Part shown: piece by piece, positions 1 to 64,000 of the stretch | Layout of the letters: each line of letters opens with the position of its first letter | Position numbering within the stretch: position 1 is the first letter of the stretch | Source of the DNA: a phage | NCBI GenBank assembly: GCA_032986305.1 | Contig: GCA_032986305.1_3672.1 | Reading direction: 5' to 3' (one strand) | Length of the DNA stretch: 64,000 bases | The notes under the pieces: model-generated | Seen by the model: only the letters and a program-made list of their open reading frames with translations | The model's database searches: none | What the model was told of the DNA's origin: nothing | Made by a program: the position numbers and the translations under genes

Positions 1-1163
1 CTAAACTCTTCACCAAACTCTTTTACAATCTTCATCAGGTTCGGGTATGCCTTGATCAGCCGAGCAACAATCTTGTCACGCCCTTTACCGATAAGCAAGG
101 CATTTCCTAAGGCATTAGGTTTCATCATCGCCATAAAGACTGAGAATACAAAATCTCGGTTCTCGTCCTTGAAGTTTTCCCAAAGGAAATCGAGGAAGTT
201 TGCCACACAGCTAACAAGATCTTCGTCGGAGATACTTGCATTTTCCATCATATTACGAATAGCGATACAACCTTCAGATCCAAGAATCCACAAGATGTCT
301 GGCTGTTTAGGGCCTACGTATTCTTTGCAACCTCCTGCCATAATCCGACCGATTTCCGGTAAGTTGCGTTTCTTGGTGTGGTAAGTCCAGATCTCTACCG
401 CTGCAGTGTGACCAATAGCACCTTGCAGAAGAACACGGGCCATAGCGTCAGAAATAATACCGCTGTCAAAATCGTGCAAGATATCAGATGCAGCAACCCA
501 AGATCGCGGTGTGGCAAAAGATGGACAATTAATCTCAGCCATAGCCTCATAATTATCGATAGCTGATGGAACTCTTTTCAGATATCCAATTACAGAGGAG
601 TGCACCCCATTAAGGAATGCGTAGTCCTCAATAAACACCTCTGCATTACTTGTAACTTCTACAATGATAAAGCGGTTAGCCAGAGGGGCTTCAAGCGCCG
701 AAAGAACAGCACCATCTGTAGAACGGTTACCTGCAGCTACAAAAACAGAGCCCTTAGGGAATGCATAGGTGCCGCACTTGTGGTCGAGCATAATCTGCAT
801 TGCAACCTTTTGCAGATAGTTATCTGCATGAGTAAGCTCATCCAGAAAGATAATCCCGCTCCAGTCCGGATCTGCAGGCCAAAATTCTGGAATTGCAAAC
901 ACTGTACGTGTAGTTCCATCCGCTTCTACAGGGATAGGTAGCCCAGATAAGTCGGCAGGATCTTTATCCGACAGTCGCACGTCAACCAGGTTGTCATCTC
1001 GCTCACCGAACATATTATCGGCGATCTGCTTCATCACCTGGCTCTTCCCCACACCTATTGGTCCTAAAATCAGGACAGATCGGTTATGACGCTGGGCAAA
1101 CTGAATGATAGCTGGCAACTCACGGACAGTGATTTGACCACTTTCAAATACGTTTCTTGACAT
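1..1163 (-). CDS. MoxR-like AAA+ ATPase (AAA_5-type), partial: start at 1161-1163, 3' end runs off the window
   Basis: Hand translation of the minus strand from ATG 1163-1161 gives MSRNVFESGQITVRELPAIIQFAQRHNRSVLILGPIGVGKS (Walker A GPIGVGKS) and later IIFLDELTHAD (Walker B); no stop before position 1. Start overlaps the upstream stop (TAATG). Not in the ORF track because it has no in-window stop; plus ORFs 52-941 are its antisense shadows. Confidence 0.75.
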   Translation of the reverse strand, partial: MSRNVFESGQITVRELPAIIQFAQRHNRSVLILGPIGVGKSQVMKQIADNMFGERDDNLVDVRLSDKDPADLSGLPIPVEADGTTRTVFAIPEFWPADPDWSGIIFLDELTHADNYLQKVAMQIMLDHKCGTYAFPKGSVFVAAGNRSTDGAVLSALEAPLANRFIIVEVTSNAEVFIEDYAFLNGVHSSVIGYLKRVPSAIDNYEAMAEINCPSFATPRSWVAASDILHDFDSGIISDAMARVLLQGAIGHTAAVEIWTYHTKKRNLPEIGRIMAGGCKEYVGPKQPDILWILGSEGCIAIRNMMENASISDEDLVSCVANFLDFLWENFKDENRDFVFSVFMAMMKPNALGNALLIGKGRDKIVARLIKAYPNLMKIVKEFGEEF

Positions 1164-1468
1164 TAGTAAAAGTCCTCTACTTGTGTGTAAGTGTTTTCAA
1201 AGTTTTCCAAAACAGATGTCACATCGGATCTGTCAATATCGTACACAACTTCCCAGTTGTATGCAACCCTTTCTGCTGTCGCCTCTTCAGGACTTAGCCG
1301 CCTGCTGGGGTGAAAGAATGCTGGAGTGCACCTTCTTAGTTGTCTTCCGGTTTTCCCATAACAATATCTGTGGATAACTTTGTCAAAATTTAACTCTTTT
1401 TCTGCACAAAGTTCGTGTTTCTGGTATAACATGTTTATTACTCTTCTAAGCGGCATCCCTGCCCCCAT
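1163..1468 (-). CDS. hypothetical protein (101 aa)
   Basis: ORF in a compact co-oriented minus-strand array; its stop overlaps the ATPase start. Confidence 0.5.
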   Translation of the reverse strand: MGAGMPLRRVINMLYQKHELCAEKELNFDKVIHRYCYGKTGRQLRRCTPAFFHPSRRLSPEEATAERVAYNWEVVYDIDRSDVTSVLENFENTYTQVEDFY

Positions 1469-1471
1469 CTG

Positions 1472-1852
1472 CTAGAATGCAGTTCGAATCCAGACAAGGT
1501 TCTTATCTGCCCAATCATAGAGGCAAGTCATTGCGCTATTGAATTGCTCACACGGAGGATAATCTTCTTCCATCTGGCGCATAGCAGAGCCTTGCGGGTA
1601 AAGATCCCGTGCTGCAAGCCACGCATCGTAGTCATCCACGGTATCGAAGTAGTATACAACATCCTCCAGCTCAGGATCGAACTTTGAATTATCAGGATCC
1701 AGTTGTTCAGGGAACTTGGAGCGTAACTTGCCAGCCACAATGCTTGCCAACTCGCTAACATGCTTATTGTCCCACTCCACTAGTTTCCCGTCTTCAGTGA
1801 TGCGTCCTAACCACTGATCATGCAGGTCAACTGTTGTCTTCCACTGGGCCAT
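1472..1852 (-). CDS. hypothetical acidic protein (126 aa)
   Basis: ORF, D/E-rich, tightly packed with neighbours. Confidence 0.5.
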   Translation of the reverse strand: MAQWKTTVDLHDQWLGRITEDGKLVEWDNKHVSELASIVAGKLRSKFPEQLDPDNSKFDPELEDVVYYFDTVDDYDAWLAARDLYPQGSAMRQMEEDYPPCEQFNSAMTCLYDWADKNLVWIRTAF

Positions 1853-1854
1853 TA

Positions 1855-2112
1855 TCAGTTCACCTCTTCTTCTCGTTGTAGTTCAAGATACCCGTAGGTC
1901 TGGATATCTTGAAGGGTGTGGAACTCTCCATCTGCCGCTAAGGCACGAACAACTTGACACAAAACCTTATGAGGAACTTCATCCAGACCCAGATTCAGTG
2001 CAGGAAACACCTTATCTAAGTCAACAAAATAAACAAACTGTAGCTCACCAGCTTCAAAAGGTGTATCTTCAATAAACATCTTCTCGGCATTAGTCAAGAT
2101 CTGTACTTTCAT
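1855..2112 (-). CDS. hypothetical protein (85 aa)
   Basis: ORF, start abuts the stop of the upstream gene. Confidence 0.45.
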   Translation of the reverse strand: MKVQILTNAEKMFIEDTPFEAGELQFVYFVDLDKVFPALNLGLDEVPHKVLCQVVRALAADGEFHTLQDIQTYGYLELQREEEVN

Positions 2113-2468
2113 TATTCTACCTCCTCTTCTTTTTCTTCGGCATTAGTTTCAGTGCTACCCCACTCTGGAGTTTCCACCTCGATAGTAAACTCCCGCACTA
2201 CACGGTAATTACCCATGAAGCGCTCCACTTCGTCAAGGCTTACGGAGAGGCCATTGGCAACCAGGTCTGCAGCACCCTCTTCTACCAGGTAGTCCAGATT
2301 GGCTTCCAGAGCTTCAGGCTCAAACCCTGTCAATGCAATCAGATAACCTTCCCCTTCATCAGGGAGGACAATACAGCCCAACTGATTTTCTTTAAAAAGG
2401 CAGTGACCGTCATTATTGATTGGCTGTTCATTGCAGTAAATAGCTGCACGATAAGTAACTTTAGACAT
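2112..2468 (-). CDS. hypothetical highly acidic protein (118 aa)
   Basis: ORF with glutamate-rich C-terminus (EEKEEEVE). Confidence 0.5.
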   Translation of the reverse strand: MSKVTYRAAIYCNEQPINNDGHCLFKENQLGCIVLPDEGEGYLIALTGFEPEALEANLDYLVEEGAADLVANGLSVSLDEVERFMGNYRVVREFTIEVETPEWGSTETNAEEKEEEVE

Positions 2469-2480
2469 TGGTAGGCCTCC

Positions 2481-2759
2481 TTAGGCAACTGTCATTTTAC
2501 ATTCTTGAAATTTTAACACAAGACGGTGATTGTGTCTAGTGTCTAAAAAGATTTTTTCAACCATCAGGCACACGGTATAACCGTCCGTCTTGTTGACAAC
2601 AAAATCCCCAGGGTGAGGGAGAATGTCTCCGGGATTGGGGAAACATAACCCGCTCAAGAAGGCATCATAGGTGGTGGACTTAATGGATTTCCACACACTA
2701 TCTGCCTGAACACTCTCACCAACATAATATACACTACCACATGACTTCATCATAGTCAA
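2481..2759 (-). CDS. hypothetical protein (92 aa)
   Basis: ORF in the same array. Confidence 0.45.
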   Translation of the reverse strand: MTMMKSCGSVYYVGESVQADSVWKSIKSTTYDAFLSGLCFPNPGDILPHPGDFVVNKTDGYTVCLMVEKIFLDTRHNHRLVLKFQECKMTVA

Positions 2760-3655
2760 ATCTCCGCGTAAATTAAACTGGAATCAGTGTACTTCTTTAA
2801 CGGGTAAATATCCTGTCCATAGATGCCGTCATTAAACACCTCATCTACCCAAAGGCTACACTTATATCCCATCATCTCTAAAACACCCATCTCTTCTTCG
2901 GTAAACTTATCACCGCTCTTGCAAGATGTCAACACCTCATTCTGTACTCTTGATACCTCGAAGCGGTTATTGGCAATATCACTATTGGCAATCAAATACT
3001 CACCTAAAGGGTGTGCAGCATTAAAGATGCACAGTGGACGGTTGACGTAATAGTCTCCCGGTGTATAAAAATTGTTGAGATCCTTCACCAGAACATTCTT
3101 ATCAGTCACTTCATTTATAACATCATGCATATCACACATCTTTATATGTTTGAGGATTCCATCCCCCATCACAAAATAAAAACTTGCTGAGACACTCTCG
3201 GCATAGATCTTACTAGATCCGTTGTAGTTGTATTTTACGCGAATGCTTACAGGGGTTTTGCCTGTCGCGTTAGCCATCATCCAAAGGAACGGAAGTTCAA
3301 ACTTCTCCTCTGAGGAAACAAAAGGTGAAGTTGCCAGAGATCGGAAACCACCAGAGAAGTTGAAAGTTACAGAGCCGCTCCGGCGATATGATACCGCATA
3401 TTCTACTTTTATATCGACATAGCCGTTGGAGTAAGTGTGGCCTCCATTATCCAGATATGTCCACTTATCAGATCCGGATACCAGCCTACGCTCAATAACC
3501 TTCATTACTATAGGAATTAGCGGGTTGGTACAAACCGATTTTGAAGTAGCTTTATCATCCAAAGCCTCGTAAATTGCAGAAAGGATATCACCTGCTGAGA
3601 GATTGGTTGTGATATCTTGTTTCCACCGAGTGCTAAAGCTGTTAAGATTTGCCAT
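2756..3655 (-). CDS. hypothetical protein (299 aa)
   Basis: ORF track 2756..3697 trimmed to the Met (MANLNSF) that is preceded by AGGAG. Confidence 0.55.
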   Translation of the reverse strand: MANLNSFSTRWKQDITTNLSAGDILSAIYEALDDKATSKSVCTNPLIPIVMKVIERRLVSGSDKWTYLDNGGHTYSNGYVDIKVEYAVSYRRSGSVTFNFSGGFRSLATSPFVSSEEKFELPFLWMMANATGKTPVSIRVKYNYNGSSKIYAESVSASFYFVMGDGILKHIKMCDMHDVINEVTDKNVLVKDLNNFYTPGDYYVNRPLCIFNAAHPLGEYLIANSDIANNRFEVSRVQNEVLTSCKSGDKFTEEEMGVLEMMGYKCSLWVDEVFNDGIYGQDIYPLKKYTDSSLIYAEI

Positions 3656-3737
3656 GATTAAGTGCTCCTGTGTTCGTTTTCTTTCGAATGGGTGCACTAT
3701 ATCGTGGATTTATAGTAAAGTCAACACGTTTTTGAGG

Positions 3738-3766
3738 TTGACATCTGCCGAGGCACTTGATAAGAT
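3738..3766 (+). promoter_or_regulatory. sigma70-like promoter for the rightward early-like operon
   Basis: TTGACA (3738-3743), 17-nt spacer, TAAGAT (3761-3766); lies in the divergent intergenic region upstream of the 3798 start. Confidence 0.5.
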
Positions 3767-3797
3767 TTCTTCACCTACAGGGCACAAGAGACAACTT

Positions 3798-4787
3798 ATG
3801 AATCTTGAAAAATATTATACACCAGAAGAGTTAGAGCGCCTGCTCAAAAAATACAGACGCAAACAAAATAATGCACGGAAACGAGATATAGAGTTCAACC
3901 TGTCATGGGAAGAATACCTCCTATTTGGTAAAAAACTTTTAGGAGAGGGGGTATGCGACTATACCCTTATACCTTTCGACATGCACACAGATGAAAACGG
4001 GCTGGGGAATCCTTTCTACCCATCTCTGGAGCGGATAGATGATGAAGGTCCTTACGCAATTGATAACTGTTGTGTGGTAGGATTGAGGTGTAACTCTCTG
4101 AAAGACTGCCTGGTAGATAAAAAGACCGCAATCTTGATTAAAGACAAAACTGATCGAAAAATTGTCCAGCAGATGATGCTCCACCTGAGCGAAGAGCGCA
4201 TGGAGAAATTGAAAGGTGATTACACTTTTGAAGATTTCATCTTGCAATATGGGACGGAAGAGGATAAACTGGCACTCTTTGACGAAGAATGGGAGGAAGA
4301 TATGTCACCAATGCAGGATTTTAAAAACTTCATGGCTAACCGTGGAGCCAACAAGCACATTTCTGACATTGTAAACGAGCCTGCAGTAGAGGAGATTAAA
4401 GAAGTGGCGCAACAGGCTTACGAAGAGGAAAAAGAGCCTCAAGGGGACGAAGAAGAGCTCACAGAAGAGGTTCCTGCACTGCCTGACGATGTTGAGATTG
4501 CCAAAGCTTACACTTTCTATTGTCAGACGTTCTACGATGCAGGTATGAAAGTTGATCTGTCATTCAGTCAATTTAAGAGCACGTACATTCGAAAATGTTG
4601 TGCTTTAACTGGTGAGCGTCTCGGGGTCGGACTTAAACCACTATTAGTGACCGACTGGAATAAAGGTTTCACCAAGGGTAACTTTATGGTAGTATCTCCA
4701 ATTATGGAGAAAGCTATGACAGATCTTATGAAGACCACCCGCATGACAATGACCGAGTTGGCAGGTATTTTCAAGCACGTTAAATAA
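3798..4787 (+). CDS. protein with two tandem HNH_3-like modules separated by an acidic linker
   Basis: N-terminal ARKRDIEFNLSWEEY ... CDYTLIP ... PSLERIDDEGPYAIDNCCVV and C-terminal VDLSFSQF ... CALTGERL ... LVTDWNKGFTKGNFMVV repeat the same pattern. Start moved from 3603 to ATG 3798 (MNLEKYY), downstream of the promoter and clear of the leftward gene. Confidence 0.55.
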   Translation: MNLEKYYTPEELERLLKKYRRKQNNARKRDIEFNLSWEEYLLFGKKLLGEGVCDYTLIPFDMHTDENGLGNPFYPSLERIDDEGPYAIDNCCVVGLRCNSLKDCLVDKKTAILIKDKTDRKIVQQMMLHLSEERMEKLKGDYTFEDFILQYGTEEDKLALFDEEWEEDMSPMQDFKNFMANRGANKHISDIVNEPAVEEIKEVAQQAYEEEKEPQGDEEELTEEVPALPDDVEIAKAYTFYCQTFYDAGMKVDLSFSQFKSTYIRKCCALTGERLGVGLKPLLVTDWNKGFTKGNFMVVSPIMEKAMTDLMKTTRMTMTELAGIFKHVK

Positions 4788-4800
4788 TGACAGGGGGCCA

Positions 4801-6282
4801 ATGGCCCCTTCTGGAGTTTTAATGGATAGCAGAAGTTCAGAAATCATTGCCTCACAGAAAGATGATGCCCTGAGAATGTTGCAGGCTGCACGTATGTATC
4901 TCCTTGAAAAGCTGCCGTTTTATGGCACACTATTGTCAGGGTTGCAGTTCGTAGAAAACCACACATGGTGCTCCACCATGGCAACCGACCATAAACGCAT
5001 TTATTACAGTCCCGAGTTCATTATGGGGTTGGCTGATGAACGCAAGGCTATTCTTAAGGCTTCTCTAACTGACGAGCAGTTTGAGATGGCTGAGGTTTTC
5101 TATTCCCCAAAATCTGTGAAAGAGGTGGCCTTTCTTCTGTCGCATGAGGTGGGGCATATTATCTGTGATCACCTGGTCCGTGGTAAAAGCTTTGAGCCGG
5201 AACTGTTCAATATTGCTTGTGATCACGTTATCAACACAGGACTTGTGGTTGACTTTAGCAAACCTCCCTGTGTTTTCTTCCCGAAGGGGAAAAGCACTAC
5301 GTTCGTAAAAGGTAAGCCTTTTGGTTTCTTAGCCAGCTGCTACTGCGACATGAGGTTTCATGGATGGATTGCTGAGAACGTCTATGCAGTTCTTGATAAG
5401 CAAAGAGATCAGAATAACGGTAAAAATAAGAGCGGTAAAGGTGAGAACTCTCAAGGAGATAAGCGACAAACAGATGATCACATGAGTGGGAACGGTGGTA
5501 CCAGTGATGATCTTGGAAAGGCTATGGGGTATGATCAGCCACAACCTGTAATCAGCCAATCTGATAAAGATCAGGCCATGCAGGACTCTGGTGATATGCT
5601 GGAGGCAGCAATGCAAGCGTCCGGAGGCCGTTGCCCTGAGGCTGTGCGTGAGTTTGTCAAGAACAGGGGTAAGCCTGTAATCAACTATATAGACATCATT
5701 AAGCAACGCATGTTGTCTAAAAGAAAGGCCGAACTGACCTACAGAAAACCTGGTCGCCGATCTGGGTCTTTGACCAGCACAATGCGAAAAGTTGGGGCTA
5801 TAAACAAGAACCAGCACGTTATTGTTCCTGGTCGTAACCCGGAAAACACCATAGATATTGTGGTAGCTTTAGACGTTTCTGGCTCGATCTCTCAAAGAAC
5901 TTTAAAGAAAATGTTCAATGAAATCACCGGATTGTGCAATCTGTATAAAGAGTTTAAGGTTACAATGTTCTGTTGGTCAACTGAAGTCGGAGAGGTTAAA
6001 GTATATACTCGCGGCAACATAGACGAAATGATCAACTATGAGGTCCACTCAACATGGGGCACAACAGCTGCTTGCGTGTTCGAGTATCTGGATGCCAACA
6101 TACCGAATGCAAAAGATGTCATCGTCCTGACCGACCTATACTTTGAGCATAACTTTGAACAAAAGGCTGTTGACAACAAGTGGAAAAAGTACGATACTTT
6201 ATGGGTTCTCACTGAAGGGTATAATAAAAATTATATCCCGAGCTTTGGGAAAACTGTGGAATTAATCGAGTACGCTAAGTAA
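4801..6282 (+). CDS. metallopeptidase-like (HExxH) plus von Willebrand factor A domain protein, MoxR-partner type
   Basis: HEVGHIICDH motif in the N-terminal half, low-complexity linker, C-terminal IVVALDVSGSIS (DxSGS MIDAS motif). True start may be 4801 or the Met at about 4822. Confidence 0.75.
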   Translation: MAPSGVLMDSRSSEIIASQKDDALRMLQAARMYLLEKLPFYGTLLSGLQFVENHTWCSTMATDHKRIYYSPEFIMGLADERKAILKASLTDEQFEMAEVFYSPKSVKEVAFLLSHEVGHIICDHLVRGKSFEPELFNIACDHVINTGLVVDFSKPPCVFFPKGKSTTFVKGKPFGFLASCYCDMRFHGWIAENVYAVLDKQRDQNNGKNKSGKGENSQGDKRQTDDHMSGNGGTSDDLGKAMGYDQPQPVISQSDKDQAMQDSGDMLEAAMQASGGRCPEAVREFVKNRGKPVINYIDIIKQRMLSKRKAELTYRKPGRRSGSLTSTMRKVGAINKNQHVIVPGRNPENTIDIVVALDVSGSISQRTLKKMFNEITGLCNLYKEFKVTMFCWSTEVGEVKVYTRGNIDEMINYEVHSTWGTTAACVFEYLDANIPNAKDVIVLTDLYFEHNFEQKAVDNKWKKYDTLWVLTEGYNKNYIPSFGKTVELIEYAK

Positions 6283-6288
6283 GAGAGG

Positions 6289-6555
6289 ATGTTATTTATG
6301 GCAACAGAGGTAGTGATCAAAGCTGAACGCCCAGTTAAAAAAGCTATCAACACATTCCCTGTAGGAACAATTGTGAGCATGATCACAGAGTCAGGTCGTG
6401 TATCTACGCTACTGATTGTGAAATCTGCATGTTCTTCTTGTGTGTGGGCTTACGATCTGGACGAGAAAGAACTAAAAGATTTTGTTGGGGAGCTGAAAGC
6501 AACCGAGCTTGATGCTCGTATCGAAGTATTTGGTGAAACTATGGAGGAAGAGTAA
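6289..6555 (+). CDS. hypothetical protein (88 aa)
   Basis: ORF in a tightly packed plus-strand array. Confidence 0.4.
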   Translation: MLFMATEVVIKAERPVKKAINTFPVGTIVSMITESGRVSTLLIVKSACSSCVWAYDLDEKELKDFVGELKATELDARIEVFGETMEEE

Positions 6556-6818
6556 TGACCACAAAAATCACCATCGCAGAACCGAAAGCTAACACTCAAC
6601 CTATCGAAAAGTTTAAGTGCGGTGAGGTGGTAACATTCACACCAGATAATGAAGATGCTAAGATTTTCGCAATGGTCACAGCTGAGTGGATGTGTGACAA
6701 CACCACACAGGTACTACGTTTCGATACCTACCTCACAGATGAGATCCGAAACGATAAGATCGTGACAGGTGTGGACACTGAAATTATTTTCTACAAGAGC
6801 TTTTTAGAGGGTTTCTGA
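6555..6818 (+). CDS. hypothetical protein (87 aa)
   Basis: ORF, start overlaps upstream stop. Confidence 0.4.
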   Translation: MTTKITIAEPKANTQPIEKFKCGEVVTFTPDNEDAKIFAMVTAEWMCDNTTQVLRFDTYLTDEIRNDKIVTGVDTEIIFYKSFLEGF

Positions 6819-6819
6819 T

Positions 6820-7053
6820 ATGGCAAAAATTCGTAAATTATCCAGCAATCAGGTTGTGAAAGACTTTGAATCTGGAGAGATTCTGTATGTTCGTGATGCA
6901 GATGACGAAGGTGAAGATCTTGTTATGTTGGTGGGGCACGCTGAGGACGGATGCATCCAAGCTGTTTTTCTTGAAACAGCTATGGTGCACTGGATAGAGC
7001 TGGACTTGAAAGCACGAAAACCTAAAGCAGAAATCCTGATTTACGAAGATTAA
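6820..7053 (+). CDS. hypothetical protein (77 aa)
   Basis: ORF in array. Confidence 0.4.
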   Translation: MAKIRKLSSNQVVKDFESGEILYVRDADDEGEDLVMLVGHAEDGCIQAVFLETAMVHWIELDLKARKPKAEILIYED

Positions 7054-7069
7054 CAAAAAGGAGATAGCC

Positions 7070-7519
7070 GTGTTGAGCAAGCGTGAATGCGACAGCATTA
7101 GCCTGAATTCTTATAAGAAACAATGGTTTGGGGTAGAAGTTTGCCGACTGCGGCTAGGCTCCTACCTGAACTTCGTTTATTATGAGAGCGATAGTCGTAT
7201 CGTTTCTTATGAAGTGTTCTACACTAAGAACACCTTCGAACTGCGCCGTAAAGTGGATGGTGGGAGAACTACCACCCAGAATAATTGGGAAACTATCCTA
7301 CCTACAGATGTTATAGGAAGTCCCCTGAATGTATCTGAAGATGAAAATCTTATGGTTCATGCTATGATGGGACTTGACAGCTTAGAGCTGGCGATCTATG
7401 ATATGTCCATCGAAGCAGTTAAGCTGGACTACATCGAAAACACTTTAGAGGAAGGTATCAAGAAGTTTCTCAGTGAGAAATTAAAAGACCACTTTCATAA
7501 GGAGCTATATCTGTTATGA
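7070..7519 (+). CDS. hypothetical protein (149 aa, GTG start)
   Basis: AAGGAG precedes GTG at 7070. Confidence 0.45.
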   Translation: MLSKRECDSISLNSYKKQWFGVEVCRLRLGSYLNFVYYESDSRIVSYEVFYTKNTFELRRKVDGGRTTTQNNWETILPTDVIGSPLNVSEDENLMVHAMMGLDSLELAIYDMSIEAVKLDYIENTLEEGIKKFLSEKLKDHFHKELYLL

Positions 7520-7761
7520 AGACCCGTAAAGAACGTAACAAAATTTTACCTGGAGCTCTCGAACACCTGATGAAGTGCAGATCTATTTGGCACTCTGCCA
7601 AGGAAGGGCAGAAGGTGGTTGTGGTCAGTGACAATACCAACCCGTTTGGAGATTATACCACCATGATGGCCCCATATGTCTGTGATGGTGTTGTAGAAGT
7701 GGTGCCTTACAACGGTTTGCATGAACGGCACTTTGAAAGCACTTTGCTGGTGGAGCTATAG
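7516..7761 (+). CDS. hypothetical protein (81 aa)
   Basis: ORF, 4-nt overlap with upstream gene. Confidence 0.4.
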   Translation: MKTRKERNKILPGALEHLMKCRSIWHSAKEGQKVVVVSDNTNPFGDYTTMMAPYVCDGVVEVVPYNGLHERHFESTLLVEL

Positions 7762-7763
7762 TC

Positions 7764-8330
7764 ATGGCTGTCAATGTGGCTTACAACACAGGAAAGCTTG
7801 ACAGAGACATTGGGTGTCTTGTCCTTTCAGATACAGAAGAGTATTGGGGTTATGGGTTGCTGTCAGACCCACACCCGAGCAACCTTGTATCAACAGTGCT
7901 ATACCGCTACGACCCTGTGCCAACGGTACACGACAAAGACATTCACGACCTTCGGATCAAGTGTCTGGAAGATCTGCTGAACAATGGTTGCAATGATCTG
8001 CGGGTAGCCAAAGAGAAGCTTACAAACATTCACAAAGAGGAAGTGATGAGCACCCTCAGTAAGAGATCAGTGCACAAAAAGATGATGCTGAACTTTGCAA
8101 TGGGTATCTACATGGACGGGTATAAGGGAGGTGATCCGATTCTCAAGCTTCGCTGCCCAACACTGTGGGAAAGGGTGGTTGACAGTAAGGACGGCACTGC
8201 CCTGCTTGAGCTTCACACTGCAGGTTGGATATGGCGGTATGTTGATGGATACCCTCTATGGGCATGTGGGCCTGGGGAATTTGTTGACAGGCCTAGTGCG
8301 GTGGTGGACTTGCTATTGCAGTTTGAATAA
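7764..8330 (+). CDS. hypothetical protein (188 aa)
   Basis: ORF in array. Confidence 0.45.
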   Translation: MAVNVAYNTGKLDRDIGCLVLSDTEEYWGYGLLSDPHPSNLVSTVLYRYDPVPTVHDKDIHDLRIKCLEDLLNNGCNDLRVAKEKLTNIHKEEVMSTLSKRSVHKKMMLNFAMGIYMDGYKGGDPILKLRCPTLWERVVDSKDGTALLELHTAGWIWRYVDGYPLWACGPGEFVDRPSAVVDLLLQFE

Positions 8331-8385
8331 AAGTGAGATATAAGGTGTTCATGCACCTACTAACAATACAACAAGAGAGACTGAG

Positions 8386-8661
8386 ATGACGAAAGAAGAA
8401 GCTGACGTATTAGACTTTGCACTGGAGGCTACGCAAGAGGCTCTGGTGTTAGCTTGGAAAATGAACCAGCGTGCTGCAGAATGCAACCGCCGAATCAATG
8501 AGATCCTAAGTATGTCTATGTATGATTTCACCATGCATGCCGGAGAGATTCCTGAATTAACTGCTGAGATGAATGATCTTGACGATAAAATTAATATCAT
8601 TCTGAAGACAGCAGAAACAACTCACCAAACCGCCCGTAAATTTATCAACGAGAAGGTGTGA
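8386..8661 (+). CDS. hypothetical protein (91 aa)
   Basis: ORF in array. Confidence 0.4.
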   Translation: MTKEEADVLDFALEATQEALVLAWKMNQRAAECNRRINEILSMSMYDFTMHAGEIPELTAEMNDLDDKINIILKTAETTHQTARKFINEKV

Positions 8662-9128
8662 ATATGGACTACAGCTACTGCGGGGAAGAGGTCCCTTTTA
8701 ACTACAGCAATCTTACCACAAGCAATCCATATGAGACTCGCCACGGAACACACATCATTGCCATTGACTTTGATGGAACTTTTAATGCGAGCCCTTTCAT
8801 CTTCTCCCGCCTGATCAGGGATCTGAAGAAGGAGGGGTGGACAGTCTACCTTGTGACTTTCCGATTCATTACTCAAGACAATGTAGACATTGAGTATTGG
8901 CGCAAGGAGCTCGATGTTGGTGTGTTTTATACTGGTGGTGTTCAGAAGGCAGCCTATCTGGCGCAGTTTGATATATACCCAGATATCTGGATTGATGATT
9001 CTCCGGCATGTATTCCGGCTAAGAATCAGTTAGAGTTTGCAATGAAGGAGATCGAGTATAAGTCTGAGGCTAAGAGGAACGGATGGCCCTTTATTATTGA
9101 AGATTACCCAGATCCTGAACCGGAGTAA
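8658..9128 (+). CDS. HAD-superfamily hydrolase-like protein (possible nucleotidase)
   Basis: HIIAIDFDGTF matches HAD motif I (DxDGT); IWIDDSP resembles motif IV. Confidence 0.55.
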   Translation: MNMDYSYCGEEVPFNYSNLTTSNPYETRHGTHIIAIDFDGTFNASPFIFSRLIRDLKKEGWTVYLVTFRFITQDNVDIEYWRKELDVGVFYTGGVQKAAYLAQFDIYPDIWIDDSPACIPAKNQLEFAMKEIEYKSEAKRNGWPFIIEDYPDPEPE

Positions 9129-9133
9129 GAGCC

Positions 9134-9304
9134 ATGGGGCGAAGATATCATTACCTGATGTGGAAGTTATATCATGGTGCTGCTAAAGCTTACCGCACCG
9201 TGTTTAGTAATGACAATCACTGCATTATGTTACGCCTTGCCGCCATTGAACATCACAATGAGTGGATTCGTGCAATCGTAATAGGTGACAAAGATTTTAA
9301 GTAA
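9134..9304 (+). CDS. possible small protein (56 aa), below the ORF-track cutoff
   Basis: ATG 9134 preceded by GGAG; reads MGRRYHYLMWKLYHGAAKAYRTVFSNDNHCIMLRLAAIEHHNEWIRAIVIGDKDFK; fills an otherwise empty gap. Confidence 0.3.
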   Translation: MGRRYHYLMWKLYHGAAKAYRTVFSNDNHCIMLRLAAIEHHNEWIRAIVIGDKDFK

Positions 9305-9334
9305 AGTATTGCTTTCTAGATGGAGACTGATTAA

Positions 9335-9715
9335 ATGTGCAAGTGTAAATCCTATAATTGGAAAGTGAAAGGTGCCAAGCATCAAAATGTTATAGTTGAT
9401 GTGCCTAAAAAGCTCCGTGACGGCAAAAAACGTGTGTGCCTTGATAAGTGCATGGCTAAGCCTATCATGAGTCTATGGGCGGCAGGATTGAAAACTCTAA
9501 ACTGCTGCTGTGGTCATAACAAAGATGTTCCAAGTATCATTATCCCAGAAGATGCAGACCCTAAAGCTTATGCCAAAATACTGACCCGCTACCCCAGCAC
9601 CTTCCTGATCGGAAAATGGTGTCACGATGAACTTCAATGGTGGGTAGCATACGGTAGTATAGGTACTGCTTTTGGCTTTCCAGCTCTGTCAGAGCGCTAC
9701 GTCAAAGTGTCATAA
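9335..9715 (+). CDS. hypothetical cysteine-rich protein (126 aa)
   Basis: ORF with clustered Cys (CKCK, CLDKC, NCCCGH), possibly metal-binding. Confidence 0.45.
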   Translation: MCKCKSYNWKVKGAKHQNVIVDVPKKLRDGKKRVCLDKCMAKPIMSLWAAGLKTLNCCCGHNKDVPSIIIPEDADPKAYAKILTRYPSTFLIGKWCHDELQWWVAYGSIGTAFGFPALSERYVKVS

Positions 9716-9819
9716 TCGATTTTAAGGCCTCAAAAGAGGCCTGTGCCTTCATAAATTGCCCCACCATGTGCGATTACCCCCCTGAATAAAATACCCTCTC
9801 AGATCTCTTAAAATTAAGC

Positions 9820-9848
9820 TTGACACCAACACCAGATTTGTATAGGAT
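9820..9848 (+). promoter_or_regulatory. sigma70-like promoter
   Basis: TTGACA (9820-9825), 17-nt spacer, TAGGAT (9843-9848); AGGAG then ATG at 9879. Confidence 0.4.
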
Positions 9849-9878
9849 TATCTCACCAACAAAACAGAGGAGACTGCC

Positions 9879-10286
9879 ATGGAGAATCTTGCAAGTGTGA
9901 ATGTCGAAATTGTTAAACTAAAGTTCTTGGGCTTTCGAGACCCTTATTCTTTAACAGCTATACTAATGGACACTCACTTCACACCAGGTAAAGAGTACAC
10001 AGCCTTCCGTTATATTTGTGGAGATCACGAATCAGCTTATAGTGTGAATACAAACCTCGGCGAGGGATATTTCATCAGAGATATCACAGATCACTTATGG
10101 GGAATGTGGGAGTTGGTGGAAGAAGAGAATAAATCCCTTCCTAAAGAGATTTGGGTGCACACCTTCCACACAGGTAAGTTTGGAGGTACGGAACATAAGT
10201 CTATCCACTATGATGAAGAAAGTGCCATCAAACAACAAGCTGTGCTTGGTGGATCTGTAGAAAAATTTGTTAAATGCGAGGACTGA
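9879..10286 (+). CDS. hypothetical protein (135 aa)
   Basis: ORF with good RBS. Confidence 0.45.
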   Translation: MENLASVNVEIVKLKFLGFRDPYSLTAILMDTHFTPGKEYTAFRYICGDHESAYSVNTNLGEGYFIRDITDHLWGMWELVEEENKSLPKEIWVHTFHTGKFGGTEHKSIHYDEESAIKQQAVLGGSVEKFVKCED

Positions 10287-10289
10287 GAA

Positions 10290-10490
10290 ATGGCTGATTT
10301 TTGTAAAGATTGCTCTGAAGAGTTGTTTGGCTTTGACTGCAAAGATTTGGAAGGTCTGATCACTGAGGATCAGTGGAAGGAAGGCTATGCAGCACCTGTT
10401 ATTTGTGAAGGTTGTGGCTATACCTATGTTGACCATAAAGGTAAGCGCGTCAAGCCGTCTGAAGATGGGTCATGTTGGGAGTATTACTAA
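10290..10490 (+). CDS. small zinc-ribbon-like protein (66 aa)
   Basis: CKDC ... CEGC spacing typical of a zinc ribbon. Confidence 0.45.
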   Translation: MADFCKDCSEELFGFDCKDLEGLITEDQWKEGYAAPVICEGCGYTYVDHKGKRVKPSEDGSCWEYY

Positions 10491-10500
10491 CTATAAAAAG

Positions 10501-10530
10501 AAAGGGGCCAAACGGCCCCTTTTTATTTAC
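10501..10530. terminator. bidirectional rho-independent terminator at the convergent junction
   Basis: aaaggggcc-aaac-ggccccttt hairpin flanked by T-runs on both strands, between the plus array (ends 10490) and the minus giant gene (ends 10538). Confidence 0.65.
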
Positions 10531-10537
10531 CCCCTTG

Positions 10538-13500
10538 TTAACGAGAAAAGGTTGCGTAGGCTTCTAGACGATACTGCTGGTCACCAGGGAACATAACACC
10601 TATAGAGGCTGTCCCTAGAATCCTGCCTTCCTTTCCAGACTCCATTCTGAACCCTACCCATCCTGAACTCCTTGCAGCCTCGATGTTGTCGCTATACCCG
10701 AAAGTGGCAAGATCGTCAACACCAGCCCCAAACAGCAACTGAAGCTGACTTCTCGGAAGCCCTATAATTTCAGGAATATACGCACCAAAGTACACCATCT
10801 GCCCTACCTTAGGACCGCTGCCGTACTCCATCGGTTTGCTTGTAGAGAAAGTCTTCATACCAGAAGTACCTGCCGGACTAGGGTATGCCCCGTTTGTTGC
10901 TGTACCTATCCACATTCTCCACTGTGGTGCCATCTGTTTGACAGTAAAAGATGTTGAAGACGTTTTGCGCCCTGCATCATCAGTAACTACAAACTTTATG
11001 GTGACATTCCCAGTAGCTTTAAATGTTACCAGTCCTGTGGTGGCATCCACTGTTGCAATGTTGGTATTACTACTTTCCCAAGTCTTTCTAATCCCGGATA
11101 CGTTGGAAGGGGTAATAGAAGGTTCCTGCATCTGCAGTTTACCACCCACAATCCCTATGCCGTTGCCCGGATTATACAGCACACCAACCTCGTCTATAAT
11201 ATTCCCTGCTTTGAGACTATACTTCCTTGAGAAGTTGTAGGTTCCGTTATAAGTGTGTGTCCCTGAGAAGGTGACATCTGCCTTCCCGTAAGAGATGCAA
11301 ACCAAAGCATACTTCCTGTCAGGCAACGTTGCTCCAGTCTCCGGGTGAGTTTTACCCACCTGAAACACACTCGGGTCAGTGGAGTTGTGGCTATCACTAA
11401 CGGAGCTTGGACCACCCATCAGTTGTGACAAGCAATTCCTTACCCATGTCCAGTTATTATCACTGGAGAAGTCCACAGTCAAATCAAACACAACCCACTC
11501 ATTTGGCTTCCACACAGGTGTTGTAATGGACTTGCCTACACCACCCCCTTGGAGTGTTGCCGACTGTTCAGTGATCAGGGCCGCATAGGCCAGAGTTCCT
11601 AAACTCAGGGTCTGGCTTGCTGTCCTCACTACCTTAGAATCAGCATCTGTGAAGTTGTTGATAATCTGGAATGTGCCATAAGTGTTTTTACAGGTAATTC
11701 TGGCGTTCAGTGTGTCAATCTTCCTCACATCTGCCATAGCAGTGTTAGACACAGAGAAGTCAGAAGCTTTAGCTGAGTTTGCCGCAACAGCAGGATCAAC
11801 GTTAAGAGTTGCGTTGAACTGACAAGCTGGGGTAACCAGCAGCTTGTTATCACCTATTTGCTTCCATGCAACACTTTGAACAGGAAGATTCCATTTGATA
11901 CCTGAGAAAACTTTAGCAACCCTTGGCCCCAAAGCTCCAGTCCTGTTGTCTTTACAGCACATGGACATGGTGATCGTTGACGGGGTAGCCTGACCGAACA
12001 GTTGCTGTGCTTTTGCAGAGGACATGGTGTAGAAGTTGTCCTTAACAAACTCATCAGCAGCTAAAGATCCGTCAGCCCTCCACCACTGCACCTGGTACCC
12101 GGTCTTATCCCAGCCACCGACCTGCTTCAGGTCTTCCCAAGAGATTTCCAGATCCCCGGTGGTAGGATTGATTGCAGCAGTTCCTGGTGTTCCAGATGAC
12201 CATATTGGAATATCGAACCACGCTGGTTTAACAGATTGTACTGCGTTCGGTCCTATTGCAGCAGCAAGTTGCCGACCCATCAACACACGAGCATCTTTTA
12301 CCAAGCCCCATTCAATCATGGACCCGGAGTAGCCTTCTTTCTTGTAGGCTAAAGATCCGTTCAAATGGATAAGCCTACTGCAGTCGAAACCATACGCCCC
12401 GCCACCGTTAGGATCTGCAAAGTTAGTTATGATTCTATCCCTTATATTTTTCCATGCCCTGCCTCCAATCTCATAGTCATGGTCATAACATCTCTGCAGC
12501 GTTGTCCAGCAAATGATTGCCATTCTTCTGCCACCAGTAAACCCGAAAGCGCCGTCATTCAACTCTTTCCACAGATAGCAGTTAGTTGCCCACATAGCTC
12601 TGTGGATATTGAACCAGTTTATAGACTTAGCAGAATTGTCCCACTGAGTTCCAGGTAATTCAGGCCACACCGCATTCACCAGCATGTCCTCTGTGCCAGC
12701 ATCTACCAGGAAGCCCCTTACCTTCCTACCCATCCCTTCTCTGTCTTTAGCAATCCAATTGCCAAACAGCCTCAGTTTTGGACCATAAACAACATCTTCA
12801 GGGTGCTCAAAAGAGACATACTTCAAGTATACCGTAGGATCACCGTAGGTGCCATCACAAACACTTTTATGCATGTTCTCACCCAGGTCTAGACGAAGTC
12901 CTGTCACCACTTTAGATGTGTCGGTGAATTTGTCTGTTAAATCAAATTCATACCACCACCATCCGCCACCAAGCATAAATTTCTTGCACCGCGCAGTGTC
13001 TGTATCTGATATTCTCTTATCCCCTGCAAAAGGTGAGTCAGCAAACTGATAGTGCAGAGCAGTCTCAAATAGATGTGTTGAGGTTCCGTTTTCTGCAAGA
13101 ACTTGCCTACCTATTAAGTCACACTTAATGATCATCACAACACGCTTGTAGCCGTTTGTTATCGGAACCTGCATGGATATTGGTGTTCCGTCCATGTTCG
13201 ATCTTAGTGTGTTCATGATGATGTAAGGATCAACAGCATTGCCCAAAGTTTCAGGTCCTGGAATTATCTTGTACTTCTTGACCTGCCCCATGAATCTGTC
13301 ACTGGCGTAAGTTGCAGCCTCGAAGCAAGACCCACCACCAGGTAGTTCCCCTGGGCCCCAGAAAAATGCGCCATAACAGTTATAAAACCACTTGTTAGGG
13401 TCATATTTGTTCTTGAAGGTCTGAACCTCGTTAGCCTGTTTTGTCAAGAAAACCTGAGTATCTGTGAAGATTGCAGGGTTCACTCTTGCCTGTCGATCAG

Positions 13501-16174
13501 CATATCCAGGTTGGTTAAACCACTGATTGCAAGAATAGTCCCGCATATAGTCATAATCAGAGTATTTGTTGTTTGCATCCTCGTTCCAACACAAGTTCAG
13601 GTTGGTGCCTCCCATGCACACAATATACTCTTCAACATATTTATCGCTTCGGGCAGGAATTCCTATGAACCATCTGTTAACAGGCTCGTCCCAAGCGGTT
13701 CGTTCATCTTTAACGCAGATAGCAATCCAGTCATGTGTTCCTGTTTTCTTGCACACATCTCGTTTCATACCGTAGTAGAATTCTTTAGTATTTGGCTCAG
13801 GTGCGCTTATCAGGTAACTCCACGCCTGGTCTGCATAGGTTCCGTTGGTGCGAGGGTCATGATCAAAGGCATACATGATGATCCTTTCCCCACCAAGATG
13901 TTCGCCAAGAGTAACTTTGACATTCACATCGCCGTAACCGTTGCGAACAACATCCATATTGTCAATAGAGATGCCTCTAGGGGTGTAGGCAATTTTCAGC
14001 GAGCTATCCTCACTAGTGCCCCCAAGTGTGATCCCTATGTTGTTTGTTGTCCCATCGGCATACCTTACTGTAGCTTCCCAGCGTATTCCGAAATACCCTG
14101 CATCATGGCTGACAATTTTCAGTGTACGAGCACCAGAGTTAGGTTTTCCAGGATCAGGCCAAGGATCTGGATGTTCATGGACAGTCAACGATGTTCCGTT
14201 TTGCTCGTTGACCTGCAACATTTTACCGCCTCTGCCGTTAGGGTTGAACTCCCACAAGGCTTGTGTTTTCACAACATTGTCATACGTAGTACGTCTCTGA
14301 TCGTAGATCTCTTGAGTCACATCGTAGGTTACAGACCCGGCATCCATTCTATGGAGTCGTACCATATACGATGTATCGCCTTCTACAACAGGTTGAGCTG
14401 CGTTAAGCCCGAAGTATGCAGTATCGTTGACATGGAACTGTTTGTTTCTACCGACAGTATGCCACTTGCCGTTGGACGGATACGCAGGAACTATAGTGTT
14501 CCAGTTCAAAGTTCTTGTCGTATGGGTTCTGCCTGTGCCATGCTTGTCATGATAGGTTATTTTTACAGAGTACAGGCCACGTCTGTTAACATTTCTGTTA
14601 TATTGGGTAACAACAACTTCGTTGGCTCCACCGTGGTTCCAGTTGGTGGAGAATTGGTAATTTGCATCTGTAACAACCGTACCTGCAGCATTTACCAGTT
14701 CAATCTTGTCAATAATGAACGTAGCCCCCTCTGGCTGAGGCTTCAATTTCATCTTGACCGTGTCACCAATGTAAATATTGCTAACGCTGCTAACACCGTT
14801 AACGTCGAAAATATCATCAACACCCCAACTGTCTACCGGGACATTTTTATACCAATTCTCAGGAACCTCTGTGAACCCCTGACTATTAAGTCTGCCGCCA
14901 AACAGGTTATTAGATCCTGCAAAACTTCCCCTTGGGATGCCTGACCACCAAAGTTTGCCATTAACAACAGTAAAGGTTCCTAAAAAACCTTCTCTGTGAA
15001 TGCCTTGGAAATAAACACTTTCTGTCCAGCTAACTGGGAGGCGTTGCTCAACGTATTTGGCTGTGGCAAGAGCTTGATAGTGGATAAAATTGGCCCTAGG
15101 GCTATTGTTTGCAGATTGTGCGCCAATATCATTGCAAAGGTTGCGAGAGAATCCACGGTACTGCTTAGTACCATTGTTGAAGAAAATGCCACTTGTGCCG
15201 TACCCACGAGCCATTATTACCTCATGGGTGTAGGTGATATTCAAGGCACGCCATGTATCATCTCCCCAGACGTCTTGCCCGTAGAATACGTTAACAAGTT
15301 GCTGGTCATCAGGTCTGTGCATTCTTTGTGTTACAACCACTGCCCCGTTCGGACCGCACATGAACCCTTTCCACTCCTCATCTGTAGGAATGCCCCTCAA
15401 ATCGTCACGGGTAATCTGAGCAGGGGGCCAAACGAGAGTGTTTCTACTATTGTTTCTCAGAAAGTCATATCCAGCAATCCAGAAACCTCTAGGACCACCG
15501 AAAATAACAGAGTTATCATGCACCTCACAGTTAATGCTTGGGTTTTTCCAAGGACCTGTTTCAGGATTTTCCGATGTTTCACCAATCTTTACAGGGGTTG
15601 CATGCTGGTTTTTATCCACATGCAAAGATCCGTAGGTGTTGTTGCCAGATCCGTACAGGTGTAAAATGCCAGTGCCTTCTGCCTCTGCCATAACCCAGAC
15701 GGTGTTGTTAATACCGCCCATCACCTCAACAAGGCGCTCTGGGTGGGTGTCAAGGTGCAATCCTTTAACGATTTGTTCAGGAAGAGGTGTCCACTCCCTC
15801 ACACAAACATCATTACCGCCTGCAGCATCAGACCCAATAAGCCCTGCAGTACAGCCGATGTAGAAAAACTGATTATCAAAAGTTCGGATCACAAACGCAC
15901 GGTCTGCTCTCCACACATGATCAACGTTCCAGGCAGCCTCATTAGGGTAGTTTATCGTGTCAAGATCCCCAGTCCTACACTCCCCGAACCTGTTGTACCC
16001 TGTAATATTAAGCTGACCATTGTCAAAAAGTATAGCTAAGCTATTTACATAGGCTACTGTAGTGCTTGTACCGTCACTGTTGTCTATTGGGTATGACAGA
16101 ACAGCAAGTTCCTTAACTCCACCCCTCTTATCGAGGAAATGACGACCAAGTTTTAGCAAAGGGATTGGAAGCAT
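10538..16174 (-). CDS. giant tail fiber/virion protein (1878 aa) with RCC1-like repeats and a C-terminal Big_2 Ig-like domain
   Basis: N-terminal GYNRFGECRTGD and LYGSGNNTYGSLHVD resemble RCC1 propeller repeats; C-terminal NVSGIRKTWESSNTNIATVDATTGLVTFKATGNVTIKFVVTDDAGRKTSSTSFTVK is Big_2-like; RBS GGAG before ATG. Confidence 0.65.
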   Translation of the reverse strand: MLPIPLLKLGRHFLDKRGGVKELAVLSYPIDNSDGTSTTVAYVNSLAILFDNGQLNITGYNRFGECRTGDLDTINYPNEAAWNVDHVWRADRAFVIRTFDNQFFYIGCTAGLIGSDAAGGNDVCVREWTPLPEQIVKGLHLDTHPERLVEVMGGINNTVWVMAEAEGTGILHLYGSGNNTYGSLHVDKNQHATPVKIGETSENPETGPWKNPSINCEVHDNSVIFGGPRGFWIAGYDFLRNNSRNTLVWPPAQITRDDLRGIPTDEEWKGFMCGPNGAVVVTQRMHRPDDQQLVNVFYGQDVWGDDTWRALNITYTHEVIMARGYGTSGIFFNNGTKQYRGFSRNLCNDIGAQSANNSPRANFIHYQALATAKYVEQRLPVSWTESVYFQGIHREGFLGTFTVVNGKLWWSGIPRGSFAGSNNLFGGRLNSQGFTEVPENWYKNVPVDSWGVDDIFDVNGVSSVSNIYIGDTVKMKLKPQPEGATFIIDKIELVNAAGTVVTDANYQFSTNWNHGGANEVVVTQYNRNVNRRGLYSVKITYHDKHGTGRTHTTRTLNWNTIVPAYPSNGKWHTVGRNKQFHVNDTAYFGLNAAQPVVEGDTSYMVRLHRMDAGSVTYDVTQEIYDQRRTTYDNVVKTQALWEFNPNGRGGKMLQVNEQNGTSLTVHEHPDPWPDPGKPNSGARTLKIVSHDAGYFGIRWEATVRYADGTTNNIGITLGGTSEDSSLKIAYTPRGISIDNMDVVRNGYGDVNVKVTLGEHLGGERIIMYAFDHDPRTNGTYADQAWSYLISAPEPNTKEFYYGMKRDVCKKTGTHDWIAICVKDERTAWDEPVNRWFIGIPARSDKYVEEYIVCMGGTNLNLCWNEDANNKYSDYDYMRDYSCNQWFNQPGYADRQARVNPAIFTDTQVFLTKQANEVQTFKNKYDPNKWFYNCYGAFFWGPGELPGGGSCFEAATYASDRFMGQVKKYKIIPGPETLGNAVDPYIIMNTLRSNMDGTPISMQVPITNGYKRVVMIIKCDLIGRQVLAENGTSTHLFETALHYQFADSPFAGDKRISDTDTARCKKFMLGGGWWWYEFDLTDKFTDTSKVVTGLRLDLGENMHKSVCDGTYGDPTVYLKYVSFEHPEDVVYGPKLRLFGNWIAKDREGMGRKVRGFLVDAGTEDMLVNAVWPELPGTQWDNSAKSINWFNIHRAMWATNCYLWKELNDGAFGFTGGRRMAIICWTTLQRCYDHDYEIGGRAWKNIRDRIITNFADPNGGGAYGFDCSRLIHLNGSLAYKKEGYSGSMIEWGLVKDARVLMGRQLAAAIGPNAVQSVKPAWFDIPIWSSGTPGTAAINPTTGDLEISWEDLKQVGGWDKTGYQVQWWRADGSLAADEFVKDNFYTMSSAKAQQLFGQATPSTITMSMCCKDNRTGALGPRVAKVFSGIKWNLPVQSVAWKQIGDNKLLVTPACQFNATLNVDPAVAANSAKASDFSVSNTAMADVRKIDTLNARITCKNTYGTFQIINNFTDADSKVVRTASQTLSLGTLAYAALITEQSATLQGGGVGKSITTPVWKPNEWVVFDLTVDFSSDNNWTWVRNCLSQLMGGPSSVSDSHNSTDPSVFQVGKTHPETGATLPDRKYALVCISYGKADVTFSGTHTYNGTYNFSRKYSLKAGNIIDEVGVLYNPGNGIGIVGGKLQMQEPSITPSNVSGIRKTWESSNTNIATVDATTGLVTFKATGNVTIKFVVTDDAGRKTSSTSFTVKQMAPQWRMWIGTATNGAYPSPAGTSGMKTFSTSKPMEYGSGPKVGQMVYFGAYIPEIIGLPRSQLQLLFGAGVDDLATFGYSDNIEAARSSGWVGFRMESGKEGRILGTASIGVMFPGDQQYRLEAYATFSR

Positions 16175-16179
16175 TGTGT

Positions 16180-16214
16180 TCTCCAGATAAGAAAACCGCC
16201 CCGTCAGGAGCGGT
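16180..16214 (-). terminator. putative rho-independent terminator
   Basis: Minus-strand hairpin accgctcc-tgac-ggggcggt followed by TTTCTTATCTGG. Confidence 0.4.
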
Positions 16215-16222
16215 CAGATATA

Positions 16223-17968
16223 TTAACGTTGTGCAATAACCACATCCACAATATCACCAACACCACAATATGTCAATTGTAGCAAGGTAACGCTGTTGGC
16301 TTTGTTGTTAATGACAGGGGTAGCCGACAGTATGGCATATTTATCGTGCAAAGTCACGTTGTGGCCTACAGCATCTTGAATGACATAGATGATTGCAGTA
16401 AACGGGTAAGGTTTATCTTCAGCCGATGTTCCAGGCCATTGGCCTATTGTAAAATCCCCTTTCGCGTGGACAACATACATGCTGGCCTGCCCGTTAGGTG
16501 TCCATGTCCCACTAGATGCGTCAACCTCCTCTAAATCAAAATCTACCTTCCCTGCGTGGAAAGTAGGGGCAGTAATGGTTTTACCCGCCTCAATTTCTTG
16601 AGAGGTGGTTATCTTACCGCTGGAGTTAATGCCATTACAGACAAAGTTGACATTAGAGAAGTCTGGCAGCCACCCGGTCACTGTGCCGGATATTTCAAGG
16701 TTGTGAAGGTAGGTGGTGCCAGTCCCTGCTGCGTTTAAACTAACATCTCCATTTACCTGCAAGTTTCGGGTAACGTTGCAGTTTTCAGAGTTTGCAGTTG
16801 TTGCAGTTAAAGTGGTGGTGGTCAGCTCGGTAATTGTACCTTTATTGGCTGTAAGCCCTTCTCCTTCAAAAGTTGCACGCTCATTGACTCTTAGAGTATT
16901 CAGAGCTATATTTTGGATAGAGGCTGTACCTCGAATAACTACAGACCCGCCAACCTCCAAATCTCCATTTATCAATGCGTCACCCGTGCTTTCAATATAG
17001 CTAGGGTAGATCATGGTGCCATCGACAGAGTAGGTTATCCCTGTAACAGTACCTGTCACCTCAAGGTTCTTAACCCTGGTGGTCCCATCGACCTGCAATG
17101 TCGGTTCGGTTGCTGCCTTCATGGCATTACCACGAATGTACACGTAGTCAAAAAAGTTATTGCCTAAACCATCAAAATGCACATCGTTATTATTAGCCAC
17201 GGGTTTCCCAGAAGTTATAGTGTCAGCTATAATCCTGTGGGTGGACACTTCATGAGGTTGCAGCTCTGTGCTTCTCCAGTCTGCATGCTTAGGATCGCTC
17301 CACGCAAAAGTAAGTGTAGAAGTATTTGCCGTAAGGATTAGATTCCTGAAGCGTGCAGTAGAATCTGCTCCATTAACAGGTCCATGTAAGGTAAGGGTGC
17401 CCCCAACTATGGTGTTGGCGAGTTCTGTAAGACCTTTTACCACCAAAGACCCTACAGTAACTTTCATCCCCTCCATGGCTTCAAATATGCTATCAACATA
17501 GTCAACAACAAACTCTGTGTTTGCTATGGACTCTGACTTATCGTCCATTGGAGGTGTAGGTACTCGCGGGTCACCTTCGAACCTTGGGCTGTTAAGTTTT
17601 GCGTAGTATTTTGCCATTACTGCAGAGTCGGTATATAATCTCCAGTTTGGAGATTGTGAAGGATCTGCTGGCATTCTAACCGGGTTAGATTTTGATGCTG
17701 CGGGAGCGTACCACCACTGAGGGCCTGTGTCCCCTTTAAACTCATATAACTGGTTAAAAACTGTTGTGGATGCACCATACGCCCAAGGGATCGGCGGCGT
17801 TTTAAAATAAAGGGTGTCAAGCATGGCTTTTCGTACCGTAGGGATGGTGGTACCATCCTCTACGACAACTTCATCCACAGCGTTACCGTTGACAATCAGG
17901 TGCAAACGTTCAGAATCAACAATTACTTGATCTACCGCCTGCTCAAAGCTTGTCATGTCTTGCGCCAT
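16223..17968 (-). CDS. tail fiber protein (581 aa)
   Basis: Repetitive Gly/Thr/Asn-rich beta-type sequence; position within the fiber cluster. Confidence 0.55.
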   Translation of the reverse strand: MAQDMTSFEQAVDQVIVDSERLHLIVNGNAVDEVVVEDGTTIPTVRKAMLDTLYFKTPPIPWAYGASTTVFNQLYEFKGDTGPQWWYAPAASKSNPVRMPADPSQSPNWRLYTDSAVMAKYYAKLNSPRFEGDPRVPTPPMDDKSESIANTEFVVDYVDSIFEAMEGMKVTVGSLVVKGLTELANTIVGGTLTLHGPVNGADSTARFRNLILTANTSTLTFAWSDPKHADWRSTELQPHEVSTHRIIADTITSGKPVANNNDVHFDGLGNNFFDYVYIRGNAMKAATEPTLQVDGTTRVKNLEVTGTVTGITYSVDGTMIYPSYIESTGDALINGDLEVGGSVVIRGTASIQNIALNTLRVNERATFEGEGLTANKGTITELTTTTLTATTANSENCNVTRNLQVNGDVSLNAAGTGTTYLHNLEISGTVTGWLPDFSNVNFVCNGINSSGKITTSQEIEAGKTITAPTFHAGKVDFDLEEVDASSGTWTPNGQASMYVVHAKGDFTIGQWPGTSAEDKPYPFTAIIYVIQDAVGHNVTLHDKYAILSATPVINNKANSVTLLQLTYCGVGDIVDVVIAQR

Positions 17969-17977
17969 GATTTCTCC

Positions 17978-18244
17978 TTAAGCTTTTTGCTCTTCGTTTT
18001 TAACGTGGTCAGGGTGCTGGCAACCCCACCGGAGCGAGATGAATTTGCTAATAAGCTGGGGGCAGGCTACTGAAGGTGCGTATATCCACGCATACCATTC
18101 AGGAAGCGTATCATTGTACCCCATATGAATAAAAACCCCAGTCATCACTGCCATGCCTATGTTTGACCATAGCTTAGATTGGGACACTTTTGTAGGGTCA
18201 TCAGATGCTGCAACCAGTCCCCATAAAAACTGAGTTAATTTCAT
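17978..18244 (-). CDS. small predicted membrane protein (88 aa)
   Basis: Two hydrophobic segments (LWSNIGMAVMTGVFIHMGY; WYAWIYAPSVACPQLI) and a charged C-terminus. Confidence 0.4.
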   Translation of the reverse strand: MKLTQFLWGLVAASDDPTKVSQSKLWSNIGMAVMTGVFIHMGYNDTLPEWYAWIYAPSVACPQLISKFISLRWGCQHPDHVKNEEQKA

Positions 18245-18253
18245 TTACCCTCT

Positions 18254-19297
18254 TTAAGCATAAGATATGGTGATCCATTGACCGTTTACAAATTTTTGAA
18301 TAGCTCCAGTCCAATAGTCGCCCTGATACGGGTGTTTATAGGCGTAATTGCCGGAGCACATTACATGCCCAGGGTATACTCTTGATTCTCTGTAGGTGGT
18401 TCTGAAACGGTTTGCTATCCTTACATCTTCAACACCCCTACTAGGCATAGGAATAGTAAGGTTACCACTACTGTCTGCGCTACTACCATTTACCCTGCGG
18501 ACCACGTTTCTTCCACCAACTGTTGCATATTGACCTCTGGCGGTTTTATCGTTACAATCTACTCTTCCACCTATTTGAGCGCTTCCGCAGGATTGTTGTC
18601 CGTTAACAGCGGCTCTTGGTATTGTGACCGCATTGGCATTTGCAGAGGAACTTTTTGCATCGTTGCATTCAAGATTCCCTTGGATAGCCAGTCTTGCACG
18701 GTTGGCAGTTATAGCATTGAGCTTCATAGCCGAAAACACAGGCTGCCCACCAGAAGGTTGAAATCTCCAACGGAACCCGTCTATTTGGTGAGAAGGATCA
18801 TCAAGATCTGTGCCGTCAGCACCACCGATGTTGTCCATAATCCAGAAATCCATTGTCGTCTTGTCTGGAGTTATGGTGGTGTATATCGCCGCATTGTCTG
18901 TTGACGCGGATGCAAACTCGATTCTTTGAAGACCTAAAGTTTGAGTCTGGATCATTGTGTCTCCAGCCTTGTCAACATAAAGGTCATCCATTTCTTCAGG
19001 TGAGTATACATTGAGAACTTGACGTGCAGCAGCTTTGTCTGGAACGTCTGCCAGATTATTAGTGACCCTTAAGAATCTATTATCCCATCCTGGGACAACA
19101 TCTTCTGTTAAATGCTTTAACCACGCAGAAAGCATGTGAAGTTCAAAGTTAACAACTTCACATGCCACTCTTTGTGTCATATCCCAACCTTTCAATCTCT
19201 CTTCTTTTTTTGGTTGGGACTTATTCAATTCTCCCGTATTTTCAAGCACAACATCCTGATTGGCCCAAATATCAAGAGGGATAACTGGTTTAGTCAT
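18254..19297 (-). CDS. tail fiber protein, paralog A (347 aa)
   Basis: N-terminus PLDIWA and C-terminus QKFVNGQWITISYA shared with the 20312..21352 product; GDTM motif typical of fiber shafts; divergent central part. Confidence 0.6.
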   Translation of the reverse strand: MTKPVIPLDIWANQDVVLENTGELNKSQPKKEERLKGWDMTQRVACEVVNFELHMLSAWLKHLTEDVVPGWDNRFLRVTNNLADVPDKAAARQVLNVYSPEEMDDLYVDKAGDTMIQTQTLGLQRIEFASASTDNAAIYTTITPDKTTMDFWIMDNIGGADGTDLDDPSHQIDGFRWRFQPSGGQPVFSAMKLNAITANRARLAIQGNLECNDAKSSSANANAVTIPRAAVNGQQSCGSAQIGGRVDCNDKTARGQYATVGGRNVVRRVNGSSADSSGNLTIPMPSRGVEDVRIANRFRTTYRESRVYPGHVMCSGNYAYKHPYQGDYWTGAIQKFVNGQWITISYA

Positions 19298-19386
19298 CGC
19301 GTTCTCCTGAGAAAATTCCTTAGGACTATTTTAACACTTTAGAGAACAAAATGCAAGAACGGAGTCCTTTCCGTTCTGACCTTTGT

Positions 19387-19701
19387 TTACCTTTTACTAT
19401 GCTCTACAAGCATGTGCAAAATCTTTTGTACATCAGCTCGGATACCGGAGACATCTGTCCTGACATCCTGCTTAAGGTCGTTAATATCGGCCTCTAGCTT
19501 GCTTAACCGGGTCTCGATAACGGAATCAAGTTTATCTTTTGTAACCATACTGTTTTTCACTAAGATGAGGTCTTTCTCCAGTTCATCCAACCTCTTGGAA
19601 ATGCCTTTCCATTTGGTGTGCCACTGGTTGAAAGCCCATACACAGATCGGGACAACGGTACCCATGCAGATACCGTACAATGCCGCCAAATCCAACTCCA
19701 C
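19387..19701 (-). CDS. membrane-anchored coiled-coil protein (104 aa)
   Basis: N-terminal hydrophobic helix (LYGICMGTVVPICVWAF) then heptad-rich region. Confidence 0.4.
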   Translation of the reverse strand: MELDLAALYGICMGTVVPICVWAFNQWHTKWKGISKRLDELEKDLILVKNSMVTKDKLDSVIETRLSKLEADINDLKQDVRTDVSGIRADVQKILHMLVEHSKR

Positions 19702-19712
19702 AACACCTCCTC

Positions 19713-20297
19713 TTAGAGGGTAGGTCGCTCCGGGAAGAAAATGTCAGGGGCTTTAGATGTATCTATTTCAAGAAGTTTTACCCTGTACATTTTCAAATCT
19801 CTGATGTTACGTTTCTGGTCATCAGTAAGATCATATTCAAGGTCAATCATGTCTTGATAGGCACCAATTCTAGCAGTAGCCCAAGCAAGTTCTGTCTCTA
19901 TGACACCCTCTGCCTGTTGAACAAAGAATTCATTATCTGTGACAAATTCATCACCAACTAAACGCAAAGCGTCGTGGTGAAGCATAATGTTTTCTGGTAC
20001 CTCTTCTTTTTTGGCGATAACCACACGAAGACCTGGAGCAGGCCATAAGGCATCAGGTTCTTCTGTAGATGTCTTAAGAATTCCCTTCTCGTCAACAAGT
20101 AGGAAGATACAACCCGGATTTTCTTGTCGTAATGTTCGTGACTGCACATACCAATCGCCATCATCATTACGTAAAAAATACCCGGTGTATGCAGTGTAAT
20201 CCTCAACCTCTTGAGGGGTCAGCTCCTTGGTTTCCTTGTTGGCGTGGTATTCGCCAGATCCCGGTTGGTAAAGTTTAAACTCTTGAAGTATTTTCAT
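19713..20297 (-). CDS. tail fiber assembly chaperone (Tfa-like)
   Basis: C-terminal KMYRVKLLEIDTSKAPDIFFPERP resembles the Caudo_TAP signature; immediately follows a fiber gene. Confidence 0.6.
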   Translation of the reverse strand: MKILQEFKLYQPGSGEYHANKETKELTPQEVEDYTAYTGYFLRNDDGDWYVQSRTLRQENPGCIFLLVDEKGILKTSTEEPDALWPAPGLRVVIAKKEEVPENIMLHHDALRLVGDEFVTDNEFFVQQAEGVIETELAWATARIGAYQDMIDLEYDLTDDQKRNIRDLKMYRVKLLEIDTSKAPDIFFPERPTL

Positions 20298-20311
20298 GCT
20301 AGTCCTCCGAT

Positions 20312-21352
20312 CTATGCATAATTAACAGTGATCCATTGACCATTTACAAGTTTTTGTAAAGGTCCTGCCCAGTAGGTTGAACCACGCATCTCTTTTTTGT
20401 CACCGAAATGCCAGCCTGTGACAACGTAGCCGTTGCGGATGGGAGATTCAGAAACGCCGTCCACAAGTCTTGCACCGATTCTGATGTCTTGCACACCTGT
20501 CTGAGGGATAGTGATCGTTACATCACCGTTACCGTTAGCCGTCACTCCATTCACGGAGCGCACCACATTTCTGTTACCGACAACACAGTGCTGGCTTCTT
20601 ACAACCATACTGTCACAACTTGCACCACCATTAATATATACTGATCCAGCCGTCAACTGACTAGCCACATTACAGTTGGTGAATGTTGCTGTATTGCTGA
20701 TAGTAAGGTTATTGCACCTCATGTTATCGACAACTTCAACATTGCCGACCACTTTCAACAACGCACGGTTAGCCGTGATCGCGTTAAGGTACATCAAAGT
20801 GAACTCTGGATTAATATCCGGCTGAGTTGGCTGGAATCTCCAACGAAACGCATCTACTGTAGATGTACCACCATCATCAAACGACCCAATATTATCACTT
20901 AACCCGAAGTCGAGAGTTGTCTTATCTGGGCCAATAGTTGTCTCTATCCAAGCCTTATCTGTCTCGGCAGCTTTAAAGTTGATACGTTGCAAACCCAATG
21001 GGCCTGTCATTGTATCACCTGTAACTTTTACATACCTGGCGTCTGCCTCTTCCTTAGTAATAATCCCAAGGTTTCTACGGGCAACAGGAATGTTCAAAAG
21101 ATCACTCAAGTTATTATCACGTACCAGATAACGGCCTTCTTGAGCGGGGATCTGCTCGTCAGCAATGTATTTTGCCCAAGTTCCGAGCATATTGAAAATA
21201 TAGTTAAGTTCTTCACATGAGGGCTTTTGACCAAGATCCCAACCTTTTCTCCACAAATCATCAATCGGGCGTAGCCTGTTCTGTCTGTGGGTGTTAGGCA
21301 GAACCTGATCCTCCTCTGCCCAAATCTCTAATGGAAAACTAGGTTTTGACAT
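20312..21352 (-). CDS. tail fiber protein, paralog B (346 aa)
   Basis: Shares PLEIWA N-terminus, GDTMTG motif and QKLVNGQWITVNYA C-terminus with paralog A. Confidence 0.6.
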   Translation of the reverse strand: MSKPSFPLEIWAEEDQVLPNTHRQNRLRPIDDLWRKGWDLGQKPSCEELNYIFNMLGTWAKYIADEQIPAQEGRYLVRDNNLSDLLNIPVARRNLGIITKEEADARYVKVTGDTMTGPLGLQRINFKAAETDKAWIETTIGPDKTTLDFGLSDNIGSFDDGGTSTVDAFRWRFQPTQPDINPEFTLMYLNAITANRALLKVVGNVEVVDNMRCNNLTISNTATFTNCNVASQLTAGSVYINGGASCDSMVVRSQHCVVGNRNVVRSVNGVTANGNGDVTITIPQTGVQDIRIGARLVDGVSESPIRNGYVVTGWHFGDKKEMRGSTYWAGPLQKLVNGQWITVNYA

Positions 21353-21364
21353 TTTATCTCCTGA

Positions 21365-23437
21365 TTATGAGAAGTCTGGCGGGACAACATCTTCTACATA
21401 CCCTTTCAGAGCAACCTGCCCCATATGAAGCACGGTAGAATCTCTAGCGGTAACAGTGATGCTGTCAGACATTACTTGCGGGTATGCCCACACATACTGT
21501 TTTACCTCAGGGTATCTATACTCTATAGTTGCCATGTTTCCGCAAATACATCTCCATAAAAATTCTTGGTAATTCCTAGTTGGGTCGTATCCATATACCG
21601 GAGCAAGCTCTTTACTAGGAACGAACCCTGCAAGGTATTGTATTTCAGACGGTTGCCAACCTAACTTAACGATAGGTATGTTTACAGACTCTTTTGCCTT
21701 TTCAATACCTCCCTGCATCACCCAATCGTAGCACTCAGTGCAGAAGAAATCAAGAGCACCTGCTTCTTTTTTATATTGGTCAGCAAGGTTCAGCTTTTGC
21801 GTAAGCTCGGTTTCCATAATGGTTGGGAAAAACAGCAGAGCTGTCATCTGAGCTGATGCAGCGTGTGCCTTTATTGCCTTTGAAATGGCCGCAATACGAG
21901 CGCCAAGCTTACCACGACAAAATGCTACATACTTGTCGTAAACACCGCCTGTTTTAGGATCGTCAATAGTCCCAATATCTAAGGCATACTCGCCTGTCTC
22001 ATCATAAAACGCCTGTTTTGTAGGGTAATCATAAATACAAGGTCTACGAGTATCGGTATTGAACCACCACCACGGTTCACCAACCTGCATAATCACTGGC
22101 AGGTTGTTTCTCATAGCGGCTGATGCAAAATTCTTAAATACTGCAGTAAGGAAATTCATACCCTCTTCAATGGTTGGAGACAGGAGGTAGCTACAAGGTG
22201 TATATCCTGTTTTAGCGTAGTTATCATTCCAGTCTCTTTGTGTCCATTCCAACGGGCAGGCATCGCTGTAAAGCTCAAAACTTACAGACTGCATAACGTC
22301 GAAGTTATGTCGTTTGGCATTGTACATAAAATCATCATGCCATTTATAAGCTGCAGCGTTTAGCGCCCCTGTTCTGTTTATATACCATTGGGTTCCTGAC
22401 CATGTGTAGTCATAATAATGACTCATACCAACATAATGGTTTATGGTTCCAGTATAGCCCAGACGCTTGATATTGTTCAACACCCTTAAAGGAGATACGT
22501 TCCACATATCGTCATATGCGGTGCAGATCCCAACGTCGTGCTCTTTAACCTGAATATTGTTAAGTTGCATCATTTTCCAGCCCGTGTCTGGCTGAAGCAG
22601 ATCTAGGCGCAACTCACACTCTACATTTTCCGTTCTTGGGTCTGTGCTATTACTTACCCAGTCTTTAGGCATAAGCGGTATTAAAATCCTTCTCACCTGT
22701 CGAGGATCAACACCCATCATGTTGTTGTTCTGATCCATCCCGACGCAGTCCTCGAAATCAATATGAATCTCTGCAACATTCTTATCCTCTGAGATGCTGA
22801 CAGCATATTGAGCTAAAGGAACATAGATGATTGTGCCATCAACAAGGTCTACAGTCATAATCATCTTTTCAGGAGTGGAGAAGTTGCTGGCATTGGTTAT
22901 TGACATTCTGAACCAAAGCTTGGTGTTTCTCATCTCATAGTGATCATCAAACCCAATACCGAAATGGTCATACTTGTCAACTGTTTCCCAAATGCACCCA
23001 GCCATACCTCCATATGTTCTTGACACTAAACGGTTAATACAACAGTTGTCATCTGCAACAATACAGGTACTTTCAGTCTGCTGAGTGGTTGTAACCCAAT
23101 ATCTTGGGTGAAACATTCTCTCCTCAACAGTATCCCAGGATATCCTGTCAAGATTCTCATCTGAAACTATTGTACATTTCGCCCTTTGTGTCCCAATCAT
23201 TACCCCTTGAGATTTTGATGAAAACTCCATAAAGAAGCTTCTTGGCAACCTGTTGGGTAATTTGTCAACAATTTCCACTGGGATCTCAATACTGGTTGCC
23301 CCAACTGGGATAGTTACATCGCCCTCAACATGATTATAATCCCTACCAGGAACGGCAGTATCCTGAACTGTTCGGTAATGAAACTGTGCAGCCATTGTAG
23401 AGTAATCACGGTAAGGTTTAAAAACAGCTGTTGCCAT
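21365..23437 (-). CDS. large structural protein (690 aa), possible fiber or spike with enzymatic domain
   Basis: Long ORF in the fiber cluster; Trp/Tyr-rich C-terminal half; function not resolved. Confidence 0.45.
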   Translation of the reverse strand: MATAVFKPYRDYSTMAAQFHYRTVQDTAVPGRDYNHVEGDVTIPVGATSIEIPVEIVDKLPNRLPRSFFMEFSSKSQGVMIGTQRAKCTIVSDENLDRISWDTVEERMFHPRYWVTTTQQTESTCIVADDNCCINRLVSRTYGGMAGCIWETVDKYDHFGIGFDDHYEMRNTKLWFRMSITNASNFSTPEKMIMTVDLVDGTIIYVPLAQYAVSISEDKNVAEIHIDFEDCVGMDQNNNMMGVDPRQVRRILIPLMPKDWVSNSTDPRTENVECELRLDLLQPDTGWKMMQLNNIQVKEHDVGICTAYDDMWNVSPLRVLNNIKRLGYTGTINHYVGMSHYYDYTWSGTQWYINRTGALNAAAYKWHDDFMYNAKRHNFDVMQSVSFELYSDACPLEWTQRDWNDNYAKTGYTPCSYLLSPTIEEGMNFLTAVFKNFASAAMRNNLPVIMQVGEPWWWFNTDTRRPCIYDYPTKQAFYDETGEYALDIGTIDDPKTGGVYDKYVAFCRGKLGARIAAISKAIKAHAASAQMTALLFFPTIMETELTQKLNLADQYKKEAGALDFFCTECYDWVMQGGIEKAKESVNIPIVKLGWQPSEIQYLAGFVPSKELAPVYGYDPTRNYQEFLWRCICGNMATIEYRYPEVKQYVWAYPQVMSDSITVTARDSTVLHMGQVALKGYVEDVVPPDFS

Positions 23438-24123
23438 TAACCCTCCTGTCTAGTTGCGTTTACTGTAATACTTTCACAATAAATGGTTGTGGTGTCCCAA
23501 TCAGGTCTTACGTCAGGAACATATAGCAAAGTAGCCAGCCCACCAACTCCGAATTGGTTTTCTTCCCACACTGATCCGAAGCCAAGAGCTGTAGAGTCTC
23601 CTTCAAAACCAAAAGCTTGCCCTTGCGATTCTGTAAGACGCAAATGACAAGGCAATGGCAGCATATCTAAGATCTGATCGATAGACTGCAATATGTCAAA
23701 GCAAGTTTTTCTAATATTTATGTCAAACCTGAAGTTGTCTCCTTTCCACGTATCGAAATTGTCTCTTCCGAACAATTGTCGCAAGGTGGAGATGACATCT
23801 TCGCGAGTCCCGCCCCTTGATGCTGCGGCCTGCTGAATAATTAGTGTGGCACGAAAATCAGCATCTGAAAGTCCATTCCTAAGAATACCAAGTTGATTAC
23901 CAACTTCGTCAAGGTATCTTCCGCTGGCATTGTTAAGCAATCTTCCTTCAGCCAAACCTACCAGCATCTTATCAACATCCTCCAACCTTTTAAGGTATAC
24001 GGTTAAGAATGTAACTAAATTAACCTTCTCAGCCAGAAAATCTCCAGGCAGGTAGTCAAGACCTCCCTGAACAAAATCTGGCAGAGTGTGGATGTGATTA
24101 ACATCCGACTTAATCTCTGCCAT
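23437..24123 (-). CDS. hypothetical structural protein (228 aa), possibly baseplate-associated
   Basis: Start overlaps the stop of the putative baseplate J-like gene. Confidence 0.4.
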   Translation of the reverse strand: MAEIKSDVNHIHTLPDFVQGGLDYLPGDFLAEKVNLVTFLTVYLKRLEDVDKMLVGLAEGRLLNNASGRYLDEVGNQLGILRNGLSDADFRATLIIQQAAASRGGTREDVISTLRQLFGRDNFDTWKGDNFRFDINIRKTCFDILQSIDQILDMLPLPCHLRLTESQGQAFGFEGDSTALGFGSVWEENQFGVGGLATLLYVPDVRPDWDTTTIYCESITVNATRQEG

Positions 24124-24134
24124 ATCTCGCCGCC

Positions 24135-25625
24135 TTAAATAGTTTGTTGGAAAGTTATATTACTTTCGTCGAGGTCAAACACCTCGGTCATGTTCGCAAC
24201 GATATCGTTTGTCGTGTAAGCTTCATCAGAAGCTCCTACTGGTTTAACTTGAATTACCAGTCTATTAAATCTACCTATCGACACAGCAGCGGATGCAGCA
24301 CCGACCAATTGGATATTGTACAACGTATCTGCAACATCAAGTCCGTTAACAACCTGCAAAAGAGCCTCTACAATGGCATCTTTTTCGGTTGTGGAAAGCG
24401 CAGCGCCGGAATAGGTAATTCTTACATCTAGGCGGTAGGTATTTGCCCTGGAGTAATAAATTCTTTCAGTTTGACCGTCAGATGTAGTGATATCGTAGAA
24501 AATATTACCATAAGTCCTGTTCGTACAGGCTATAGTTTGGTAAAGTGCTTGGCAAATGTCCTCCGTTGCACCACCAAACACAACCACTTGGAACTTGTAA
24601 GGAGGTATACCTTTAGCATCAGTTTTATCGGTGTTGTTGGAGAACACTCTCACTTTCTCAACACCTTTTACCTCGCTTACAGCGCTAAGGATTGCAGGAC
24701 GGGTAGCCTTCGATGTTAACTGTTTTGTGCTGGAAGCTCTTAAGCGATACTCTGAGTCTTTTTCAACATCCCTTCCCTCATTGAATCTTTCTCGGTTGGT
24801 AAGCTTGATAAATCCACTGGGAGTAGGTGACATTGTTGTCACGGTTTCTGCCTCTCTTGACAGCTCACCAGCCTCGTTGGCGATAACATCTAGGGTGATA
24901 GTTCTTTCCCCTACAATCGGGGATACTCTGAAATCTACCCTACTATTAAGTCCAACTTGATCAAGATTCGAATTGTACCCTATCCACAACGTTCCTGTCA
25001 ACATATCGATCTGAATCAAATCGTCGTTCAACAGGGTTGTATTATCGACAATGAATTGCTTAATCTCTCCGTAAAAGCTTGGCAGATCAGAAGAGTCCAG
25101 AGCCTTATCTGTTAAAACCAGACTTTTTGTTTTGATACTTCCATCTGTCTGGTTGGTAATTTGAAAGTTGTATTTCCCAATTCTTAGATCTGGAGCGTTT
25201 ATCCTGTGAGCAATAAGATTCCCTGCTACCTGCACGTCATTGCTAAGAACAAAGTTCCCACTGTCTAATGTGTAAGTTTTGGAATCGTAAATCATGTTGT
25301 ACGGCACAGTTGTGTTGATCGTCAACTGGCAGGTACCTGATGATTTAGAACGGCCTCTTCGGTAAATACCCTGTCTTCCAAGAAGTTCATCTAGGTAAAT
25401 ACCTTCTGCCCCATACAGCGTCTGCGATGCGTATACAGATGCTGCCATAAGAATAAGTTGATACTCTCGCTCGTTGAAGATAGTGGTTAGCTTATCTGCA
25501 ACGGAGTTACTCTGTACGTTGAAGTTTTCGCCAAAAGCACGGATCAGGCTTTGCTTAGTTTCAACGATTAGGTCATTTAGGGTTGGTATAACGAAACCAG
25601 CCTCTGTCAATCCATACTTAGCCAC
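24135..25625 (-). CDS. baseplate J-like protein (putative)
   Basis: N-terminus MAKYGLTEAGFVIPTLNDLIVETKQSLIRAFGEN resembles the conserved start of gpJ/gp6/XkdT baseplate proteins. Confidence 0.5.
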   Translation of the reverse strand: MAKYGLTEAGFVIPTLNDLIVETKQSLIRAFGENFNVQSNSVADKLTTIFNEREYQLILMAASVYASQTLYGAEGIYLDELLGRQGIYRRGRSKSSGTCQLTINTTVPYNMIYDSKTYTLDSGNFVLSNDVQVAGNLIAHRINAPDLRIGKYNFQITNQTDGSIKTKSLVLTDKALDSSDLPSFYGEIKQFIVDNTTLLNDDLIQIDMLTGTLWIGYNSNLDQVGLNSRVDFRVSPIVGERTITLDVIANEAGELSREAETVTTMSPTPSGFIKLTNRERFNEGRDVEKDSEYRLRASSTKQLTSKATRPAILSAVSEVKGVEKVRVFSNNTDKTDAKGIPPYKFQVVVFGGATEDICQALYQTIACTNRTYGNIFYDITTSDGQTERIYYSRANTYRLDVRITYSGAALSTTEKDAIVEALLQVVNGLDVADTLYNIQLVGAASAAVSIGRFNRLVIQVKPVGASDEAYTTNDIVANMTEVFDLDESNITFQQTI

Positions 25626-25693
25626 GTCACTCCTCCGGTATGAAAATCTCTACAAGGTATTTTACCAAATTTTGTAACAATAGTCAATCTGAG

Positions 25694-25722
25694 CATAAAA
25701 ATAAACCCCGCCGAAGCGGGGC
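25694..25722 (-). terminator. rho-independent terminator
   Basis: Minus-strand hairpin gccccgc-ttcg-gcgggg followed by TTTATTTTTAT, directly after the 1279-aa gene. Confidence 0.65.
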
Positions 25723-25730
25723 TTTAAAGG

Positions 25731-28700
25731 TTAGTCGTGAGACTCGTTCCAAGGTCCTTGGAAGCTTGAGTTAGAACGGCTTACCACAACAGTAGGGCAG
25801 GATATTGCGACCCCTGTTACAGAAGACGTTGACCATGGTGTGTAGATTTCAACAACAATATCTATGGTTTGTTCACCAAGACCTGTTATCCCTACCGCAC
25901 ACATGCCGTTGTTGTCGTTTCCGTACTTCTTACCTGCAAGGATTTGATGTCCGGCTATCCAAACGTTGAGCTGGGAGCTGGCAAGAGTACCATTCAGTTT
26001 AAAGAAGAATGTTACGTTCTTACCCTGACCTGAAACGTTATCTACGTATCTCCACCTCCAACGGCAAACCCTTTGCTGGGAGTTATATACTGGAGCACAA
26101 TCCCCGTAAGTCCTGTGTGCAACAATTGCACCTTCGAACTGGTTAGCACGGATAACAGAAGCTTCTACACGACCACGGAAGGTACCTCCGGTTGCATCTA
26201 TGGTGCCCCTAAAGCTACCATTATTGGCATAAACATCCCCACGGAAGGTACCACTAGTGGCGTTAACTGCCCCTGTGAAGTTACCAGAACTAGCGTTGAT
26301 GTTGCCTTTCACCCACACATCCATAAATTGGGCGTGCCCGTTCTTGTTAATATACCAACCGTATTTATGGTACCCGTTGCCATCGTAGTTGTTTGACGAG
26401 ATTTCTTGTGCGATCTTGGCAGAGGAGATCGTGCCATTCTCTATAAAAGCGTCTTTCAAGAACGCTTGGTTGTTCTTGATTGCGAAAGCAAGGGTTGCTG
26501 TTCCATTTCCTGGGTTGTATACCGCAAAATTGTTTGCACTAACCATGAAGTAGGATTGAACTTGGCCTCCAGACCCTTCCATCCCCAACTGAATACCTGC
26601 AACATATTTATTCCCTGCGGAGTCTACCTGTATTTTTGTGCCCCATTGAGCATTTACTTTACCCTCTAAGTCGGTTACAGCCTTAGATGTTGTAGCTACT
26701 GCAGCCCTGATCTCAGACACATCCCCAACATCATCCATGATCTCCTGCTTAGCAACAGCAAGTTCTTGACGAATAGCTGACGCTGTGCCGTTGATAAGGT
26801 CCACAGTGGCTTTGTTGGTATCGGAAATTGTAGCATCCAGCGCTGTTTTTGTGGAGGTCAGTTTTCCATCCAAAGCATCAATCGCTTGCTTGTTGGTAGA
26901 AATCTCCCCACGTGCAGAAGTTATCTGCTCTGACAGTGCAGATGTTTTCTGATTCAGCAGGTCAGTGGTGGCCTTGTTGGTATTGGCAATCAAGGTGTTG
27001 AGGTCAGTTTTTGCGGTAGTTATCTTTCCGTCAAGGGTGGTATAGTTTTTAGATACCGTCGCGTTTGTCTGACTAATCTTTTGATCCAGAGTTTCAGATG
27101 TCCTGTTCAGAAGATCTACAGTGGCTTGGTTAGTGCTCAAGATGCTTGCGTCAAGTTCTGTTCTCTGAGTATTGATCTTACCATCCAGAGTTTTATCTCC
27201 GGCTAAATACCCGCTCTCAACTCCATCTATCTGCTCTACCAGCTCACCTTTGGCGGCAACCAATTTCTCATCTAAAGCCTCTGTCTTTTTGTTCAGAAGA
27301 TCAGTAGTTGCTTTATTGGTTGTCTCAATCAGAGATGCCAATCTTCCACTTTCAGTGTTCAGATCGTTGGTGAACTTGTTCTGTGCAGCAACAAGTTTCC
27401 TATCCAGCGCTGTGATATTGCCATTGACATCCTCAAACTTCTGAGTTGTCTCTGTAACTACCGCACCTATTCTGTCTCCAAGTTGCTGGAATGCCTCATC
27501 TACCCTACCATCCATGTATTTATTAAGCTCTGTGACACGATTTTCAACCCCTTCAATAGAGGAATCCAAAGTGCTCATCAACTCTTTATAAGTTTCTGTC
27601 TTTTTGAATTCAGCATCTATCTGAGGCATCAAATCCTCGATAGAGGTGTAGCAGCGTGCAGCGCATTCTACAAACTGAGAGCTACCAAAAGCGTTTGTGG
27701 TTCGAATATACCAATAATAAACCTTATCGTTCTGCAGGCCTTCAGATGTCCAAGTTGAACCAACACCCATACGGGTGGCGTTTGAAGTAATGGTTGCATC
27801 ACTGGTATCTGGCAATCTTGTCATCCCAGATGTCCAAAAGTCATACTGGGTGCTTACACTAGCCAAGTCTCTGCTGTGCGGGATCAAGGTGATAGCAAAG
27901 TATCCCTGCTTAACCTCTACAGAAACCGGAGCTTCAGGTGCCTGAATGTTAAACTCGCAGTACGCTTCTGGAGATACACCGCCTTTATAAGATGTTGCAA
28001 CCACGGTTGCTGTGTATGACCCTTTGGTCAATCCTTCTACGCGGACAAACTGCTCGACTGTTTGTGCTGTCCAAATAATCTCTCCGTTCTTTCTTACCTG
28101 CACAATGTTTTGAGCATAAGTCCCAACGTTGTCCCAAGCCAAAACACCGTGCGTCACTTCCCCAGCTTGAAGAACAGAGTATCTGAAGTTTTGCGGTTGA
28201 GCTACACCAGATGGAGATATCGGAATATTTACATCTCCAGAGTCTGGAAGTTGCCCTGTGGCATCATTCCACTCTTTAGCATCTTGACGGAGTTTTACCT
28301 TGACACCGCCCTTTTTGGTGAACTCCCATTCAAGAACCCTCATTTCTTGGCCTACTATACCAATACTTGGAAGGTCCATCGTAACGTAACGCCCAGGTTT
28401 AAATTTAAAACCTCGCATATTGCAGGTTACTTCAATAATCCTGCCAGCTCTGGCACGTCTTAAGAATATTGCAGAAACACGTTGAGCCTGATAAGGACTG
28501 GTAACAAAACGATAATCTATATCAATTATCTTTCTTTCTCCGTCCTTCTCCACCCACTCAGGAACGAACACTGATGGGAAGTCTGTTTCAGAATACCCTT
28601 TGGTTGGACTGGTGAATCTGCCAGTTATTGTGTTGGATCTTTTGTCAAATGAGGCTTCCGGATAGATCTTAACCTCACCACAGACACAGTCCTCACTAAG

Positions 28701-29570
28701 TGTCATTGTTGCCGGACCATAGTATGCACCAACTAGTAAACCATACTTACCAGCAACATAACTAAGATCTGCACCGCAAGCTTTCAGCATTTCTGCCATA
28801 ATACTTGCTGGGGCCTCATCCATGTCAAACTCACCATTAATGGTGTAACGACGCTCACTGGTTCCGTCTGCGTTTCTTACAGCCTCGTCACATATGTTGG
28901 CAGCTTCCTTGAAGGACTCCCAGTTGATAGTTTCGTCGGGACATTTGAGGTACGTTCTTAGATAGTCCAGAATCACCAAGGCAGCGTTATTGGTATACAC
29001 CTCCTTACTGATACGAGGATCATAACATTTTTTACCAACCTTGACGAGTGTAACGTTTGGCAACCCAAAAGGAAACTTGTTAGGGTCAAACTTGAAGCTG
29101 GCACGTAGCCAACTGATCCCTCTGCCTATCATGTCTGGTGACCATGAAGGGCAGTGTGTGCCCATGAAAGGATCAGAGGTTTTCCTGTCGTTATGTAACT
29201 CCCACGATACCAAATCGCCATACGAAGAAATAGGATTACCGTCGATAAGTATATCTTCTATGCCTTCCAAGGGATGATTAGCAAGAACAATAGCACAATG
29301 AAGGGTTCTGTCCCTGTCCTGCTCCAAAAACGCAAGCAATCCAGATGTGCGTGTCTTTCCATATACTACAGAGCAAGGTGCAGCAGAAGATCTGAGAAGC
29401 TTTTGTCTATCTTGCTGACTTCTGTAAGATTTGTTGCCCTCGAAAATCTTATCCAGAGTTCTGGTGGTAACAGTGTTCAGGCTGTCAGCCAGAGCTGCCT
29501 TGGATGCGTTCCAGTCATAACTTGAAGATCTTGCAGAAGCAACGATGTTATCAATCATTGCAATTGGCAT
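25731..29570 (-). CDS. lambda gpJ-like central tail fiber / tip attachment protein (1279 aa)
   Basis: Segments recalled as gpJ-like: YRFVTSPYQAQRVSAIFLRRARAGRIIEV, FN3-like YDFWTSG ... VYYWYIRTTNAFGSSQFVECAA, and KYVAGIQLGMEGSGGQVQSYFMVSANNFAVYNPGNGTATLAFAIKNNQAFLKDAFIENGTISSAKI; long coiled-coil in the middle. Confidence 0.65.
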   Translation of the reverse strand: MPIAMIDNIVASARSSSYDWNASKAALADSLNTVTTRTLDKIFEGNKSYRSQQDRQKLLRSSAAPCSVVYGKTRTSGLLAFLEQDRDRTLHCAIVLANHPLEGIEDILIDGNPISSYGDLVSWELHNDRKTSDPFMGTHCPSWSPDMIGRGISWLRASFKFDPNKFPFGLPNVTLVKVGKKCYDPRISKEVYTNNAALVILDYLRTYLKCPDETINWESFKEAANICDEAVRNADGTSERRYTINGEFDMDEAPASIMAEMLKACGADLSYVAGKYGLLVGAYYGPATMTLSEDCVCGEVKIYPEASFDKRSNTITGRFTSPTKGYSETDFPSVFVPEWVEKDGERKIIDIDYRFVTSPYQAQRVSAIFLRRARAGRIIEVTCNMRGFKFKPGRYVTMDLPSIGIVGQEMRVLEWEFTKKGGVKVKLRQDAKEWNDATGQLPDSGDVNIPISPSGVAQPQNFRYSVLQAGEVTHGVLAWDNVGTYAQNIVQVRKNGEIIWTAQTVEQFVRVEGLTKGSYTATVVATSYKGGVSPEAYCEFNIQAPEAPVSVEVKQGYFAITLIPHSRDLASVSTQYDFWTSGMTRLPDTSDATITSNATRMGVGSTWTSEGLQNDKVYYWYIRTTNAFGSSQFVECAARCYTSIEDLMPQIDAEFKKTETYKELMSTLDSSIEGVENRVTELNKYMDGRVDEAFQQLGDRIGAVVTETTQKFEDVNGNITALDRKLVAAQNKFTNDLNTESGRLASLIETTNKATTDLLNKKTEALDEKLVAAKGELVEQIDGVESGYLAGDKTLDGKINTQRTELDASILSTNQATVDLLNRTSETLDQKISQTNATVSKNYTTLDGKITTAKTDLNTLIANTNKATTDLLNQKTSALSEQITSARGEISTNKQAIDALDGKLTSTKTALDATISDTNKATVDLINGTASAIRQELAVAKQEIMDDVGDVSEIRAAVATTSKAVTDLEGKVNAQWGTKIQVDSAGNKYVAGIQLGMEGSGGQVQSYFMVSANNFAVYNPGNGTATLAFAIKNNQAFLKDAFIENGTISSAKIAQEISSNNYDGNGYHKYGWYINKNGHAQFMDVWVKGNINASSGNFTGAVNATSGTFRGDVYANNGSFRGTIDATGGTFRGRVEASVIRANQFEGAIVAHRTYGDCAPVYNSQQRVCRWRWRYVDNVSGQGKNVTFFFKLNGTLASSQLNVWIAGHQILAGKKYGNDNNGMCAVGITGLGEQTIDIVVEIYTPWSTSSVTGVAISCPTVVVSRSNSSFQGPWNESHD

Positions 29571-30007
29571 TAATACCTCCAGACATCAACAACGATAGAA
29601 TCTTTCATATCGAACGTAAAGATCCCTTTATCACCTTTCGCCCAAATCTGGTTGTTCCAAAACACACCAGCGGTGAGGCCGTTCAGACCTTCGAAAATAA
29701 CAATATCACCACGCTGGACCTGTTTAGGAGTATCCAGTCGAGTCAAAAAGAGATCAAAAACAGTAGGTAGGTGTGTGGTTTTGAAACGAAGCATGCACCA
29801 TCTCTTGCTTTCCAACTCTGTTTTATACGTTCCTTCAAAGTTAGAAAGAAAATCTGTTCCGTATTGGGCATCAACACACTTAGCAGCAAAAGTGCAACAA
29901 TCGTGGAATCCCCATTCAAACGGGACGGTGGCTTCTTCGTCAAATACTTTCCACAACCTTTCTTGCCAGTCTACTAAACGAGGATGTGTGCTCATTAAAC
30001 CTCCCAA
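29570..30007 (-). CDS. hypothetical protein (145 aa), possible peptidase-like tail-tip protein
   Basis: WGFHDCCTFAA and RGDIVIF are weakly NlpC/P60-like; no clear catalytic His. Confidence 0.35.
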   Translation of the reverse strand: MGGLMSTHPRLVDWQERLWKVFDEEATVPFEWGFHDCCTFAAKCVDAQYGTDFLSNFEGTYKTELESKRWCMLRFKTTHLPTVFDLFLTRLDTPKQVQRGDIVIFEGLNGLTAGVFWNNQIWAKGDKGIFTFDMKDSIVVDVWRY

Positions 30008-30561
30008 ATGATCGGGCGGCTCGCCACCTGATCTACATATTTAAAAAATCTGTCATTATCGTTTCTTGAACTATGGCTTTCCTCTGTGTATCGATAAGGA
30101 AAACCTCTTAACCAACTGTTGAAGATGGAAGAGATGGATATGGACAGAGCACTATTCTCCCCTGTCTGAATAGCCATGTCTGTTATAAGGCCGTCAAACA
30201 AGCCATTAGTTGTGACAGGTAAACCATTCTCCATAGCGGTGATATATAACGTGGCACGGCAACCAGAGTACTCCGTCTTCAGTAGATCGCCAACATATTT
30301 AGGATCAAACCCGTTCAATGTTGCTACCACAGATCCGAAGTTGGTGGCATCTTTCTCAGACACAGCAGTCAATGTTGCTGATCCACCTATCCCTATAAAA
30401 TGTTGCCCCTCAATAACCACAACACCAGTTCCTGAGCACACCCTGACAGTCCCTGTTGGCAGCTCTAGCTTTGCAGCAATTAAGATCTCAACACCATCAA
30501 GCTCTAGCTTTTCAAGAAATAAATTATCTAATGGCGCTCTTATCATCTTAGAAATCCTCAA
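29995..30561 (-). CDS. hypothetical protein (188 aa)
   Basis: ORF overlapping neighbours in the same orientation. Confidence 0.4.
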   Translation of the reverse strand: MRISKMIRAPLDNLFLEKLELDGVEILIAAKLELPTGTVRVCSGTGVVVIEGQHFIGIGGSATLTAVSEKDATNFGSVVATLNGFDPKYVGDLLKTEYSGCRATLYITAMENGLPVTTNGLFDGLITDMAIQTGENSALSISISSIFNSWLRGFPYRYTEESHSSRNDNDRFFKYVDQVASRPIIWEV

Positions 30562-31138
30562 AGAAGTTGATAACTATATTATCACCTTTCTGCATAGCAT
30601 CAACCTTTTGCTTAATTTTATAAAGATCTCGGATATGAAATCTACCCTTCGGAGATTGAGTTATTATTTTCATGGTATCCCCTGCGGCAATAGGTTTCCT
30701 AAGTCTTGGGGATATGTTTATAACAGCGGCCCCAACACCATCACTTCGTACTGAGGCTGTCACCACTTTCAACTCATCATTGACAGATATTTTATCCCCA
30801 GCTCTGGCTATATCCCTGTTAGGCTCCCAACCAACCGTCTTCAAAAAATCGTCGTTACCAGTTGGTCCAAGAGCGATTGGCTCGTTGGAGGTCACTGAAT
30901 GCCCATAAGCCTTGATAAGAAAAATATTTCCATCTTTGTAAACCTGATCAACAAAACTTTTAAGCTCCAACAACTGAGACTCGCTGATATTGGAAACCGT
31001 CAAAGTGCCTTTCCAGTTAGGCGTGGCATAGGTGACTTTTTGCGTCTTACCTGTAAACGGGCTTTTAAATGTAACGATGTCTGCCAGTAGCTCCAGTCTA
31101 ATATCTGGAAGGTATCTAGGCCTTTCCCATAAAAACAT
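30548..31138 (-). CDS. hypothetical protein (196 aa), possible minor tail protein
   Basis: ORF; weak resemblance to lambda gpM-like minor tail proteins, from memory only. Confidence 0.35.
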   Translation of the reverse strand: MFLWERPRYLPDIRLELLADIVTFKSPFTGKTQKVTYATPNWKGTLTVSNISESQLLELKSFVDQVYKDGNIFLIKAYGHSVTSNEPIALGPTGNDDFLKTVGWEPNRDIARAGDKISVNDELKVVTASVRSDGVGAAVINISPRLRKPIAAGDTMKIITQSPKGRFHIRDLYKIKQKVDAMQKGDNIVINFFEDF

Positions 31139-31200
31139 TGTGCCTCCCGGTTAACAATTATGATAGTTATTTTACCAGATTTTAAGTTAATACGCAATAC

Positions 31201-31226
31201 AAACAAAAAGCCCCCGCCGAAGCGAG
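31201..31226 (-). terminator. rho-independent terminator
   Basis: Minus-strand hairpin gccctcgc-ttcg-gcggggg followed by CTTTTTGTTT; loop and stem closely resemble the 25694-25722 terminator. Confidence 0.6.
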
Positions 31227-31235
31227 GGCAATACT

Positions 31236-31568
31236 TTAAAGTGCTTCCAAGGTAGATACTGATTGGTCGAACATGTTCAACCTTATCGGATCTACAACTT
31301 TTCCGCTTTTCGAGACGATGTTTTCTGCATCCTCGTCTAGAGCCAGAACGTTGACATAAAACAATTTACTTTTCTCGCAAACTGGGTAGACAACCATGTT
31401 GCCAAACTCGTCCTCGGCCTCATAAGTGTCTTCAGTTTCTGTGTAAATGAGCCCGACAACCTCTACAAGAAGGGTGTTTTGCAACACCTCATTCTCGTAA
31501 AAGCCGATTTCGTCCATGAAACCATTAAAATCCTCCCTGTCAGTAAACCCAAGGGTAAAAGTATTCAT
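31236..31568 (-). CDS. hypothetical acidic protein (110 aa)
   Basis: ORF, start overlaps the stop of the 1479-aa fiber gene. Confidence 0.4.
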   Translation of the reverse strand: MNTFTLGFTDREDFNGFMDEIGFYENEVLQNTLLVEVVGLIYTETEDTYEAEDEFGNMVVYPVCEKSKLFYVNVLALDEDAENIVSKSGKVVDPIRLNMFDQSVSTLEAL

Positions 31569-34500
31569 TATTCAACACTCTCCATCATAAGCTGGGTGTC
31601 TGTCAATGCAGAGTTCCAAACTCTTACATCTTTAATATGACCAAACAAATGTCTTTCTCCTGTCGCTGTTTGACCGCCGAGACGGATGAGAGCGCCTCCT
31701 GCCAGGAATTCCCAAGAAGATTGTGTTTCCGTGCTCACCAGACCGTTGGCAAAAGAGCAGGTTTTACCATCTTCTTTTATCCTGAACCCCATCTTCAACT
31801 TACGTGCTTTAGCCATCTCATAAACACGTCTGTTTGAACCACCAATATCGCAATATGGATAACCATCTTCTGCAATATTCGCTGCAGAGCCAAACCCCAT
31901 GATAAATGCAGCGCCGGATTGATGACCCTCTGTATCAATAACCCTAGGAGCTGCGTTAGGAGCTTTTCCCCAACCTCTCCAGTTGGCATCCACAGTAGCG
32001 GCGATGGTGAACGGTCTAGGTGCTAAATTATCAGTCATTGGGAATTTACAAAGGTCTGCTGCCCTAGTCACTGGTGAAGACCCTGTAGGGATAAACGAGG
32101 ACTCACAAGATCCTAACTCAAACTGAGGTATTGCGACGTCAATCCAATCCCCTGCGGCGTGTTGAGAACCCTCCGGCGGGGCAATCTGGAACTGGCACCC
32201 AATATTCATGTCAGAGGCCACTGCCTCAAACGTAGCAACAACCCTTATCCAAGCAGGTCCGGCTGTTTGCCATCTCTCAGCTTTTACTTTAATTCTCCCG
32301 GCTGCACCACCTGTTGTTTTAACTTCAAGTGTTGACAGGTTAACATAGGCATCACCCTGGAATACTGTGGTGGATCCGTTATACATGTCGAATCTTACAC
32401 GCAGTCTCTGGTGAGCTTTACCACCTCTTGCAATAATAGATCCAGTACAAAATTTCTCAGCACCTGTTACATCTGCACCTCGGGTGGCTGGAACTGTAGC
32501 CAGGTTTAACGCCGTTGTTTCTACACCGGATACGTTGCTTACTGTAAATCTTGCACCTTTTGTGCCGTTGGTGTTTGTTACAGTGTTGCCGACCGTAATC
32601 TGTGACTGGGCTCCCCATTTGCTCGGGTCTTCACTGTTAAGCATCAGATTTGTCCTTTGACCTTCAATGAGCAGACCATCTCTTTCGAAACGTGGTTGGT
32701 TTGCCTGTGCAACAGCCATGACACCGCGCTTAGTGAAATATGTTGCTGTAGAAGGTCTGGAGAACACCATCTCACCTTCACCTAGTACAGGTTTTAGATT
32801 AGAGGTTAAAGGCAACCACAGGTCAGGCATGACTGGGGCAGTTGTACTTTCTGGGAAGCTCGTTCTCTTCCAAGGGCTCCAGTTCATTCCGCTGCCAGTG
32901 TTATTATAGTACCTTTCCCACGTTCCCCCAAGATACATTTTATATATCTGGACACAACCTGTACCTTCGTTGGCAGAGTTTCTAAGCACGATCAGCGTAC
33001 CAGCCATCTGCTGCCCTGGTGGGTAGTGTCTTTCCGCTGTGGCGTTGGCATTTGCCTCTTGATGGTAAATACCTTCGCGATCCGCTTTGTAATCGTTAAG
33101 GTCACTAGTCCCCAACCCTTGACCACGGTGCTGAATAACTTTGTTCCACGCTCTGTGGTTACCCTGCTCTATGGAACGGGTGTACAGCTGATCTAAACGA
33201 CCTGCCATCTGGAAAGCATAGTTTCCAGAAAACGCCACAGACAGACCGCCAACAACCATCGAACCTTCTGGCCCGTTGACGTTGCCAGCCATTATTTTGG
33301 ACGGATTATTATTTCCGAACTGGTTGTTCCAGTCTGCACCTGTGTGGCATACAAAACCACCAGGGGCCGAGAAAGTACCGTCTTTGTTGAAATTGTAGAA
33401 TCTGTGAGCGGAACCTACAACATCACGAACAATAACTTGACCAGCTTCTGGAGTAGACCTGAACTCTGCTTGGCCTTGGAGGCCAGCACCATTGCCGCAT
33501 TTAGAGGTAAACGTACCGTTAGTCAGGTCATCTGTCCCATCCGATGCGCACTGGAATCCTGCATTAGAGAATAACGCCTTTCTAGGACTGCCGTAGCACA
33601 AATAATCAATACCGTCTGCCCATAGCTCGACTTTTGGCATGTTCATTTTGCTCATCACCGCATAGCGTTCAGCAGTGCCTATATAGTGCCACTGTGTGCC
33701 GCCACCAGTGTAGAACCCAGAGGTACCTTTGAAGTCAACAATAGGTCTGGTGTTGGTATTGTTATCTCCAAGAACAGCCAGATTTAAATCTGCTGACTGG
33801 AGAGGTGCAACGAACTTAACACCGTCCTGATTGTTTGTTACAGAGCCAACTTGATAATCTTGCTCTCTGGTAAACACTTCGACAACATTTCTACTTGCGT
33901 ATATGCTGACAGGGAAAGCACGAGCCTCTGCATAGAAAGCAACATACTCTTGTTTACCCCTTGTCGGAGCAACCATCCCAAGAAGTGCTTTTTCATTTTG
34001 ATAGAAATTCACTACCCCGTAGAAAGAGTCCCCTCTATCTGTCCAACCGCCAGTTCTATAGTGGCACTGTAAGGTGGCGCAGTTCATAGGGTCACCGCCA
34101 GATGACGATCTGGTGACTAAGGTAATATCAGTGCCAGTTGCTGGAGCATAATACGGATCTGTTCTAACGATGATTGGGTAATATTTCCCATCTTCCATCC
34201 CTGCAGTTCTTGGCAGTGTTAAGAAATCTTTGACACCCGCAGCTATAGGAACTTTGAACAGATTCTGAGCATCTGCCAGGGTTGTAGCCCCTGTACCACC
34301 TGCAGCTTGAGGTAAAGGCTCCCACTTGGCCTTCCGGTTGTTATAAACACCCCACTCAAGCGTTCCTTCACCTTGCTCGTCCATACCGCCATCCCAGATG
34401 ACCATCTTGGCGGCTTTCTTAGATCCCCAGAAACCTCTTTCTGCTCCTGAACTGCGGATCCATTCTCCAAGTCCCCAGTTTGCCATCTGACCGTTCAGAT

Positions 34501-36007
34501 CACCAACCTGCATATATTTAGGACAATCTAAGACCCCATCCTCACGGAAACCTAAATATCTATGAGTTTCAGATCCTTTTGCACCTTTGTGCAGGTGGAT
34601 TGTTAACCACGCCCTATTGTCGTTTCTTACCTCGGAGTAGATCCTATAACCATGTTCAAGAACACCATCGGTGTTATATTTATCCCCATGGAGAATACCT
34701 GAAGCAGATTTAACATCTCCTGAGTATTGAGCTAAGTAAAGGTGCCCGAAAGCAGGGGAGTTGTTTTTACCAAGGCCGATATGAGATCTGAAGGTGTCAT
34801 CATTCCGAGGTCTGACCATCGGCTGCCATGCAGTCCACTGGTTTGTGTTGGCCTGATAGGTTCTCAAATACCAAACATCCACGTTAGAGAATGGATAGTA
34901 TTCCTGACGACAGCCTGTGCCACCGTTAGCATTGTTCTGCCAAACAATCAGGTGACCAGCACCAGAACCTGCAGGATAACCATTTGCCTCAGTTGCATTA
35001 GCAGTCATCGGCTGGTAGTATATGCCGTCCTGATTACCAGTCAAGTTATTGATATTGAAATTTTCCTCAAGGGCTGCACGTTGCTTATAGAAAGCACCGA
35101 TATTGATACGGACTCCAGCAGCATCTCTGGCTCCTGTACCGCCTTGCTCTATAGCAAGAGGTTGCCACGAGGCTGTTTGTTGGTTCCACATACCCCAACG
35201 ACCTGCTGCATCAAGCTGCAAGTACCCTGCCGTGTTTAAATCATCTCCGGCACGGATAACTGTTCTTGTTGGGTTGTTTGCCTCCAGGCGTTTAAATTCA
35301 TCACGAAGTGCTATTCTTTTTGTTGTTGCTACACCGTTGGTTACTGCAATGGTATACATGGCTCCAGAGGTAGCGCCACGGAAAACACCATCAACAGTCG
35401 TAGTATCACGACGAGATACCACACCGTTCAGAAATTTTTCACCAGCTGCTTCAGAAGGGTAGTTAGTAGTTCTTCCCTCTTCAATAACTGCAGGACCAAC
35501 AAAGTTGACAAGGTGAATAACATCACCTACAGTATGCACTGTACCAAAATCTACCCGCTGTGCAAGCGCTTTAGCATCGTTGGCTGTCTGAACCGTAACA
35601 TCCATTACATCCTGTACAGACTGCCCCTCGGCTGTCATGATCATAGATGCGCCAATGGTAGACTCCAGCTCCTCCCTTAAGGACGGGTCTGTATACACCA
35701 TCCATGCAGCGTCGGTGATCCCACCGTCAGAGTATGGTGAAGACAGTGCAGGAACAGTATGTGGAAATTCGCCTTTCCAACGCAGGTAGAGGTCTTCCTC
35801 TTCGAAGTAGGCAAAATCCATTGGGCCGTTTAACTTACCACCTTCCTTAAAGGAGATTACATGAGAAACAGTCCCATCCACATGGACAACATCGCCAATT
35901 TTTACACGACGGGTCAGGTCTGGTTGTTGAACAACCAGGTAATCATCCTCTGTCACTGCGGTAGTGGCAGGAAGAGATTCAATTCTGACAACTTTAATAT
36001 CAGCCAT
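31568..36007 (-). CDS. long tail fiber protein (1479 aa) with shared N-terminal attachment domain
   Basis: N-terminal about 100 aa homologous to the 38642..39310 product (DDYLVVQQPD..TRRVKIGDVV / FKEGGKL..DFAY); internal GGTGATTLADAQNLFKV and QGGTGARDAAGVRINIG fiber-type repeats; AGGAG before ATG. Confidence 0.65.
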   Translation of the reverse strand: MADIKVVRIESLPATTAVTEDDYLVVQQPDLTRRVKIGDVVHVDGTVSHVISFKEGGKLNGPMDFAYFEEEDLYLRWKGEFPHTVPALSSPYSDGGITDAAWMVYTDPSLREELESTIGASMIMTAEGQSVQDVMDVTVQTANDAKALAQRVDFGTVHTVGDVIHLVNFVGPAVIEEGRTTNYPSEAAGEKFLNGVVSRRDTTTVDGVFRGATSGAMYTIAVTNGVATTKRIALRDEFKRLEANNPTRTVIRAGDDLNTAGYLQLDAAGRWGMWNQQTASWQPLAIEQGGTGARDAAGVRINIGAFYKQRAALEENFNINNLTGNQDGIYYQPMTANATEANGYPAGSGAGHLIVWQNNANGGTGCRQEYYPFSNVDVWYLRTYQANTNQWTAWQPMVRPRNDDTFRSHIGLGKNNSPAFGHLYLAQYSGDVKSASGILHGDKYNTDGVLEHGYRIYSEVRNDNRAWLTIHLHKGAKGSETHRYLGFREDGVLDCPKYMQVGDLNGQMANWGLGEWIRSSGAERGFWGSKKAAKMVIWDGGMDEQGEGTLEWGVYNNRKAKWEPLPQAAGGTGATTLADAQNLFKVPIAAGVKDFLTLPRTAGMEDGKYYPIIVRTDPYYAPATGTDITLVTRSSSGGDPMNCATLQCHYRTGGWTDRGDSFYGVVNFYQNEKALLGMVAPTRGKQEYVAFYAEARAFPVSIYASRNVVEVFTREQDYQVGSVTNNQDGVKFVAPLQSADLNLAVLGDNNTNTRPIVDFKGTSGFYTGGGTQWHYIGTAERYAVMSKMNMPKVELWADGIDYLCYGSPRKALFSNAGFQCASDGTDDLTNGTFTSKCGNGAGLQGQAEFRSTPEAGQVIVRDVVGSAHRFYNFNKDGTFSAPGGFVCHTGADWNNQFGNNNPSKIMAGNVNGPEGSMVVGGLSVAFSGNYAFQMAGRLDQLYTRSIEQGNHRAWNKVIQHRGQGLGTSDLNDYKADREGIYHQEANANATAERHYPPGQQMAGTLIVLRNSANEGTGCVQIYKMYLGGTWERYYNNTGSGMNWSPWKRTSFPESTTAPVMPDLWLPLTSNLKPVLGEGEMVFSRPSTATYFTKRGVMAVAQANQPRFERDGLLIEGQRTNLMLNSEDPSKWGAQSQITVGNTVTNTNGTKGARFTVSNVSGVETTALNLATVPATRGADVTGAEKFCTGSIIARGGKAHQRLRVRFDMYNGSTTVFQGDAYVNLSTLEVKTTGGAAGRIKVKAERWQTAGPAWIRVVATFEAVASDMNIGCQFQIAPPEGSQHAAGDWIDVAIPQFELGSCESSFIPTGSSPVTRAADLCKFPMTDNLAPRPFTIAATVDANWRGWGKAPNAAPRVIDTEGHQSGAAFIMGFGSAANIAEDGYPYCDIGGSNRRVYEMAKARKLKMGFRIKEDGKTCSFANGLVSTETQSSWEFLAGGALIRLGGQTATGERHLFGHIKDVRVWNSALTDTQLMMESVE

Positions 36008-36042
36008 TCTTTCTCCTGAAAGGGGGCAAACAGCCCCCTATG

Positions 36043-38640
36043 TTAAAGGTACAATCCACGGTATTGAGCATAAAGTCCCAGACCGCGAAGGATTTCGCCA
36101 GAGTGATAGCCTACCGGATCAGAAACTGCCCAGCAGCCGTTTAAAACATTATCCCCGTTAATGAAGTGGTGCTTTTGCAGTAACTTCACACAGGCTTCTA
36201 CAACAATATCTATTTGAGGTATTGTCTCTGAATACCCGCACAGACCTAGCCAGCAGCAACCTGCAAGCCATTCACCTACCACCCACATCCTGTCCCCTCT
36301 GTCTTGATAAGAATATCCACCAGAGGTGTTAAAGTCTGTAGGTAGATTTCCTGAGTGAGAGGACTGGAATCTGTTGAGGAACCATGCCCATTTCTGGCAG
36401 AACAGGAACAGTCTTTCATCAACAGGTTCTTTATGTTTCTTAAGCTCATATAGTGTGCGACACGCAGCAACAAAGGCTCTTGATTGGAGTTTAGAGTTAT
36501 CTACCATCTCCCACCAACCAGTCAACCCCTCATTACCTCTCTGCCATACGTAGCGGGATGCAACTGGTCCTTCTGTTTTAAATGTGTTATTATACCAAAC
36601 TTGGGAGTCGTACATAAATCCAATCGTATTTGCCAATCTTTGACGATCTATGTTTTCCGCACCCATACAGTAGACTACCGGATATTGCATTCCGGGGTAG
36701 GGCCAATTTGGCCTTTCCTCTAGAAGATAATTTTCCTTATCTATCACCTTTCCGGCAGGGAACACACCTGGAGTGTGTCTGTATGCGCCTTGCTTGTAGT
36801 TTCTGACATAGCAATCACCAACCTTGGCTGTTGATTCTGTCTTGCTTGCCATCCATACACTAAACCAGATCAGATAAGCATCCCTATCTGCAACATAAAA
36901 TTGTGGCAGCGTGTTGACGCAATACAGATCGAACAAGCCATTGCCTATCTGCCTGTCGCTCAGATTGAAATCTACAGAGGTAATTCCTTTAGGGTTAGCA
37001 AAGAAAGGTTTAATCTCATCTTCTGTGTGATGAGGTTGTGTTGGGTCTAGTTTAAAATCACCTAGGGTAAGAGTTTCTGTTATCCATTGTCCATTAGTGG
37101 CATATAGATCAGCATACCATAACCAACGGTCTTTGTCAAGAAATTTGACCCTTATCATCTCATCATCTGATCGATAAGTTACTGAGTTTAAAGAAATCTC
37201 TCTTCCAAAATTGAAAGTTACCTTGCCTCTTGCTATGTTGCAACGGGTGAAGTTGTCGGAGTGGTTATAAATGTCGGTATCATACTGCATACTAACACTA
37301 GCGCCACCGCTTACGACAATGTTTTCCTCTTTTGGTAAGAGATACGGGTTACCATCTTTACCAACCACCTCTACGAAATCAGTAACCTTGGCAACTGTCT
37401 CTGTTACCTCTGCCCCTCCAAAAGGGACACCTATCCTATACTGTTTTTTGTTATTGTTGCCATCGTTAAGGATGAAGTGTGGCTGGAACAGAACCCCTTC
37501 TCCTCCGAAATTCATAACAATTTCAGCATCTCTGCCTATCTTGTATGTAGTCCCTTTTTGAATTATTTCGCAAGGCTGACGTGCGTTCATTCTAAAATTG
37601 ATATACCCGTCGCTGTCCCTGCTCATGACAGGAACTGTTCCTGCGACTAGACAAGTACCATCTGTGAACGGTGCCTTAATTAACGTGGTCTTTCTAAACA
37701 GTTTGTCGTAGGCATTTATATCGCTGAAATTAAGCAGCTTATTATAAGACTGCTTAAACGCGGTGTAATACTTTTCCTCACCTGTCAAGGTGTAGAGTTG
37801 ATAACAAGCGTCACACCACATTTCTTCCCCGTCCAACTCTGGGGCTTGATTGTCTGCAACCACGTTTATAGGATTTACAATTACAGGGGATCCAGCAGGT
37901 ATCACTGATCCACCCTGCTCTTGTGGCAATCTCACACAGTAGGTTACCTTGTGGCTGCCTGTAACACCCTTATCCTGCAGTTGGATTGTGCCGAACTCTA
38001 CAGACGTATGACCGCTGTCGGCTATGCTACCGTTAGCCCAATAGCGATTACCATCCCATGCTATATACCACTCAACCCACCAACTTAACCCAGATGTTGT
38101 CCAATTTGGGTTAGCATCTGTGCCGCCGTAAACATCAGAGTCTACAGTGTTTCTTCCTAGCACACCGTTATACGCTTGGAATGCCTTATCTAGGTATTCA
38201 CCCCATGTCGGAGATCCGGCTGGGATTTTTCCTCTACCATTGGTAAAAGACACCACTACATCTTTAAACCCGCCATGTGATGGAACCCCATCTGTGGATA
38301 ATGGGTAGTGGGACAATCTTTGCATTTTACTTTCTACTGCATAGGCACCCAGAAGATGACTGTTGTAGGCTTCCCAAGCTTCTTTGGCCCTATCTAGGTA
38401 AAAATCGCTTTTTGATGCCCTGTATGCCTCAATGTACCCCAGAATCAACACAGCCTGAGCTTCATGCATTGCCCAATCATTATTTATCTTACTTCCTGAC
38501 CAACCTGACGCTATAAGTCCATCCTGGTTTACCAGTTTGTTCTGCGTGGGGAGATTGGTAATGCCTGTGTTGTTATCGAGGCACTTCCTGTGCCCCTCAA
38601 TCATCTGAAATACGTTATCAATGTTGTGTTGAATACGCAT
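36043..38640 (-). CDS. tailspike-like protein (865 aa), possible glycan depolymerase module
   Basis: No N-terminal attachment domain; Trp/Tyr-rich, possible glycoside-hydrolase-like regions (speculative); start overlaps the stop of the attachment-domain gene. Confidence 0.45.
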   Translation of the reverse strand: MRIQHNIDNVFQMIEGHRKCLDNNTGITNLPTQNKLVNQDGLIASGWSGSKINNDWAMHEAQAVLILGYIEAYRASKSDFYLDRAKEAWEAYNSHLLGAYAVESKMQRLSHYPLSTDGVPSHGGFKDVVVSFTNGRGKIPAGSPTWGEYLDKAFQAYNGVLGRNTVDSDVYGGTDANPNWTTSGLSWWVEWYIAWDGNRYWANGSIADSGHTSVEFGTIQLQDKGVTGSHKVTYCVRLPQEQGGSVIPAGSPVIVNPINVVADNQAPELDGEEMWCDACYQLYTLTGEEKYYTAFKQSYNKLLNFSDINAYDKLFRKTTLIKAPFTDGTCLVAGTVPVMSRDSDGYINFRMNARQPCEIIQKGTTYKIGRDAEIVMNFGGEGVLFQPHFILNDGNNNKKQYRIGVPFGGAEVTETVAKVTDFVEVVGKDGNPYLLPKEENIVVSGGASVSMQYDTDIYNHSDNFTRCNIARGKVTFNFGREISLNSVTYRSDDEMIRVKFLDKDRWLWYADLYATNGQWITETLTLGDFKLDPTQPHHTEDEIKPFFANPKGITSVDFNLSDRQIGNGLFDLYCVNTLPQFYVADRDAYLIWFSVWMASKTESTAKVGDCYVRNYKQGAYRHTPGVFPAGKVIDKENYLLEERPNWPYPGMQYPVVYCMGAENIDRQRLANTIGFMYDSQVWYNNTFKTEGPVASRYVWQRGNEGLTGWWEMVDNSKLQSRAFVAACRTLYELKKHKEPVDERLFLFCQKWAWFLNRFQSSHSGNLPTDFNTSGGYSYQDRGDRMWVVGEWLAGCCWLGLCGYSETIPQIDIVVEACVKLLQKHHFINGDNVLNGCWAVSDPVGYHSGEILRGLGLYAQYRGLYL

Positions 38641-38641
38641 C

Positions 38642-39310
38642 TTAGATAGCTCCTGCTATAATCAGTGCCCCGTACCAAGTTAGCCCGTTGTCGTAGGTTT
38701 CTAACTTGAAAATATCTGTTGCACCAGCTGTAAATGTTAGGATAGGATCTCTTCCGTATGCCCATTTAACATTATCAGGCCAATAGACTTTGTTGCCTCC
38801 AGAGGTCTGAGTAATGCATACGGTTATAGTTCTCGCCACCCCTTCAAGGCCTTCTGTTTGATTTTCAAAAGAGATTGTGGTATTTGAAGTTAGTCGAACT
38901 TTAAAAGTGTCCGCAACTTCAAGATCCATATCAAGCTGACCACCAATAGATCCGTAATCAACTATTCTGCCAGAAGAAGTTGCAGCAAGCTCCCCAAAAA
39001 CAGACCAGGCTTTTGCAGACACACCCCCAGCACCCTCTACAGTAGAGTCTGGAAGGATTATTTTAGGATAATCCCCGTTCCACGTGTAGTAGCGCTTGGT
39101 CTCTGGGTCATAAGCAAAGTCCTTCTTGCTCTTAAGATAACCACCCTCTGTGAAATAGACTATTTTGGTAATGCTGAGATCGTTGACAACATCGTCAATC
39201 TTAGCCTTTCTTGTCCCATCAGTCTGATTGACAACCAAGAAGTCATCACTCAGGACTGTTTCTGCATCTTCAAGATCTGGAATTGGTATTGTAGGATAAG
39301 CTACAGCCAT
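38642..39310 (-). CDS. fiber attachment-domain protein (222 aa)
   Basis: Homologous to the N-terminus of the 1479-aa fiber; directly upstream of the 865-aa gene. Confidence 0.5.
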   Translation of the reverse strand: MAVAYPTIPIPDLEDAETVLSDDFLVVNQTDGTRKAKIDDVVNDLSITKIVYFTEGGYLKSKKDFAYDPETKRYYTWNGDYPKIILPDSTVEGAGGVSAKAWSVFGELAATSSGRIVDYGSIGGQLDMDLEVADTFKVRLTSNTTISFENQTEGLEGVARTITVCITQTSGGNKVYWPDNVKWAYGRDPILTFTAGATDIFKLETYDNGLTWYGALIIAGAI

Positions 39311-39319
39311 GATTTCTCC

Positions 39320-40036
39320 TTAGTTAACATCAATAGCACGACCAGACTGGTTGGCAATAGCCTCATCATTAGAGGTAGCAATAACACCAGAGTATTCGCG
39401 CTCATCTGGAGCAAGCGTCCAGGTATTGCGGTTAATGGTTTGTTCTGCCTCGGTCATCAGCAGATCTTTATCCTGAGTCAACAGAGAGCCGACAGGGATC
39501 GGGTTTTCCATCTCAGGACCAGCATACTGGTTCCACCATGTGGCATCTCCGGTTCTAGGCAACCTGAAGTTGATCAGGTAATACAGTTTATTAGCCCACT
39601 TAATCCAACCTTCATCATCACATAGAGAGGTTGTCCCAGAATCAGGTTGTGGATAGGTAAACTGATCAAGACCTACGAAAGCAAGTCTTACAATCTCGTT
39701 CTCCTTGGTAACAACCTCAAAGAACGCTTGATATGTTCTCGATCTTCGATCCATGGTAGATTGGAAGTTTATGATGTTTAGCACATCCGGCTCTTGTCTT
39801 GCCACTTCCATAATCTTGTTATCAAGAACAGTCTTCATGACTTTCTTGCTAAGAAAGTCCATATAAGGGAAGCCAAACAATTCGTCAAAGTACCAGCTCC
39901 CTTTCCAGGTATTAAACCTCATCCACAGGCGCTGGCGCAGACTTACTTGGTTCGAGTCTATCAACTTAAGACCTTTGTCTATCGCCAAATCGCCTGTCTG
40001 TGGGTCCATCAATATATCACTATAAAGCGTAGCCAT
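39320..40036 (-). CDS. gp25/gpW-like baseplate wedge protein with C-terminal extension
   Basis: MATLYSDI ... SLRQRLWMRFNTWKGSWYFDELFGFPY ... ARQEPDV fits the gp25 family pattern (T4 gp25 also begins LYSDI; EPRI-like motif). Confidence 0.55.
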   Translation of the reverse strand: MATLYSDILMDPQTGDLAIDKGLKLIDSNQVSLRQRLWMRFNTWKGSWYFDELFGFPYMDFLSKKVMKTVLDNKIMEVARQEPDVLNIINFQSTMDRRSRTYQAFFEVVTKENEIVRLAFVGLDQFTYPQPDSGTTSLCDDEGWIKWANKLYYLINFRLPRTGDATWWNQYAGPEMENPIPVGSLLTQDKDLLMTEAEQTINRNTWTLAPDEREYSGVIATSNDEAIANQSGRAIDVN

Positions 40037-40048
40037 GCAAGCCCTCTA

Positions 40049-40726
40049 TTAGTGCGGTCCACTTGTCTCACCATCAGGGCAAGAGTGGGTATGACCTTTA
40101 TATTCTGCATAGAATGAGTCCAAATCCACACCAGCAGCAGTTATGATTCTGCCCGATGGGTCTATTGTGGCACCATTCATTCTAATATTTCCGTCCACAG
40201 CAGCTCGTAAATTGGCAGCTCCGTTGGTGAAAGAAAACTCCCCGCTGCTGTCGCACCGTAATGTCCCACCGGGTGTTTGAAGCTCAAAATCACCAGAAGG
40301 TGTAAGCTTAAAATAAACCCTATCATTCCATAACTCTACATTATCAGGATCGATCTGCAGAGCGTTAGAGTCTGAATGAACAGAGGTTATTGCCCACCCT
40401 GGAAACAGGCCGTGAGTTTGTTGATCATCATTATTGTTTTCATTTCTCTCTGAAAACTGCAATCCTACAACATCTCCAGCCTTAATAGGAAGTGTTAACC
40501 TTGCCTTCCCACTGTTTGCAGACATCACCTGGATTGGCACATCATAGATAAGAGGGTATCTCTCAACATCTCCGTCATCAAACGTGGTTTCAGCTATTGG
40601 CTGCACTGCTGCGGAGGGGATACTGTAATCTACACTGACAACTCTGGCCCTGATACTGGTGTGGTAGTCCCTCATTATTTTTTCTATAAAGGATCTTACA
40701 GCAGCATCTTTCCTATTTATTGCCAT
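40049..40726 (-). CDS. baseplate central spike protein (P2 gpV-like)
   Basis: C-terminal YKGHTHSCPDGETSGPH matches the gpV apex HxH motif (P2 gpV ends HTHKHPGDSGGTTGSP); N-terminal OB-fold-like region. Confidence 0.65.
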   Translation of the reverse strand: MAINRKDAAVRSFIEKIMRDYHTSIRARVVSVDYSIPSAAVQPIAETTFDDGDVERYPLIYDVPIQVMSANSGKARLTLPIKAGDVVGLQFSERNENNNDDQQTHGLFPGWAITSVHSDSNALQIDPDNVELWNDRVYFKLTPSGDFELQTPGGTLRCDSSGEFSFTNGAANLRAAVDGNIRMNGATIDPSGRIITAAGVDLDSFYAEYKGHTHSCPDGETSGPH

Positions 40727-41724
40727 TATACCTCCTCAGTTTTGTCAACAACTCCACCCACTGTTTCCCCAAGGCCAAGCTCTGTAGTGTAATCACCACC
40801 TTCTATGGTGCCCTTATGATGCACTGTGATCACCTTATAGAAGCCTGTGTACTGCCTGCTTTTAAGATAAATGGTGGACTCTGGGAGGATAGCTCCGTTG
40901 AGACATGTGGTTACAGTAAGACCAACATCCTCTCTCGGGTTTTTCTTTTTCTTACTTGTGCCACCTTTCGCAGCAGCTTTAGCTTTTCGTTTTTTAGCAG
41001 GTTCTGGGTTTTTAGGAGTAGGTGATCCGTGCATCCCAGATTCTGCACTTATTTCAAACACAGAATCCTTGAACCTTTTTCCAACCTTGGTCCAATACAA
41101 AGCCCCATCCTGAACGCTAAACGTCGAGTTGGTCAGCCTTGCAAACCTGCGGAGGTTCTCTGCAGTGTTTCCAGAGAAAGCCATAGAGTATTGCAAAGTC
41201 TGGTTTCCAAAACCAACAACCCTACCTTTTGGCAAGTTCATATCCTTCAGTAGGTCATTAAGCACAGAGTTCAGAGGTGTACCTTTCTGATAAGATCTTG
41301 TGCTTTGGCACTTAATGATGTTCTCAGTGCCATCCCCAAAGATGAACTTAGTTTTTCTGGTCGGGCCTTCCCATCTGTCCTCAACAAACTCTACAGTTCC
41401 AGAGAATATCAACTGGTTCTCATTATCATAGCCAGCCTCAAACATAACTGCAAGAGCATCAGCTTGATGCATATCTAGATAGTTAACTGTATCGTCAGAC
41501 AGGTTGTAAACTGTCACATAGCCTTTGTTTGGCTCTTTGGTATTGTCCTTTTGTATGTCAAACTCTATATTGGCAGCACCAGTGTCCGAACTAATCTCAT
41601 AAACTCCGGAATCACTCTCTCCTTTCTTTTCAACAGATTTTGGGATATTGGTTTTTGATTTACCGCCATGTTCTACAGGACGACCAAACAATAATCGCCA
41701 TGTTCTACGTCTGTACTCTGCCAT
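40726..41724 (-). CDS. putative baseplate hub protein (332 aa)
   Basis: Position between tape measure and spike; lysine-rich internal tract; assignment by gene order only. Confidence 0.4.
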   Translation of the reverse strand: MAEYRRRTWRLLFGRPVEHGGKSKTNIPKSVEKKGESDSGVYEISSDTGAANIEFDIQKDNTKEPNKGYVTVYNLSDDTVNYLDMHQADALAVMFEAGYDNENQLIFSGTVEFVEDRWEGPTRKTKFIFGDGTENIIKCQSTRSYQKGTPLNSVLNDLLKDMNLPKGRVVGFGNQTLQYSMAFSGNTAENLRRFARLTNSTFSVQDGALYWTKVGKRFKDSVFEISAESGMHGSPTPKNPEPAKKRKAKAAAKGGTSKKKKNPREDVGLTVTTCLNGAILPESTIYLKSRQYTGFYKVITVHHKGTIEGGDYTTELGLGETVGGVVDKTEEV

Positions 41725-42104
41725 TATTCTAACCCTTGCTGTTCCTTGTAAAGATCAACTGGGGTACCGTATACAAGTTGCAGCTCAGACCTTGCTCCAA
41801 GGTTGTATCTTCCAACCCTTCCCCAATATTGATCGTCTTTAAACGACAGCACCATCAATCTACCTTTCGGTAAATCGTCTCTGTAATGCAGTCCGTCTAG
41901 AATATCTTGACAAGCTGTTACTTTTCTAGTTACTAAAGGGCTGTCACCTACCGGACCAAGAGATAACCACCAGGACTCATCCCTCTCATTCCATTGCATA
42001 CGCATTTCATACGTCTCATTGTCTAAAACAACACGCATGGTTTGATCAGGAAAGCCGTCAATGTCCCACACAAAGGTGATTATGCACCAATCTTTAAGTT
42101 CCAT
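41724..42104 (-). CDS. hypothetical tail protein (126 aa)
   Basis: ORF with start/stop overlap to neighbours. Confidence 0.4.
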   Translation of the reverse strand: MELKDWCIITFVWDIDGFPDQTMRVVLDNETYEMRMQWNERDESWWLSLGPVGDSPLVTRKVTACQDILDGLHYRDDLPKGRLMVLSFKDDQYWGRVGRYNLGARSELQLVYGTPVDLYKEQQGLE

Positions 42105-42117
42105 TACACGCTCCCCC

Positions 42118-43029
42118 TTATTTTCCGTTAACTTTGTTGTAGTTTCCCTGCTCAGATGGGACTATGGTAGAAGGTCTTCCATATTCCTGATAATACCAAT
42201 CAGCAGCAGATTGGGTAACACCGTTTTCATCCGTCCACATCATAGATTTGTATGGCTGCCACTCTTCTGCGGCATTTGTGGATGCAGTGTCTGCAAATGC
42301 CCCTGTGTCCCTCTTGTTACCTACGTTACTGCCATTCTTACAGTCGTTGACAGCACCTTTTTGCTGGGTCTTGCCTACTTTCTTAGGGTTGCTGTATACA
42401 GTTGCATTAACAACCTTGTTCAAGTAGAATGTGCGGAACTCTGTAAGTTCTACATCAAACACCATCGCAGCACCTTCACCAACAGACTTGTTGGCAGAAA
42501 GGCTGGTTATGATGTAGTTCTCAAGGAGTCTTTCCTCGGTAACCAAAGAAACCAACTGGCGCTTATTAATGATCTCAGTCAAAGCCTCCAGTGCAGCGCC
42601 CGGTCGCATAGATGCTGCAGGGTTTTTAGAGTCAGTATTCCTGTCAATGTAGTTTTGCTCATAGATTATATGTGGTGATGTATTTACCCTGCCAGTAAAA
42701 GAAAATACACCATCTTTAATTACAGCGTGGTCTGACAGGGTAGATTTATCTTCCACCGCAAAATCAGTCTTATCAACAGTATGTTTGAAAGAGTAGTTCT
42801 CAATCTGATCGAAGATGATGGCAAGATCGTTAGTAAAGTTTTTACCCTTCATCTCCGTATTGCGACCACCATAGTTAAGACCGCTGACAAACATAGTGTA
42901 CTTTACATCGCTTTCAGTTTGCTGTTCTGCCTTTTCAGCCTTTGGAGATTTAACCTCTTGAGGCTTGTACAGGTCTTTTTCATCAACTATATTGCTTGGC
43001 ATAACCTCTCCAGGACACTCCGATACCAT
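42118..43029 (-). CDS. hypothetical tail protein (303 aa)
   Basis: First ORF downstream of the tape measure gene; start may be the internal Met (MPSNIV). Confidence 0.4.
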   Translation of the reverse strand: MVSECPGEVMPSNIVDEKDLYKPQEVKSPKAEKAEQQTESDVKYTMFVSGLNYGGRNTEMKGKNFTNDLAIIFDQIENYSFKHTVDKTDFAVEDKSTLSDHAVIKDGVFSFTGRVNTSPHIIYEQNYIDRNTDSKNPAASMRPGAALEALTEIINKRQLVSLVTEERLLENYIITSLSANKSVGEGAAMVFDVELTEFRTFYLNKVVNATVYSNPKKVGKTQQKGAVNDCKNGSNVGNKRDTGAFADTASTNAAEEWQPYKSMMWTDENGVTQSAADWYYQEYGRPSTIVPSEQGNYNKVNGK

Positions 43030-43035
43030 CTAAAT

Positions 43036-43064
43036 ATTGTATCATAAAATAGCCGTTTTTACAA
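43036..43064 (-). promoter_or_regulatory. sigma70-like promoter (minus strand)
   Basis: Minus strand TTGTAA, 17-nt spacer, TACAAT; lies between the tape-measure terminator and the next gene. Confidence 0.4.
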
Positions 43065-43067
43065 CAC

Positions 43068-43097
43068 CGATAAAATAAAGGGGGCCGGAGCCCCCCT
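43068..43097 (-). terminator. rho-independent terminator after tape measure gene
   Basis: Minus-strand GC hairpin (ggggggc-tcc-ggccccc) followed by TTTATTTTAT. Confidence 0.55.
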
Positions 43098-43109
43098 GTG
43101 TGCTGTTTA

Positions 43110-45452
43110 TTACCAAAGATCTGTTGACATAAAGTTAATATCTTTGTTATTCTCCCACTCAAGTTTTGCATCAAGTATTTTGCTAAACTCCCCCTCATCT
43201 ATTGAAATCGTGATTTTGCCATCACTGATCTCTAAAGGTAGCATTTCCATAGTTCTTAATTGAGAAGCAAAACCAGGACCACCCGGCAACGGAAGAGTCC
43301 CTCCCGGTAAGGTGTCCAAAGGATCAACAAACCCGTTACCTCCCGATATGATATCTTTGCGAATCATATCGCTGATAGTATCCAGTTGCTGATTTCTCTC
43401 ACTCAGCGGGTTGAAACGGTCATTAAATAACTCCCCGGCACTTAATATTGTACCGATAATACCAAGCTTCCCAAGCAGGCCAACTTTACCGCCAGGTGTC
43501 TTGAGGCCACCTCCCCCTTTTCCTGCCGCACCACCACCACCAGATCCTTCTGTGGTAGCTGCACCTGCACCTGCTGCTCCAGCTGCGCCTCTTATAGAAC
43601 TAAGGAATTTGAAGGTTTTTACAAGCATAGATGCCATGACAAAACCTTTTGTCAGGGCGTTCACTACCAGCATGATGGCAGCAGCAAACCCTGCCCATTT
43701 AGCATAGCTAAAGGTGTCATTAAGCTCTTCAGAATATTCCTTCGTCTTAGCTGTTATGAATCCCCATTTAATCCCCCATTCAAGGAAAAACATGCGGATC
43801 TTGACTATGGTATTGTTTAGTTCACCAACTACCCAGTTGAGGCCTCTCATAAACCCGCTAACAAAATCACCAGAGGCATCCCACACAAATTGCAAAGTCT
43901 CACCTGTGCGAATCAGTGTATAATAGAACTCTGTTAATTCATCAGCCCAACGGGTGAACAGCTTCTGACGAGATAGTTCGATGAAGGTTTTCAGCCTGTT
44001 TTCTGCCAGTACGTTAGACTTCTGCATTCTTTCATAACCAGCTGCAGATGCCTCGTTCATGTACTTAGCCACATACTTCATGATCTTGGCTGTTTTAACC
44101 TCACCTTTCTTCATCATGTCCATGAACTGATCCATGGATAGTTCAGAAAGACCAAAAGCCTCTTTGGTGGCTTTGATAAAAGGTTCGTATGCACCAGGCA
44201 ATGCTTCAGCAAGTTGTTGCTTCAGTTCTTCGGACATTACCTGTCCTTTACCGAGCATTTGCTGGATTGCCATGATGCCACGCTGGTATTTTACCTCATC
44301 GGCACCGTAAGCAGCAGCATACTGTGAGTATGCAGAGAATAGCTCATGCACCTCTTGATTTGTCATCTGGTTTTTGGCGTTTACCGCCATCTGGGCGTAA
44401 CCTTGAAGACCAGATTTGAGATCAAAACCAAGACGCATAGCCTCTTGCTGGACAAACGCAACCTCACTGTTGGCTTTGTTTGGATCTCCAGTAACAGCAG
44501 TAAGAGCAGCACTTGCCCCCTCCATCATGTGACCAGATCTGTTCACAGCAGTAAATCCAGAGAAAGCCGTATACGCAGCTGTTGCATTAATAACAGATCT
44601 ACGTAAGTCTCTCATGGCATCGCCTAGTGTAAGCGTTTGGCTGGTGGCGCTTTTAAATCCAGACTGCAGCGCTGACAGGTGGGCGTTAAAGGTTGACTTT
44701 TTCATCTCCCCGCGAGCAAACCTGGACTCTAACTCTGAGTATCCTGGCAAGCTTCCACGGAATCCGGCTCCATACTTGGCAGAAAGTCTTATCGCAGAGT
44801 TGTAGAGGTGGGTTCTCCTTGCCTCACGATCCGACATAAGCCTATTATCCATACCAGCTTTACTGTCTCTTCTTAGCTGTCTATGATAACGATTCATAGC
44901 GGCTGTTTGAGCTTTCACAAGGTTAGGGTCGGAAGCCACACCACCCATATTAGGGTTACCTGGGATATACTTGAAAGATTTGGCATTAGCCAGAACTCTT
45001 GCCTTGGGTGCCTTATAACCGCCGTAAGACACTGGTGTAGATTTGGCAGCCTTTTTGGCCTCTTTAGCTTGCTGCTGGTAGAACTTACGCATCCTAGCCA
45101 TTTCTGGATTTTTAGCGGTAAGATTACCCACAGCTTGTTTGCGTCTCGCGTTCTCCCTACGTTCTATTGCAGCCCTTACTGCAGCCTCTTTCTTGGCTTG
45201 TGCTACGCTCTCCCTGTGCAGTTTAGCATTTGCCTGAGATTGCTGTCTGGCAACCCGTTGCATTGTTTGCTGGGTTTTAACAGCCACTGCCTGCCATCTA
45301 CTCATTGGGTTGGCTGAGTTAAAATCCTCGCCAAGTTTCCTGAACTCCCTCCCAATACTGCGAATTTTCTCTACAGCTTTTTTGTAGGAGGAGTTCTCTA
45401 TCTCAAAGCCAATCTTGTTGACTGTTGTGGCAACTATTTTGTTTGTAGCCAT
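43110..45452 (-). CDS. tail tape measure protein (780 aa)
   Basis: Alpha-helical/coiled-coil N-terminal two thirds, Gly-rich hydrophobic segments near the C-terminus (GGGGAAGKGGGGLKTPGGKVGLLGKLGIIGTILSAG); follows the chaperone genes. Confidence 0.7.
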   Translation of the reverse strand: MATNKIVATTVNKIGFEIENSSYKKAVEKIRSIGREFRKLGEDFNSANPMSRWQAVAVKTQQTMQRVARQQSQANAKLHRESVAQAKKEAAVRAAIERRENARRKQAVGNLTAKNPEMARMRKFYQQQAKEAKKAAKSTPVSYGGYKAPKARVLANAKSFKYIPGNPNMGGVASDPNLVKAQTAAMNRYHRQLRRDSKAGMDNRLMSDREARRTHLYNSAIRLSAKYGAGFRGSLPGYSELESRFARGEMKKSTFNAHLSALQSGFKSATSQTLTLGDAMRDLRRSVINATAAYTAFSGFTAVNRSGHMMEGASAALTAVTGDPNKANSEVAFVQQEAMRLGFDLKSGLQGYAQMAVNAKNQMTNQEVHELFSAYSQYAAAYGADEVKYQRGIMAIQQMLGKGQVMSEELKQQLAEALPGAYEPFIKATKEAFGLSELSMDQFMDMMKKGEVKTAKIMKYVAKYMNEASAAGYERMQKSNVLAENRLKTFIELSRQKLFTRWADELTEFYYTLIRTGETLQFVWDASGDFVSGFMRGLNWVVGELNNTIVKIRMFFLEWGIKWGFITAKTKEYSEELNDTFSYAKWAGFAAAIMLVVNALTKGFVMASMLVKTFKFLSSIRGAAGAAGAGAATTEGSGGGGAAGKGGGGLKTPGGKVGLLGKLGIIGTILSAGELFNDRFNPLSERNQQLDTISDMIRKDIISGGNGFVDPLDTLPGGTLPLPGGPGFASQLRTMEMLPLEISDGKITISIDEGEFSKILDAKLEWENNKDINFMSTDLW

Positions 45453-45506
45453 GCTTTCCTCATAATAAAAAGGGCCAGATCCCAGAAAAGGAATCCGGCC
45501 CTTAGA

Positions 45507-45755
45507 TTATCCTCTCCTGCGTTTAGCTTTCGCAGCAGCTGCGGCAGCCTTCTGCTCCCGCTCCATTTCCCTGTTTTGGACGGTATCTAGGAATTCTTCG
45601 ATATCAAGATACTCACAGAGCTTCAGGAAATACGCCATATCTGCAAGATTTAGCGATTCAAAATTTTCCCCTTTGAAATTCTTGAGCACCCTGCACCAAA
45701 GAAAGTCGAACCAGTTAAGTGAACTGTTCTTGGCTGCCCACTCACTGGCCCTCAC
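45507..45755 (-). CDS. hypothetical protein (82 aa), possible chaperone extension
   Basis: ORF in the -1 frame relative to the upstream chaperone ORF and open across its stop; no convincing slippery heptamer found. Confidence 0.35.
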   Translation of the reverse strand: MRASEWAAKNSSLNWFDFLWCRVLKNFKGENFESLNLADMAYFLKLCEYLDIEEFLDTVQNREMEREQKAAAAAAKAKRRRG

Positions 45756-45766
45756 AACAACCTTGC

Positions 45767-46240
45767 TTATTCCTGCTCTTCCGGAGTCTGATCCAGATTG
45801 TTCACCTGCTGGATCATACCCATCTGCTGTAACATCTCCAGAAGGCTTCCTAAACCGTCTTGTGTGAAAAAACAGCCGTAGTTAACCTCCAGAACCTTAC
45901 CTGCCAGCTTAATCATCTCTAGCAGATGCCCTGCAAACACAACATCAGGGTTAAGCTTATCCACACCATCCACGGTAATATCTTCGAACAAGATTTTAAA
46001 TAACTCTTCAATAGAGTTGTCATCAAGTTCTTGGAACAGGTAAGCCAGGGCTGTAGGAAGGACCTCTGCCATATTCTGACCGCCTGAGAGAATAGATCCA
46101 CCGATAGCACCTAGCGGGACAGCCACAATCTTACCGATTTTAGGCATGTTTTTCATTGCTTTCATCGGTCCCCAGTGGGTGATCACAAAGTTGTGCCCTG
46201 CTAAATCAATCTCTGTTGTAGGTCTAAAATTTATAGCCAT
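45767..46240 (-). CDS. tail assembly chaperone (putative)
   Basis: 157-aa protein with acidic C-terminus, between tube and tape measure genes. Confidence 0.5.
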   Translation of the reverse strand: MAINFRPTTEIDLAGHNFVITHWGPMKAMKNMPKIGKIVAVPLGAIGGSILSGGQNMAEVLPTALAYLFQELDDNSIEELFKILFEDITVDGVDKLNPDVVFAGHLLEMIKLAGKVLEVNYGCFFTQDGLGSLLEMLQQMGMIQQVNNLDQTPEEQE

Positions 46241-46283
46241 TTTATAGCATCCTTATTAGTCATGTTGTGCACCATATTTGTGT

Positions 46284-46312
46284 ATTTTACCATGATTATG
46301 GTGCATTGTCAA
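46284..46312 (-). promoter_or_regulatory. sigma70-like promoter overlapped by an inverted repeat
   Basis: Minus strand TTGACA, 17-nt spacer, TAAAAT; the spacer and -10 are embedded in the inverted repeat tgcaccata (46268-46276) / tatggtgca (46297-46305). Confidence 0.5.
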
Positions 46313-46351
46313 TTTAACCTTTCAAGCAATTCAAGAACGTGTGTCAAAACC

Positions 46352-46384
46352 ATAAAAGCAAAAAGCCCCACCCGAAGGTGAGGC
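46352..46384 (-). terminator. rho-independent terminator after tube gene
   Basis: Minus-strand hairpin gcctcacc-ttcg-ggtggggc followed by TTTTTGCTTTT. Confidence 0.6.
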
Positions 46385-46402
46385 TTATGCTAAAGTGTGC
46401 CC

Positions 46403-46876
46403 TTAGATAATACCTGCAAGACCTGCGAGGCCAGTAAGAGCACCAGTGATGTTATCACGGTTGAGCCATGCATCCAGAATACCGATATCCCAGTCCAATT
46501 GACCTACTTCGGTTCCGTAAGTCAGGTCAGGCTGTTTCTGGATCCAACCAATTGTGGAAATACCAGGACCCTGGCTACCTTCCAGCAGAACCGGGAAGAA
46601 TACCAGGCCAGTAATCGATGCCTGTTTCTGCCAGTCAGAAAGGTAAGCGTTCCATACAGAAGTGTTCTGCAAAGATACAGTCATAACACCAGATTGGTTA
46701 CGAGACAGGGCCGCAGACATTTCGCCATCCACACCAACGTGAGGGTAGATGTTATCTTCATTTCTTGAAACAACGATCTTGGTGTCAGCAGCGAAGCCAG
46801 TGACACGCTGCTGCATCAGGTACAGTTTGACCTTTTTAGGGTCATAAGCATAAGGAGTTAAAATTTGAGTTTCCAT
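46403..46876 (-). CDS. tail tube protein (putative)
   Basis: 157-aa protein immediately after the putative sheath gene and before a strong terminator; assignment by synteny. Confidence 0.5.
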   Translation of the reverse strand: METQILTPYAYDPKKVKLYLMQQRVTGFAADTKIVVSRNEDNIYPHVGVDGEMSAALSRNQSGVMTVSLQNTSVWNAYLSDWQKQASITGLVFFPVLLEGSQGPGISTIGWIQKQPDLTYGTEVGQLDWDIGILDAWLNRDNITGALTGLAGLAGII

Positions 46877-46886
46877 CTAGTCTTCC

Positions 46887-48263
46887 TTATTCAGTCATTG
46901 CAACAGCATTGGTGGATTTAGAACCAACTTTGTCCAGAAGGACGTTGATCCGGATACGAACGAAGTGCAGGGCGTTGTTATACACCAGTTCTACTTTCAC
47001 ACCTTCCAGAACACGAGCAGCCAACTGATTGGTTGGGATCTCTGCACGTTTAGGAACTGTGATGATCGGGTCGTAGAACACATTGTTGTCTTCGTCAAAA
47101 CCTGTCAGGATCGCGCCATTCTTAATGCCAGTATTGATCGGGTTGTTCATCAGAACAGACTTGATAACCGGAAGATCATCATCAGACATCTTCATGCTTA
47201 AACCCATATTAGAGCGACGATGCATGTACCCAAACATAGATTCTTCAGATCTGAACTTGATCCAGTGTGCAAAACGAATAGCGTCTGCATACTGACCTGA
47301 AGCACACTTGCCTTCCCAGAAAGCGCCAACACCGTTAATCATTCTGTAGAAGTTAACGTGGTTTTCCCAAATCGCCATACGCTGAGTTAAAGTCAGAGAT
47401 GGTGCAATCACACCAGGCATCTGTTTTAAATGCAAGCTGTCGCCATAGGACGGATCGTTAGATGCCATAGCGCCTATGATACCACCCTCTGGAAAATCTT
47501 TATCAGCACGAGGATCGTACATGCCAACACTGTCATATTGTGCAGCCATCAGTTTGGTGGCGATGTTATTATCTTTACCCGTCACATCTTCTGCAGTAGA
47601 GTAGACATGCAGCTTGTAGTTAGCCTGAGCCCACTTAGCACATGCTTCAATGTCGGTGTGGTCTTCATGGCACAGGAAGTACCAATTGTCACGCTCAGCA
47701 TTGATCTTATCAACTACTGTAGAAGGTTTTTCAGCATTGGCGATATTTTTGATTGTATAGTTACCAGTATGGTAACCAACAGTACAGTCACCAGTGATGG
47801 TGATAACACCATCGGCAGCCTCTACAGTGATATCGTCCAAGTTATCATCTGCTTCGATCTTAGTCTTCATTGACTCTGCAATCTGAGTTGCACCTGTTCC
47901 ACCAGAGATAGGTACTATCAAAGAAGTATTGTAGCTACCTTTTGCAATAGTCATTACGACATCGGTATCAGCTGCGGCAGCAATACCTTTAAAATCTACA
48001 GTGGTCTTTTCTTTGGCCTGTCTGCCGATCATAACGTATTGTGGAGGGAATACACCACCAAAAGCTTTTGCTGCAAACTCATACGCTGCAGAGCCTTGTG
48101 CGAAACCATCTTCCACCATCTGATCCAGCTCTGCATATACGCGAGCTCGCTCAGTAAAGTTGTTGTGGATAGCGATGAACAGGGGAGTTTCGAAACCTAC
48201 AGTGTCAATAGGCTGGGTTCCGAGGTTAACTGTAACATCTACCACTTTATCTAAATATGGCAT
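46887..48263 (-). CDS. tail sheath protein (putative)
   Basis: 458-aa protein with strongly biased codon usage, located between neck genes and tube gene; contractile tail supported by gpV-like spike and gp25-like protein; no direct motif confirmation. Confidence 0.5.
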   Translation of the reverse strand: MPYLDKVVDVTVNLGTQPIDTVGFETPLFIAIHNNFTERARVYAELDQMVEDGFAQGSAAYEFAAKAFGGVFPPQYVMIGRQAKEKTTVDFKGIAAAADTDVVMTIAKGSYNTSLIVPISGGTGATQIAESMKTKIEADDNLDDITVEAADGVITITGDCTVGYHTGNYTIKNIANAEKPSTVVDKINAERDNWYFLCHEDHTDIEACAKWAQANYKLHVYSTAEDVTGKDNNIATKLMAAQYDSVGMYDPRADKDFPEGGIIGAMASNDPSYGDSLHLKQMPGVIAPSLTLTQRMAIWENHVNFYRMINGVGAFWEGKCASGQYADAIRFAHWIKFRSEESMFGYMHRRSNMGLSMKMSDDDLPVIKSVLMNNPINTGIKNGAILTGFDEDNNVFYDPIITVPKRAEIPTNQLAARVLEGVKVELVYNNALHFVRIRINVLLDKVGSKSTNAVAMTE

Positions 48264-48335
48264 TTGTTTCCTCTTAATATCTGTGCACGGATATCAAACA
48301 CGCAGTGTAATCATTACACTACACAATTATAACGA

Positions 48336-48887
48336 TTACTGACCACTGTCTGTAACCGCTTTACCAGAATTGGGTGAAGGGAAGTGTGTGGTTATTTCAG
48401 CCTTAATTCCCTGAAGATCCTCAAAAGCCCCAATGTCTGTTTCAACAAACCTTACGTTAAATGTCAGCATCACAGTGGCTCTATTTTCATACGTCTGCTT
48501 ATTCAACGGCACTCTTTGAGGTGAGATTGTTGAATTGTTAGAGTAGGCAAAGCACGATCCCAGAGGGAAATACTTGTCATAAAACATTGGAAGGTTTATT
48601 GCTTGCAATACTCTGCTAAGTGCAGCATATGCCCTGCCACGATAAGCTGTTAGCAGATAGGTAACAGTGTAGCTGTGGGTGACATAAGCATTACCCTCTG
48701 CATCTTGAAACTCATTATCTTCCCAAGTGGTAGGATTGATCGCCAAGGTTTGTAAAAGTACAAACTCACCTTCCGGCTTCGGTATGGTAGAGCTTTCTGC
48801 CAGAACTACAGTTCTTCCTGTGGCAACCTTGACAAGCTTAGCAATGGTTGTTTCAAGATCAGAAAAAACTTTTTCGAAAGCTTCCAT
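48336..48887 (-). CDS. hypothetical neck / head-tail joining protein (183 aa)
   Basis: ORF between head and tail modules. Confidence 0.4.
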   Translation of the reverse strand: MEAFEKVFSDLETTIAKLVKVATGRTVVLAESSTIPKPEGEFVLLQTLAINPTTWEDNEFQDAEGNAYVTHSYTVTYLLTAYRGRAYAALSRVLQAINLPMFYDKYFPLGSCFAYSNNSTISPQRVPLNKQTYENRATVMLTFNVRFVETDIGAFEDLQGIKAEITTHFPSPNSGKAVTDSGQ

Positions 48888-49312
48888 CAGTTTTCTCCTT
48901 CAGGCTCTTCTACCACAAAAAATCTATATCTCCCACCACCAGAGGTAACATATGCATCGCATTTTAAAACGGTAAACCATTTCAAGTCACCACGGATGTC
49001 AGGAAGTTGAATTTGATCAGCCATTGCATATGTTCCTTCATCTGGACTATACAACTTGGTTGAGGAGTAAACTGTAAAAGCCTCGTACTGTCTGTCACCT
49101 TCAGGGTTTATTTGAGAGGAGTAATCTTTGGCTGCCCTTCCTGTCAACGGCTGCACAACACACTCTAAGACATCAAACTCTTCATACTCAAGTTCTAACC
49201 CCTCGTTGGCAAAAGGGCCACCAACTGTTTTGTTATACACTCTGTGGCGACCTTTGAATGTTTTACGAGGTATTAGTCTGTTCTTTCCTATCAGCTTATA
49301 ACCTGCTGCCAC
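48887..49312 (-). CDS. hypothetical neck protein (141 aa)
   Basis: ORF, overlapping start/stop with neighbour. Confidence 0.4.
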   Translation of the reverse strand: MAAGYKLIGKNRLIPRKTFKGRHRVYNKTVGGPFANEGLELEYEEFDVLECVVQPLTGRAAKDYSSQINPEGDRQYEAFTVYSSTKLYSPDEGTYAMADQIQLPDIRGDLKWFTVLKCDAYVTSGGGRYRFFVVEEPEGEN

Positions 49313-49328
49313 TCAACCCCCTTATTTT

Positions 49329-49799
49329 TTACTGTCCGATTTTAAAGGTTGCAGATTCAAGCAGCACATCGTAATGCCGCATAGCCTCGTTGAAGCCTTT
49401 CTCTTGTGCCCACTGCTCGCTAACAGTAGGATTACTAAACTGCCCAGCCTCAATAACAAACTGGATAGCTTTGGCCCCTGTGTCCCCCATCTGCTTAAGA
49501 ATAGCCTCTGCACTTGATCCTCTAGCCATAGCTCTCAACAATTTTTCTGTCAAGGTCTGTAGTTGAGTGCTGTGAAATGCAAAGGCTGTCTCCATGAAAT
49601 TGCGAACAGGCAGCCCGTTCCAACCGAAGTTGTGAATGGCTGCCAATGTTGCCATATTTAAGCCTGACGGGTGAGGTTCGTCATAAAAGCCGTAGGTTAT
49701 TGTTTTACTTTCAAGTCTCACAAGTTCTTTGTAGAAGCGATCTAAACGCTTTAGGTTGAACCTTGTTTGACATCTAACCTTTAGCATTATATCCCTCAC
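49329..49799 (-). CDS. hypothetical neck protein (156 aa)
   Basis: ORF between head and tail modules. Confidence 0.4.
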   Translation of the reverse strand: MRDIMLKVRCQTRFNLKRLDRFYKELVRLESKTITYGFYDEPHPSGLNMATLAAIHNFGWNGLPVRNFMETAFAFHSTQLQTLTEKLLRAMARGSSAEAILKQMGDTGAKAIQFVIEAGQFSNPTVSEQWAQEKGFNEAMRHYDVLLESATFKIGQ

Positions 49800-49840
49800 T
49801 AATGTATTTTACCACAAAGATACATCAAAAGCAACAATTT

Positions 49841-50461
49841 TTAAAAACTGCGTTTGCGTCTTGGGTGGCGAGGAGGTTGGTTATTTAGACCACTGATAGG
49901 TGTAATACCCTGGACATCGAACGGCCCGTTGCTGTTTTCATTAAATTTAACCCGAATTCCTTCATCTACACGAACACCACCAATGATAATCATTCTGCTG
50001 TAAGCATCTAGCTCAGAATCTACATAGTCTGGGTGTGCCAGCAGCCAATCAAGGAAATCTTTCCATTGAGCGTAGGAAGATCCGCCACGAATCTCTATGG
50101 TCTCATCACCTATTTTTTCCAGACGGGAAGTTATACTTGCATTACCGCTGGACACTTCCTGCATCATCAGCCACCGCACAAGTTGCACAAGCACATTGTA
50201 CTTAAGCAGAGGTAGCTTATCAGGATCTGCCGGATAATTTAGTTTCAACTTCTCCATGTCAAGGAATGTTTTAATTACCTCATCAGGGAGAGTTTCCTCA
50301 TCAACATTGCCGAGCAACAACCTCATAATATTAATAAGAGGTTGGTCTGGATCAGGTTCCGGAAGTACAGGATCTTCTTTTGGTGGTTCTTCTGGGGTAT
50401 CGACTACACCATTATGGTTAGGCGGGGACGGGATAATCTCTTCATCTTCATACCATGCCAT
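49841..50461 (-). CDS. hypothetical head completion protein (206 aa)
   Basis: ORF track 49841..50518 trimmed to Met (MAWYEDEE) preceded by GAGG and located after the upstream terminator. Confidence 0.45.
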   Translation of the reverse strand: MAWYEDEEIIPSPPNHNGVVDTPEEPPKEDPVLPEPDPDQPLINIMRLLLGNVDEETLPDEVIKTFLDMEKLKLNYPADPDKLPLLKYNVLVQLVRWLMMQEVSSGNASITSRLEKIGDETIEIRGGSSYAQWKDFLDWLLAHPDYVDSELDAYSRMIIIGGVRVDEGIRVKFNENSNGPFDVQGITPISGLNNQPPRHPRRKRSF

Positions 50462-50474
50462 TTGAAAATACCTC

Positions 50475-50510
50475 GTAAAAATAAAGCCCCATTCCTGATT
50501 TGGAAGGGGC
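50475..50510 (-). terminator. putative rho-independent terminator
   Basis: Minus-strand imperfect hairpin gccccttcc..ggaatgggg followed by CTTTATTTTTAC. Confidence 0.45.
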
Positions 50511-50520
50511 CTTAACAAAA

Positions 50521-51360
50521 TTATGCCAGTGCAGCCTCAAAATCTTTCATCATATTTTGGAAAGTTTTTGCCTTACTTAAGGTAACACCGTGCTCTTTGG
50601 CGAAGGTTTGGAGTGCATCTTTTGAACCACTTTTGTCATCTTCGTTGTTAAGAGCTGCAGCCTGCTGCAGTATGGCATCAATATCATTGTGAGAAGATCT
50701 TGATTCTTGTGCCTGTTCAGGCTCCTGCTCAGCACCTCCTGGTGCAGCCGGATCTGGAGATTCCTCACCACCAGGTTCAGTAGGACCTACAGGCGGCTCC
50801 GGCTCTGGTTCAGGCGGTGGAGCTATCGTAGAGACAAGTCCAAGATTTACAACCTGAGAACGTTTCTTAGGCCACTCAATGGTGAAAGTTTGGGTATCTT
50901 CTTCATAAACAACGTTGCATTGCTCATCGTTTATGGTCACTTTTTTGGGCATCCCTTCAGGGTCCCACAGATGACCTTCTGCTACGGAAACCTTGAAAGC
51001 AGCATCTACCTCTTTAAACACCGAAGGAGTGAGTGTAATATTGACATCACCGCTTTGAAGTGTTAAAGTGCTTTCATCAAGATTTTCTGTGAAGAACAGA
51101 AGAATAACACCCATACGGATGGTTGAAATGCCTGTATCAATTGGCAGGCCTGTGTGTTTTGCAATCTTCTCGAAGAAGTCTACAATCGTTCTGCATGGAT
51201 AGTGAACACTTCCAATAACGAACTCTGTTGGTGGAAGCAGGGCTGATAAACCAACATTGATTTCTGGATTGTATTGTGCTAAAAATTGATAAAAACTTAA
51301 CTGATTGTTGAAAACTCTTAATAGAGGATCATACTCGACTGGATATACGGCTCTCTTCAC
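50521..51360 (-). CDS. hypothetical head-associated protein (279 aa, GTG start) with Pro/Glu-rich linker
   Basis: ORF following the capsid terminator; AGGAG before GTG; PPPEPEPEPP linker. Confidence 0.45.
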   Translation of the reverse strand: MKRAVYPVEYDPLLRVFNNQLSFYQFLAQYNPEINVGLSALLPPTEFVIGSVHYPCRTIVDFFEKIAKHTGLPIDTGISTIRMGVILLFFTENLDESTLTLQSGDVNITLTPSVFKEVDAAFKVSVAEGHLWDPEGMPKKVTINDEQCNVVYEEDTQTFTIEWPKKRSQVVNLGLVSTIAPPPEPEPEPPVGPTEPGGEESPDPAAPGGAEQEPEQAQESRSSHNDIDAILQQAAALNNEDDKSGSKDALQTFAKEHGVTLSKAKTFQNMMKDFEAALA

Positions 51361-51381
51361 GGGACACTCCTGTTAAACCCT

Positions 51382-51417
51382 AATAAATAAAAAAGGGGAG
51401 GGGAGAACCCCCTCCCC
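51382..51417 (-). terminator. strong rho-independent terminator after major capsid gene
   Basis: Minus-strand hairpin ggggaggggg-ttct-cccctcccc followed by TTTTTTATTTATT. Confidence 0.7.
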
Positions 51418-51441
51418 ATATGGGATGAATCACATTAGTGA

Positions 51442-52452
51442 TTATTCACTTTTCAGAGTTACTTTAACAACCAGCTCTGGGCGGGTGTTAACTGCCAGCA
51501 TGGAAGTTTCAGATTCGATTTTCTGTTCTCTCAGGTAGGCAGAGTGTTTATACCACATATACAGCTCTTGAGCTGGGGTATTTGCATCTTCCAGAGTGTC
51601 AGCCGGAGCAAAGTGCAGCTGGAACATCTGATCGATACCCATAGGCATCAGACGAGCCTCACCGTCCGGAATGTTGCCAGAGATGTCTTCGATGAAGGTC
51701 ATACCCTTGTGTTCAAACACACGGTAAATGCTCTGTTCACCACCTGCACCCAGACGACGACGCAGCGGTTCCTGAGAAGAGCTGTAGTAGGTGTAAGCCA
51801 GCTCTACCAGCGGGTGATGAACCAGTGCTGAGAAGAATTTCGGAGAGCACAGCGCGATGATGTTATAAGCACCAGCGTTGTCACCAGCCTGCAGAGCAAT
51901 GTGCAGACGTGCATCTTCGATTACTTCCATCGGGTCCTGTGCTGCATTTTTAGGATCGATTTCGATAGATTTCTGGGAAACGCCCCACAGTTTGTAATAG
52001 TCATACTGACAGGTGGTGTCGCCAGGGGCATATGATTTACCCAGAACTGCAGCAAACAGCGCTTTTTCACGCAGAGTTTCGTGGGTCAGACGGATACGAC
52101 GAACCACACGGGTAACTACGTCCTGAACAGTTTTCGGTGCATCAGGGGTGAAGTAGCGACGGAAGTTCTGAACATCTGCAGCGGTGATGCCTTTATCCAG
52201 CGGGAAGAACGGGATGTTCAGGTTTTTGATCTGAGCACGTTCGCTACCAACGTAGTTACGTTCACCACCACGGCGACGTGCAGCAATATCACCAACCACT
52301 TCATCTGCACGTTCAATCTGTGCGATTGTTGAGGTGCCTAGATGAGTTTCAAACAGATCCATACCAGTGATCAGTCGGAATTGGCGCGGAACCAGTTCAA
52401 GAGTAGCACCTAAATCAACAATACCAAAATCATCTTTACGGGTGTTAGCCAT
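51442..52452 (-). CDS. major capsid protein, lambda gpE-like
   Basis: Segments ARRRGGERNYVGS and TRVVRRIRLTHETLREKALFAAVLGKSY align by eye with lambda gpE (RSRGGSTSEF; RRRRIIMQNMRDEELAIAQVEEMQAVSAVLKGKY); highly biased codon usage; start trimmed to MANTRK with GGAGA RBS. Confidence 0.8.
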   Translation of the reverse strand: MANTRKDDFGIVDLGATLELVPRQFRLITGMDLFETHLGTSTIAQIERADEVVGDIAARRRGGERNYVGSERAQIKNLNIPFFPLDKGITAADVQNFRRYFTPDAPKTVQDVVTRVVRRIRLTHETLREKALFAAVLGKSYAPGDTTCQYDYYKLWGVSQKSIEIDPKNAAQDPMEVIEDARLHIALQAGDNAGAYNIIALCSPKFFSALVHHPLVELAYTYYSSSQEPLRRRLGAGGEQSIYRVFEHKGMTFIEDISGNIPDGEARLMPMGIDQMFQLHFAPADTLEDANTPAQELYMWYKHSAYLREQKIESETSMLAVNTRPELVVKVTLKSE

Positions 52453-52498
52453 TATTTTCTCCAAATAACTTTAAAATTTATTTCCCAAAGATCTAGGA

Positions 52499-52873
52499 TT
52501 ATTCCTGAACTTTGTTGCCTTTGGCTTCAAGCGCTGCCAGAACTGCTTCAGCTGCCGCTGTGCCGCCAGCAACTTTCAAATGAGCTTTAGCGAAGGTTAC
52601 ACCGCGAACAGCAACAACCAGCTTGTACTTCTCGCCAACTTTCAGCGGTTCTGCAAGATTTACACGACCAGCAGAGTCGGGCAGAAGCGCACGGTCAACC
52701 AGCACACCAAAGGTGTCTGAACCATCTTGATTAGCCAGAGTACCGGTTTTGGTAACTACTGCGCCAGCAACGTGATCAGCAGTGAGAGTGATTTCAATTT
52801 CTTTAAAGTTGAAACCTGCATCGCTAGAATCAACTTTGCCGAGCACGATATCAGAATATTGAGTGGTGATCAT
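52499..52873 (-). CDS. head decoration protein (putative, gpD position)
   Basis: 124-aa protein between scaffold and major capsid genes; assignment by synteny only. Confidence 0.45.
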   Translation of the reverse strand: MITTQYSDIVLGKVDSSDAGFNFKEIEITLTADHVAGAVVTKTGTLANQDGSDTFGVLVDRALLPDSAGRVNLAEPLKVGEKYKLVVAVRGVTFAKAHLKVAGGTAAAEAVLAALEAKGNKVQE

Positions 52874-52894
52874 TATTTTCCCCTATTAAACAAA

Positions 52895-53875
52895 TTATTT
52901 ATTGGATTCTTTACGTGCGCGAGCCAGAGCTTTAGCGACGTTTTCAGCAATAATGTCTTCAGCAGATTTAGCAATGTCGTCCACCACGACATCACCATCT
53001 TTACCTTGCTCTGTGGTTGCGAACTCTTCTTTAGCTTTTTCAACTTTAGCTTCCAGTTCAGCAATACGAGCTTGAGCTTTTTCCAGCAATTCAACAACAG
53101 GGGCGTTAGCTTTATCCAGCATGAATTCGACCAGAGGTGCGTGGTCTTCTTCAGTGGTGAAGCTTAACGCCTGAGCTTTTTCCAGCATTTTAGCTTTTTC
53201 AACTTCTACCTGAGCCTTGATGATTTCTTCAGCTTTTTCATTGGTAGCTTTCAGTTCTTCGAACTGTTTCAGCAGGTCCAGGTACTCTTGAGACTTGGTT
53301 ACGTCTTCCACCGGATTCTCCTCGGTATTTGCGGATTTATCAACATTGTCCACAGCGTCTGTAACAACTTCTTCTGTGGTTTCCTGTGCCGCTTTAATAA
53401 GTTTCCCTTCTTCATCGAAGAGATCAGCGGTCATCTGCTCAAAAACTTGTTGGGTTTTCAACAGAGTGTATTGGTCAACAATACTTAAATCTTTACCTTC
53501 TTTAGCAGCTTTGTGAATGGTTACGTTATCACAACGTTCTTCTAACCACTGCACACAAGCCTCTGCATCAGCCTGTGCCCACTCCCAATCTGGGTGTTCT
53601 TTTGCCCAAGCTTCTTCCTCAATCTCGAACCCAAGCAGGTGAGCCAGTGCCTTAGCATCGTCATACCACATATCGAAAAAACGACGCAGGTATTCTTCAA
53701 AGCTAAGTTCAACAGTAACTTGGCGAAGAGCCTTAACGATATCCTCTGTTAACTGCTCGGGCTTAAGATCGCTCTTCATTAAAAGAGATACAGGCCTATT
53801 GTTAGCGCTATAGCCTTGCGCCTTGTGGCACAGGGCAATCCCTTTCTCTTTAATAGTGATTGTTTTTTCAGACAT
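52895..53875 (-). CDS. scaffolding protein (putative)
   Basis: Acidic, highly alpha-helical/coiled-coil (EEL, KEL, AEL repeats); located between XkdF-like and capsid genes. Confidence 0.5.
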   Translation of the reverse strand: MSEKTITIKEKGIALCHKAQGYSANNRPVSLLMKSDLKPEQLTEDIVKALRQVTVELSFEEYLRRFFDMWYDDAKALAHLLGFEIEEEAWAKEHPDWEWAQADAEACVQWLEERCDNVTIHKAAKEGKDLSIVDQYTLLKTQQVFEQMTADLFDEEGKLIKAAQETTEEVVTDAVDNVDKSANTEENPVEDVTKSQEYLDLLKQFEELKATNEKAEEIIKAQVEVEKAKMLEKAQALSFTTEEDHAPLVEFMLDKANAPVVELLEKAQARIAELEAKVEKAKEEFATTEQGKDGDVVVDDIAKSAEDIIAENVAKALARARKESNK

Positions 53876-54294
53876 TACTCATTGCCCTCTTCTACAACAC
53901 TGATCCCGAAGTTTACGTTGGTGATCTCGCCAGTTTCTTCATCAACATTGCCAGTTGCCTGAATGCTTAGTCCACCAACAATGCCAGCCTTCTTAGCTTC
54001 CCATAATTCAGGATTGTTGTATTTAACTTTAGCAACCCAAGAGCCAGCCTTGATGACCTGCTCAGTACCAATTACCACAACATCAAACTCTTCTTGAATC
54101 CACGTCTTTTCAATAGTGAATGCATCTGTGGAGGTCAAGTGGAAAAGGTTTTCAGAAACTAGGCCTGCGGCGTATGCTGCGTCCCAATTATCTTTAGCCT
54201 TTTTGATGGTGTCTTTACTCATCCACTCACCGTGAGCGTCTTTAGTGTCCGGTTCGTAGATGATTTCGTAGGAAATCATTTCTTCCTGTGGCAT
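53875..54294 (-). CDS. XkdF-like putative prohead serine protease domain protein
   Basis: EIIYEPDTKDAHGEWMSKDTIKKAKDNW and KAGSWVAKVKYNNPELWEAKKAGIVGGLSIQATG match the XkdF family pattern as recalled; ORF track start 54447 trimmed to Met 54294 (alternative 54306) to avoid overlap with portal. Confidence 0.55.
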   Translation of the reverse strand: MPQEEMISYEIIYEPDTKDAHGEWMSKDTIKKAKDNWDAAYAAGLVSENLFHLTSTDAFTIEKTWIQEEFDVVVIGTEQVIKAGSWVAKVKYNNPELWEAKKAGIVGGLSIQATGNVDEETGEITNVNFGISVVEEGNE

Positions 54295-54361
54295 CTTATT
54301 CCCCATGTGGATTATTTTATCACGCCAAAGGAGGTTTTGCAACCCCCTGTGTTGATAATTT

Positions 54362-55918
54362 TTAATTTTCCATGTTGGATATGGAATTATCTCTGGTTGA
54401 TGACATCTTAGAAGTGCCGTTGCCAGTGGATCCTGCAGCCATTCCATCGCCAGCCCTACTGATGTCCTGGCCCAAGAGCTTCATTAGCTCTTCCTGATCC
54501 ATGTCCTCGTCAAATCTTTCATCAAACCCACCTACTTCAAGAATCTTATTAATTACTGCAGGAGTTTTTGGCAAGTAACCTACAGCACCGATCCTCTGGA
54601 CAAACTTGGAGAAGCTCTCCATGTCCACCTCTTCAATCAGGCCAGGTTTCAGTTTAGGCATATCATCATCTTCAAGGATGATACCATTCAATGCCAGAAG
54701 CTGTGGAATAAGATCTTTATTGAAGGCCTCAGTGATAATATCTATATCACGCTGAACAAAATGACCATGGATAGACTGTTTTGACTCAGACAGAGAGAAG
54801 GATCCGACGTTATCGTTACCGAGGTTAATAAAGCCAGCACCGAAACGGTCAAGAATCGCCTTCTTACGGGCATCAATCAAATCTTTAGTTGAATACTGCT
54901 TGCCCATACCGTCAACCCCCTTCAGGGTCATGGAGTAAAGCTCTTTACCAGACTTATCTCTATCAGACGGAAGTATAAAGAAACTTTGCTCCCCACTATG
55001 GGCGTTTGCTGCGTCAAGCATAAGATCTGCAACCATTCTCCCTTCCATTGAATTCGGGTCAATACTGGCCTTGTTCAAAATATTGGAAGGAATTTTCAGC
55101 TCAAGCACACCACCAAGGTCTTTGGAACAGCCAACAACCTCAAGGTTTTCAATCAAAACTTTCTCACGGAAAGATCTGTAGCAACCTATCATCGGTGACA
55201 CACCTGCAGGGTTAGATTCTGTTCCTGACAGAGTCATGAGCATAAGCTTTTTAGCAGGGATGAAAATTTCAGGCTCATTAAAGCCTTTTGAAGGCATTGC
55301 AGCAAGAGGTCCAGCCCAGCGTGCATTCTGAGTGTTTAGAAATGCATTAGGTGACTGATAAATACCTGTCAGTGTTCTACTATTCTTGTCAAAGACAAAC
55401 GGCTCTGATCTGGACAGACTGGCCTGAGGTCGGAATGCAATTTTATCAATAAGGAGCATCCCGGCATATTTACCTTCTTTCTCTCTGCGGTATACTTTCT
55501 CAAACAGTGAAAAACCATACTCGTTAAAGGTAGCTGCGCTTCTTGCAATATCCCGAAGGGTTTGTTGGTTTGCTAAATTACGCAAAGAATACTCTATAAG
55601 CTCGGCAGCTTTCTTAGAGTCTTCACTTTTAACATTATAAAGGATCTTAAAATCATTGAATGCTTTCGTGATGAAAACATATTTTGTATCTAAGGCAGTA
55701 GCAACTGTGGAATCACATTTCATAGTCTCCACTGTGGCAATCAGCTGAGGCCAACGCAATTCCTCAACCATCATAGATTGCGATTCTGCCATGATTTGGG
55801 AAAGTGCGCCAGAACCGATCTCACTCATACGAACATTATGAGTTGGTGCGCCTGCGTTCCCAGATTTATTCACAGTTTTGGCTGTGGCGTTGTGTTTCCT
55901 GCGGTTCTTTTTGGACAC
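54362..55918 (-). CDS. portal protein
   Basis: 518-aa protein immediately downstream of terminase, with acidic C-terminus; size, position and composition typical of portal. Confidence 0.7.
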   Translation of the reverse strand: MSKKNRRKHNATAKTVNKSGNAGAPTHNVRMSEIGSGALSQIMAESQSMMVEELRWPQLIATVETMKCDSTVATALDTKYVFITKAFNDFKILYNVKSEDSKKAAELIEYSLRNLANQQTLRDIARSAATFNEYGFSLFEKVYRREKEGKYAGMLLIDKIAFRPQASLSRSEPFVFDKNSRTLTGIYQSPNAFLNTQNARWAGPLAAMPSKGFNEPEIFIPAKKLMLMTLSGTESNPAGVSPMIGCYRSFREKVLIENLEVVGCSKDLGGVLELKIPSNILNKASIDPNSMEGRMVADLMLDAANAHSGEQSFFILPSDRDKSGKELYSMTLKGVDGMGKQYSTKDLIDARKKAILDRFGAGFINLGNDNVGSFSLSESKQSIHGHFVQRDIDIITEAFNKDLIPQLLALNGIILEDDDMPKLKPGLIEEVDMESFSKFVQRIGAVGYLPKTPAVINKILEVGGFDERFDEDMDQEELMKLLGQDISRAGDGMAAGSTGNGTSKMSSTRDNSISNMEN

Positions 55919-55939
55919 AAGCTTTACCCCTCAAAACAG

Positions 55940-55971
55940 TATAACAAAATAGCCCTCGTGTTAGAGGGCTA
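55940..55971 (-). terminator. putative terminator/attenuator between terminase and portal
   Basis: Minus-strand hairpin agccctc-taacac-gagggct followed by ATTTTGTTAT. Confidence 0.4.
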
Positions 55972-56020
55972 GTATCTCCGATTACTCTATTCTACCACAT
56001 CTAATTAAGATTGGCAACAC

Positions 56021-56801
56021 TTAGATAAAACGCTTGAACATAGAAGGTGATGAGATTGATGGAATCACACAAGGAAGTGCTACCTCCTCTTTCTCCAGGA
56101 AATTAATTGCAGAAGCTACACAGTCAGCCCAGTCGTCTTTTCTGTTAAATGTTGATCTTTCCCCGTTGAATTTTTCAAGTTCAGTCAGAAATGCTTCCAG
56201 AGTATCAGGATGGAAACTGGATTTTACAATCCTAACCATTCCTTGTTGGGCAAGATTGGCAAAAGGTGAGAACCTTGTCAGTTTAGATTTGTTGGAAGGC
56301 ATTGGGTCTTCTTCAACCCTAAACCCTTCGGCGAGCAAGGATCTGGAGGATGTTAAGAACTCACTCTTACCTGCCTGACCGGGGTCCACAGAGAATACGA
56401 TTATACAATCATCACCATCAAACTGCGCCTGTTTCCTGATGATCACATCTCGTTCACCAGCCTTTTTACAGAACTTGCCTTCCAGACCTGTGGAATACCT
56501 CCCGTCATCCACGTTTTCAGGACAATAATCCCCTGACAGGTAATAAAAGCCGTCGCTATCTTTACTTACCTTAACACTGGCGGTAAAGTCAGGAAATTTA
56601 TTACCGGAAGTTCTGTCGGTTCCTGCCTTATCCCATGCCCTGCAAGATACTGATCCAAGGGGTACTCTATCGGCATCACGAAGGAAAGATCTTTGAAAAT
56701 AGTTTGCACCCTCAGGCTTTGCAAACCAGTTGCCATGAAGAAGCTGGGCTTTTTCAAGCTCGGGCAGACCTTCAAGAAAAGCAAGGTATTCTGGGTTGTC
56801 T
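56021..56801 (-). CDS. terL: terminase large subunit, exon 2 (nuclease domain)
   Basis: Begins with the conserved DNPEYLAFLEG ... LLHGNW region that in contiguous TerL proteins follows the ATPase domain; reading frame is open upstream into the intron with no ATG (ORF-track start 56806 is TTG). Splice junction predicted, uncertain by 1-3 nt. Confidence 0.7.
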
Positions 56802-57804
56802 CTCAAGCAGACAGGATTATCGAATCCTTATATTCAAAGGTGGTCGCAACACCACCTTCCGCACCTTTACGTGCTGCTGCATGTTACCATGCAGAGTAGA
56901 CTATATCACCACCCATTTCAGGGTGCTTCGCTTTTCGAGCGCCATAAGCTTGCGCCCTACTCCCTCTCGGGATAGTCGTTGAACTACATTACCAATCGTA
57001 ATTGTTTGAAATATAGGTGTAAGTCTTACGGTCTTTTATTCCTTTAACAACACTAAAACTTACTCCCCACTTCTTAGCTATTTTATTTACACACAAGACC
57101 TTATCACTAAGATCCTCGCAGATACCTATTATCTTGTGCTCACTTATCCGATTAGAGGTTGGCACTTTTCTAAAGTTAAACTCTTTAGAAATATCTGGGT
57201 ATACTGAGCCATTCTTTATACCACTTACAAGTGGTTGATTGACACCAAACATTTCACAAATGTCTTTTACCCTTGCGCCTTGCTCTAACAGCCTACATAT
57301 TTCAAGAGCAGTGGCATCATCCAGGGACCTGTATTTATTGACATAGTCCTTTTTAAGTCCCATTTCATGAGCGTGATGTGTGTTTTCCTCAGGCGTTGTC
57401 CACTCAAGGTTCCATGCGGCGTTATTCAACTTATTACCATCTAGGTGGTTTACTTGAGTTTTCACGCTGGGATTGTCATTATCAACAAAAGTCATAGCAA
57501 TCACTCTGTGAACGAGCACTTGGAACTTTTTACCGTCCTCGCACAAAGTTACCATAGCATAGCCAGTCTTTTTCTGCACATTAGGATGGAGGAATTTATT
57601 AGAATACAGACTGTAAATTCTGCCATCGTATGTAGCACAATAATGATTGTAGCCTAAAAAGCCTAAATTTTTCATTTCAAACATCTCCCTACTACAGGTT
57701 CGGAAGGGTAATTATAGCTGCTGATTGTCCGTTTAGCAATCGGATTTCCCAGCAATTAACGAAGTTATTCGACGTGCATTTCTGCACGAAGCCACTATCA
57801 TTTA
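56802..57804 (-). mobile_element. group I intron (about 1.0 kb) with HNH homing endonuclease ORF in a peripheral loop
   Basis: Minus-strand core elements: P-like AATTGCTGGGAAA (plus 57745-57757), Q-like AATCAGCAGC (57717-57726), R-like GTTCAACGACTATC (56974-56987), S-like GATATAGTC (about 56893-56905); P/Q and R/S are mutually complementary. Predicted P1: exon CCAU pairs with intron GUGG; intron ends in G. Confidence 0.7.
56989..57684 (-). CDS. HNH homing endonuclease (intron-encoded)
   Basis: QVNHLDGNKLNNAAWNLEWTTPEENTHH is an HNH motif; own RBS (GGGAG) and stop; lies between intron Q and R elements. Confidence 0.8.
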   Translation of the reverse strand: MFEMKNLGFLGYNHYCATYDGRIYSLYSNKFLHPNVQKKTGYAMVTLCEDGKKFQVLVHRVIAMTFVDNDNPSVKTQVNHLDGNKLNNAAWNLEWTTPEENTHHAHEMGLKKDYVNKYRSLDDATALEICRLLEQGARVKDICEMFGVNQPLVSGIKNGSVYPDISKEFNFRKVPTSNRISEHKIIGICEDLSDKVLCVNKIAKKWGVSFSVVKGIKDRKTYTYISNNYDW

Positions 57805-58547
57805 ATGGTTGCGCCTATAAACGAGAATGACAACGGTCTTGGCTTGATCTCCACACCCAGTCCGTTAACCGTGGTGTATTTCTCTATCAACTCTTCTTTA
57901 GAGTCTCCCCAAATAAATTCACCGTCGCGTCGGATAAAATATCTTTTCTTACCGCATTTCTCCGGATCTGGATACCCTTCATCGTCCAACCACCATCTAA
58001 CCAGTTTGGCAAGCATGTGTTCTGAATCGGGGTTACAGCTGATAACCATTCTTGATGGATACTTTGACTGAGATCGCAGACGAGACATCAGATAGTCTAT
58101 CTGCTCCCATTCGAACTGCGTTCCCTCATCGAAGCAAACCATGGTGTACTCAAGCCCTTGATGGTTAAGCTTATCTTGTACATACTCCATGTGGCAGTAT
58201 TTTACAACAGCTCCCTTTTTGCTCCTATCCCACTTGCCAGTGTTCGGATCAAACCGTGGAAAAATGAACTTATGATCCTTCTCTCTGAACTTTGGCTTAA
58301 TGTTTTCAGGCAGATCACTATAAATAGCTACTGCTTTAGGCCATAGTCCACCCTCACCTTCCAACTGTGGGGTTGTTCTTCGGAACATAACCACAGAGCT
58401 GTGGGGGTCATCAATAATTTTAAGCGGCATCAACTGCAAGAGGAACGACTTGCCAGACCCTGCGGCACCGCCGATTACCAAAATATCTGCATCATTTTCG
58501 AGGATCATCTTCTGCTTTTCAGAACACGGTCCGTAAATCTTAGACAT
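57805..58547 (-). CDS. terL: terminase large subunit, exon 1 (ATPase domain)
   Basis: Walker A VIGGAAGSGKS, Walker B MVCFDEGTQFEW; AAGGAGAG RBS; in-frame TGA at 57798-57800 lies in the intron. Joined exons give a 507-aa product. Confidence 0.8.
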
Positions 58548-58834
58548 TAACCTCTCTCCTTTGGAAAAAGTGTTCTAATATAGTCTTGCAAAATGATCAA
58601 TTTAGCTCTATCATTGCTACAAGACAGATTATTATCCCTCATAATGCCAGAGTTCACTGCATCTGGCGCACCTTTCTTCAAAGGCATAGCTTTAGCAGGT
58701 GGTTTCATGGCACCTTCCGGGGGCTTAACAATCAACCTTCCTACATCTGGAGGGTCAATCTTGTATTCTTTCTCAACACTGGTTGCACACCCACATAATA
58801 ACAAGCACGCAATAAACAGTGTAGCAACTCTCAT
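58547..58834 (-). CDS. o-spanin (Rz1-like outer membrane lipoprotein)
   Basis: Signal peptide with lipobox-like LLCGC, proline-rich mature region; start overlaps i-spanin stop. Confidence 0.6.
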   Translation of the reverse strand: MRVATLFIACLLLCGCATSVEKEYKIDPPDVGRLIVKPPEGAMKPPAKAMPLKKGAPDAVNSGIMRDNNLSCSNDRAKLIILQDYIRTLFPKERG

Positions 58835-59229
58835 CGATCCTCCTGATTGATACTCTCATTATAAATATCTATAAGCTGATCAGGAAGTGTTGACTTCTTA
58901 CCTTCAGGTGATTGGAGGTAGATAATCTGCTTTTCTCTACCTTCCCTCTCAGCCATATTTAATTTATCCTGCAGATCAGAAAGAGATTTTTCAAGGTTTT
59001 TAACCTCCTCTGCGTGGCCCATTTTAATTTTGTCGGCCTGCTTTTGTTGCTGATCAAGGATCCGTTCCCACTTTAACTCTGTTGCTGACACACCCTCTTG
59101 GTAGGCATCATTAAGCTTAGAGTTAAACCAATACACGGCCCCAAGATAAGCTGCACCTATAGCCGCTGCAAAAACTAAACCTTTTATGATCCCTCTATAC
59201 CTACTCAGCCATGTTAAACCTGAAATCAT
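58831..59229 (-). CDS. i-spanin (Rz-like inner membrane protein)
   Basis: N-terminal transmembrane helix (IKGLVFAAAIGAAYLGAVYWF) followed by coiled-coil periplasmic domain; gene overlaps o-spanin. Confidence 0.6.
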   Translation of the reverse strand: MISGLTWLSRYRGIIKGLVFAAAIGAAYLGAVYWFNSKLNDAYQEGVSATELKWERILDQQQKQADKIKMGHAEEVKNLEKSLSDLQDKLNMAEREGREKQIIYLQSPEGKKSTLPDQLIDIYNESINQEDR

Positions 59230-59242
59230 TTTAAGGCTCCAG

Positions 59243-59282
59243 AAACGAAAAAACCCCGCAGCTATACAGCTAACGGGGCGGG
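59243..59282 (-). terminator. putative terminator
   Basis: Minus-strand hairpin ccccg..cgggg followed by TTTTTTCGTTT. Confidence 0.4.
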
Positions 59283-59334
59283 TTAAAATTGAGTAACCTA
59301 AATAGATCGAAACTAACTAAAAGGAGACTAATAC

Positions 59335-59604
59335 TTATCGAGGCACTCGGTGGATGATTCTAACAGTAACTGCATTTTCATTCATCAAGTATGCATCTAC
59401 ATCTCTGTAAATATAAAACTTCTGCTCACTATCAACAACACAAGCTACCGCCCCTTCAGAGTTGTCTTCAAAAAAGACCACCACTGCATCGCAGCTGAGT
59501 TCATGATATGACTCTCGAAGATTTACAGCCAGAGGATTGAAATCGTCACGAAAATCTACAGTATTTGTTGGATTTACACGCTCTACAATTTTAAGTGTAT
59601 ACAT
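59335..59604 (-). CDS. hypothetical protein (89 aa)
   Basis: ORF track 59335..59694 trimmed to Met (MYTLKIV) because the upstream part overlaps tRNA-Pro. Confidence 0.35.
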   Translation of the reverse strand: MYTLKIVERVNPTNTVDFRDDFNPLAVNLRESYHELSCDAVVVFFEDNSEGAVACVVDSEQKFYIYRDVDAYLMNENAVTVRIIHRVPR

Positions 59605-59650
59605 TTTAAAGGTTCCTTTTGTGTGTATATGTTTAAAGTATAACTGAAAG

Positions 59651-59727
59651 TGGTCTCCACGGAGTGATTCGAACACTCGACCTCCTGATCCCAAATCAGG
59701 CGCTCTACCAAGCTGAGCTACGCGGAG
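59651..59727 (-). tRNA. tRNA-Pro (anticodon TGG)
   Basis: Manual fold: acceptor CTCCGCG/CGTGGAG, D-arm TAGCTCAGCTTGGTAGAGC, anticodon loop TTTGGGA, T-arm GAGTGTTCGAATCACTC, encoded CCA. Confidence 0.75.
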
Positions 59728-59738
59728 TATTTACTATT

Positions 59739-59813
59739 TGGTGGCCCTGGGTGGAATTGAACCACCGTCTGGCGATTATGAGTCGCTTGCTTGAACCTTC
59801 CAGCTACAGGGCC
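59739..59813 (-). tRNA. tRNA-Met (anticodon CAT; Ile-lysidine type not excluded)
   Basis: Manual fold: acceptor GGCCCTG/CAGGGCC, anticodon loop CTCATAA, T-loop GGTTCAATTCC, encoded CCA. Confidence 0.7.
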
Positions 59814-59814
59814 T

Positions 59815-59890
59815 TGGTGCTGATGGCAGGACTTGAACCTGCAACCTATTGATTACAAATCAATTGCACTACCAATTGTGCTACATCAGC
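59815..59890 (-). tRNA. tRNA-Thr (anticodon TGT)
   Basis: Manual fold: acceptor GCTGATG/CATCAGC, D-arm GCACAATTGGTAGTGC, anticodon arm ATTGA-TTTGTAA-TCAAT, T-arm GCAGGTTCAAGTCCTGC, CCA. Confidence 0.8.
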
Positions 59891-59895
59891 AAAAA

Positions 59896-59994
59896 GGTGC
59901 TAGGCGGTGGAATCGAACCACCTATGTATTCAACGACTACCTCGTCTATTTTCAGGATTAAAAATCCTCGCCCTTGCCAAAGGGCTTACCTAGC
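59896..59994 (-). tRNA. atypical tRNA-like gene (about 99 nt; canonical reading of the loop would give anticodon TTT)
   Basis: Good acceptor (GCTAGGT/GCCTAGC), D-arm (GCCC-TTTGGCAA-GGGC) and T-arm (GGTGG-TTCGATT-CCACC), but about 30 nt separate the anticodon stem from the T-arm; CCA not encoded. Confidence 0.45.
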
Positions 59995-60092
59995 TCAGTA
60001 TGTTGACCATGTTGCTAGTCGGCGATGACGACTGTAACATTTGATAATCCGGTTCTGCTTCCGGCTTTCGCTTAATTACAAGGTCAACAATG

Positions 60093-60183
60093 TGGCGGAG
60101 AGTAATGGAATCGAACCATCATCGAGTCATCCTCAATGGGACGGTTTTCAAGACCGCTTGAGCACCATTGCTCCCTACCCTCC
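60093..60183 (-). tRNA. tRNA-Ser (anticodon TGA), long variable arm
   Basis: Manual fold: acceptor GGAGGGT/ACTCTCC, anticodon arm GCGGT-CTTGAAA-ACCGT, long variable arm, T-loop TTCGATT, CCA. Confidence 0.65.
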
Positions 60184-60297
60184 TTTATAAATTATACTGA
60201 TAATGACACTGATTTTCGAGCAGTTAGTGACTAGTATAAACGACGATAAATATCAATGCCATTATCTGTATTATTTACGCATCTAAAAATATAAATT

Positions 60298-60384
60298 TGG
60301 TGGGGAGTGGTGGAGTCGAACCACCCGAGTCGCAATGACAATAGATTTACAGTCTACACCGCTACCTCTACGGGATAACTCCCC
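60298..60384 (-). tRNA. tRNA-Tyr (anticodon GTA), long variable arm
   Basis: Manual fold: acceptor GGGGAGT/ACTCCCC, anticodon arm GTAGA-CTGTAAA-TCTAT, variable arm, T-arm GGTGGTTCGACTCCACC, CCA. Confidence 0.7.
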
Positions 60385-60388
60385 AATT

Positions 60389-60463
60389 TGGCACCCCGTA
60401 CTGGACTCGAACCAGTGTCAACGGCTTAGAAGGCCGCTGCTTTATCCACTAAGCTAACAGGGC
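60389..60463 (-). tRNA. tRNA-Arg (anticodon TCT)
   Basis: Manual fold: acceptor GCCCTGT/ACGGGGT, D-arm GCTT-AGTGGATA-AAGC, anticodon arm GCGGC-CTTCTAA-GCCGT, T-arm ACTGGTTCGAGTCCAGT, CCA. Confidence 0.75.
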
Positions 60464-60559
60464 ACTGGGTGGCTTTCTTTTACACCTTAGCCGCCAGAAA
60501 AGGTGGGAGACCATGTTTACAATATTACACTGTTAAGCAAAGTTTGTCAAGAAAATATT

Positions 60560-60898
60560 TTAGCTATTGCTAACAGGCTGTATTTCTGTAGTAAATGGCA
60601 TAAAAGGTGCTGGTTTTTCAGCCTCTTCCACTACCATCTCTTCCTCTTCACCAAACATCTCATCATATTCTTCCTGCATTCGGTCTGCCTTATCAAGAAC
60701 ATACTCTGCAATGCTTTGACGAATATTTTGTTTGGTTTTCGGGTCCAACATCAGCTCTCTTAAAACTTTGTGAGCTTCTGGAACCATCGCTATAAAAGAT
60801 TCCTTCATATCAAGGATGTTCTTCTCTAGCTGAATGGCGTTGGACTCCTCTTTCAGAGGTCTGCCTCTACGGCGACGCTTTTTAGTTGTATCCGCCAT
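60560..60898 (-). CDS. hypothetical basic/acidic protein (112 aa)
   Basis: ORF track 60560..61018 trimmed to Met (MADTTKKRRRRGRP) preceded by GGAGG and the promoter at 60927-60955. Confidence 0.45.
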   Translation of the reverse strand: MADTTKKRRRRGRPLKEESNAIQLEKNILDMKESFIAMVPEAHKVLRELMLDPKTKQNIRQSIAEYVLDKADRMQEEYDEMFGEEEEMVVEEAEKPAPFMPFTTEIQPVSNS

Positions 60899-60926
60899 GT
60901 TTCCTCCATTATCACGTGATAGGTGG

Positions 60927-60955
60927 ATTTTATCATAGCAAATACTGATTGTCAA
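60927..60955 (-). promoter_or_regulatory. sigma70-like promoter
   Basis: Minus strand TTGACA (60950-60955), 17-nt spacer, TAAAAT (60927-60932). Confidence 0.55.
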
Positions 60956-60960
60956 GTTCG

Positions 60961-61200
60961 CCGCAGGGTGGTATTCCCTGCGACTTGTCCAGCGTCCTGG
61001 ACCAGCAAGACCCAACAAGTGGGTTACCAGAGGCCTATTACCCGCGCTTCGGCTCGACCTTGTTACAGGTTGGCTGGGGTCACATCGTCATGTGCTGGCT
61101 GCCCCTACCATTTTAAGTGTGGTGCACTATCAAGCCCTCTAAGGGGAACTCAGCCTTCTCCGAACCCTGTTTCAAAGCATCCAGAGATAAAGCCATCAAA
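60961..61200. other. GC-rich structured island A (candidate structured RNA or foreign insert)
   Basis: About 240 bp of high GC in an AT-rich context with consecutive hairpins (cgcaggg-tggtatt-ccctgcg; gtccag-cgtc-ctggac; gcgc-ttcg-gc); no convincing coding potential. Confidence 0.3.
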
Positions 61201-61244
61201 TTCATCTTTAAATTGGATATTCATCATGATACACGAAAACAACC

Positions 61245-61487
61245 TCATTGTAAAGCACAAATAAATAAAACATACTTAATTTGTTTGTTATCAGGCTCAG
61301 GGTAGAAGTAGAAGATCTTGCTATCACCGATCTGAACACCACCATCCCAACAACATAGCCCATAACCTGTATTCATACAAGCTAAGTCGTTGGCAAAATC
61401 TATTGCATCATCCAGTGCACGAAATTCACCTTCATCTTCTAAATAATCCTCATTCATGGAACGAAAAACGAGCTTAACCTTAAACAT
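61245..61487 (-). CDS. hypothetical protein (80 aa)
   Basis: ORF in minus-strand array. Confidence 0.4.
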   Translation of the reverse strand: MFKVKLVFRSMNEDYLEDEGEFRALDDAIDFANDLACMNTGYGLCCWDGGVQIGDSKIFYFYPEPDNKQIKYVLFICALQ

Positions 61488-61563
61488 AGCATTACCTGTA
61501 GACCTCGTAAGTTAAAATTGCATCACATCATATTGCAGATCTTATCAGGTAACACTATTTTTG

Positions 61564-61773
61564 TCAACAGATTCCGGCCTTATCCTTCCTGTCTGCGTAT
61601 TCTTTAATCGCAACCTCATCTGCATTAGTGACCAGGTCTTCAAAGTAACTCTCAAGCTCCTCGTCAATGTCAGGAGACCAGCCCTTTTTCCTGTCAGTGT
61701 GAATCGCAGACTTGTTAAACTTAGTACAGTTCTTTGCTACCGGATTGTTCATTAAGCACCCCTCAGCGTTCAT
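61564..61773 (-). CDS. hypothetical protein (69 aa)
   Basis: ORF overlapping upstream gene stop. Confidence 0.35.
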   Translation of the reverse strand: MNAEGCLMNNPVAKNCTKFNKSAIHTDRKKGWSPDIDEELESYFEDLVTNADEVAIKEYADRKDKAGIC

Positions 61774-62341
61774 AGTAAATCTTATTTAACATTACCTCAT
61801 CCTTTGCAGAAAGGATATCTAGATATGCATCACCGAATCTACCTGCAACAACCTCTGCATGATACATCACTTCGTTAATATCGTCAAGAGGGATAACTGG
61901 ATGACCGTATCTCTCTGAGTATTGTCTCAGAGTGCGATGTAGGGAGTCATCATCATAGGCAGACTTTTTAATATCGCAAACACGACGAATAGCCTTGATG
62001 TCGAAAAACCCTGTACGATACCAACCAAGAAAAAGGTTTCGTGCAGTGTCAACATCTACATCAATACCATTAAGAACCTTATCTACAAGATAGCTGTCAT
62101 CCTTTGGACCAGCTTCCTTAGTGCGAATGTAGTTGCCATCTTTTCCAGGTGACATCTCCTTCTCATCACCAACCTGCATGCCATCATTTGGCGGTGTTAG
62201 CCACTTATCCGGATGCTTACGATCACGAGCGTTAGAATGATTACGCTGGAAACCAGGCTTCCACTTGAAAGTTTTCTCCATCTGTTCTTCATTCTGATAA
62301 CGTTTTGCAATCTTTTCACGGTCATCTTTGCGTGAACCCAT
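61763..62341 (-). CDS. hypothetical protein (192 aa)
   Basis: ORF with AGGAGG RBS. Confidence 0.45.
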   Translation of the reverse strand: MGSRKDDREKIAKRYQNEEQMEKTFKWKPGFQRNHSNARDRKHPDKWLTPPNDGMQVGDEKEMSPGKDGNYIRTKEAGPKDDSYLVDKVLNGIDVDVDTARNLFLGWYRTGFFDIKAIRRVCDIKKSAYDDDSLHRTLRQYSERYGHPVIPLDDINEVMYHAEVVAGRFGDAYLDILSAKDEVMLNKIYYER

Positions 62342-62460
62342 AGCTGCCTCCTCTTCAAGTTATAGAAAAACTCACTGTATCACTTTGTAACGAGCTTTTC
62401 TATCAAACTGGTGCGATTGCATTACCTGGTATAGTTTATATAGCTGTGGAGCGATTTAGG

Positions 62461-62700
62461 GGCCTTCTTGTCAGTTTCCACACATAAACTTCATCCAAGC
62501 TCGCGCGGGAGGCTCTCAACCGACTCCTTACGGCGCTGGCAAGCTTTCGTCGGTGGTCCACATCAGTGCTCGGCCTTTGGCCTGCGCTATCGCTTCGCTC
62601 CCACACATGTTAACAGACCTGCATGTATGCACTTCTGTTATTGTGTGCACCAAGGAGGCCCGGCATCTCGCCCCTCGTAGGCGAGTGCCAATGAAGGGCC
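62461..62700. other. GC-rich structured island B (candidate structured RNA or foreign insert)
   Basis: About 240 bp of high GC directly upstream (minus sense) of the 61763..62341 gene; multiple potential stems; only an implausible 70-aa plus ORF. Confidence 0.3.
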
Positions 62701-62844
62701 GACACTACCTATAGTAAGTAATAATTTTAAAACATGGTACTTAGGATCTAGTATATTCTACATAAGTTAAGTATATGTACTTAGTACCATAAGTACTAGA
62801 TCTTTTATTTTTTATTATTTAGTTATTTTAGTTATATTCTTTAT
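62701..62844. other. AT-rich tract with short inverted repeats (candidate DNA-unwinding or regulatory region)
   Basis: Very AT-rich 140 bp containing gtacttag / tactag-type inverted repeats, adjacent to the palindrome array. Confidence 0.35.
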
Positions 62845-62928
62845 GTGTCCGTATCACGGACAGTTAGTGTCCGTATTACGGACAGATGTGTCCGCGTGAC
62901 GGACAGTAGTGTCCGTATCACGGACAGT
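62845..62928. repeat. array of four 18-bp palindromic sites (TGTCCG-N6-CGGACA) at 21-22 bp spacing
   Basis: tgtccgtatcacggacag (x2), tgtccgtattacggacag, tgtccgcgtgacggacag; perfect half-site symmetry; spacing of about two helical turns. Confidence 0.8.
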
Positions 62929-63001
62929 TACTGACCTCTGTTCCAGAGCGAACATAAAACATACGAATCCTTATAGTACAGATATTTAAGTTTTTACTGG
63001 T

Positions 63002-63352
63002 CTAACCAGTTGTTGACATTCGAATAACCTCTTCTGGTGGCAAAACTTTGGAAAATGTACATCTTTTACCTCTCCCTTGTGTGGATATTTCAACCACTCC
63101 TGCACATTCTAAAGTTTTAACACACGCTGCTGCTTTTGTTTTCTTTATCCCAACATCTGCTGCAATTTTCCTTGTGCTGGGTGTGAAGCGTGAATTTCCT
63201 CCAAGCTTATACCAGTTGTGCAGGTAGCAGTATACGATCTTGTCATATAAGTCAAGAACAACAACCTCCCCAGTTGTGTCATTCAAAACTTTTGACATAG
63301 ACAGTATTTCAAGGGGGACTTTAAGATATAGCAGCTTATCCCCATCTTTCAT
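63002..63352 (-). CDS. putative winged-helix DNA-binding protein (116 aa)
   Basis: Segment TRKIAADVGIKKTKAAACVKTLECAGVVEI has HTH-like character; gene lies directly beside the palindrome array. Confidence 0.4.
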   Translation of the reverse strand: MKDGDKLLYLKVPLEILSMSKVLNDTTGEVVVLDLYDKIVYCYLHNWYKLGGNSRFTPSTRKIAADVGIKKTKAAACVKTLECAGVVEISTQGRGKRCTFSKVLPPEEVIRMSTTG

Positions 63353-63399
63353 ATCTCCTGATTCTCCTTGTGTGGCAATTTTCTTTAAAATAGCAGGGA

Positions 63400-63954
63400 T
63401 TACTCCCCGCTGTCAATAGCAAGACTCATTGCAATACGGTATGCCTCTTCTAATGGTAAGAGTCTCCCCCACACATCCCAACCGACATCAAACTGCCTGC
63501 CAAACAACTGCTGTGTGGTTCCGTGAGCATGACCGAACAGTTGGACTGATCCGTGAGGCTTTCTGTTCCACTTTGCAAACTGGTAATGGCTCATACAGAT
63601 CAAATTCTTGTTGTGGCGAAGCTCGTAATAATCTACAACCTCATGACCGAACTCTTTCATAATTCTGACAGTCGTCCTTGTGTCATGGTTACCACGAACA
63701 AGAATAATATGTCCGTTCAACATATTTAGAACATCTGGGAGCAATTTGTTGATATTCTTATCATTAGTGCACGCAATATCTCCCAAGTGAAACACAGTGT
63801 CTGCAGGTGACACAACAGAGTTCCACTTGGTGATGATTCCCGCATTCATACTGTCAAGATTGTGATCATACTGAGATCTGTGTTTTTGACATGAATCGAA
63901 CTCCATGACCCGCTGGTGGAGAAAGTGTGTGTCGCTTGTTACAAAGTATTTCAT
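63400..63954 (-). CDS. calcineurin-like metallophosphoesterase (Ser/Thr phosphatase-like)
   Basis: Motifs SDTHF (DxH), GDIACTND (GDxxD), VRGNHD (GNHD/E), GHAHG. Confidence 0.7.
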   Translation of the reverse strand: MKYFVTSDTHFLHQRVMEFDSCQKHRSQYDHNLDSMNAGIITKWNSVVSPADTVFHLGDIACTNDKNINKLLPDVLNMLNGHIILVRGNHDTRTTVRIMKEFGHEVVDYYELRHNKNLICMSHYQFAKWNRKPHGSVQLFGHAHGTTQQLFGRQFDVGWDVWGRLLPLEEAYRIAMSLAIDSGE

Positions 63955-64000
63955 ACATTCCTCATTTAAGTTTAATGCAGTTTTTAAGCTGGCGTTCCAT

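Follow-up and report, generated by a model that had tools for sequence, protein, structure and literature searches.

Two adjacent genes on the minus strand of the window (the whole 64,000-nucleotide stretch of phage DNA analysed here) are proposed, with a probability of about 0.65, to constitute an ancient and portable two-gene tail-appendage module composed of a 222-aa adaptor and an 865-aa glycosidase-type protein. The window is assigned to an rV5-like Escherichia coli phage of the genus Vequintavirus, with whose phages the region shares 93-99% identity. The 222-aa protein, which is of the rV5 gp43 type, is most likely the adaptor, with its N-terminal ~105 aa (a short peptide followed by a Tail_spike_N domain) serving as the anchor; this anchor module is common to the neighbouring 1479-aa fibre of the same window and presumably attaches both proteins to one type of site on the periphery of the baseplate. 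The C-terminal ~105-aa beta-sandwich of the adaptor would most likely hold the 865-aa product, a protein of the rV5 gp42 type predicted to form an (alpha/alpha)6 six-hairpin barrel interrupted by two beta-rich insertions. This protein most likely binds, and probably cleaves, a presumed conserved host surface polysaccharide at adsorption. The genes themselves are already known and annotated, and the new point, a modest one, is their portability across phage families.

The gene pair, its junction and its distribution

Both ORFs are present where the original prediction placed them, and their positions, together with that of the junction between them, are as follows.

38642..39310, minus strand: proposed small adaptor gene (222 aa; ORF and translation), corresponding to rV5 gp43 and related to phi92 gp140
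36043..38640, minus strand: gene of the large virion protein (865 aa), corresponding to rV5 gp42 by gene order in the rV5 record and related to phi92 gp141
38638..38653, minus strand: gene junction, with GGAG at 38650-38653, the stop codon TAA at 38642-38644, one spacer base and ATG at 38638-38640

The 222-aa product matches the profile of PHROG 7760, the rV5-type small tail-fibre protein (E 6e-119, aa 1-221), while the 865-aa product matches that of PHROG 2871, the rV5-type large tail protein (E 0, aa 1-863). In rV5 virions, gp41, gp42 and gp43 have been detected by mass spectrometry, rV5 gp43 also being 222 aa in length. The stop/start overlap initially described for the two genes was an error, as the junction reads GGAG CTATC TAA G ATG, with a single base between the stop and start codons; the second gene lies in a different frame, in which only 5 sense codons precede the ATG before a stop codon is reached. 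Judged from its sequence, this layout is consistent with translational coupling of the two genes, which is the arrangement that we propose for their expression.

Homologues of the large protein were detected in 525 phage records and the C-terminal domain of the small protein in 513 (tblastn), with almost the same taxon counts; word-indexed homologue searches returned few relatives. The small gene is located directly upstream of the large gene in all 13 distant loci examined (12 phages and a Burkholderia prophage), a set which covers Seunavirus, phi92, Phapecoctavirus, Rosemountvirus, Kolesnikvirus, a Vibrio phage, Autographiviridae (two loci), Grimontviridae (three), jumbo phages (two) and the Burkholderia prophage, the last at 25% identity. 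The pair is thereby represented in myoviruses, jumbo phages and podoviruses of both the T7-like and the phiEco32-like type, besides the Burkholderia prophage, and in T7-like phages it occupies the position of the gp17 tail-fibre gene. The C-terminal domain and the large protein diverge in parallel (Mantel r 0.76, a value reached in 0 of 5000 permutations), a correlation which is expected for any two co-inherited neighbouring genes.

The C-terminal ~105 aa are the only part of the small protein common to all lineages, and the anchor that precedes them is swapped: depending on the lineage, the N-terminus is Tail_spike_N, the N-domain of T7 tail fibres (PF03906), no more than a 45-aa peptide, or another sequence that is unrelated and unassigned. 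The N-terminus of the adaptor is usually paralogous to that of another tail protein of the same phage, as is apparent in the window (1479-aa fibre), phi92 (the gp143 endosialidase), FENT2 (a protein annotated as involved in colanic acid degradation), phiEa21-4 (gp70), Vibrio K414 and 7-11. For phi92, the N-terminal peptide of gp140 matches the N-terminus of gp143 with an E value of 7e-6.

Domains of the small and large proteins

The small protein is divided into the following segments, listed with the paralogous region of the 1479-aa fibre.

39176..39310, minus strand: N-terminal peptide, aa 1-45, IPIPDLEDAETVLSDDFLVVNQTDGTRKAKIDDVV (alignments), common to the 1479-aa fibre and to phi92 gp140 and gp143
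38996..39175, minus strand: Tail_spike_N (PF18668) head-type domain, aa ~46-105 (Pfam)
38645..38977, minus strand: constant C-terminal domain, aa 112-222, a beta-sandwich and the sole part conserved in all small-protein partners (window and 14 phage loci)
35693..35989, minus strand: N-terminal anchor region, aa 7-105, of the 1479-aa fibre (ORF 31568-36007), paralogous to the N-terminus of the proposed adaptor (BLASTP E 2e-18; PF18668 by Pfam)

The 222-aa protein had been predicted to share an N-terminal domain with the 1479-aa fibre, and this prediction was upheld by motif, BLASTP and Pfam comparisons. The motifs are present as SDDFLVVNQTDGTRKAKIDDVV and TEGGYLKSKKDFAY in the former and as EDDYLVVQQPDLTRRVKIGDVV and KEGGKLNGPMDFAY in the latter, the two proteins share 38% identity over 99 aa (E 2e-18), and PF18668 is matched above its gathering cut-off of 25 by both (40.5 bits, E 3e-10, for the 222-aa protein; 40.4 bits for the 1479-aa protein). 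No further ORF of the window contains Tail_spike_N; the 865-aa protein, as originally stated, lacks it. Within the 222-aa protein, the Tail_spike_N region also shows sequence matches to the N-terminal regions of the solved tailspikes 9occ, 8x8m, CBA120 TSP3 and TSP4, and we propose that the peptide of aa 1-45 contributes to the element by which the protein is attached to the virion.

The C-terminal domain is characterized by the motif Q.(T/G).G.NKV.WP..V.W..G..P.L(S/T)(Y/F)..G..D...L.T.D.G.TW.G and is also present in the small partner protein of the Burkholderia prophage. In the structural model of the small protein, this domain (aa 112-222) attained a pLDDT of ~75, while the N-terminal half stayed below 50 and was in effect unmodelled because the underlying alignment consisted mostly of Grimontviridae sequences. 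Foldseek searches with this model, which is confident for aa 112-222 only, returned weak matches with E values of 1e-4 to 4e-3 and low TM-scores, the best being the trimeric Pa223 spike gp52 (E 1.6e-4); the CBA120 TSP4-N structures 7rfo, 7rfv and 7rej, which represent the part of TSP4 concerned with tailspike assembly, were matched at E 1e-3 to 4e-3 with a probability of 0.82, likewise with low TM-scores. A sequence-profile match between the C-terminal domain and T4 gp10-like XD domains was not found. We propose that aa 112-222 represent the docking domain for the 865-aa protein; a complex of the two on the virion is backed indirectly by the strict adjacency, co-occurrence and co-divergence of the pair and by the swapping of the anchors.

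The segmentation of the large protein is based on an AlphaFold2 model with a pLDDT of 88 and a pTM of 0.82.

38353..38640, minus strand: barrel helices, part 1, aa 1-96 (DSSP on model), with conserved E60 and Q62 at a helix start
37837..38343, minus strand: beta-rich insertion 1, aa ~100-268 (DSSP on model)
37726..37836, minus strand: barrel helices, part 2, aa 269-305 (DSSP on model and conservation), with conserved D270 and E272 at a helix start
36679..37725, minus strand: beta-rich insertion 2, aa ~306-654, with several beta-sandwich-like units (DSSP on model)
36046..36678, minus strand: barrel helices, part 3, aa 655-865, with conserved Q680, W699, R721 and E849

The modelled protein has the fold of a twelve-helix (alpha/alpha)6 six-hairpin glycosidase barrel, and glycoside hydrolases make up nearly all of its best structural matches, the alignments covering complete barrels at just 9-13% identity. 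The glycoside hydrolase fold sought in the original prediction was thus recovered by structure comparison but not by profile search, as the 865-aa protein has no match in Pfam or among the sequences of solved structures. Sequence profiles did not place it in the CAZy families GH8, GH76, GH88, GH105 or GH127; among 33 large-protein homologues, GH76 was matched by three, at E 0.003 or weaker and below the gathering score, and GH127 by two. PHROG 23426 matches aa 482-580, within insertion 2. Residues E60, D270 and E272, which are located at helix starts, are 88-97% conserved, and with the aromatic and Arg residues of the barrel they form a set that is 88-100% conserved among homologues of 25-30% overall identity. 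Because identity to the barrel enzymes is so low, and Pfam and solved-structure matches are lacking, these residues are regarded only as catalytic candidates.

The earlier description of the 865-aa protein as enzymatic in appearance holds at the level of its modelled fold, from which catalysis may be anticipated. It does not extend to that of a classical tailspike depolymerase, in which a trimeric catalytic body, formed by a right-handed parallel beta-helix or a beta-propeller, follows an N-terminal particle-binding domain in one chain, an architecture that the 865-aa protein does not possess. Previous HHpred-based annotations have named phi92 gp141, S144 ORF17 and the ISAO8 homologue as glycosidases or hydrolases.

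Alternative readings of the gene pair

The original prediction offered two explanations, namely a split tailspike comprising an adaptor and an enzymatic module, or the recent disruption of a fused gene. Comparative genomics and the fold of the large protein agree with the former in outline, although the large protein is not a classical beta-helix tailspike or depolymerase and both docking and catalysis are presumed. The latter, in which a frameshift or nonsense mutation would recently have broken up one tailspike gene, or a sequencing error would make it look split, might be suspected from the abutment of the genes with a one-base spacer and from the resemblance of the small protein to a tailspike N-terminus devoid of its body. 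It is, however, contradicted by the same two-ORF layout in 119 of 120 close phage records and by two ORFs in all 13 distant relatives, down to 25% identity and with differing junction geometries, as well as by the presence of both products in rV5 virions. The large family, moreover, has its own conserved N-terminus, most homologues starting at the same point without an attachment domain, and no homologue was found in which the C-terminal domain of the small protein is fused ahead of the large protein. We consider this explanation to have virtually no chance of being correct. Stop/start distances lie between -35 and +3 nt in the 14 phage loci and amount to -35, -8, -4, -1, +1, +3 and +13 nt over all lineages including the Burkholderia prophage, with no constant frame relation; because this relation differs between lineages and no slippery site is present at the window junction, a programmed frameshift or readthrough leading to a fused product was also rejected. 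Two sets of apparent fusions were dismissed. The 293-aa protein P0065, in which the large-family N-terminus is accompanied by the C-terminal domain (E 4e-22), is judged to be a metagenome assembly artefact, its 1.3-kb contig containing the C-domain/large-N-terminus unit repeated twice with small differences. P0024, P0034 and P0030 bear an N-terminal extension of ~280 aa, which showed no significant similarity to the C-terminal domain by phmmer, PHROGs, C-domain HMM or hhalign (best hhalign probability, 1.4%).

Three further readings accept two genes and differ on what the products do. The two proteins may be independent appendages, the 222-aa protein being a complete short fibre with a receptor-binding C-terminal knob and the 865-aa protein being attached otherwise, so that they are neighbours only as co-expressed tail genes. 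The best structural match, the Pa223 capsid spike, is indeed a self-contained trimer whose C-terminal knob is proposed to contact the host, and a 2026 cryo-EM paper on phi92 names gp140 as a separate fibre-like candidate. In a receptor tip, variation with the host would nevertheless be expected, yet among Escherichia, Salmonella, Erwinia, Vibrio, Aeromonas, Yersinia and Burkholderia phages it is the anchor that differs and the C-terminal domain that is conserved. Occurrence of this domain parallels, nearly one to one, that of the large protein; the domain is missing upstream of the three large-protein homologues that bear an N-terminal extension of ~280 aa themselves, and the large protein has no recognizable attachment domain; independence of the two products is thus deemed unlikely. 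A somewhat more plausible, if still doubtful, alternative retains the adaptor and takes the 865-aa protein to be a glycan-binding or scaffolding arm, for example one bearing a further fibre such as an N4 gp65-type deacetylase. Such a role would suit the lack of sequence-level membership of a GH family, the occurrence of (alpha/alpha)6 barrels in proteins that are not hydrolases, among them epimerases and terpene cyclases, and the high conservation of the pair within Vequintavirus, where distal fibres vary; it is further suggested by the metagenomic P0024, in which the large family is fused to NCTSP_N and TIM-barrel_NCTSP, and by the gp142-type gene situated directly after the large gene in phi92 and ESCO5. 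The strong conservation of E60, D270/E272 and the aromatic and Arg residues of the barrel, the whole-barrel alignments to glycoside hydrolases and the HHpred-based annotations mentioned above all argue for an enzyme instead. It is very improbable that the large protein assists assembly of the small fibre as a chaperone: fibre-chaperone pairs do have a similar order, with a tightly coupled gene downstream of a fibre-like one, and Alteromonas phages are known to contain a fibre-plus-chaperone module that crosses families, but tail-fibre chaperones are small and usually not found in particles, whereas the large protein comprises 865-1157 aa, contains a barrel of the glycosidase type and has been detected in rV5 virions.

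A more far-reaching version of the adaptor-enzyme reading may be put forward tentatively. In it, the (alpha/alpha)6 protein and the C-terminal domain of ~105 aa could act as a universal "plug and socket" captured by at least eight unrelated phage lineages and by beta-proteobacterial prophages, with only the anchor being swapped. The large protein would then be a non-trimeric enzyme on a trimeric adaptor, and in phi92- and rV5-type phages it would form fibre II or else the arm of fibre I. It might also carry the NGR-binding deacetylase of the gp142 type, a possibility hinted at by the P0024 fusion.

Relation to known systems

The direct orthologues of the pair are rV5 gp43/gp42 and phi92 gp140/gp141, encoded in the lateral tail-fibre locus of Vequintavirinae and Stephanstirmvirinae, with an identical gene order downstream of the sheath-initiator gene. 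phi92 gp141 has been listed as a putative glycosidase, and the large protein is annotated in the BASEL collection as a "lateral tail fiber protein with glycosidase domains." phi92 gp140 (157 aa) differs in that it lacks Tail_spike_N and retains the N-terminal peptide and the C-terminal domain only. Phages of the rV5-like and phi92-like groups are common therapeutic candidates, whose broad host range has been attributed to a multi-fibre "Swiss army knife" for which the gene-to-fibre assignment is unsettled; the 2026 cryo-EM study of phi92 describes fibre II without a gene assignment and does not mention gp141. If gp43/gp42 (gp140/gp141 in phi92) do form an adaptor-enzyme unit, they would provide a concrete complex to fit into the fibre II density of phi92. 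A docking domain usable on myovirus, podovirus and jumbo-phage tails would, if confirmed, also be a handle for host-range engineering, by which the (alpha/alpha)6 protein or other cargo could be moved between phages.

Similarity to Pa223 gp52, also reported for gp140 in the phi92 study, concerns a trimeric protein that attaches through a short N-terminal segment and ends in a C-terminal knob, and relies on a small-protein model of moderate quality; gp52, unlike the 222-aa protein, is a capsid spike with a long triple beta-helix, and no large partner gene linked to it is known. The proposed arrangement resembles that of the branched tailspike complexes CBA120 TSP4-N/TSP2 and G7C gp66-gp63.1, in which a virion anchor is followed by small beta-jellyroll domains (T4 gp10-like XD) that dock a separately encoded enzyme. 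Tail_spike_N, which is the head domain of those tailspikes, is present in the 222-aa protein, and there are the weak fold matches to TSP4-N; homology of the C-terminal domain to XD2/XD3 is treated as tentative. The adaptor proposed here nevertheless lacks an enzymatic body, and its presumed partner is an (alpha/alpha)6 barrel without a head domain rather than a trimeric beta-helix tailspike.

Architectures combining an anchor with a second protein also occur in T7-like podoviruses, as exemplified by the gp37 adaptor of K1E, K1-5 and SP6 and by the anchor-branched depolymerases of the KP32 type. The small proteins of ISAO8 and PhiAC505 resemble such anchors, beginning with PF03906 and occupying the gp17 position, with an enzyme-like protein encoded next. 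Both the docking domain and the enzyme fold differ, however, from those of K1E/K1-5/SP6 and KP32-type systems, and the same pair is also encountered in myoviruses, jumbo phages and phiEco32-like podoviruses.

With respect to fold, the 865-aa protein is distinguished from the GH8, GH76, GH88/GH105 and GH48 hydrolases and the AGE-type epimerases by the low identity given above and by the lack of a Pfam match above threshold. It also differs from six-hairpin enzymes in that two large beta-rich insertions, of ~170 and ~350 aa, interrupt its barrel and in that it is, by analogy with rV5, a virion component. On the basis of the model, the module would add a non-beta-helix and probably non-trimeric fold to the virion-borne glycan-active proteins.

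Organization and conservation of the gene pair

The minus strand is the transcribed strand for the tail-gene region (about 10.5 to 57 kb of the window), in which the open reading frames (ORFs) under study are arranged as follows:

38642-39310, minus strand: 222-aa ORF, the small protein
36043-38640, minus strand: 865-aa ORF, the large protein
31568-36007, minus strand: 1479-aa ORF, the neighbouring fibre, which comes after the 865-aa ORF

The junction between the first two reads ...GGAGCTATC TAA G ATG..., and the stop/start overlap described in the original prediction was thus slightly in error, as one spacer base separates the codons. The 865-aa gene lies in a different frame, is preceded by GGAG 9 to 12 nt 5′ of its ATG, and extends in frame upstream of that ATG for just five sense codons before a stop is reached. 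The region is 93 to 99% identical to that of about 120 Vequintavirus records, including FV3, rV5, and the BASEL phages, and the gene order matches that of rV5: the 222-aa protein corresponds to gp43, the 865-aa product to gp42 (a “tail protein”), and the variable fibre to gp41.

The original prediction had also considered that the pair may have arisen through the recent disruption of a fused gene, an explanation which is excluded by the comparative data. Two ORFs are present in 119 of 120 close records, with two features under the match in each annotated record listed. By tblastn, homologues of the large protein were identified in 525 phage records and the small protein's C-terminal half (aa ~110 to 222) in 513, with nearly equal taxon counts for the two separate parts (large versus small: Escherichia, 243/241; Salmonella, 101/98; Vibrio, 62/58; Erwinia, 33/33; Campylobacter, 23/23; Cronobacter, 12/12; Aeromonas, 7/7). 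Twelve loci from distant phage groups were examined in addition to 2 close Vequintavirus records, the distant phages being Seunavirus FENT2, phi92, Phapecoctavirus ESCO5, Rosemountvirus BP63, Kolesnikvirus phiEa21-4, Vibrio phage K414, Autographiviridae ISAO8 and PhiAC505, Grimontviridae 7-11, PKM.Hi.22.6, and A24, and the jumbo phages PBECO4 and pEa_SNUABM_29. All of these phage loci harbor a gene of 157 to 283 aa directly 5′ of an 865- to 1157-aa homologue, with a stop/start distance of -35 to +3 nt. A Burkholderia vietnamiensis prophage encodes a large-protein homologue (25% identity); in front of this homologue, at +13 nt, lies a 473-aa gene whose last 100 aa constitute the same C-terminal domain (E 4e-23). 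A recent split is further contradicted by the frame relation of the pair, which varies by lineage and therefore fits translational coupling rather than programmed frameshifting, and by the large family retaining its own N-terminus, most of 90 representatives beginning within about 20 residues of one common start.

About 20 GenBank “Campylobacter phage” records (MG0656xx; host, C. jejuni) possess the region 36043-39310 (18 matches at ≥80% DNA identity and 23 at the protein level; the listed examples show 93.6% DNA and ~97 to 99% protein identity). Mislabelling or an origin in contaminating coliphages probably accounts for these records.

Variable and constant parts of the small protein

The predicted N-terminal likeness between the 222-aa and 1479-aa proteins was confirmed (38% identity over 99 aa; E 2e-18), and both score above the Pfam gathering cut-off for Tail_spike_N (PF18668). 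This domain was found in no other ORF of the window, in agreement with the claim that the 865-aa product is devoid of it. Within the window, the 865-aa protein has no second copy, nor has the C-terminal half of the small one.

When the window protein was aligned with those of 14 phage partners, only the last ~105 aa were alignable, sharing the motif Q.(T/G).G.NKV.WP..V.W..G..P.L(S/T)(Y/F)..G..D...L.T.D.G.TW.G. The N-termini are mutually unrelated across lineages, consisting of a peptide followed by Tail_spike_N in Vequintavirus and Seunavirus and of this peptide without a further domain in phi92 and Phapecoctavirus. In both Autographiviridae the N-terminus is the T7 tail-fibre N-domain (PF03906), and the pair takes the gp17 position, flanked by internal core proteins and a holin; the remaining lineages have other unrelated sequences without Pfam assignment. 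Sharing of the N-terminus with another tail protein extends beyond the window, as five further phages harbor within-phage paralogues: phi92 (gp143 endosialidase; E 7e-6), FENT2 (a protein annotated “colanic acid degradation”; E 4e-31), phiEa21-4 (gp70; E 5e-17), and Vibrio K414 and 7-11 (a small protein encoded downstream; E 7e-9 and 2e-9, respectively). Because the N-termini are swapped between lineages and paralogous within phages, the variable N-terminus, on sequence grounds, behaves as a lineage-specific virion anchor, while the constant C-terminus behaves as the part that accompanies the large protein.

Proposed adaptor-plus-enzyme module

The most economical reading is that the pair represents a portable adaptor-plus-enzyme module, for which we infer contact, stoichiometry, catalysis, and substrate. 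The adaptor, probably trimeric, would be fixed to the virion via its lineage-specific N-terminus, and its constant C-terminal domain would hold an (alpha/alpha)6 protein, putatively glycan-active. Two chief rivals were considered. In one, which we regard as improbable, the small protein is a short fibre complete in itself; in the other, a doubtful proposition which is compatible with the adaptor model, the large protein acts as an arm for binding or scaffolding, without catalysis.

The AlphaFold2 model of the small protein, which is unreliable for aa 1-111 and moderate for aa 112-222 only (pLDDT ~75; beta-sandwich), resembles the trimeric Pa223 capsid spike (Foldseek E 1.6e-4) and, more weakly, the tailspike-assembly region of CBA120 TSP4. 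Across 16 pairs, the pairwise identity of the C-terminal domain correlates with that of the large protein (Mantel r 0.76; 0 of 5000 permutations reaching r), which shows co-inheritance of the pair rather than contact. Three large-protein homologues (P0024, P0034, and P0030) carry their own ~280-aa N-terminal extension and lack the C-domain gene upstream (3/3), as would be expected if the extension replaces the adaptor; relatedness between this extension and the C-terminal domain was not detectable. An apparent chimera of the large-protein N-terminus and the small-protein C-terminal domain (P0065; locus L020, a 1322-bp metagenome contig) was rejected as a genuine fusion, since the contig loops both pieces with small differences and most likely results from mis-assembled strain variants.

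For the 865-aa protein, neither Pfam nor the solved structures yielded a sequence match, and sub-threshold matches to GH76 and GH127 were confined to a few homologues. Its AlphaFold2 model is confident (pLDDT 88, pTM 0.82; 33-sequence alignment), with the helices of aa 2-96, 269-305, and 655-863 forming one domain split by beta-rich regions at ~100-268 and ~306-654. Residues E60, Q62, D270, E272, Q680, W699, R721, and E849 are 88 to 100% conserved in homologues only 23 to 32% identical to the window protein, and the modelled position of the conserved acidic residues, at the N-terminal ends of barrel helices, is compatible with a candidate active site.

The proposed module would work similarly to the branched tailspikes of CBA120 and G7C and to the adaptor systems of T7-like phages. 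In contrast to these, the adaptor here is itself devoid of a catalytic body, its cargo is something other than a trimeric beta-helix, and the same socket and cargo occur in myoviruses, podoviruses, jumbo phages, and a prophage. Both genes are already known and annotated and occur in hundreds of genomes, and the adaptor concept is well established; cross-family portability and anchor swapping of this pair were not found described in the (incomplete) literature searched.

Fibres and associated proteins in related phages

Mass spectrometry of rV5 virions detected gp41, gp42, and gp43, and the gp43 N-terminus was reported to resemble that of a tailspike (PMC3606486). The large protein is annotated in BASEL as “lateral tail fiber protein with glycosidase domains”; the BASEL study described the locus as mostly highly conserved, except for three large variable fibre genes, and the gene-to-fibre assignment of three lateral fibres as unclear (PMC8594841). 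The phi92 orthologues, gp140 (157 aa) and gp141 (958 aa), immediately follow the sheath initiator gp139. In one review, gp141 is given as a putative glycosidase; a 2026 cryo-EM study of phi92, in which fibre II could not be assigned, named gp140 as a fibre-like candidate and never mentioned gp141. For the fibre density unassigned in phages of the phi92 and rV5 types, the pair is a testable candidate.

In the metagenomic homologue P0024 (1795 aa; L018 4001-9388), the (alpha/alpha)6 family is fused to NCTSP_N and TIM-barrel_NCTSP, which correspond to the N4 gp65/phi92 gp142-type deacetylase, an NGR glycan binder. A gp142-type gene (L002 12230-14389) lies directly 3′ of the large gene in phi92 and ESCO5. 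This fusion and adjacency hint that the (alpha/alpha)6 protein and the deacetylase may share one fibre. The window homologue of the latter (21365-23437, minus strand; 690 aa; E 8e-80) is located 12.6 kb from the large gene. P0030 (1512 aa; L019 4001-8539) is encoded on a 1.26-Mb contig from the assembly of a bacterial genome, flanked by IS transposases and with cellulose (bcs) and PNAG (pga) biosynthesis genes on either side, a placement which may be coincidence or a clue to substrate class.

The 1479-aa fibre (1272 aa in rV5 gp41) is an allele of one of the variable lateral-fibre genes, and its C-terminal ~400 aa match PHROG 1419 and PHROG 5939; the protein also gives a weak Laminin_G_3 hit. 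The 1279-aa protein of rV5 gp37 type (25731-29570, minus strand), an FN3-domain lateral tail fibre protein in the BASEL annotation, harbors lambda-J-type domains (Phage_Tail_Tip, E 1e-38; Ig_J_second, E 1e-30), which are unusual for a contractile-tailed phage.

Follow-up and report, generated by a model that had tools for sequence, protein, structure and literature searches.

Promoter P51 of Vequintavirus phages and the inverted repeat that surrounds it

Classical palindromic operators, such as lambda OR/OL and lacO1, have half-sites about one helical turn apart, both of which are conserved, and they usually recur at co-regulated promoters. Among the sigma-70 promoters of Escherichia coli, the extended -10 class is characterized by the element TGnTATAAT. 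The late promoters of phage T4 (TATAAATA; gp55, gp33, and gp45) have an A/T-rich -10-like element at sites before structural genes and no -35 element. For phage rV5, Kropinski et al. (2013; Virol J 10:76, PMC3606486) listed a promoter, P051, in Table S4 among the sigma-70 promoters, as AAAGGTTAAATTGACAATGCACCATAATCATGGTAAAATACACAAA; in the same table it is also one of eight putative late promoters obtained with MEME, which share the motif TggTAaAAtA (Kropinski et al., 2013, PMC3606486). The RefSeq record NC_011041 carries the element at 48291..48319 as 'Sigma70-type promoter; P51', and the record of phage Gotham contains an independent PhagePromoter prediction at the same position. P51 is already published and annotated, and hence is not new. 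The published rV5 table (Kropinski et al., 2013) is silent on an inverted repeat at this promoter.

Here, we analyzed P51 in a 64,000-nt stretch of phage DNA (GenBank assembly GCA_032986305.1, contig GCA_032986305.1_3672.1), referred to as the window. The window is a genome segment of a Vequintavirus, an rV5-like lytic myovirus of E. coli with a genome of ~137 kb, and the 1.5 kb round the P51 site (query 45400-46900) showed 98–99% identity to more than 110 Vequintavirus genomes in the phage database. The element is the same as P51 of rV5 (NC_011041), with an identical sequence in an identical context, after t052 and before ORF51. Eighteen unannotated 'Campylobacter phage' records (MG0656xx series; host given as Campylobacter jejuni) are also ~98.5–99% identical to 45400-46900, and their host label looks doubtful. 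A sequence-only reading of the window had interpreted P51 as a late promoter controlled through an inverted repeat by a repressor or an activator. We compared this interpretation with the operators and promoter classes described above.

Gene context and elements of P51

P51 lies within a series of minus-strand tail genes. Their arrangement, in the direction of transcription, is as follows.

46887-48263, minus strand: tail sheath gene
46403-46876, minus strand: tail tube gene, homologue of rV5 ORF52 (from the ORF list; annotated in relatives as tail tube or virion structural protein)
46363-46386, minus strand: intrinsic terminator after the tube gene, rV5 t052 (10-pair stem with 6 GC pairs, then a T-run)
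46284-46312, minus strand: promoter P51, within the 162 nt that separate the tube gene from the chaperone gene
45767-46240, minus strand: tail assembly chaperone gene, homologue of rV5 ORF51 (ATG at 46240), the first gene downstream of P51
45872-45866, minus strand: -1 slippery heptamer T_TTT_TTC in the chaperone gene (in frame, codons TGT TTT TTC)
end at 45507, minus strand: overlapping -1 frame ORF, open for ~120 codons past the heptamer
45470-45503, minus strand: terminator after the chaperone pair, rV5 t050 (14-pair stem; entry in Table S4 of Kropinski et al., 2013)
43110-45452, minus strand: tape-measure gene, with its ATG only ~17 nt past t050

The tube-gene terminator is also annotated in the Gotham and Murica records, and as t052 its energy has been given as -18.3 kcal/mol (Table S4, Kropinski et al., 2013, PMC3606486). 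Its hairpin (46386-46363) stands ~50 nt before P51, confirming the earlier placement of the promoter just past a terminator. Together, the slippery heptamer and the open -1 frame correspond to the G/GT-type programmed frameshift that is usual in chaperone genes of this kind; in some relatives, the second chaperone ORF is annotated as a separate small gene. Because t050 stands before its ATG, the tape-measure gene can be reached only by read-through.

The elements of P51 and the two arms of the inverted repeat are located as follows.

46312-46307, minus strand: -35 hexamer TTGACA, as read in the sequence
between -35 and -10, minus strand: spacer of 17 nt, ATGCACCATAATCATGG
46305-46297, minus strand (~-28 to -20): left arm of the repeat, TGCACCATA, within the promoter spacer
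46284-46292, minus strand: extended -10, TGGTAAAAT, with TG at 46292-46291, one base upstream of the hexamer
46292-46283, minus strand: rV5 'late' motif, TGGTAAAATA, which is the extended -10 plus the next base
46289-46284, minus strand: -10 hexamer TAAAAT, a 5/6 match to the -10 consensus TATAAT
46277, minus strand: inferred transcript start, an A, 7 nt past the -10 hexamer in standard sigma-70 geometry
46276-46268, minus strand (~+2 to +10): right arm of the repeat, TATGGTGCA, in the initial transcribed region
46241-46276, minus strand: predicted 5' UTR of the chaperone mRNA, with the Shine-Dalgarno sequence AAGGA at 46254-46250

The promoter reported earlier (TTGACA, 17 nt, TAAAAT on the minus strand) is exactly what the window contains. 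Its hexamers and 17-nt spacing give an 11/12 match to the sigma-70 consensus, with the TG in addition. P51 thereby has the features of sigma-70 extended -10 promoters, namely hexamers with 16–18 nt spacing, the TG, and an intergenic, downstream-oriented position with a conserved core. It shares TTGACA, the 17-nt spacer, the TG, and five of the six -10 bases with the TGnTATAAT class of E. coli, but its -10 is TAAAAT rather than TATAAT, and its activity and start are predictions. P51 had also been called the best promoter in the window; its quality bears this out, but it shares that rank with a site at 60955 (rV5 P074) that likewise consists of TTGACA, 17 nt, TAAAAT, and TG. We conclude that P51 is strongly predicted to be a promoter of near-consensus sequence, with transcription inferred to begin at 46277, whereas its 'late' timing is an assumption from gene context only. 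The literature searched contained no transcript start mapping or expression data for rV5-like phages.

The promoter scan listed no divergent plus-strand promoter inside the inverted repeat. Downstream of the predicted start, the P51 leader is predicted to be unstructured (fold of 46278-46200, -5.7 kcal/mol, z = +1.18), and the Murica record annotates a ribosome-binding site in it.

The late motif and its -35 elements

Kropinski et al. (2013, PMC3606486) located eight occurrences of the motif ahead of late genes 27-66 and likened it to the T4 late consensus. P51 could on this basis be a phage-specific late promoter, at which a phage factor reprograms the host polymerase to read TGGTAAAATA, in the manner of the T4 late promoters, and the -35 and the repeat are secondary. 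The distribution of the motif is in keeping with such a role, as the window has four exact copies of TGGTAAAATA, each of which lies on the coding strand and precedes a structural gene. With one mismatch allowed, the following seven sites were obtained; the -35 hexamer of each is given after its coordinates.

25658-25667, minus strand: motif site, TTGACT
31168-31177, minus strand: motif site, TTGCGT
46283-46292, minus strand: motif site of P51, TTGACA
49805-49814, minus strand: motif site, TTGCTT
19327-19336, minus strand: motif site, TTGCAT
55988-55997, minus strand: motif site, TTGCCA
54313-54322, minus strand: motif site, TTGCAA

All seven are preceded by TTGnnn, mostly TTGC, at exactly 17-nt spacing, and this spacing together with the TG at the extended -10 is ordinary sigma-70 architecture. 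The T4 late promoters and the rV5 sites have in common an A/T-rich -10-like element before structural genes. However, the T4 promoters have no -35 requirement, whereas every strong rV5 motif site has TTGnnn at 17 nt; the -35 of P51 is perfect, and its six siblings all carry the TTGnnn. Moreover, no homologues of T4 gp55, gp33, and gp45 were found in rV5 (Kropinski et al., 2013, PMC3606486), and both P51 and P036 were picked up as plain sigma-70 promoters as well (Table S4, Kropinski et al., 2013, PMC3606486). We therefore regard a reprogrammed, T4-like late promoter as unlikely at this site. Judged by its sequence context, the rV5 'late' motif is best interpreted as an extended -10 that belongs to sigma-70 promoters of the ordinary kind, whose -35 is of the TTGC type.

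The inverted repeat and its conservation

A 9-bp inverted repeat flanking the spacer and -10 of the promoter had been noticed before, and we found it exactly as described: the arms are perfectly inverted, with 20 nt between them. Its dyad symmetry overlaps the -10 and the start site, a property shared with lambda OR/OL and lacO1. A dimeric phage or host regulator bound to both arms might block or activate the polymerase and so time the expression of the chaperone and tape-measure genes. Such an operator is attractive for further reasons. Early repression would plausibly be required for a consensus sigma-70 promoter that belongs to a late module, and rV5 encodes a small protein annotated as a transcriptional regulator (ORF158) and a protein with a GntR-like N-terminus (ORF79). 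However, the half-site centres are 29 bp apart, or ~2.8 helical turns, which does not place them on one face of the helix and differs from the spacing of the classical operators.

The length of the repeat also argues against an operator. In the window, 15 k-mer hits were obtained for perfect 9-mer inverted repeats with loops of 3–40 nt, as compared with 11.1 ± 4.0 in first-order Markov shuffles. When 80-nt windows were drawn at random from the rV5 genome, 1.07% held a perfect 9-mer inverted repeat, which makes the probability of one or more cases among the 37 listed rV5 promoters ~0.33. The repeat is within chance expectation for its length and is not statistically remarkable.

Recurrence of the repeat elsewhere in the genome had been put forward as a check on the operator, and we searched for it with 0–2 mismatches per arm and gaps of 0–40 nt. 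P51 is the only place in the complete 137,947-bp rV5 genome at which the two arms occur as a pair. With 0 or 1 mismatch per arm, neither the window nor the whole rV5 genome contains another pair, whether inverted or everted; when 2 mismatches per arm are allowed, the raw count is 43 pairs besides P51. Exact half-sites were found at three other isolated places in the rV5 genome, as compared with ~1 expected, and they are not enriched at promoters. Furthermore, none of the six sibling late-motif promoters upstream of structural genes shows flanking dyad symmetry.

We considered the TGCACC core common to P010, P051, and P224 as a shared motif and rejected it (3/37 promoter regions vs. 1.9 expected; P = 0.30). 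A by-eye comparison with the CRP, Fur, and LexA consensus sites gave nothing convincing and carries no weight. With regard to the other rV5 promoters, perfect inverted repeats of at least 8 bp occur in 6 of the 37 promoter regions and in 4.7% of random 80-nt windows, so that promoter regions are somewhat enriched in them. Several promoters of the early region (P107, P144, P168, P174, P185, P192, and P194) have GC-rich leader hairpins ~10 nt past the -10 (e.g. GGCGGGAAaacTTCCCGCC), and P150 and P121 have 8-bp inverted repeats bracketing the -35 hexamer or, in P121, the -35 and the spacer. All of these promoters lie outside the window. The 37-nt MEME window of Kropinski et al. for P051 extends from the first base of the left arm to one base short of the end of the right arm, which is a coincidence.

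We next turned to the conservation of the two arms, for which the window was aligned with 16 relatives (17 sequences), picked partly because they differ. Only four sites are variable in the ~96 nt of 46325-46230, from -48 to just past the start codon, and these four are adjacent, at 46301-46298, corresponding to positions 5–8 of the left arm. On either side of this block the sequences diverge: the 38 nt that separate the terminator from ~-49 contain 12 variable sites, and synonymous variation resumes in the chaperone coding sequence. The -35 TTGACA has no mismatch in any of the 17 sequences.

In the phage database, the 50 nt at 46243-46292, comprising the extended -10, the right arm, and the leader, are identical in 118/118 records. 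The 57 nt at 46262-46318 are identical, and the repeat accordingly perfect, in rV5 and in 107 of the 118 Vequintavirus records. Since 46262-46292 is invariant, the differences in the remaining 11 records fall in 46293-46318, and in all six of those examined they affect the left arm only. The six left-arm variants (TGCATCATA, TGCACTATA, TGCATTATA, TGCACCGTA, TGCACCACA, and TGCACAATA) carry one or two mismatches each; the right arm is unchanged, and none of the mismatches is compensated. One variant, TGCACCGTA, is present in four phages. Metagenome and IMG/VR scans, with a pattern that left both arms free, yielded 7 loci on 6 distinct contigs; with these included, three environmental contigs in all had a left-arm variant, and none had a right-arm variant.

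The strong conservation of the -35, -10, upstream, and 5' UTR sequences in 118 Vequintavirus genomes, together with the near-consensus elements and the intergenic location after a terminator, supports P51 as a predicted promoter. It does not support the operator. Both half-sites of an operator should be as conserved as their surroundings, but the left arm holds the sole variable positions of the conserved block and is its least constrained patch, the opposite of what an operator half-site leads one to expect. Although the repeat is perfect in 107 of 118 genomes, a left arm that drifts uncompensated, a unique site, siblings that have no repeat, and a length at chance level make the proposed repressor or activator operator very unlikely. 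The three differences from lambda OR/OL and lacO1, then, are the wide half-site spacing, the drift of one half, and the uniqueness of the site.

The constraint on the leader appears to be stronger than a ribosome-binding site alone would explain. Within 46243-46292, there are upstream AUGs at 46274 and 46262 and a 14-codon frame overlapping the chaperone start. One could also suppose that the invariant 50 nt and the usually matching left arm form the site of a hitherto undescribed phage regulator, tolerant of single mismatches, that silences P51 until tail assembly. We give this proposal little credence; if it were true, P51 would be a single dedicated control point for chaperone and tape-measure dosage in Vequintavirus.

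The repeat might act in RNA rather than in DNA. On read-through transcripts, the arms could pair as a 9-bp stem with a 20-nt loop and, ahead of the chaperone gene, act on the stability or processing of the RNA. Folding the local 51 nt gives this stem as the lowest-energy structure (-13.1 kcal/mol, z = -2.8). It is retained when 146 nt of context are folded, but that longer fold has no exceptional stability (z = -0.9). G-U pairs would preserve the pairing in four of the six left-arm variants (C to U twice, CC to UU, and A to G); the other two break the stem, TGCACCACA giving C-A and TGCACAATA giving A-G. The pattern is without weight, as two thirds of the possible transitions in a C/A-rich arm keep pairing by chance. 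In addition, transcripts from P51 itself hold the right arm only, the upstream terminator is strong, and there is no Rfam match, a scan of 45300-47000 having returned only sub-threshold chance hits. A functional RNA hairpin is thus scarcely to be expected here.

In Escherichia phage HMD-6 (PQ505080.1 73951-75576), a 541-aa ORF is inserted between the tube-gene terminator and P51. The insert corresponds to ~46335-46345 of the window, and the ORF stops a few bases before the -35; its only Pfam match is a weak one, below the cut-off, to the treble-clef zinc-finger domain DUF4379. P51 is intact in this phage, with the left-arm variant TGCACTATA. The insertion suggests that a mobile gene can be accommodated in the spacer upstream of -50.

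P51 among related genera and its proposed role

In the relatives of the genera Mydovirus, Seunavirus, Avunavirus, and Certrevirus, the spacer between the tube and chaperone genes is only ~75–80 nt long. It contains no promoter at the position of P51 and has a conserved structured element instead; the comparison of the arms for covariation was confined to Vequintavirus for this reason. The combination of terminator and P51 is therefore a Vequintavirus-specific arrangement. It also follows that the chaperone and tape-measure genes can be expressed without a control site at this position, as they are in these other genera of the Vequintavirinae, which is a further point against an operator.

The spacer element of the sister genera is highly conserved and consists of two hairpins with compensatory changes. 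The first, GCCACA..TGTGGC, is GUCACA..UGUGAC in phiTE. The second encloses the Shine-Dalgarno sequence and changes from ACGC-AGGA-GCGU to ACAC-AGGA-GUGU in 5 of 11 sequences, and covariation is also apparent in an outer pairing of the CGUGUG/CACACG type. This element may regulate translation of the chaperone gene.

Taken together, these observations make it likely that P51 is a constitutive, near-consensus host sigma-70 promoter that restarts transcription after the tube-gene terminator, and that the inverted repeat is incidental. In this model, transcription of the abundant sheath and tube genes would mostly end at t052. P51, ~50 nt further on, would then initiate another transcript, whose dosage would be set separately and whose leader is predicted to be short and unstructured. 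This transcript would encode the tail assembly chaperone pair, made via the -1 frameshift at T_TTT_TTC, and read-through of t050 would supply the tape-measure gene from it. The left arm, in the middle of the 17-nt spacer, would fall where polymerase reads a sigma-70 promoter least, and would be free to vary. The right arm would owe its conservation to the leader as a whole rather than to any partnership with the left arm, and presumably no protein binds the repeat.

Several points weigh against this model. A constitutive P51 would be a consensus host promoter before late tail genes, and the model offers no means by which their early expression could be prevented, should it be prevented at all. 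As for an incidental repeat, 107 of 118 genomes keep it perfect, and the one or two mismatches per variant could be acceptable to a tolerant DNA-binding protein; rV5 promoter regions as a group are, moreover, somewhat enriched in inverted repeats of at least 8 bp.

Had an operator at P51 been real, Vequintavirus would have gained its first described regulatory switch. The present analysis removes this tempting hypothesis as unsupported, which has little import beyond annotation, and assigns the 'late' motif of the rV5 group to what appears to be ordinary sigma-70 architecture. P51 itself is under strong purifying selection across more than 118 rV5-like phages, a group used in phage typing and therapy. 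With the terminator and P51, Vequintavirus has swapped the conserved structured leader of its sister genera for a different arrangement, providing a small, clean example of regulatory turnover.

Follow-up and report, generated by a model that had tools for sequence, protein, structure and literature searches.

The td and nrdB introns of phage T4 are group I introns of subgroup IA2 that carry the ORFs for I-TevI and I-TevIII in their P6 regions, and the extra helices P7.1 and P7.2 define subgroup IA in the classification of Michel and Westhof. The T4 endonucleases are of the GIY-YIG (I-TevI) or degenerate HNH (I-TevIII) type and are not I-HmuI-like; I-HmuI comes from a group I intron in the DNA polymerase gene of Bacillus phage SPO1. 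Group I introns have been known in terminase genes since 1995, when one was described in Lactobacillus phage LL-H (Mikkonen and Alatossava, 1995, cited in PMC3606486), and "Introns in terminase" were described for phage rV5 by Kropinski et al. (2013; PMC3606486). The RefSeq record of rV5 presents terL as a three-piece join with an HNH gene inside. In Pectobacterium phage CB7, also a member of the Vequintavirinae, splicing of an HNH-carrying group I intron in terL was shown by RT-PCR (PMC7344957); that intron lies at GVD|EGTQF near Walker B, which is another insertion site. The CB7 experiment was considered as direct support for splicing of the intron described below and was set aside, since the two sites differ. 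No published splicing data for the HNH-carrying Vequintavirus terL intron were found in the literature searched.

Here we analyse the terL locus of an rV5-like coliphage of the genus Vequintavirus (99.0% identity to ECML-10), contained in a 64,000-nt stretch of DNA that is called the window in its entirety; all features described here lie on its minus strand. We consider it very likely that the HNH-carrying group I intron found in this gene is the second of the two annotated terL introns of rV5, and hence an element already known and published since 2013. The intron of rV5 (V5, NC_011041) occupies the same site in the same gene, has the same length of 979 nt and the same HNH ORF, and is 99.6% identical in its core, but a further group I intron of rV5, 319 nt long and ORF-less, at the Walker B site (window-equivalent 58122|58123), is missing from the window. 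The same insertion site is used, with 94% core identity, in VB-EcoM-WM (PQ014731) and its relatives, for instance BASEL phage RudolfGeigy; the VB-EcoM-WM allele differs in being ORF-less and 266 nt long, with a short P6-loop hairpin instead of the window's insert of about 730 nt, and in having no TATAAT box. With T4 td and nrdB the window intron has in common the helices P7.1 and P7.2, an ORF looped out from P6 and residence in an essential phage gene, whereas the host genes differ. Similarity found by blastn is local, reaching 81-83% over P3-P5 for nrdB and 91.7% over P7'-P9 for td, and many other phage group I introns are matched as well. The SPO1 enzyme I-HmuI (1U3E), likewise encoded within a phage group I intron, resembles the window protein in its N-terminal and HNH regions, but it differs in host gene and target, and its C-terminal DNA-binding region aligns only weakly with that protein.

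The anatomy of the interrupted gene follows from its two reading frames. Exon 1 of terL (57805..58547, 743 nt) encodes the ATPase domain, whose Walker motifs are GGAAGSGKS (A) and CFDE (B); the corresponding ORF (58547..57798, 249 aa; Pfam Terminase_6N, E 6.8e-17) is stopped by a TGA at 57800-57798, just past the junction, in agreement with an initial annotation of this DNA that had named the same two motifs and a stop at 57798. Its 3' end, ...GCAACCAU, was set by comparison with phage FV3, and the final U is the U of the U·G pair in P1. Exon 2 (56021..56825, 805 nt including the stop codon) encodes the nuclease domain, and its ORF, ending at 56021 (Pfam Terminase_6C, E 3.9e-07), has no ATG start, as had been recognized; the nuclease half does not resume at 56801, as was then thought, since the exon proper begins at 56825, in a frame that is open from 56827 onwards. 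The 5' end of exon 2 reads A|UUC GAU AAU CCU, encoding ...I FDNPVCLRDNPEYL.... The two halves match positions 147-373 and 380-621 of the PHROG 979 profile, in order, and in this large terminase subunit of the T4-like type (Terminase_6N plus Terminase_6C) the ATPase and RNaseH-like nuclease domains are colinear with those of uninterrupted homologues. Downstream of terL lies a terminator-like hairpin (55950..55971), whose equivalent in rV5 is annotated as a Rho-independent terminator.

Between these exons the intron occupies 56826..57804, and precisely these 979 nt are missing from terL of FV3; in FV3, JES2013 and APECc02 the intron is absent and the terL reading frame intact. It begins with UAAAUGAUAGUGG and ends with ...GAAUAUAAGG, the terminal G (omega-G, ...AAGG) being at 56826. 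Only one placement of the 979-nt indel satisfies both the U·G pair at the 5' site and the terminal G; the alternative placement (exon ...ACCAUU, intron AAAU...GGA) was rejected, because the intron would end in A and not in G. Spliced in silico, the exons form an ORF of 1548 nt, the length of FV3 terL, that encodes a 515-aa TerL identical to the FV3 protein at 514 of 515 residues and colinear with it, as well as with CB7 TerL across the junction. By comparison this junction is ...FSFIGATI|FDNPVCLRDNPEYLAFLEG..., corresponding to ACCAU|AUUCGAU in RNA and predicted to read ...GGCGCAACCAU|AUUCGAUAAUCCUGUC... in DNA letters. The initial annotation had paired exon CCAU (57808-57805) with intron GUGG (57795-57792) and thereby located the 5' boundary, 57804, exactly; it had, however, assumed a gap of 1003 nt and a junction ...GATI-DNPEYL... 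in a 507-aa product. The comparison with FV3 gives an intervening sequence of 979 nt (57804..56826), a 3' site 24 nt further upstream and 515 aa; the exons do align colinearly with uninterrupted TerL proteins, but the 507-aa product lacks FDNPVCLR. This segment is encoded by the 24 nt between the two candidate 3' sites and is kept in FV3, and its 8-aa homologue is FDNPPMLE in phage 19-1-2 and YDNPPMLI in Certrevirus CB7.

A complete set of group I helices can be drawn on the sequence. In P1 (57792..57808), exon CCAU and intron UA (57808-57803) pair with UAGUGG (57797-57792) across a 5-nt loop, which puts the 5' splice site between 57805 and 57804 with U57805 in a U·G wobble; this helix is reproduced by an unconstrained MFE fold and is unchanged across the five sequences compared. 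The 5' core (57716..57788) consists of P2 (57788-57773), the 5' strand of P3 (57764-57758), P4 (57755-57749 with 57724-57718), P5 (57744-57728) and the 5' strand of P6 (57717-57716). The 3' core (56837..56985) holds the 3' strand of P6 (56985-56984), P7 (56977-56972 with 56904-56899), P7.1 (56971-56962), a predicted P7.2 (56957-56937), the 3' strand of P3 (56932-56926), P8 (56924-56911), P9 (56894-56877), P9.1 (56874-56861) and P9.2 (56858-56837). Rfam matches, the MFE fold and pair counts underlie both core segments, in which helices P3-P8 stand in canonical order, the P3/P7 pseudoknot included. The four conserved elements reported initially were each found once on the minus strand and in the order given: P (57757-57745), Q (57726-57717), R (56984-56971) and S (56907-56899).

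None of the drawn pairs is disrupted in the window sequence, and P1-P6 as well as P7.1-P9.2, which comprise all helices outside the pseudoknot, appear in the unconstrained MFE fold. Across the hand-drawn P1-P9.2 structure (70 pairs in five sequences), 99.1% of cells are paired, compared with 34-46% in slid controls. Compensatory double changes occur in five pairs, one each in P2, P5 and P6 and two in P9.2, in a small covariation sample of five distinct sequences that represent essentially three lineages. The loops of P7.1 and P9 are still GNRA despite substitutions, and one P7.2 pair is U·U in 19-1-2. The predicted and mostly conserved P7.1 and P7.2, between P7 and the 3' strand of P3, point to a subgroup-IA-like architecture. 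With a P1 loop of only 5 nt, no canonical P10 can be drawn; a more speculative possibility is that J2/3 (UCGAAU, 57772-57767) instead forms an unusual 6-bp pairing with the first six bases of exon 2, AUUCGA.

Against the RF00028 covariance model, whose gathering score is 50 bits, the window's own intron gives two split matches, one on either side of the ORF insert, the first at 35.3 bits with E 5.5e-07 and the second at 21.5 bits with E 0.0078. A gathering-threshold Rfam scan of the whole window does not report it; an E-value scan of the window yielded no further group I intron. The scores are split and fall below threshold because about 730 nt with the HNH ORF occupy the P6 loop. The ORF-less allele of VB-EcoM-WM, with its core 94% identical to that of the window, reaches 92.7 bits (E 1.9e-23), above the gathering score that neither window half attains. 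By these E-values the group I match is well beyond chance, and assignment of the window intron to RF00028 would rest on the ORF-less homologue together with the hand-drawn structure.

The HNH homing-endonuclease ORF (56989..57684, 231 aa) lies in the P6 loop, between elements Q and R as originally noted, where the ORF-bearing insert of about 730 nt corresponds to 18-21 nt in the ORF-less allele. Its product matches Pfam HNH_3 over residues 57-102 (28.0 bits, cut-off 24.8), PHROG 59 (E 1.9e-51) and I-HmuI (PDB 1U3E; E 3.1e-11, residues 11-154), and is I-HmuI-like, combining HNH_3 with a helix-turn-helix. The second ATG, at 57675, is likely the true start, 9 nt after a GGGAG Shine-Dalgarno sequence that folding predicts to lie in a weak hairpin of 5 bp, CUUCC/GGGAG (local fold -8.1 kcal/mol). 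Just upstream of the ORF and still inside the intron, the promoter-like site TTGCTA-17-TATAAT (57711..57739, 10 of 12 matches) is a lead that possibly represents a working promoter; a scan of the region gave eight sites where 6.1 ± 2.4 are expected, which is not above chance. TATAAT is found in the ORF-containing alleles, that of 19-1-2 included, and is absent from the ORF-less allele. ORF and intron do not always go together, for the intron also occurs in copies that lack the ORF. A more far-reaching reading, in which the endonuclease cassette would have been acquired independently, as a module equipped with a sigma-70-like promoter and a hairpin-occluded Shine-Dalgarno sequence, and in which the 6-bp J2/3 pairing would align the 3' exon, appears to us rather doubtful.

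The element is polymorphic among relatives. The intron occurs with the ORF in 14 Vequintavirus records and without it in several, the large majority being intron-free at this site. At least six combinations of selfish elements, built from two introns that may or may not contain an ORF, are observed in Vequintavirus terL, and the window has one of them. In a different genus, terL of Avunavirus phage 19-1-2 is interrupted at the same codon by this HNH-carrying intron. Presence and absence among alleles, together with this occurrence in a second genus, indirectly favour homing by cleavage of intron-less alleles. The terL gene of Avunavirus adds an intein-like insertion. Note also that rV5 and its intron-bearing relatives are recorded as propagated, viable isolates; therefore an intact TerL must be made in them.

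The central proposal of the initial annotation, that a group I intron with an HNH ORF in the peripheral Q-R loop interrupts terL, is upheld by the absence of the element from FV3, the 92.7-bit score of the ORF-less allele, the covariation and the likeness to I-HmuI. If such an intron ended instead at the G at 56802, it would be 1003 nt long and would leave a 507-aa TerL, with the junction ACCAU|AUUCGAUAAUCC (in longer form ACCAU|ACAACCCAGAA). This product is in frame, and the DNP..L motif would survive, since two copies exist, FDNPVCL and RDNPEYL; nevertheless, the indel relative to FV3 is exactly 979 nt, intron-less FV3, JES2013 and APECc02 keep the 24 nt in question as coding sequence, the homologous 8-aa segment is retained in 19-1-2 and CB7, and with the halves as first drawn the PHROG 979 profile shows a gap of about six positions between them, so that we find this 3' site scarcely credible.

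Some endonuclease-split phage genes yield separately translated polypeptides that assemble, and a free-standing HNH gene might likewise have split terL here, the two products assembling with no RNA splicing. Many GenBank records (ECML-10, YP-6 and HdK5 among them) do show terL as a pair of unjoined 'terminase' CDSs accompanied by an HNH gene, but the C-terminal piece has neither an ATG nor a Shine-Dalgarno sequence, its frame first opening at 56827, and the flanks of the HNH ORF make up a complete, covarying group I core. Moreover, the ORF-less insertion still interrupts terL and is therefore sensible only with removal at the RNA level, which leaves an unspliced split gene very improbable. A decayed, splicing-defective intron, with terL a pseudogene in this phage or the sequence misassembled, would accord with window scores below the Rfam gathering score; these are explained by the insertion of about 730 nt in the P6 loop, all drawn pairs are intact, and the core shares 99.6% identity with rV5 and 98.5% with HdK5, phages that are both propagated as isolates, which makes decay most improbable. 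An intein was rejected as well, for the exon-1 frame meets the TGA at 57800-57798 and the HNH ORF, which has a start codon to itself, forms a separate cistron.

Sequence comparison establishes the anatomy and boundaries of the 979-nt group I intron, its homology, its conserved structure and its presence/absence polymorphism; for splicing chemistry, endonuclease activity and homing, established knowledge of group I introns and of I-HmuI suggests the following course. The terL gene would be transcribed as a single pre-mRNA, in which the intron would fold into a P1-P9.2 ribozyme with the P3/P7 pseudoknot and with P7.1 and P7.2 as in subgroup IA phage introns. An exogenous guanosine would attack after exon U57805, which the guide sequence GUGG inside the intron holds in its U·G pair, and the released exon 1 would then attack after the terminal G at 56826, joining ...ACCAU to AUUCGAU... 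and giving the 515-aa TerL. From the P6 loop, the I-HmuI-like HNH gene would be expressed by way of the Shine-Dalgarno sequence that precedes it and possibly of a promoter of its own. When phages infect together, its product would be expected to cut or nick terL alleles that lack the intron, close to GCAACAATC|TTCGAT, and recombinational repair would copy the intron into the cut allele (homing). The putative intron-less target site of the FV3 type is GGCGCAACAATCTTCGATAATCC, and its spliced, intron-plus counterpart in the window is GGCGCAACCATATTCGATAATCC.

The value of these results is in the first place one of annotation, as many rV5-like GenBank records, including those of ECML-10, YP-6, HdK5 and VB-EcoM-WM, break terL up into two or three "terminase" fragments or enter it as hypothetical proteins, and some rV5-like phages are therapeutic or biocontrol candidates; exact exon coordinates permit the correct terL join. 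The locus is also a further example of an essential late gene that tolerates a homing intron, and the polymorphism of this intron among near-identical phages would suit homing experiments. With its several combinations of selfish elements, Vequintavirus terL would be a natural system in which to study competition among homing elements.

The interruption of the terminase large subunit gene (terL) is real, and the initial annotation was correct in kind in proposing a group I intron with an HNH endonuclease ORF, as indicated by its absence from the intron-less allele of FV3, the Rfam score of an ORF-less allele (92.7 bits), a conserved structure and a match to the endonuclease I-HmuI. The ORFs, Walker motifs and four core elements it quoted were all located where it had placed them. 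On the minus strand, a Terminase_6N-matching ORF of 249 aa (58547..57798), an HNH_3 ORF of 231 aa (57684..56989) and a Terminase_6C-matching ORF of 261 aa (56806..56021) occur in a region that also contains spanin and portal genes on the same strand. A tRNA gene cluster (Pro, Met, Thr, Ser, Tyr, Arg) is found at 59651-60463 (minus strand); among its members is an unusual 99-nt ARAGORN prediction (59896-59994) with a four-base 'anticodon' (tRNA-???) and an Rfam tRNA score of 31 bits. Megablast of window 55900-58700 against phage records matched 154 records, nearly all from rV5-like coliphages (Vequintavirus), with ECML-10 as best match (99.0% over the full length). The region is also matched by 18 unannotated GenBank records, MG0656xx ('Campylobacter phage' A142, A141, A140, C7, etc.), the listed ones at ~97-99% identity; their sequences suggest that these Campylobacter jejuni-labelled records have mislabelled hosts or represent coliphages contaminating the preparations.

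Intron boundaries were established by aligning the window with rV5, FV3, VB-EcoM-WM and ECML-10. Exactly 979 nt of the window terL are missing in FV3, which reads GGCGCAACAATC followed directly by TTCGATAATCC, where the window reads GGCGCAACCAT, then the intron (T...GG), then ATTCGATAATCC. Only one placement of this indel puts a U ahead of the 5′ splice site and also leaves a G at the end of the intron: exon 1 ends at 57805, the intron spans 57804..56826 and exon 2 starts at 56825 (minus strand). P1 then has 6 bp, formed by exon CCAU and intron UA with UAGUGG, and its splice-site pair is the canonical U·G. The ORF spliced in silico (1548 nt) equals FV3 terL in length, and 514 positions of its 515-aa product are identical to FV3 TerL. 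This comparison confirms the 5′ splice site proposed initially (exon 1 ending at 57805), but moves the 3′ site to 56826, since the G chosen earlier lies 24 nt too far downstream and the resulting 507-aa product lacks FDNPVCLR. That 3′ site was rejected, as FDNPVCLR is coding in every intron-less allele examined; Avunavirus 19-1-2 and Certrevirus CB7 conserve the segment, as FDNPPMLE and YDNPPMLI, respectively.

At Rfam gathering thresholds, the whole window returned only tRNAs and no intron match. Under an E-value threshold, the group I intron family RF00028 matched in two separate halves, 56877-57115 (3′ half, 35.3 bits, E 5.5e-07) and 57453-57814 (5′ half, 21.5 bits, E 0.0078), split by a ~730-nt insert in the P6 loop. 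Both halves score below the gathering score of 50, whereas the same intron without ORF in VB-EcoM-WM (266 nt, shared core 94% identical to the window's) lies well above it at 92.7 bits (E 1.9e-23). Unconstrained MFE folding, applied to the ORF-less intron and to the window intron with its ORF deleted, gives P1, P2, P3, P4, P5, P6, P7.1, P7.2, P8, P9, P9.1 and P9.2, to which P7, pseudoknotted with P3, was added by hand. Across five distinct sequences (window, rV5, HdK5, WM, 19-1-2), standard pairs occupy 99.1% of 348 cells, compared with 34-46% when partners are slid by 1-3 columns, and the observed values were reached by none of 500 shuffles. Five pairs show changes on both sides (P2, P5, P6 and, twice, P9.2); one P7.2 pair is U·U in 19-1-2. 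The presence of P7.1 and P7.2 indicates the subgroup-IA architecture of phage introns. With the ORF-less intron as query, blastn returns locally similar stretches in the nrdB and td introns of T4 and in hundreds of other phage introns. In addition, J2/3 (UCGAAU, 57767-57772, minus strand) and the six bases that open exon 2 (AUUCGA, 56820-56825, minus strand) are fully complementary, and they are paired in the MFE fold. The pairing is invariant across the five sequences and hence beyond test by covariation, with a rough chance expectation of ~0.06; as the P1 loop has only 5 nt, this pairing might substitute for P10.

The ORF-encoded protein scores above the Pfam HNH_3 cut-off, carries helix-turn-helix signals, matches PHROG 59 and aligns with I-HmuI (PDB 1U3E), an intron-encoded nicking endonuclease (E 3.1e-11). 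GGGAG directly adjoins the first ATG, which makes the second one (57675) the more probable start codon. Shortly ahead of the ORF stands TTGCTA-17-TATAAT (57739-57711), the region's top sigma-70-like match, which the ORF-less allele lacks; the promoter scan found no excess of such sites over chance in the region. At the junction, all eight intron-plus alleles examined have ACC-AU, the ACC (Thr) codon at 57806 (minus strand) lying two codons before the junction, whereas ACA-AUC or ACA-AUA is found in the three intron-less ones (FV3, JES2013, APECc02). It is the silent C that makes the CCAU/GUGG pairing of P1 complete; this C may also alter the endonuclease target or represent a co-conversion marker.

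The intron with HNH ORF occurs in 14 Vequintavirus records and the ORF-less form in several, while the site is empty in the large majority. A second terL intron splits the Walker B region right after CFDEG, before TQF (window-equivalent 58122/58123, minus strand; locus L001, 2771-3049); it measures 319 nt in rV5 (RF00028, 84.9 bits), is present in several relatives and has its site empty in the window. JES2013 and HdK5 carry an 883-nt insertion there, including an endonuclease-VII-like ORF. Avunavirus 19-1-2 has the same HNH intron in the same codon (75% identity over the aligned region), and its terL (L005 3735-4970, minus strand; also L008) contains a large in-frame insertion in the P-loop region (...VVVTGNSGKSYLLQLMP) that looks like an intein, giving three selfish elements with its two group I introns. 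GenBank lists these terL parts as separate 'terminase' CDSs. The intron query also matches FV3 NC_019517 125946-125990 and Escherichia phage navn 66060-66191 (nrdD); such loci in Vequintavirus genomes, e.g., within the anaerobic ribonucleotide reductase gene, show that these genomes have further group I introns elsewhere, although none besides that of terL was detectable in the window.

The window intron has been described before in the rV5 phage group, and its novelty is therefore low. In RefSeq, rV5 gp065 is joined from three pieces ("ORF64ABC"), and the HNH gene gp066 lies within it. Kropinski et al. (2013; PMC3606486) described terL in three segments, one with a homing endonuclease, under "Introns in terminase"; they credit D. 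Shub with assistance in finding the intron. Splicing of an HNH-containing terL intron was shown by RT-PCR in Certrevirus CB7 (Buttimer et al., 2020; PMC7344957), although that intron has a different insertion site (GVD/EGTQF); for the window's intron, the literature searched yielded no direct splicing data. The remaining value of the finding lies in the correct annotation of terL and in a naturally occurring polymorphism that lends itself to the study of homing.

Follow-up and report, generated by a model that had tools for sequence, protein, structure and literature searches.

What kind of RNA is encoded inside the tRNA cluster of this rV5-like Vequintavirus? The window, the whole 64,000-nucleotide stretch of phage DNA analyzed, carries the cluster on its minus strand. 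An earlier note, made from the sequence alone, had described an atypical tRNA-like gene within the cluster at 59896–59994 and offered three origins for it: an insertion-bearing tRNA, a pseudogene, or a regulatory RNA of tRNA-like form. ARAGORN and Rfam place this element, here called tRNA-X, between tRNA-Ser(UGA) and tRNA-Thr(UGU). The note had set against its reading the outcome that predictors return a standard tRNA with different boundaries; ARAGORN instead gave identical ends, 59896–59994 on the minus strand (5′ end at 59994, 3′ end at 59896), and the label 'tRNA-??? anticodon (atcc)'. The Rfam tRNA model (RF00005) scores tRNA-X at 31.0 bits (gathering score 29, E = 3.2e-4 in a 1.2-kb stretch), a match seen with permissive filters only and absent from the default gathering run. 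Rfam scans of the window at default settings, and of the cluster and four relatives with permissive filters, matched the tRNA and tRNA-Sec families only; scans of the same scope gave no ribozyme, intron, tmRNA, or sRNA family. Matches to YrlA, Plastid-ycf2, and permuted tmRNA were rejected as low-scoring overlaps with ordinary tRNAs.

Database labels for tRNA-X are inconsistent: Lys, OTHER, TERM, or none. The BASEL and CPT annotators, using tRNAscan-SE, called it tRNA-Lys, and the rV5 genome paper gives six tRNAs and omits it. A literature search found no description of a five-armed Vequintavirinae RNA, and the searchable literature yielded no expression, charging, or nuclease data on tRNA-X.

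The cluster runs Arg(UCU), Tyr(GUA), Ser(UGA), X, Thr(UGU), Met/Ile2(CAU), Pro(UGG), and tRNA-X sits 5 nt upstream of tRNA-Thr(UGU). The equivalent of the promoter-like site in Table 1 is annotated P(tRNA) in the rV5 record. Vequintavirus has six ordinary tRNAs only, none of them Lys, and retains tRNA-X beside them. A T4 Rnl1-type RNA ligase, a polynucleotide kinase, and a metallophosphoesterase are encoded 3.5–5 kb from the cluster. The small ORFs neighboring tRNA-X gave no informative Pfam matches.

Table 1. Positions in the window of the tRNA cluster, its promoter-like site, and the parts of tRNA-X
Feature	Position	Strand	Basis or remark
tRNA cluster with tRNA-X	59651–60463	−	ARAGORN; Rfam
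Sigma-70-type promoter-like site TTGACA-17-TAATAT	60522–60550	−	Consensus scan; upstream of cluster
Whole tRNA-like gene, tRNA-X	59896–59994	−	99 nt including A73 + CC
Acceptor stem, 5′ strand GCUAGGU	59988–59994	−	Pairs with 59899–59905
D arm GCCCUU-UGGC-AAGGGC	59970–59985	−	Minimum-free-energy and RNAalifold folds
Anticodon-like arm AGGA-UUUUUAA-UCCU	59954–59968	−	Sequence; UUU triplet at 59960–59962
5′ junction strand G-AAAAUAG	59946–59953	−	GAAAA family-invariant (columns 43–47 of A1)
Extra (fifth) arm ACGA-GGUAG-UCGU	59933–59945	−	Hairpin in 27/27 homologs
3′ junction strand UGAAUACAUA	59923–59932	−	Invariant columns 75–84 of A1
T arm GGUGG-UUCGAUU-CCACC	59906–59922	−	5-bp stem, canonical T-loop
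Acceptor stem, 3′ strand GCCUAGC	59899–59905	−	Pairing and covariation in 27 homologs
Discriminator A73 + CC, then UUUUU	59896–59898	−	Incomplete CCA

The minimum-free-energy fold of tRNA-X consists of exactly five helices (−37 kcal/mol, z = −3.8 against shuffled sequences): the acceptor stem, D arm, anticodon-like arm, extra hairpin, and T arm. The paired acceptor stem, D arm, and T arm with a TTCGATT loop described earlier are all present, and they lie on the minus strand. The acceptor and T arms are those of a canonical tRNA, with a 7-bp acceptor stem (one U-G pair in the window copy), a 5-bp T stem, and a 7-nt GTTCGAWTC-type loop. Folding predicts a tRNA-Sec-like D arm, a tetraloop on a 6-bp stem; an 8-nt loop on a 4-bp stem is the alternative drawing. 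The 6-bp D stem is a fold prediction in all homologs, and its two inner U-A pairs never vary. A8 and A9 precede the D arm in place of U8; A8 and U14 occur in all homologs, as opposed to U8 and A14 in canonical tRNAs. The anticodon-like arm is flanked by a G-G mismatch at 59969/59953. It can also be drawn as a 6-bp stem with a UUU triloop (AGGAUU-UUU-AAUCCU), the perfect 6-bp/3-nt hairpin pointed out before.

The variable region likewise departs from the canonical form. About 30 nt had been estimated between the anticodon stem and the T arm; the spacer measures 31 nt (G42 to A72; 30 nt from A43) and comprises unpaired flanks of 8 and 10 nt around the 13-nt hairpin already recognized in the note. 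Its length exceeds normal variable arms, as the note had stated, since these are 4–5 nt in class I and 10–24 nt in class II tRNAs. The family-invariant segment AAUACAUA, which extends into the T stem as far as its first GG, served as the search motif. Two redrawings were rejected. The extra hairpin does not qualify as the true anticodon arm: its loops are 5–14 nt, unconserved, and never 7 nt with U33. An 8/4 or 8/5 acceptor is impossible because position 8 is an A opposite C. The junction strands have no mutual complementarity in Vequintavirus, and an AUGU:ACAU pairing occurs only in Henunavirus-type homologs.

tRNA-X is conserved in 124 Vequintavirus/Avunavirus records, and diverged homologs bring the subfamily Vequintavirinae to 189 records, one copy per genome in every genus. 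A wider search with diverged queries found nothing beyond Vequintavirinae-like phages. There was no similarity to tRNA-X in 5,426 complete E. coli genomes, and the family motif was absent from 185,579 GTDB species genomes; these searches exclude a copy of a host or prophage tRNA. The family model (R1) separates members (104–116 bits; 106.6 bits for the window copy) from the best ordinary tRNA at 26 bits. In other genera the homologs are not called by ARAGORN.

The structure is maintained throughout the family. Among 27 distinct homologs, 97.7% of stem cells are paired, the "unpaired" cells being a register effect in the anticodon arm only, and 11 pairs show double compensatory changes. None of 500 shuffles equaled the observed values, and slid controls gave 33–48% pairing. 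Compensatory changes occur in every stem. The 7 acceptor pairs are 100% paired, with double changes in 4; the 5 T-stem pairs are also 100% paired, with double changes in one; and the D arm has three covarying pairs (GCCC/GGGC, GACC/GGUC, GCGG/CCGC). An independent RNAalifold consensus recovers the same core, and each of the 27 homologs folded singly gives the same five helices. The D-loop G19 (the second G of UGGC) covaries with T-loop C56, as GC in 17 sequences and UA in 10; this switch from G19:C56 to U19:A56 is probably one evolutionary event and was counted once. All-against-all mutual information on the alignment is dominated by clade structure. The extra arm ranges from 4 to about 8 bp with unrelated sequences, has compensatory changes inside each clade, and is shortened in Vequintavirus and Avunavirus, and its single-stranded flanks are nearly invariant. 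Only two stem differences separate Vequintavirus from Avunavirus, one at acceptor pair 4:69 and one in the extra arm, and both are compensatory doubles from A-U to G-C; within Vequintavirus, stem changes are confined to G-C/G-U and U-G/U-A. These data show that the fold and its conservation are far beyond chance and that tRNA-X is a real gene kept by selection, whose five-armed tRNA-like RNA can adopt the tRNA L-shape. The insertion offered as an origin is misleading: the fifth arm did not recently enter a tRNA-Lys but is ancestral, with nearly invariant flanks and a presence in every genus of the subfamily. The gene was lost by deletion in phage V18, and tRNA-X is thus dispensable, at least in the laboratory.

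The anticodon-like arm differs between clades. It spans 15–16 nt in all homologs, compared to 17 nt in a canonical tRNA (5-bp stem, 7-nt loop with U33 and a purine at 37), and has only 4 Watson-Crick pairs. The window copy measures 15 nt (4 pairs and a 7-nt loop), and the Seunavirus/Mydovirus arm, with its 6-nt loop, 16 nt. Depending on clade, A-U, C-G, or U-A forms the innermost pair of the stem. The triplet is UUU in Vequintavirus and UAU in Avunavirus; the loop is a 6-nt C-N-N-C-C-A in Seunavirus/Mydovirus and [C/U]AUCAAA (UCA), with A33, in Henunavirus. Many homologs have A or C at position 33, and U33 is missing in two of the four clades. The UUU loop read earlier as Lys stands for Vequintavirus and fails for the orthologs (UAU, N-N-C-C-A, UCA): the window copy has the tRNA-Lys(UUU) loop and discriminator (UUUUUAA with A73), a combination found in Vequintavirus only, and the isoacceptor is not conserved. 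Because the loop differs among orthologs, the family-wide constraint sits in the elbow and core and not in the anticodon. Conservation is highest in the D/T elbow and in the GAAAA and AAUACAUAGG strands of the junction. The 3′ end differs as well. The window gene encodes A-CC-U; a full CCA is encoded by each of the cluster's six canonical tRNAs. Outside Vequintavirus/Avunavirus the homologs have a U-CCA terminus, the tail within these two genera varies (CCU, CAU, ACA), and the Avunavirus discriminator is U or C.

The window copy presents U33-UUU-A37-A38 together with discriminator A73. The E. coli LysRS identity set is U34/U35/U36 plus A73. From this correspondence the leading working model, held tentatively, is an adaptor of tRNA-Lys(UUU) type in unconventional form, and the RNA may be a spare that is invisible to host tRNA-cleaving defenses. 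PrrC and PARIS/AriB are such defenses and deplete tRNA-Lys(UUU). AriB cuts the anticodon stem at position 40/41, and phage-host chimeric tRNA experiments together with an AlphaFold 3 model led to the proposal that it contacts the D-loop. tRNA-Lys(UUU) was its first described target, Thr(UGU) is a prime target, and Pro(UGG) is a possible minor one (PMC12409363). A variant tRNA-Lys(UUU) of phage T5 is a proven counter to PARIS (PMC11464382, PMC12409363). Repair by ligase, kinase, and phosphoesterase is the classical answer to PrrC cleavage of tRNA-Lys (PMC10264068), and tRNA-Sec-like tRNAs of irregular form can have full activity in translation in E. coli (PMC5389517). tRNA-X would be co-transcribed with the cluster and, as its neighbors are, freed by RNase P and 3′ trimming, and the host CCA-adding enzyme would complete the encoded CC to CCA. 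Its odd D arm, short G-G-mismatched anticodon stem, and fifth arm may make it a poor substrate for PrrC and PARIS/AriB, and as a spare it would keep AAA/AAG decoding going during infection.

Side observations fall on both sides of the adaptor reading. The cluster neighbors of tRNA-X include the AriB targets Thr(UGU) and, possibly, Pro(UGG), which we counted in its favor, together with the retention of tRNA-X by a genus without an ordinary Lys tRNA and the nearby ligase, kinase, and phosphoesterase genes. Counted against it are the unconserved loop and the arm of 15–16 rather than 17 nt; the thermodynamics in Vequintavirus, which favor the 6-bp/3-nt hairpin and would bury the anticodon; and the status of tRNA-X as the sole cluster gene without an encoded CCA, with the drift of its tail and the V18 deletion.

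A tRNA mimic that does not decode is nearly as likely as the tRNA-Lys(UUU) adaptor. Such an RNA would keep the tRNA shape (acceptor/T-arm minihelix, elbow, and core) for processing and factor recognition and never enter the ribosome, with the two variable arms as specificity modules, and could be a regulator, the partner of a phage protein, or, against the toxins and nucleases with which the host targets tRNAs, a decoy or sponge. The tRNA-like regulatory RNA offered as an origin belongs here: atypical and tRNA-like it is, and regulation is one of these candidate roles. The concentration of conservation in the elbow and the GAAAA and AAUACAUAGG strands rather than the anticodon loop suggests a mimic, as do the shifts in loop size and sequence by clade, the missing U33, and the loss of the encoded CCA in Vequintavirus. 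The six Seunavirus/Mydovirus loop variants differ solely in the second and third loop positions, which correspond to 33 and 34, the PrrC-type nuclease cut sites, and in these clusters a neighboring tRNA also has a defective or variable anticodon loop. There are precedents: many allo-tRNA(UAU) species show no activity in translation (PMC5389517), B. cereus has in tRNA-Other a pseudo-tRNA that plays a physiological role outside translation (PMC3399842), and the AriB study raises competitive inhibition of AriB by viral tRNAs as a possibility (PMC12409363). The perfect tRNA-Lys format of the Vequintavirus loop (U33, UUU, A37, A38) with A73 argues against a mimic. Most clades also keep U73-CCA, and the Seunavirus/Mydovirus-type loop keeps C35 and C36. 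Such residues resemble aminoacylation identity elements: the full GlyRS set in the Seunavirus/Mydovirus-type clade, and a CysRS-like U73 with C35-A36 in the UCA clade.

A more specific proposal, which we regard as rather unlikely, is a programmable tRNA mimic, in which a constant body (minihelix, elbow, and invariant five-way-junction core) carries two fast-evolving arms and has no adaptor role. The anticodon-like arm would be retuned to host range, with UUU for E. coli, NNCCA for Salmonella, Klebsiella, and Cronobacter, and UCA in Erwinia phages. Its targets would be tRNA-attacking immune effectors of the host (PrrC, PARIS, RloC, or ApeA-type nucleases, for example), which the RNA would bait, block, or report on, perhaps in concert with the phage Rnl1/kinase/phosphoesterase repair set. 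In a variant of this proposal, the RNA would be charged but used off the ribosome.

An allo-tRNA-type mis-acylating or recoding tRNA is improbable. Its extra arm would recruit SerRS or another synthetase whatever the anticodon, inserting a non-cognate residue at AAA/AAG in this phage; in relatives the RNA would suppress opal codons (as UCA) or, through an 8-nt loop, frameshifts. SerRS calls for G73 together with a long arm in the proper orientation; the window copy has A73 and an extra arm of only 4 bp on long unpaired flanks. The architecture is 7/5 and not 8/4, 9/3, or 8/5, and misreading Lys as Ser across the proteome would be toxic. On the other side, the tRNA-Sec-like D arm, the long extra arm, and the diverse anticodons are as in allo-tRNAs (PMC5389517). 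The Henunavirus and metagenomic versions combine UCA with U73, like selC* tRNA-Cys(UCA), and L039 and L048 also encode a CUA-anticodon tRNA. tRNA-Sec is the best Rfam clan match in four relatives, at 39.0, 27.0, 23.2, and 22.8 bits (gathering score 47).

A decaying pseudogene that merely still looks folded, another of the origins offered for the locus, is very improbable and largely refuted by the covariation. The lost CCA and the drift of discriminator and tail in Vequintavirus/Avunavirus, the shortened extra arm there, the V18 deletion, and annotators who ignore the gene or name it inconsistently would be in keeping with decay. Against it, all stems are kept by compensatory or wobble changes in the 27 distinct homologs, with no stem-breaking substitution; both Vequintavirus-Avunavirus stem differences are compensatory doubles; and about 120 Vequintavirus records keep tRNA-X though the genus has pared its tRNA set to six. 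Least probable of all is an intron-like, removable variable-region segment whose flanking halves would be rejoined by the phage kinase, phosphoesterase, and Rnl1 ligase into a tRNA of roughly 76 nt: a complete healing-and-sealing set is encoded near the cluster and the invariant strands bounding a hairpin of variable length could mark cleavage sites, but there is no bulge-helix-bulge motif, group I intron feature, or non-tRNA Rfam match, no candidate splicing endonuclease is known, the anticodon arm is too short even after excision, and the hairpin stem is under selection for pairing.

Phage tRNA genes have lately been recast as counter-defense against tRNA-cutting bacterial immune nucleases, and the tRNA-X group is tractable: rV5 and about a dozen BASEL phages grow on E. 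coli K-12, so either outcome, adaptor or decoy/regulator, is directly testable with existing phages, hosts, and defense plasmids. An adaptor would widen the structural limits for E. coli translation to a five-way junction, a 15-nt anticodon arm, and A8/U14, and would offer a new scaffold for orthogonal tRNAs. A decoy or regulator would be a new class of phage anti-defense RNA. At minimum, about 190 phage records can be annotated consistently.

Several known RNAs share features with tRNA-X. Phage T4 has, in its tRNA cluster, the small stable RNAs C and D (also named species 1 and 2), which have no known function and are transcribed and processed together with that cluster. Class II tRNAs (Ser, Leu, Tyr) have a fifth helix between the anticodon and T arms. 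However, their variable arms have 1–3 unpaired flanking nucleotides compared to the invariant 8 and 10 nt of tRNA-X, their D arm and position 8/14 features differ, and the next-best family-model matches in the window, Ser (26.3 bits) and Tyr (25.0 bits), leave an 80-bit gap to tRNA-X. Bacterial tRNA-Sec (RF01852) shares the 6-bp D stem, 4-nt loop, and extra arm, all as predicted folds in tRNA-X, and the Henunavirus loop CAUCAAA resembles the tRNA-Sec CUUCAAA. tRNA-Sec has a 13-bp (8/5) acceptor and T branch, G73, and the anticodon UCA, whereas the tRNA-X family has 12 bp (7/5) and no G73 (UUU and A73 in the window copy, U73 elsewhere), and its scores lie below the 47-bit threshold. The Bacillus cereus tRNA-Other, likewise a tRNA-like gene labeled 'Other' by predictors, is not used in translation and is physiologically active (PMC3399842); it is chromosomal and has no sequence or architectural relation to tRNA-X. 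The tRNA-Lys(UUU) of T5 is also a phage UUU tRNA, and its deviations from the host tRNA prevent cleavage (PMC11464382, PMC12409363). T5 also needs its Thr(UGU) to bypass PARIS, and tRNA-X adjoins a phage Thr(UGU). The T5 tRNA is a canonical 76-nt cloverleaf with few substitutions and an experimentally shown function, whereas tRNA-X is structurally aberrant and known from sequence.

The closest known kinds are the tRNA-Sec-like allo-tRNAs, yet tRNA-X falls outside their definition. Allo-tRNAs were found as sub-threshold matches to the tRNA-Sec model; for some of them, five-stem junctions and no part in translation have been proposed (Mukai et al. 2017, PMC5389517). Together with selC* tRNA-Cys they share with the family a long tRNA-Sec-like D stem with a tetraloop, a long extra arm, and a wide range of anticodons, UAU and UCA among them (PMC5389517). 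Of the allo-tRNA discriminators G73 and U73, U73 occurs in most clades and most family members, and the window copy has A73. Allo-tRNAs have 8/4 or 9/3 acceptor/T branches and longer anticodon stems and are mostly bacterial. In contrast, all 27 homologs are 7/5 with an anticodon arm of 15–16 nt, their extra arm stands on long, invariant single-stranded flanks, and the family is confined to one phage subfamily.

There is firm support for the element as a genuine gene whose product is a structured tRNA-like RNA. It lies in a tRNA cluster in which ARAGORN identifies Arg(UCU), Tyr(GUA), Ser(UGA), the element, Thr(UGU), Met(CAU), and Pro(UGG). In the 5' to 3' direction, starting at position 59994, the first half of the RNA is GCUAGGU AA GCCCUU UGGC AAGGGC G AGGA UUUUUAA UCCU G AAAAUAG, and the second half is ACGA GGUAG UCGU UGAAUACAUA GGUGG UUCGAUU CCACC GCCUAGC A CC. 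The earlier note described paired acceptor, D, and T arms, a Lys-like anticodon loop, and an extra hairpin; all of these features were found at its coordinates when the sequence was read on the minus strand. The minimum free energy fold is exactly the five helices (-37 kcal/mol, z = -3.8). The Rfam tRNA model gives the element 31.0 bits against a gathering score of 29 under permissive filters only, and the default gathering run does not list it. All six ordinary tRNAs of the window cluster encode CCA; the element instead has A-CC-U. Its 3' end lies 5 nt before tRNA-Thr(UGU), and the gap between the preceding tRNA and the element start is 2-6 nt in other genera. These short gaps to the adjoining tRNAs fit cotranscription and RNase P processing.

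Coordinates of the element, its cluster, and related features in the window and in the loci (L numbers) of relatives.
Feature	Sequence	Coordinates	Strand	Remark
tRNA cluster	window	59651-60463	minus	ARAGORN
Element	window	59896-59994	minus	ARAGORN 'tRNA-??? (atcc)', isotype undetermined
Promoter-like site, sigma-70-type	window	60550-60522		upstream of cluster; counterpart in rV5 annotated P(tRNA)
Intrinsic-terminator pattern	window	59896-59924	minus	
CAU-anticodon tRNA	window	59739-59813	minus	
tRNA-Ser/element spacer	window	59995-60092	minus	98 nt
tRNA-Tyr/tRNA-Ser spacer	window	60184-60297	minus	114 nt
Promoter-like site TCGAAA-17-TATAAT	window	60219-60191		
Calcineurin-like metallophosphoesterase ORF	window	63400-63954	minus	runs past window end
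Tyr/element fusion	L007 (V18)	1471-1543		
Irregular tRNA beside element	L006	1419-1494		
Irregular tRNA beside element	L012	530-605		
Irregular tRNA beside element	L015	532-605		
Irregular tRNA beside element	L017	531-605		
Irregular tRNA beside element	L022	529-605		
CUA-anticodon tRNA	L039	7862-7934		ARAGORN label 'Pyl'
CUA-anticodon tRNA	L048	2791-2865		ARAGORN label 'Pyl'
Arg(UCU)-like tRNA	L005 (TH18)	1498-1574		ARAGORN call
Arg(UCU)-like tRNA region	L004 (Av-05)	1499-1583		no ARAGORN call

Other features of the window cluster were recorded. A feature confined to Vequintavirus is an intrinsic-terminator pattern immediately before tRNA-Thr, matched by the element's T arm and acceptor 3' strand together with the CCUUUUU that follows them. 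The CAU-anticodon tRNA is annotated as tRNA-Met in rV5 versus tRNA-Ile in the BASEL record, where the codon ATA implies lysidine. The spacer between tRNA-Ser and the element has a closed multi-hairpin fold (z = -2.6) with an 8-bp helix (UGUUGACC/GGUCAACA) around three hairpins, and it could be a further processed small RNA or a tRNA relic. The tRNA-Tyr/tRNA-Ser spacer folds as a long, imperfect hairpin; no shuffle matched its stability (z = -4.5), and the second promoter-like site overlaps this spacer.

The element represents one conserved family and is not an accident of the window genome. The window cluster is 99% identical to those of the Escherichia phages phiWec191, FFH2, and rV5 (genus Vequintavirus). 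GenBank labels the element tRNA-Lys, tRNA-OTHER, tRNA-TERM, tRNA-???(atcc), or not at all, and it is not among the six tRNAs given in the rV5 genome paper (PMC3606486). BLAST with the element retrieved 124 Vequintavirus and Avunavirus records plus one Seunavirus match (74% identity). The Seunavirus homolog retrieved 189 records that span Vequintavirus, Avunavirus, Seunavirus, Mydovirus, Henunavirus, and unclassified relatives, with hosts in Escherichia, Salmonella, Klebsiella, Cronobacter, Enterobacter, Proteus, and Erwinia. At least 18 unannotated 'Campylobacter phage' records (within MG065635-MG065690) are 98-99% identical to rV5-like coliphages over the cluster, and their host labels look doubtful. 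Scans with the invariant motif AATACATAGGNGGTTNGATTCC brought in further contigs, viral and metagenomic, and gave zero matches among 185,579 bacterial and archaeal species genomes; E. coli genomes held no sequence similar to the element. A family covariance model based on 27 distinct homologs scores members at 104-116 bits, with a single copy per genome (one match in the complete genome of JeffSchatz, an annotated relative), and the best ordinary tRNA, a class II Ser, at 26 bits. Outside Vequintavirus, ARAGORN makes no call for the element and the top Rfam clan match is tRNA-Sec at 23-39 bits, below the threshold of 47. The element can be lost: a natural deletion in phage V18 has joined a 5' portion of tRNA-Tyr to a 3' portion of the element, removing tRNA-Ser as well and leaving only the Arg, Thr, and Met tRNAs.

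Alignment of the 27 homologs shows selection on structure. The cloverleaf plus one tertiary pair accounts for 97.7% paired cells, and 11 of the 23 pairs have both-sided changes. None of 500 shuffles reached these values, and slid controls paired only 33-48%. The nonpaired cells all trace to a shift in alignment register within the anticodon-like arm, where the innermost pair varies by clade (A-U, C-G, or U-A). RNAalifold independently recovered the same acceptor, D, anticodon, and T helices, and every homolog (27/27) folds singly into the same five-helix shape. The elbow pair between the D-loop and T-loop (G19:C56, standard numbering) becomes U:A in ten sequences (UGGC/UUCGAUU to UGUC/UUAGAUU), which argues for a true L-shaped fold, although the switch probably happened only once in evolution. 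All homologs have a hairpin as their extra arm, from 4 bp in the window to about 8 bp; its sequences are unrelated, with compensatory changes inside each clade, and its single-stranded flanks, GAAAA and AAUACAUAGG, are invariant. Both stem differences between the closely related Vequintavirus and Avunavirus copies are compensatory doubles. This rules out simple decay in the window lineage, and a pseudogene, one option of the earlier note, is among the less likely readings.

It is also firmly supported that the family is distinct and that its conserved working part is the tRNA body with the five-way junction, not the anticodon. Like tRNA-Sec, the family is predicted to have a D arm made of a 6-bp stem and a tetraloop. 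A occupies position 8 and U position 14, and this part may also be read in canonical style, with putative swapped tertiary pairs A8:U14 and U15:A48. The anticodon-like arm, bordered by a conserved G-G mismatch, has 15-16 nt where 17 are usual. The most telling oddity is that its loop differs between clades: UUUUUAA in Vequintavirus (3' end A73, then CCU or CAU); UUUAUAA in Avunavirus (U or C at 73, then ACA); six nucleotides in the Seunavirus/Mydovirus type (CAUCCA, CCACCA, CCGCCA, CUUCCA, CCUCCA, or CAGCCA; U73-CCA); and [C/U]AUCAAA, which presents UCA with A33, in Henunavirus and three metagenomic phages (U73-CCA). Variation in the 6-nt loops is confined to two of six positions, the equivalents of 33 and 34, with C32, C35, C36, and A37 fixed. 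The variable positions coincide with the cut site of PrrC-type nucleases, and C35/C36 with U73, G1:C72, and C2:G71 resemble the E. coli GlyRS identity set.

Irregular tRNA-like genes also occur nearby in relatives. Seunavirus/Mydovirus clusters have an irregular tRNA with U1-A72 between Thr(UGU) and the element. Its anticodon loop is ACGAUUC, AAGAUUC, a 5-nt ACGAU, or Arg GCG depending on the phage, and ARAGORN names one copy tRNA-???(ga); it is a second fast-changing tRNA-like gene adjoining the element. The two metagenomic loci with a CUA-anticodon tRNA carry a UCA-loop element, placing two stop-codon-type anticodons in one phage tRNA cluster. In Av-05, the region corresponding to the TH18 Arg(UCU)-like tRNA resembles a tRNA whose D arm is disturbed or that has an insertion, and the clusters hold further degenerate tRNA-like stretches.

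Our favored, though tentative, reading of the window element is an adaptor of the tRNA-Lys(UUU) type, unconventional in form, which would serve as a spare not recognized by host nucleases. This reading is favored because the loop and discriminator match the LysRS identity set, because Vequintavirus has no other Lys tRNA, and because genome context and published work both point toward a conflict over tRNA-Lys. In JeffSchatz, the metallophosphoesterase seen as ORF 63400-63954 in the window has as neighbors a P-loop polynucleotide kinase and an RNA ligase of the T4 Rnl1 type (PF09511), 3.5-5 kb from the tRNA cluster. Together they are an RNA healing-and-sealing (tRNA repair) module about 3-5 kb from that cluster, and the ligase is kept in the other Vequintavirinae genera at 44-48% amino acid identity. 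Such a trio is the classical means of countering anticodon nucleases that cut tRNA-Lys (PMC10264068). The E. coli targets of PARIS/AriB are tRNA-Lys(UUU) and tRNA-Thr(UGU), cut in the anticodon stem at position 40/41, with tRNA-Pro(UGG) only a probable minor cleavage product; chimeric tRNAs and an AlphaFold 3 model suggest that AriB also contacts the D-loop, and phage T5 escapes PARIS via variant tRNAs (PMC12409363, PMC11464382). In the window, the phage Thr(UGU) directly adjoins the element, and Pro(UGG) is two genes further downstream.

Nearly as likely as this Lys-type adaptor is a tRNA mimic that does not decode. The unconserved loop with its odd sizes, the missing U33 in other clades, and the lack of an encoded CCA in the window copy all speak for a mimic, and nontranslating irregular tRNAs have precedents (PMC5389517; PMC3399842). 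A mis-acylating or recoding tRNA of the allo type and a tRNA with a removable insert are less likely.

Our literature search found no published description of the element. It deserves attention as a conserved gene still in need of an explanation, and phages and defense systems for testing it already exist. In kind it is an irregular tRNA or tRNA-like RNA, falling outside canonical tRNAs, tRNA-Sec, and class II tRNAs on key membership features. Among described RNAs it is closest in kind to the tRNA-Sec-like allo-tRNAs and selC* tRNAs, which share with the family the D arm, long extra arm, and anticodon diversity, and with most of its clades U73, where the window copy has A73; the element lacks the 8/4 or 9/3 branch that defines allo-tRNAs and is therefore not filed under them (PMC5389517).
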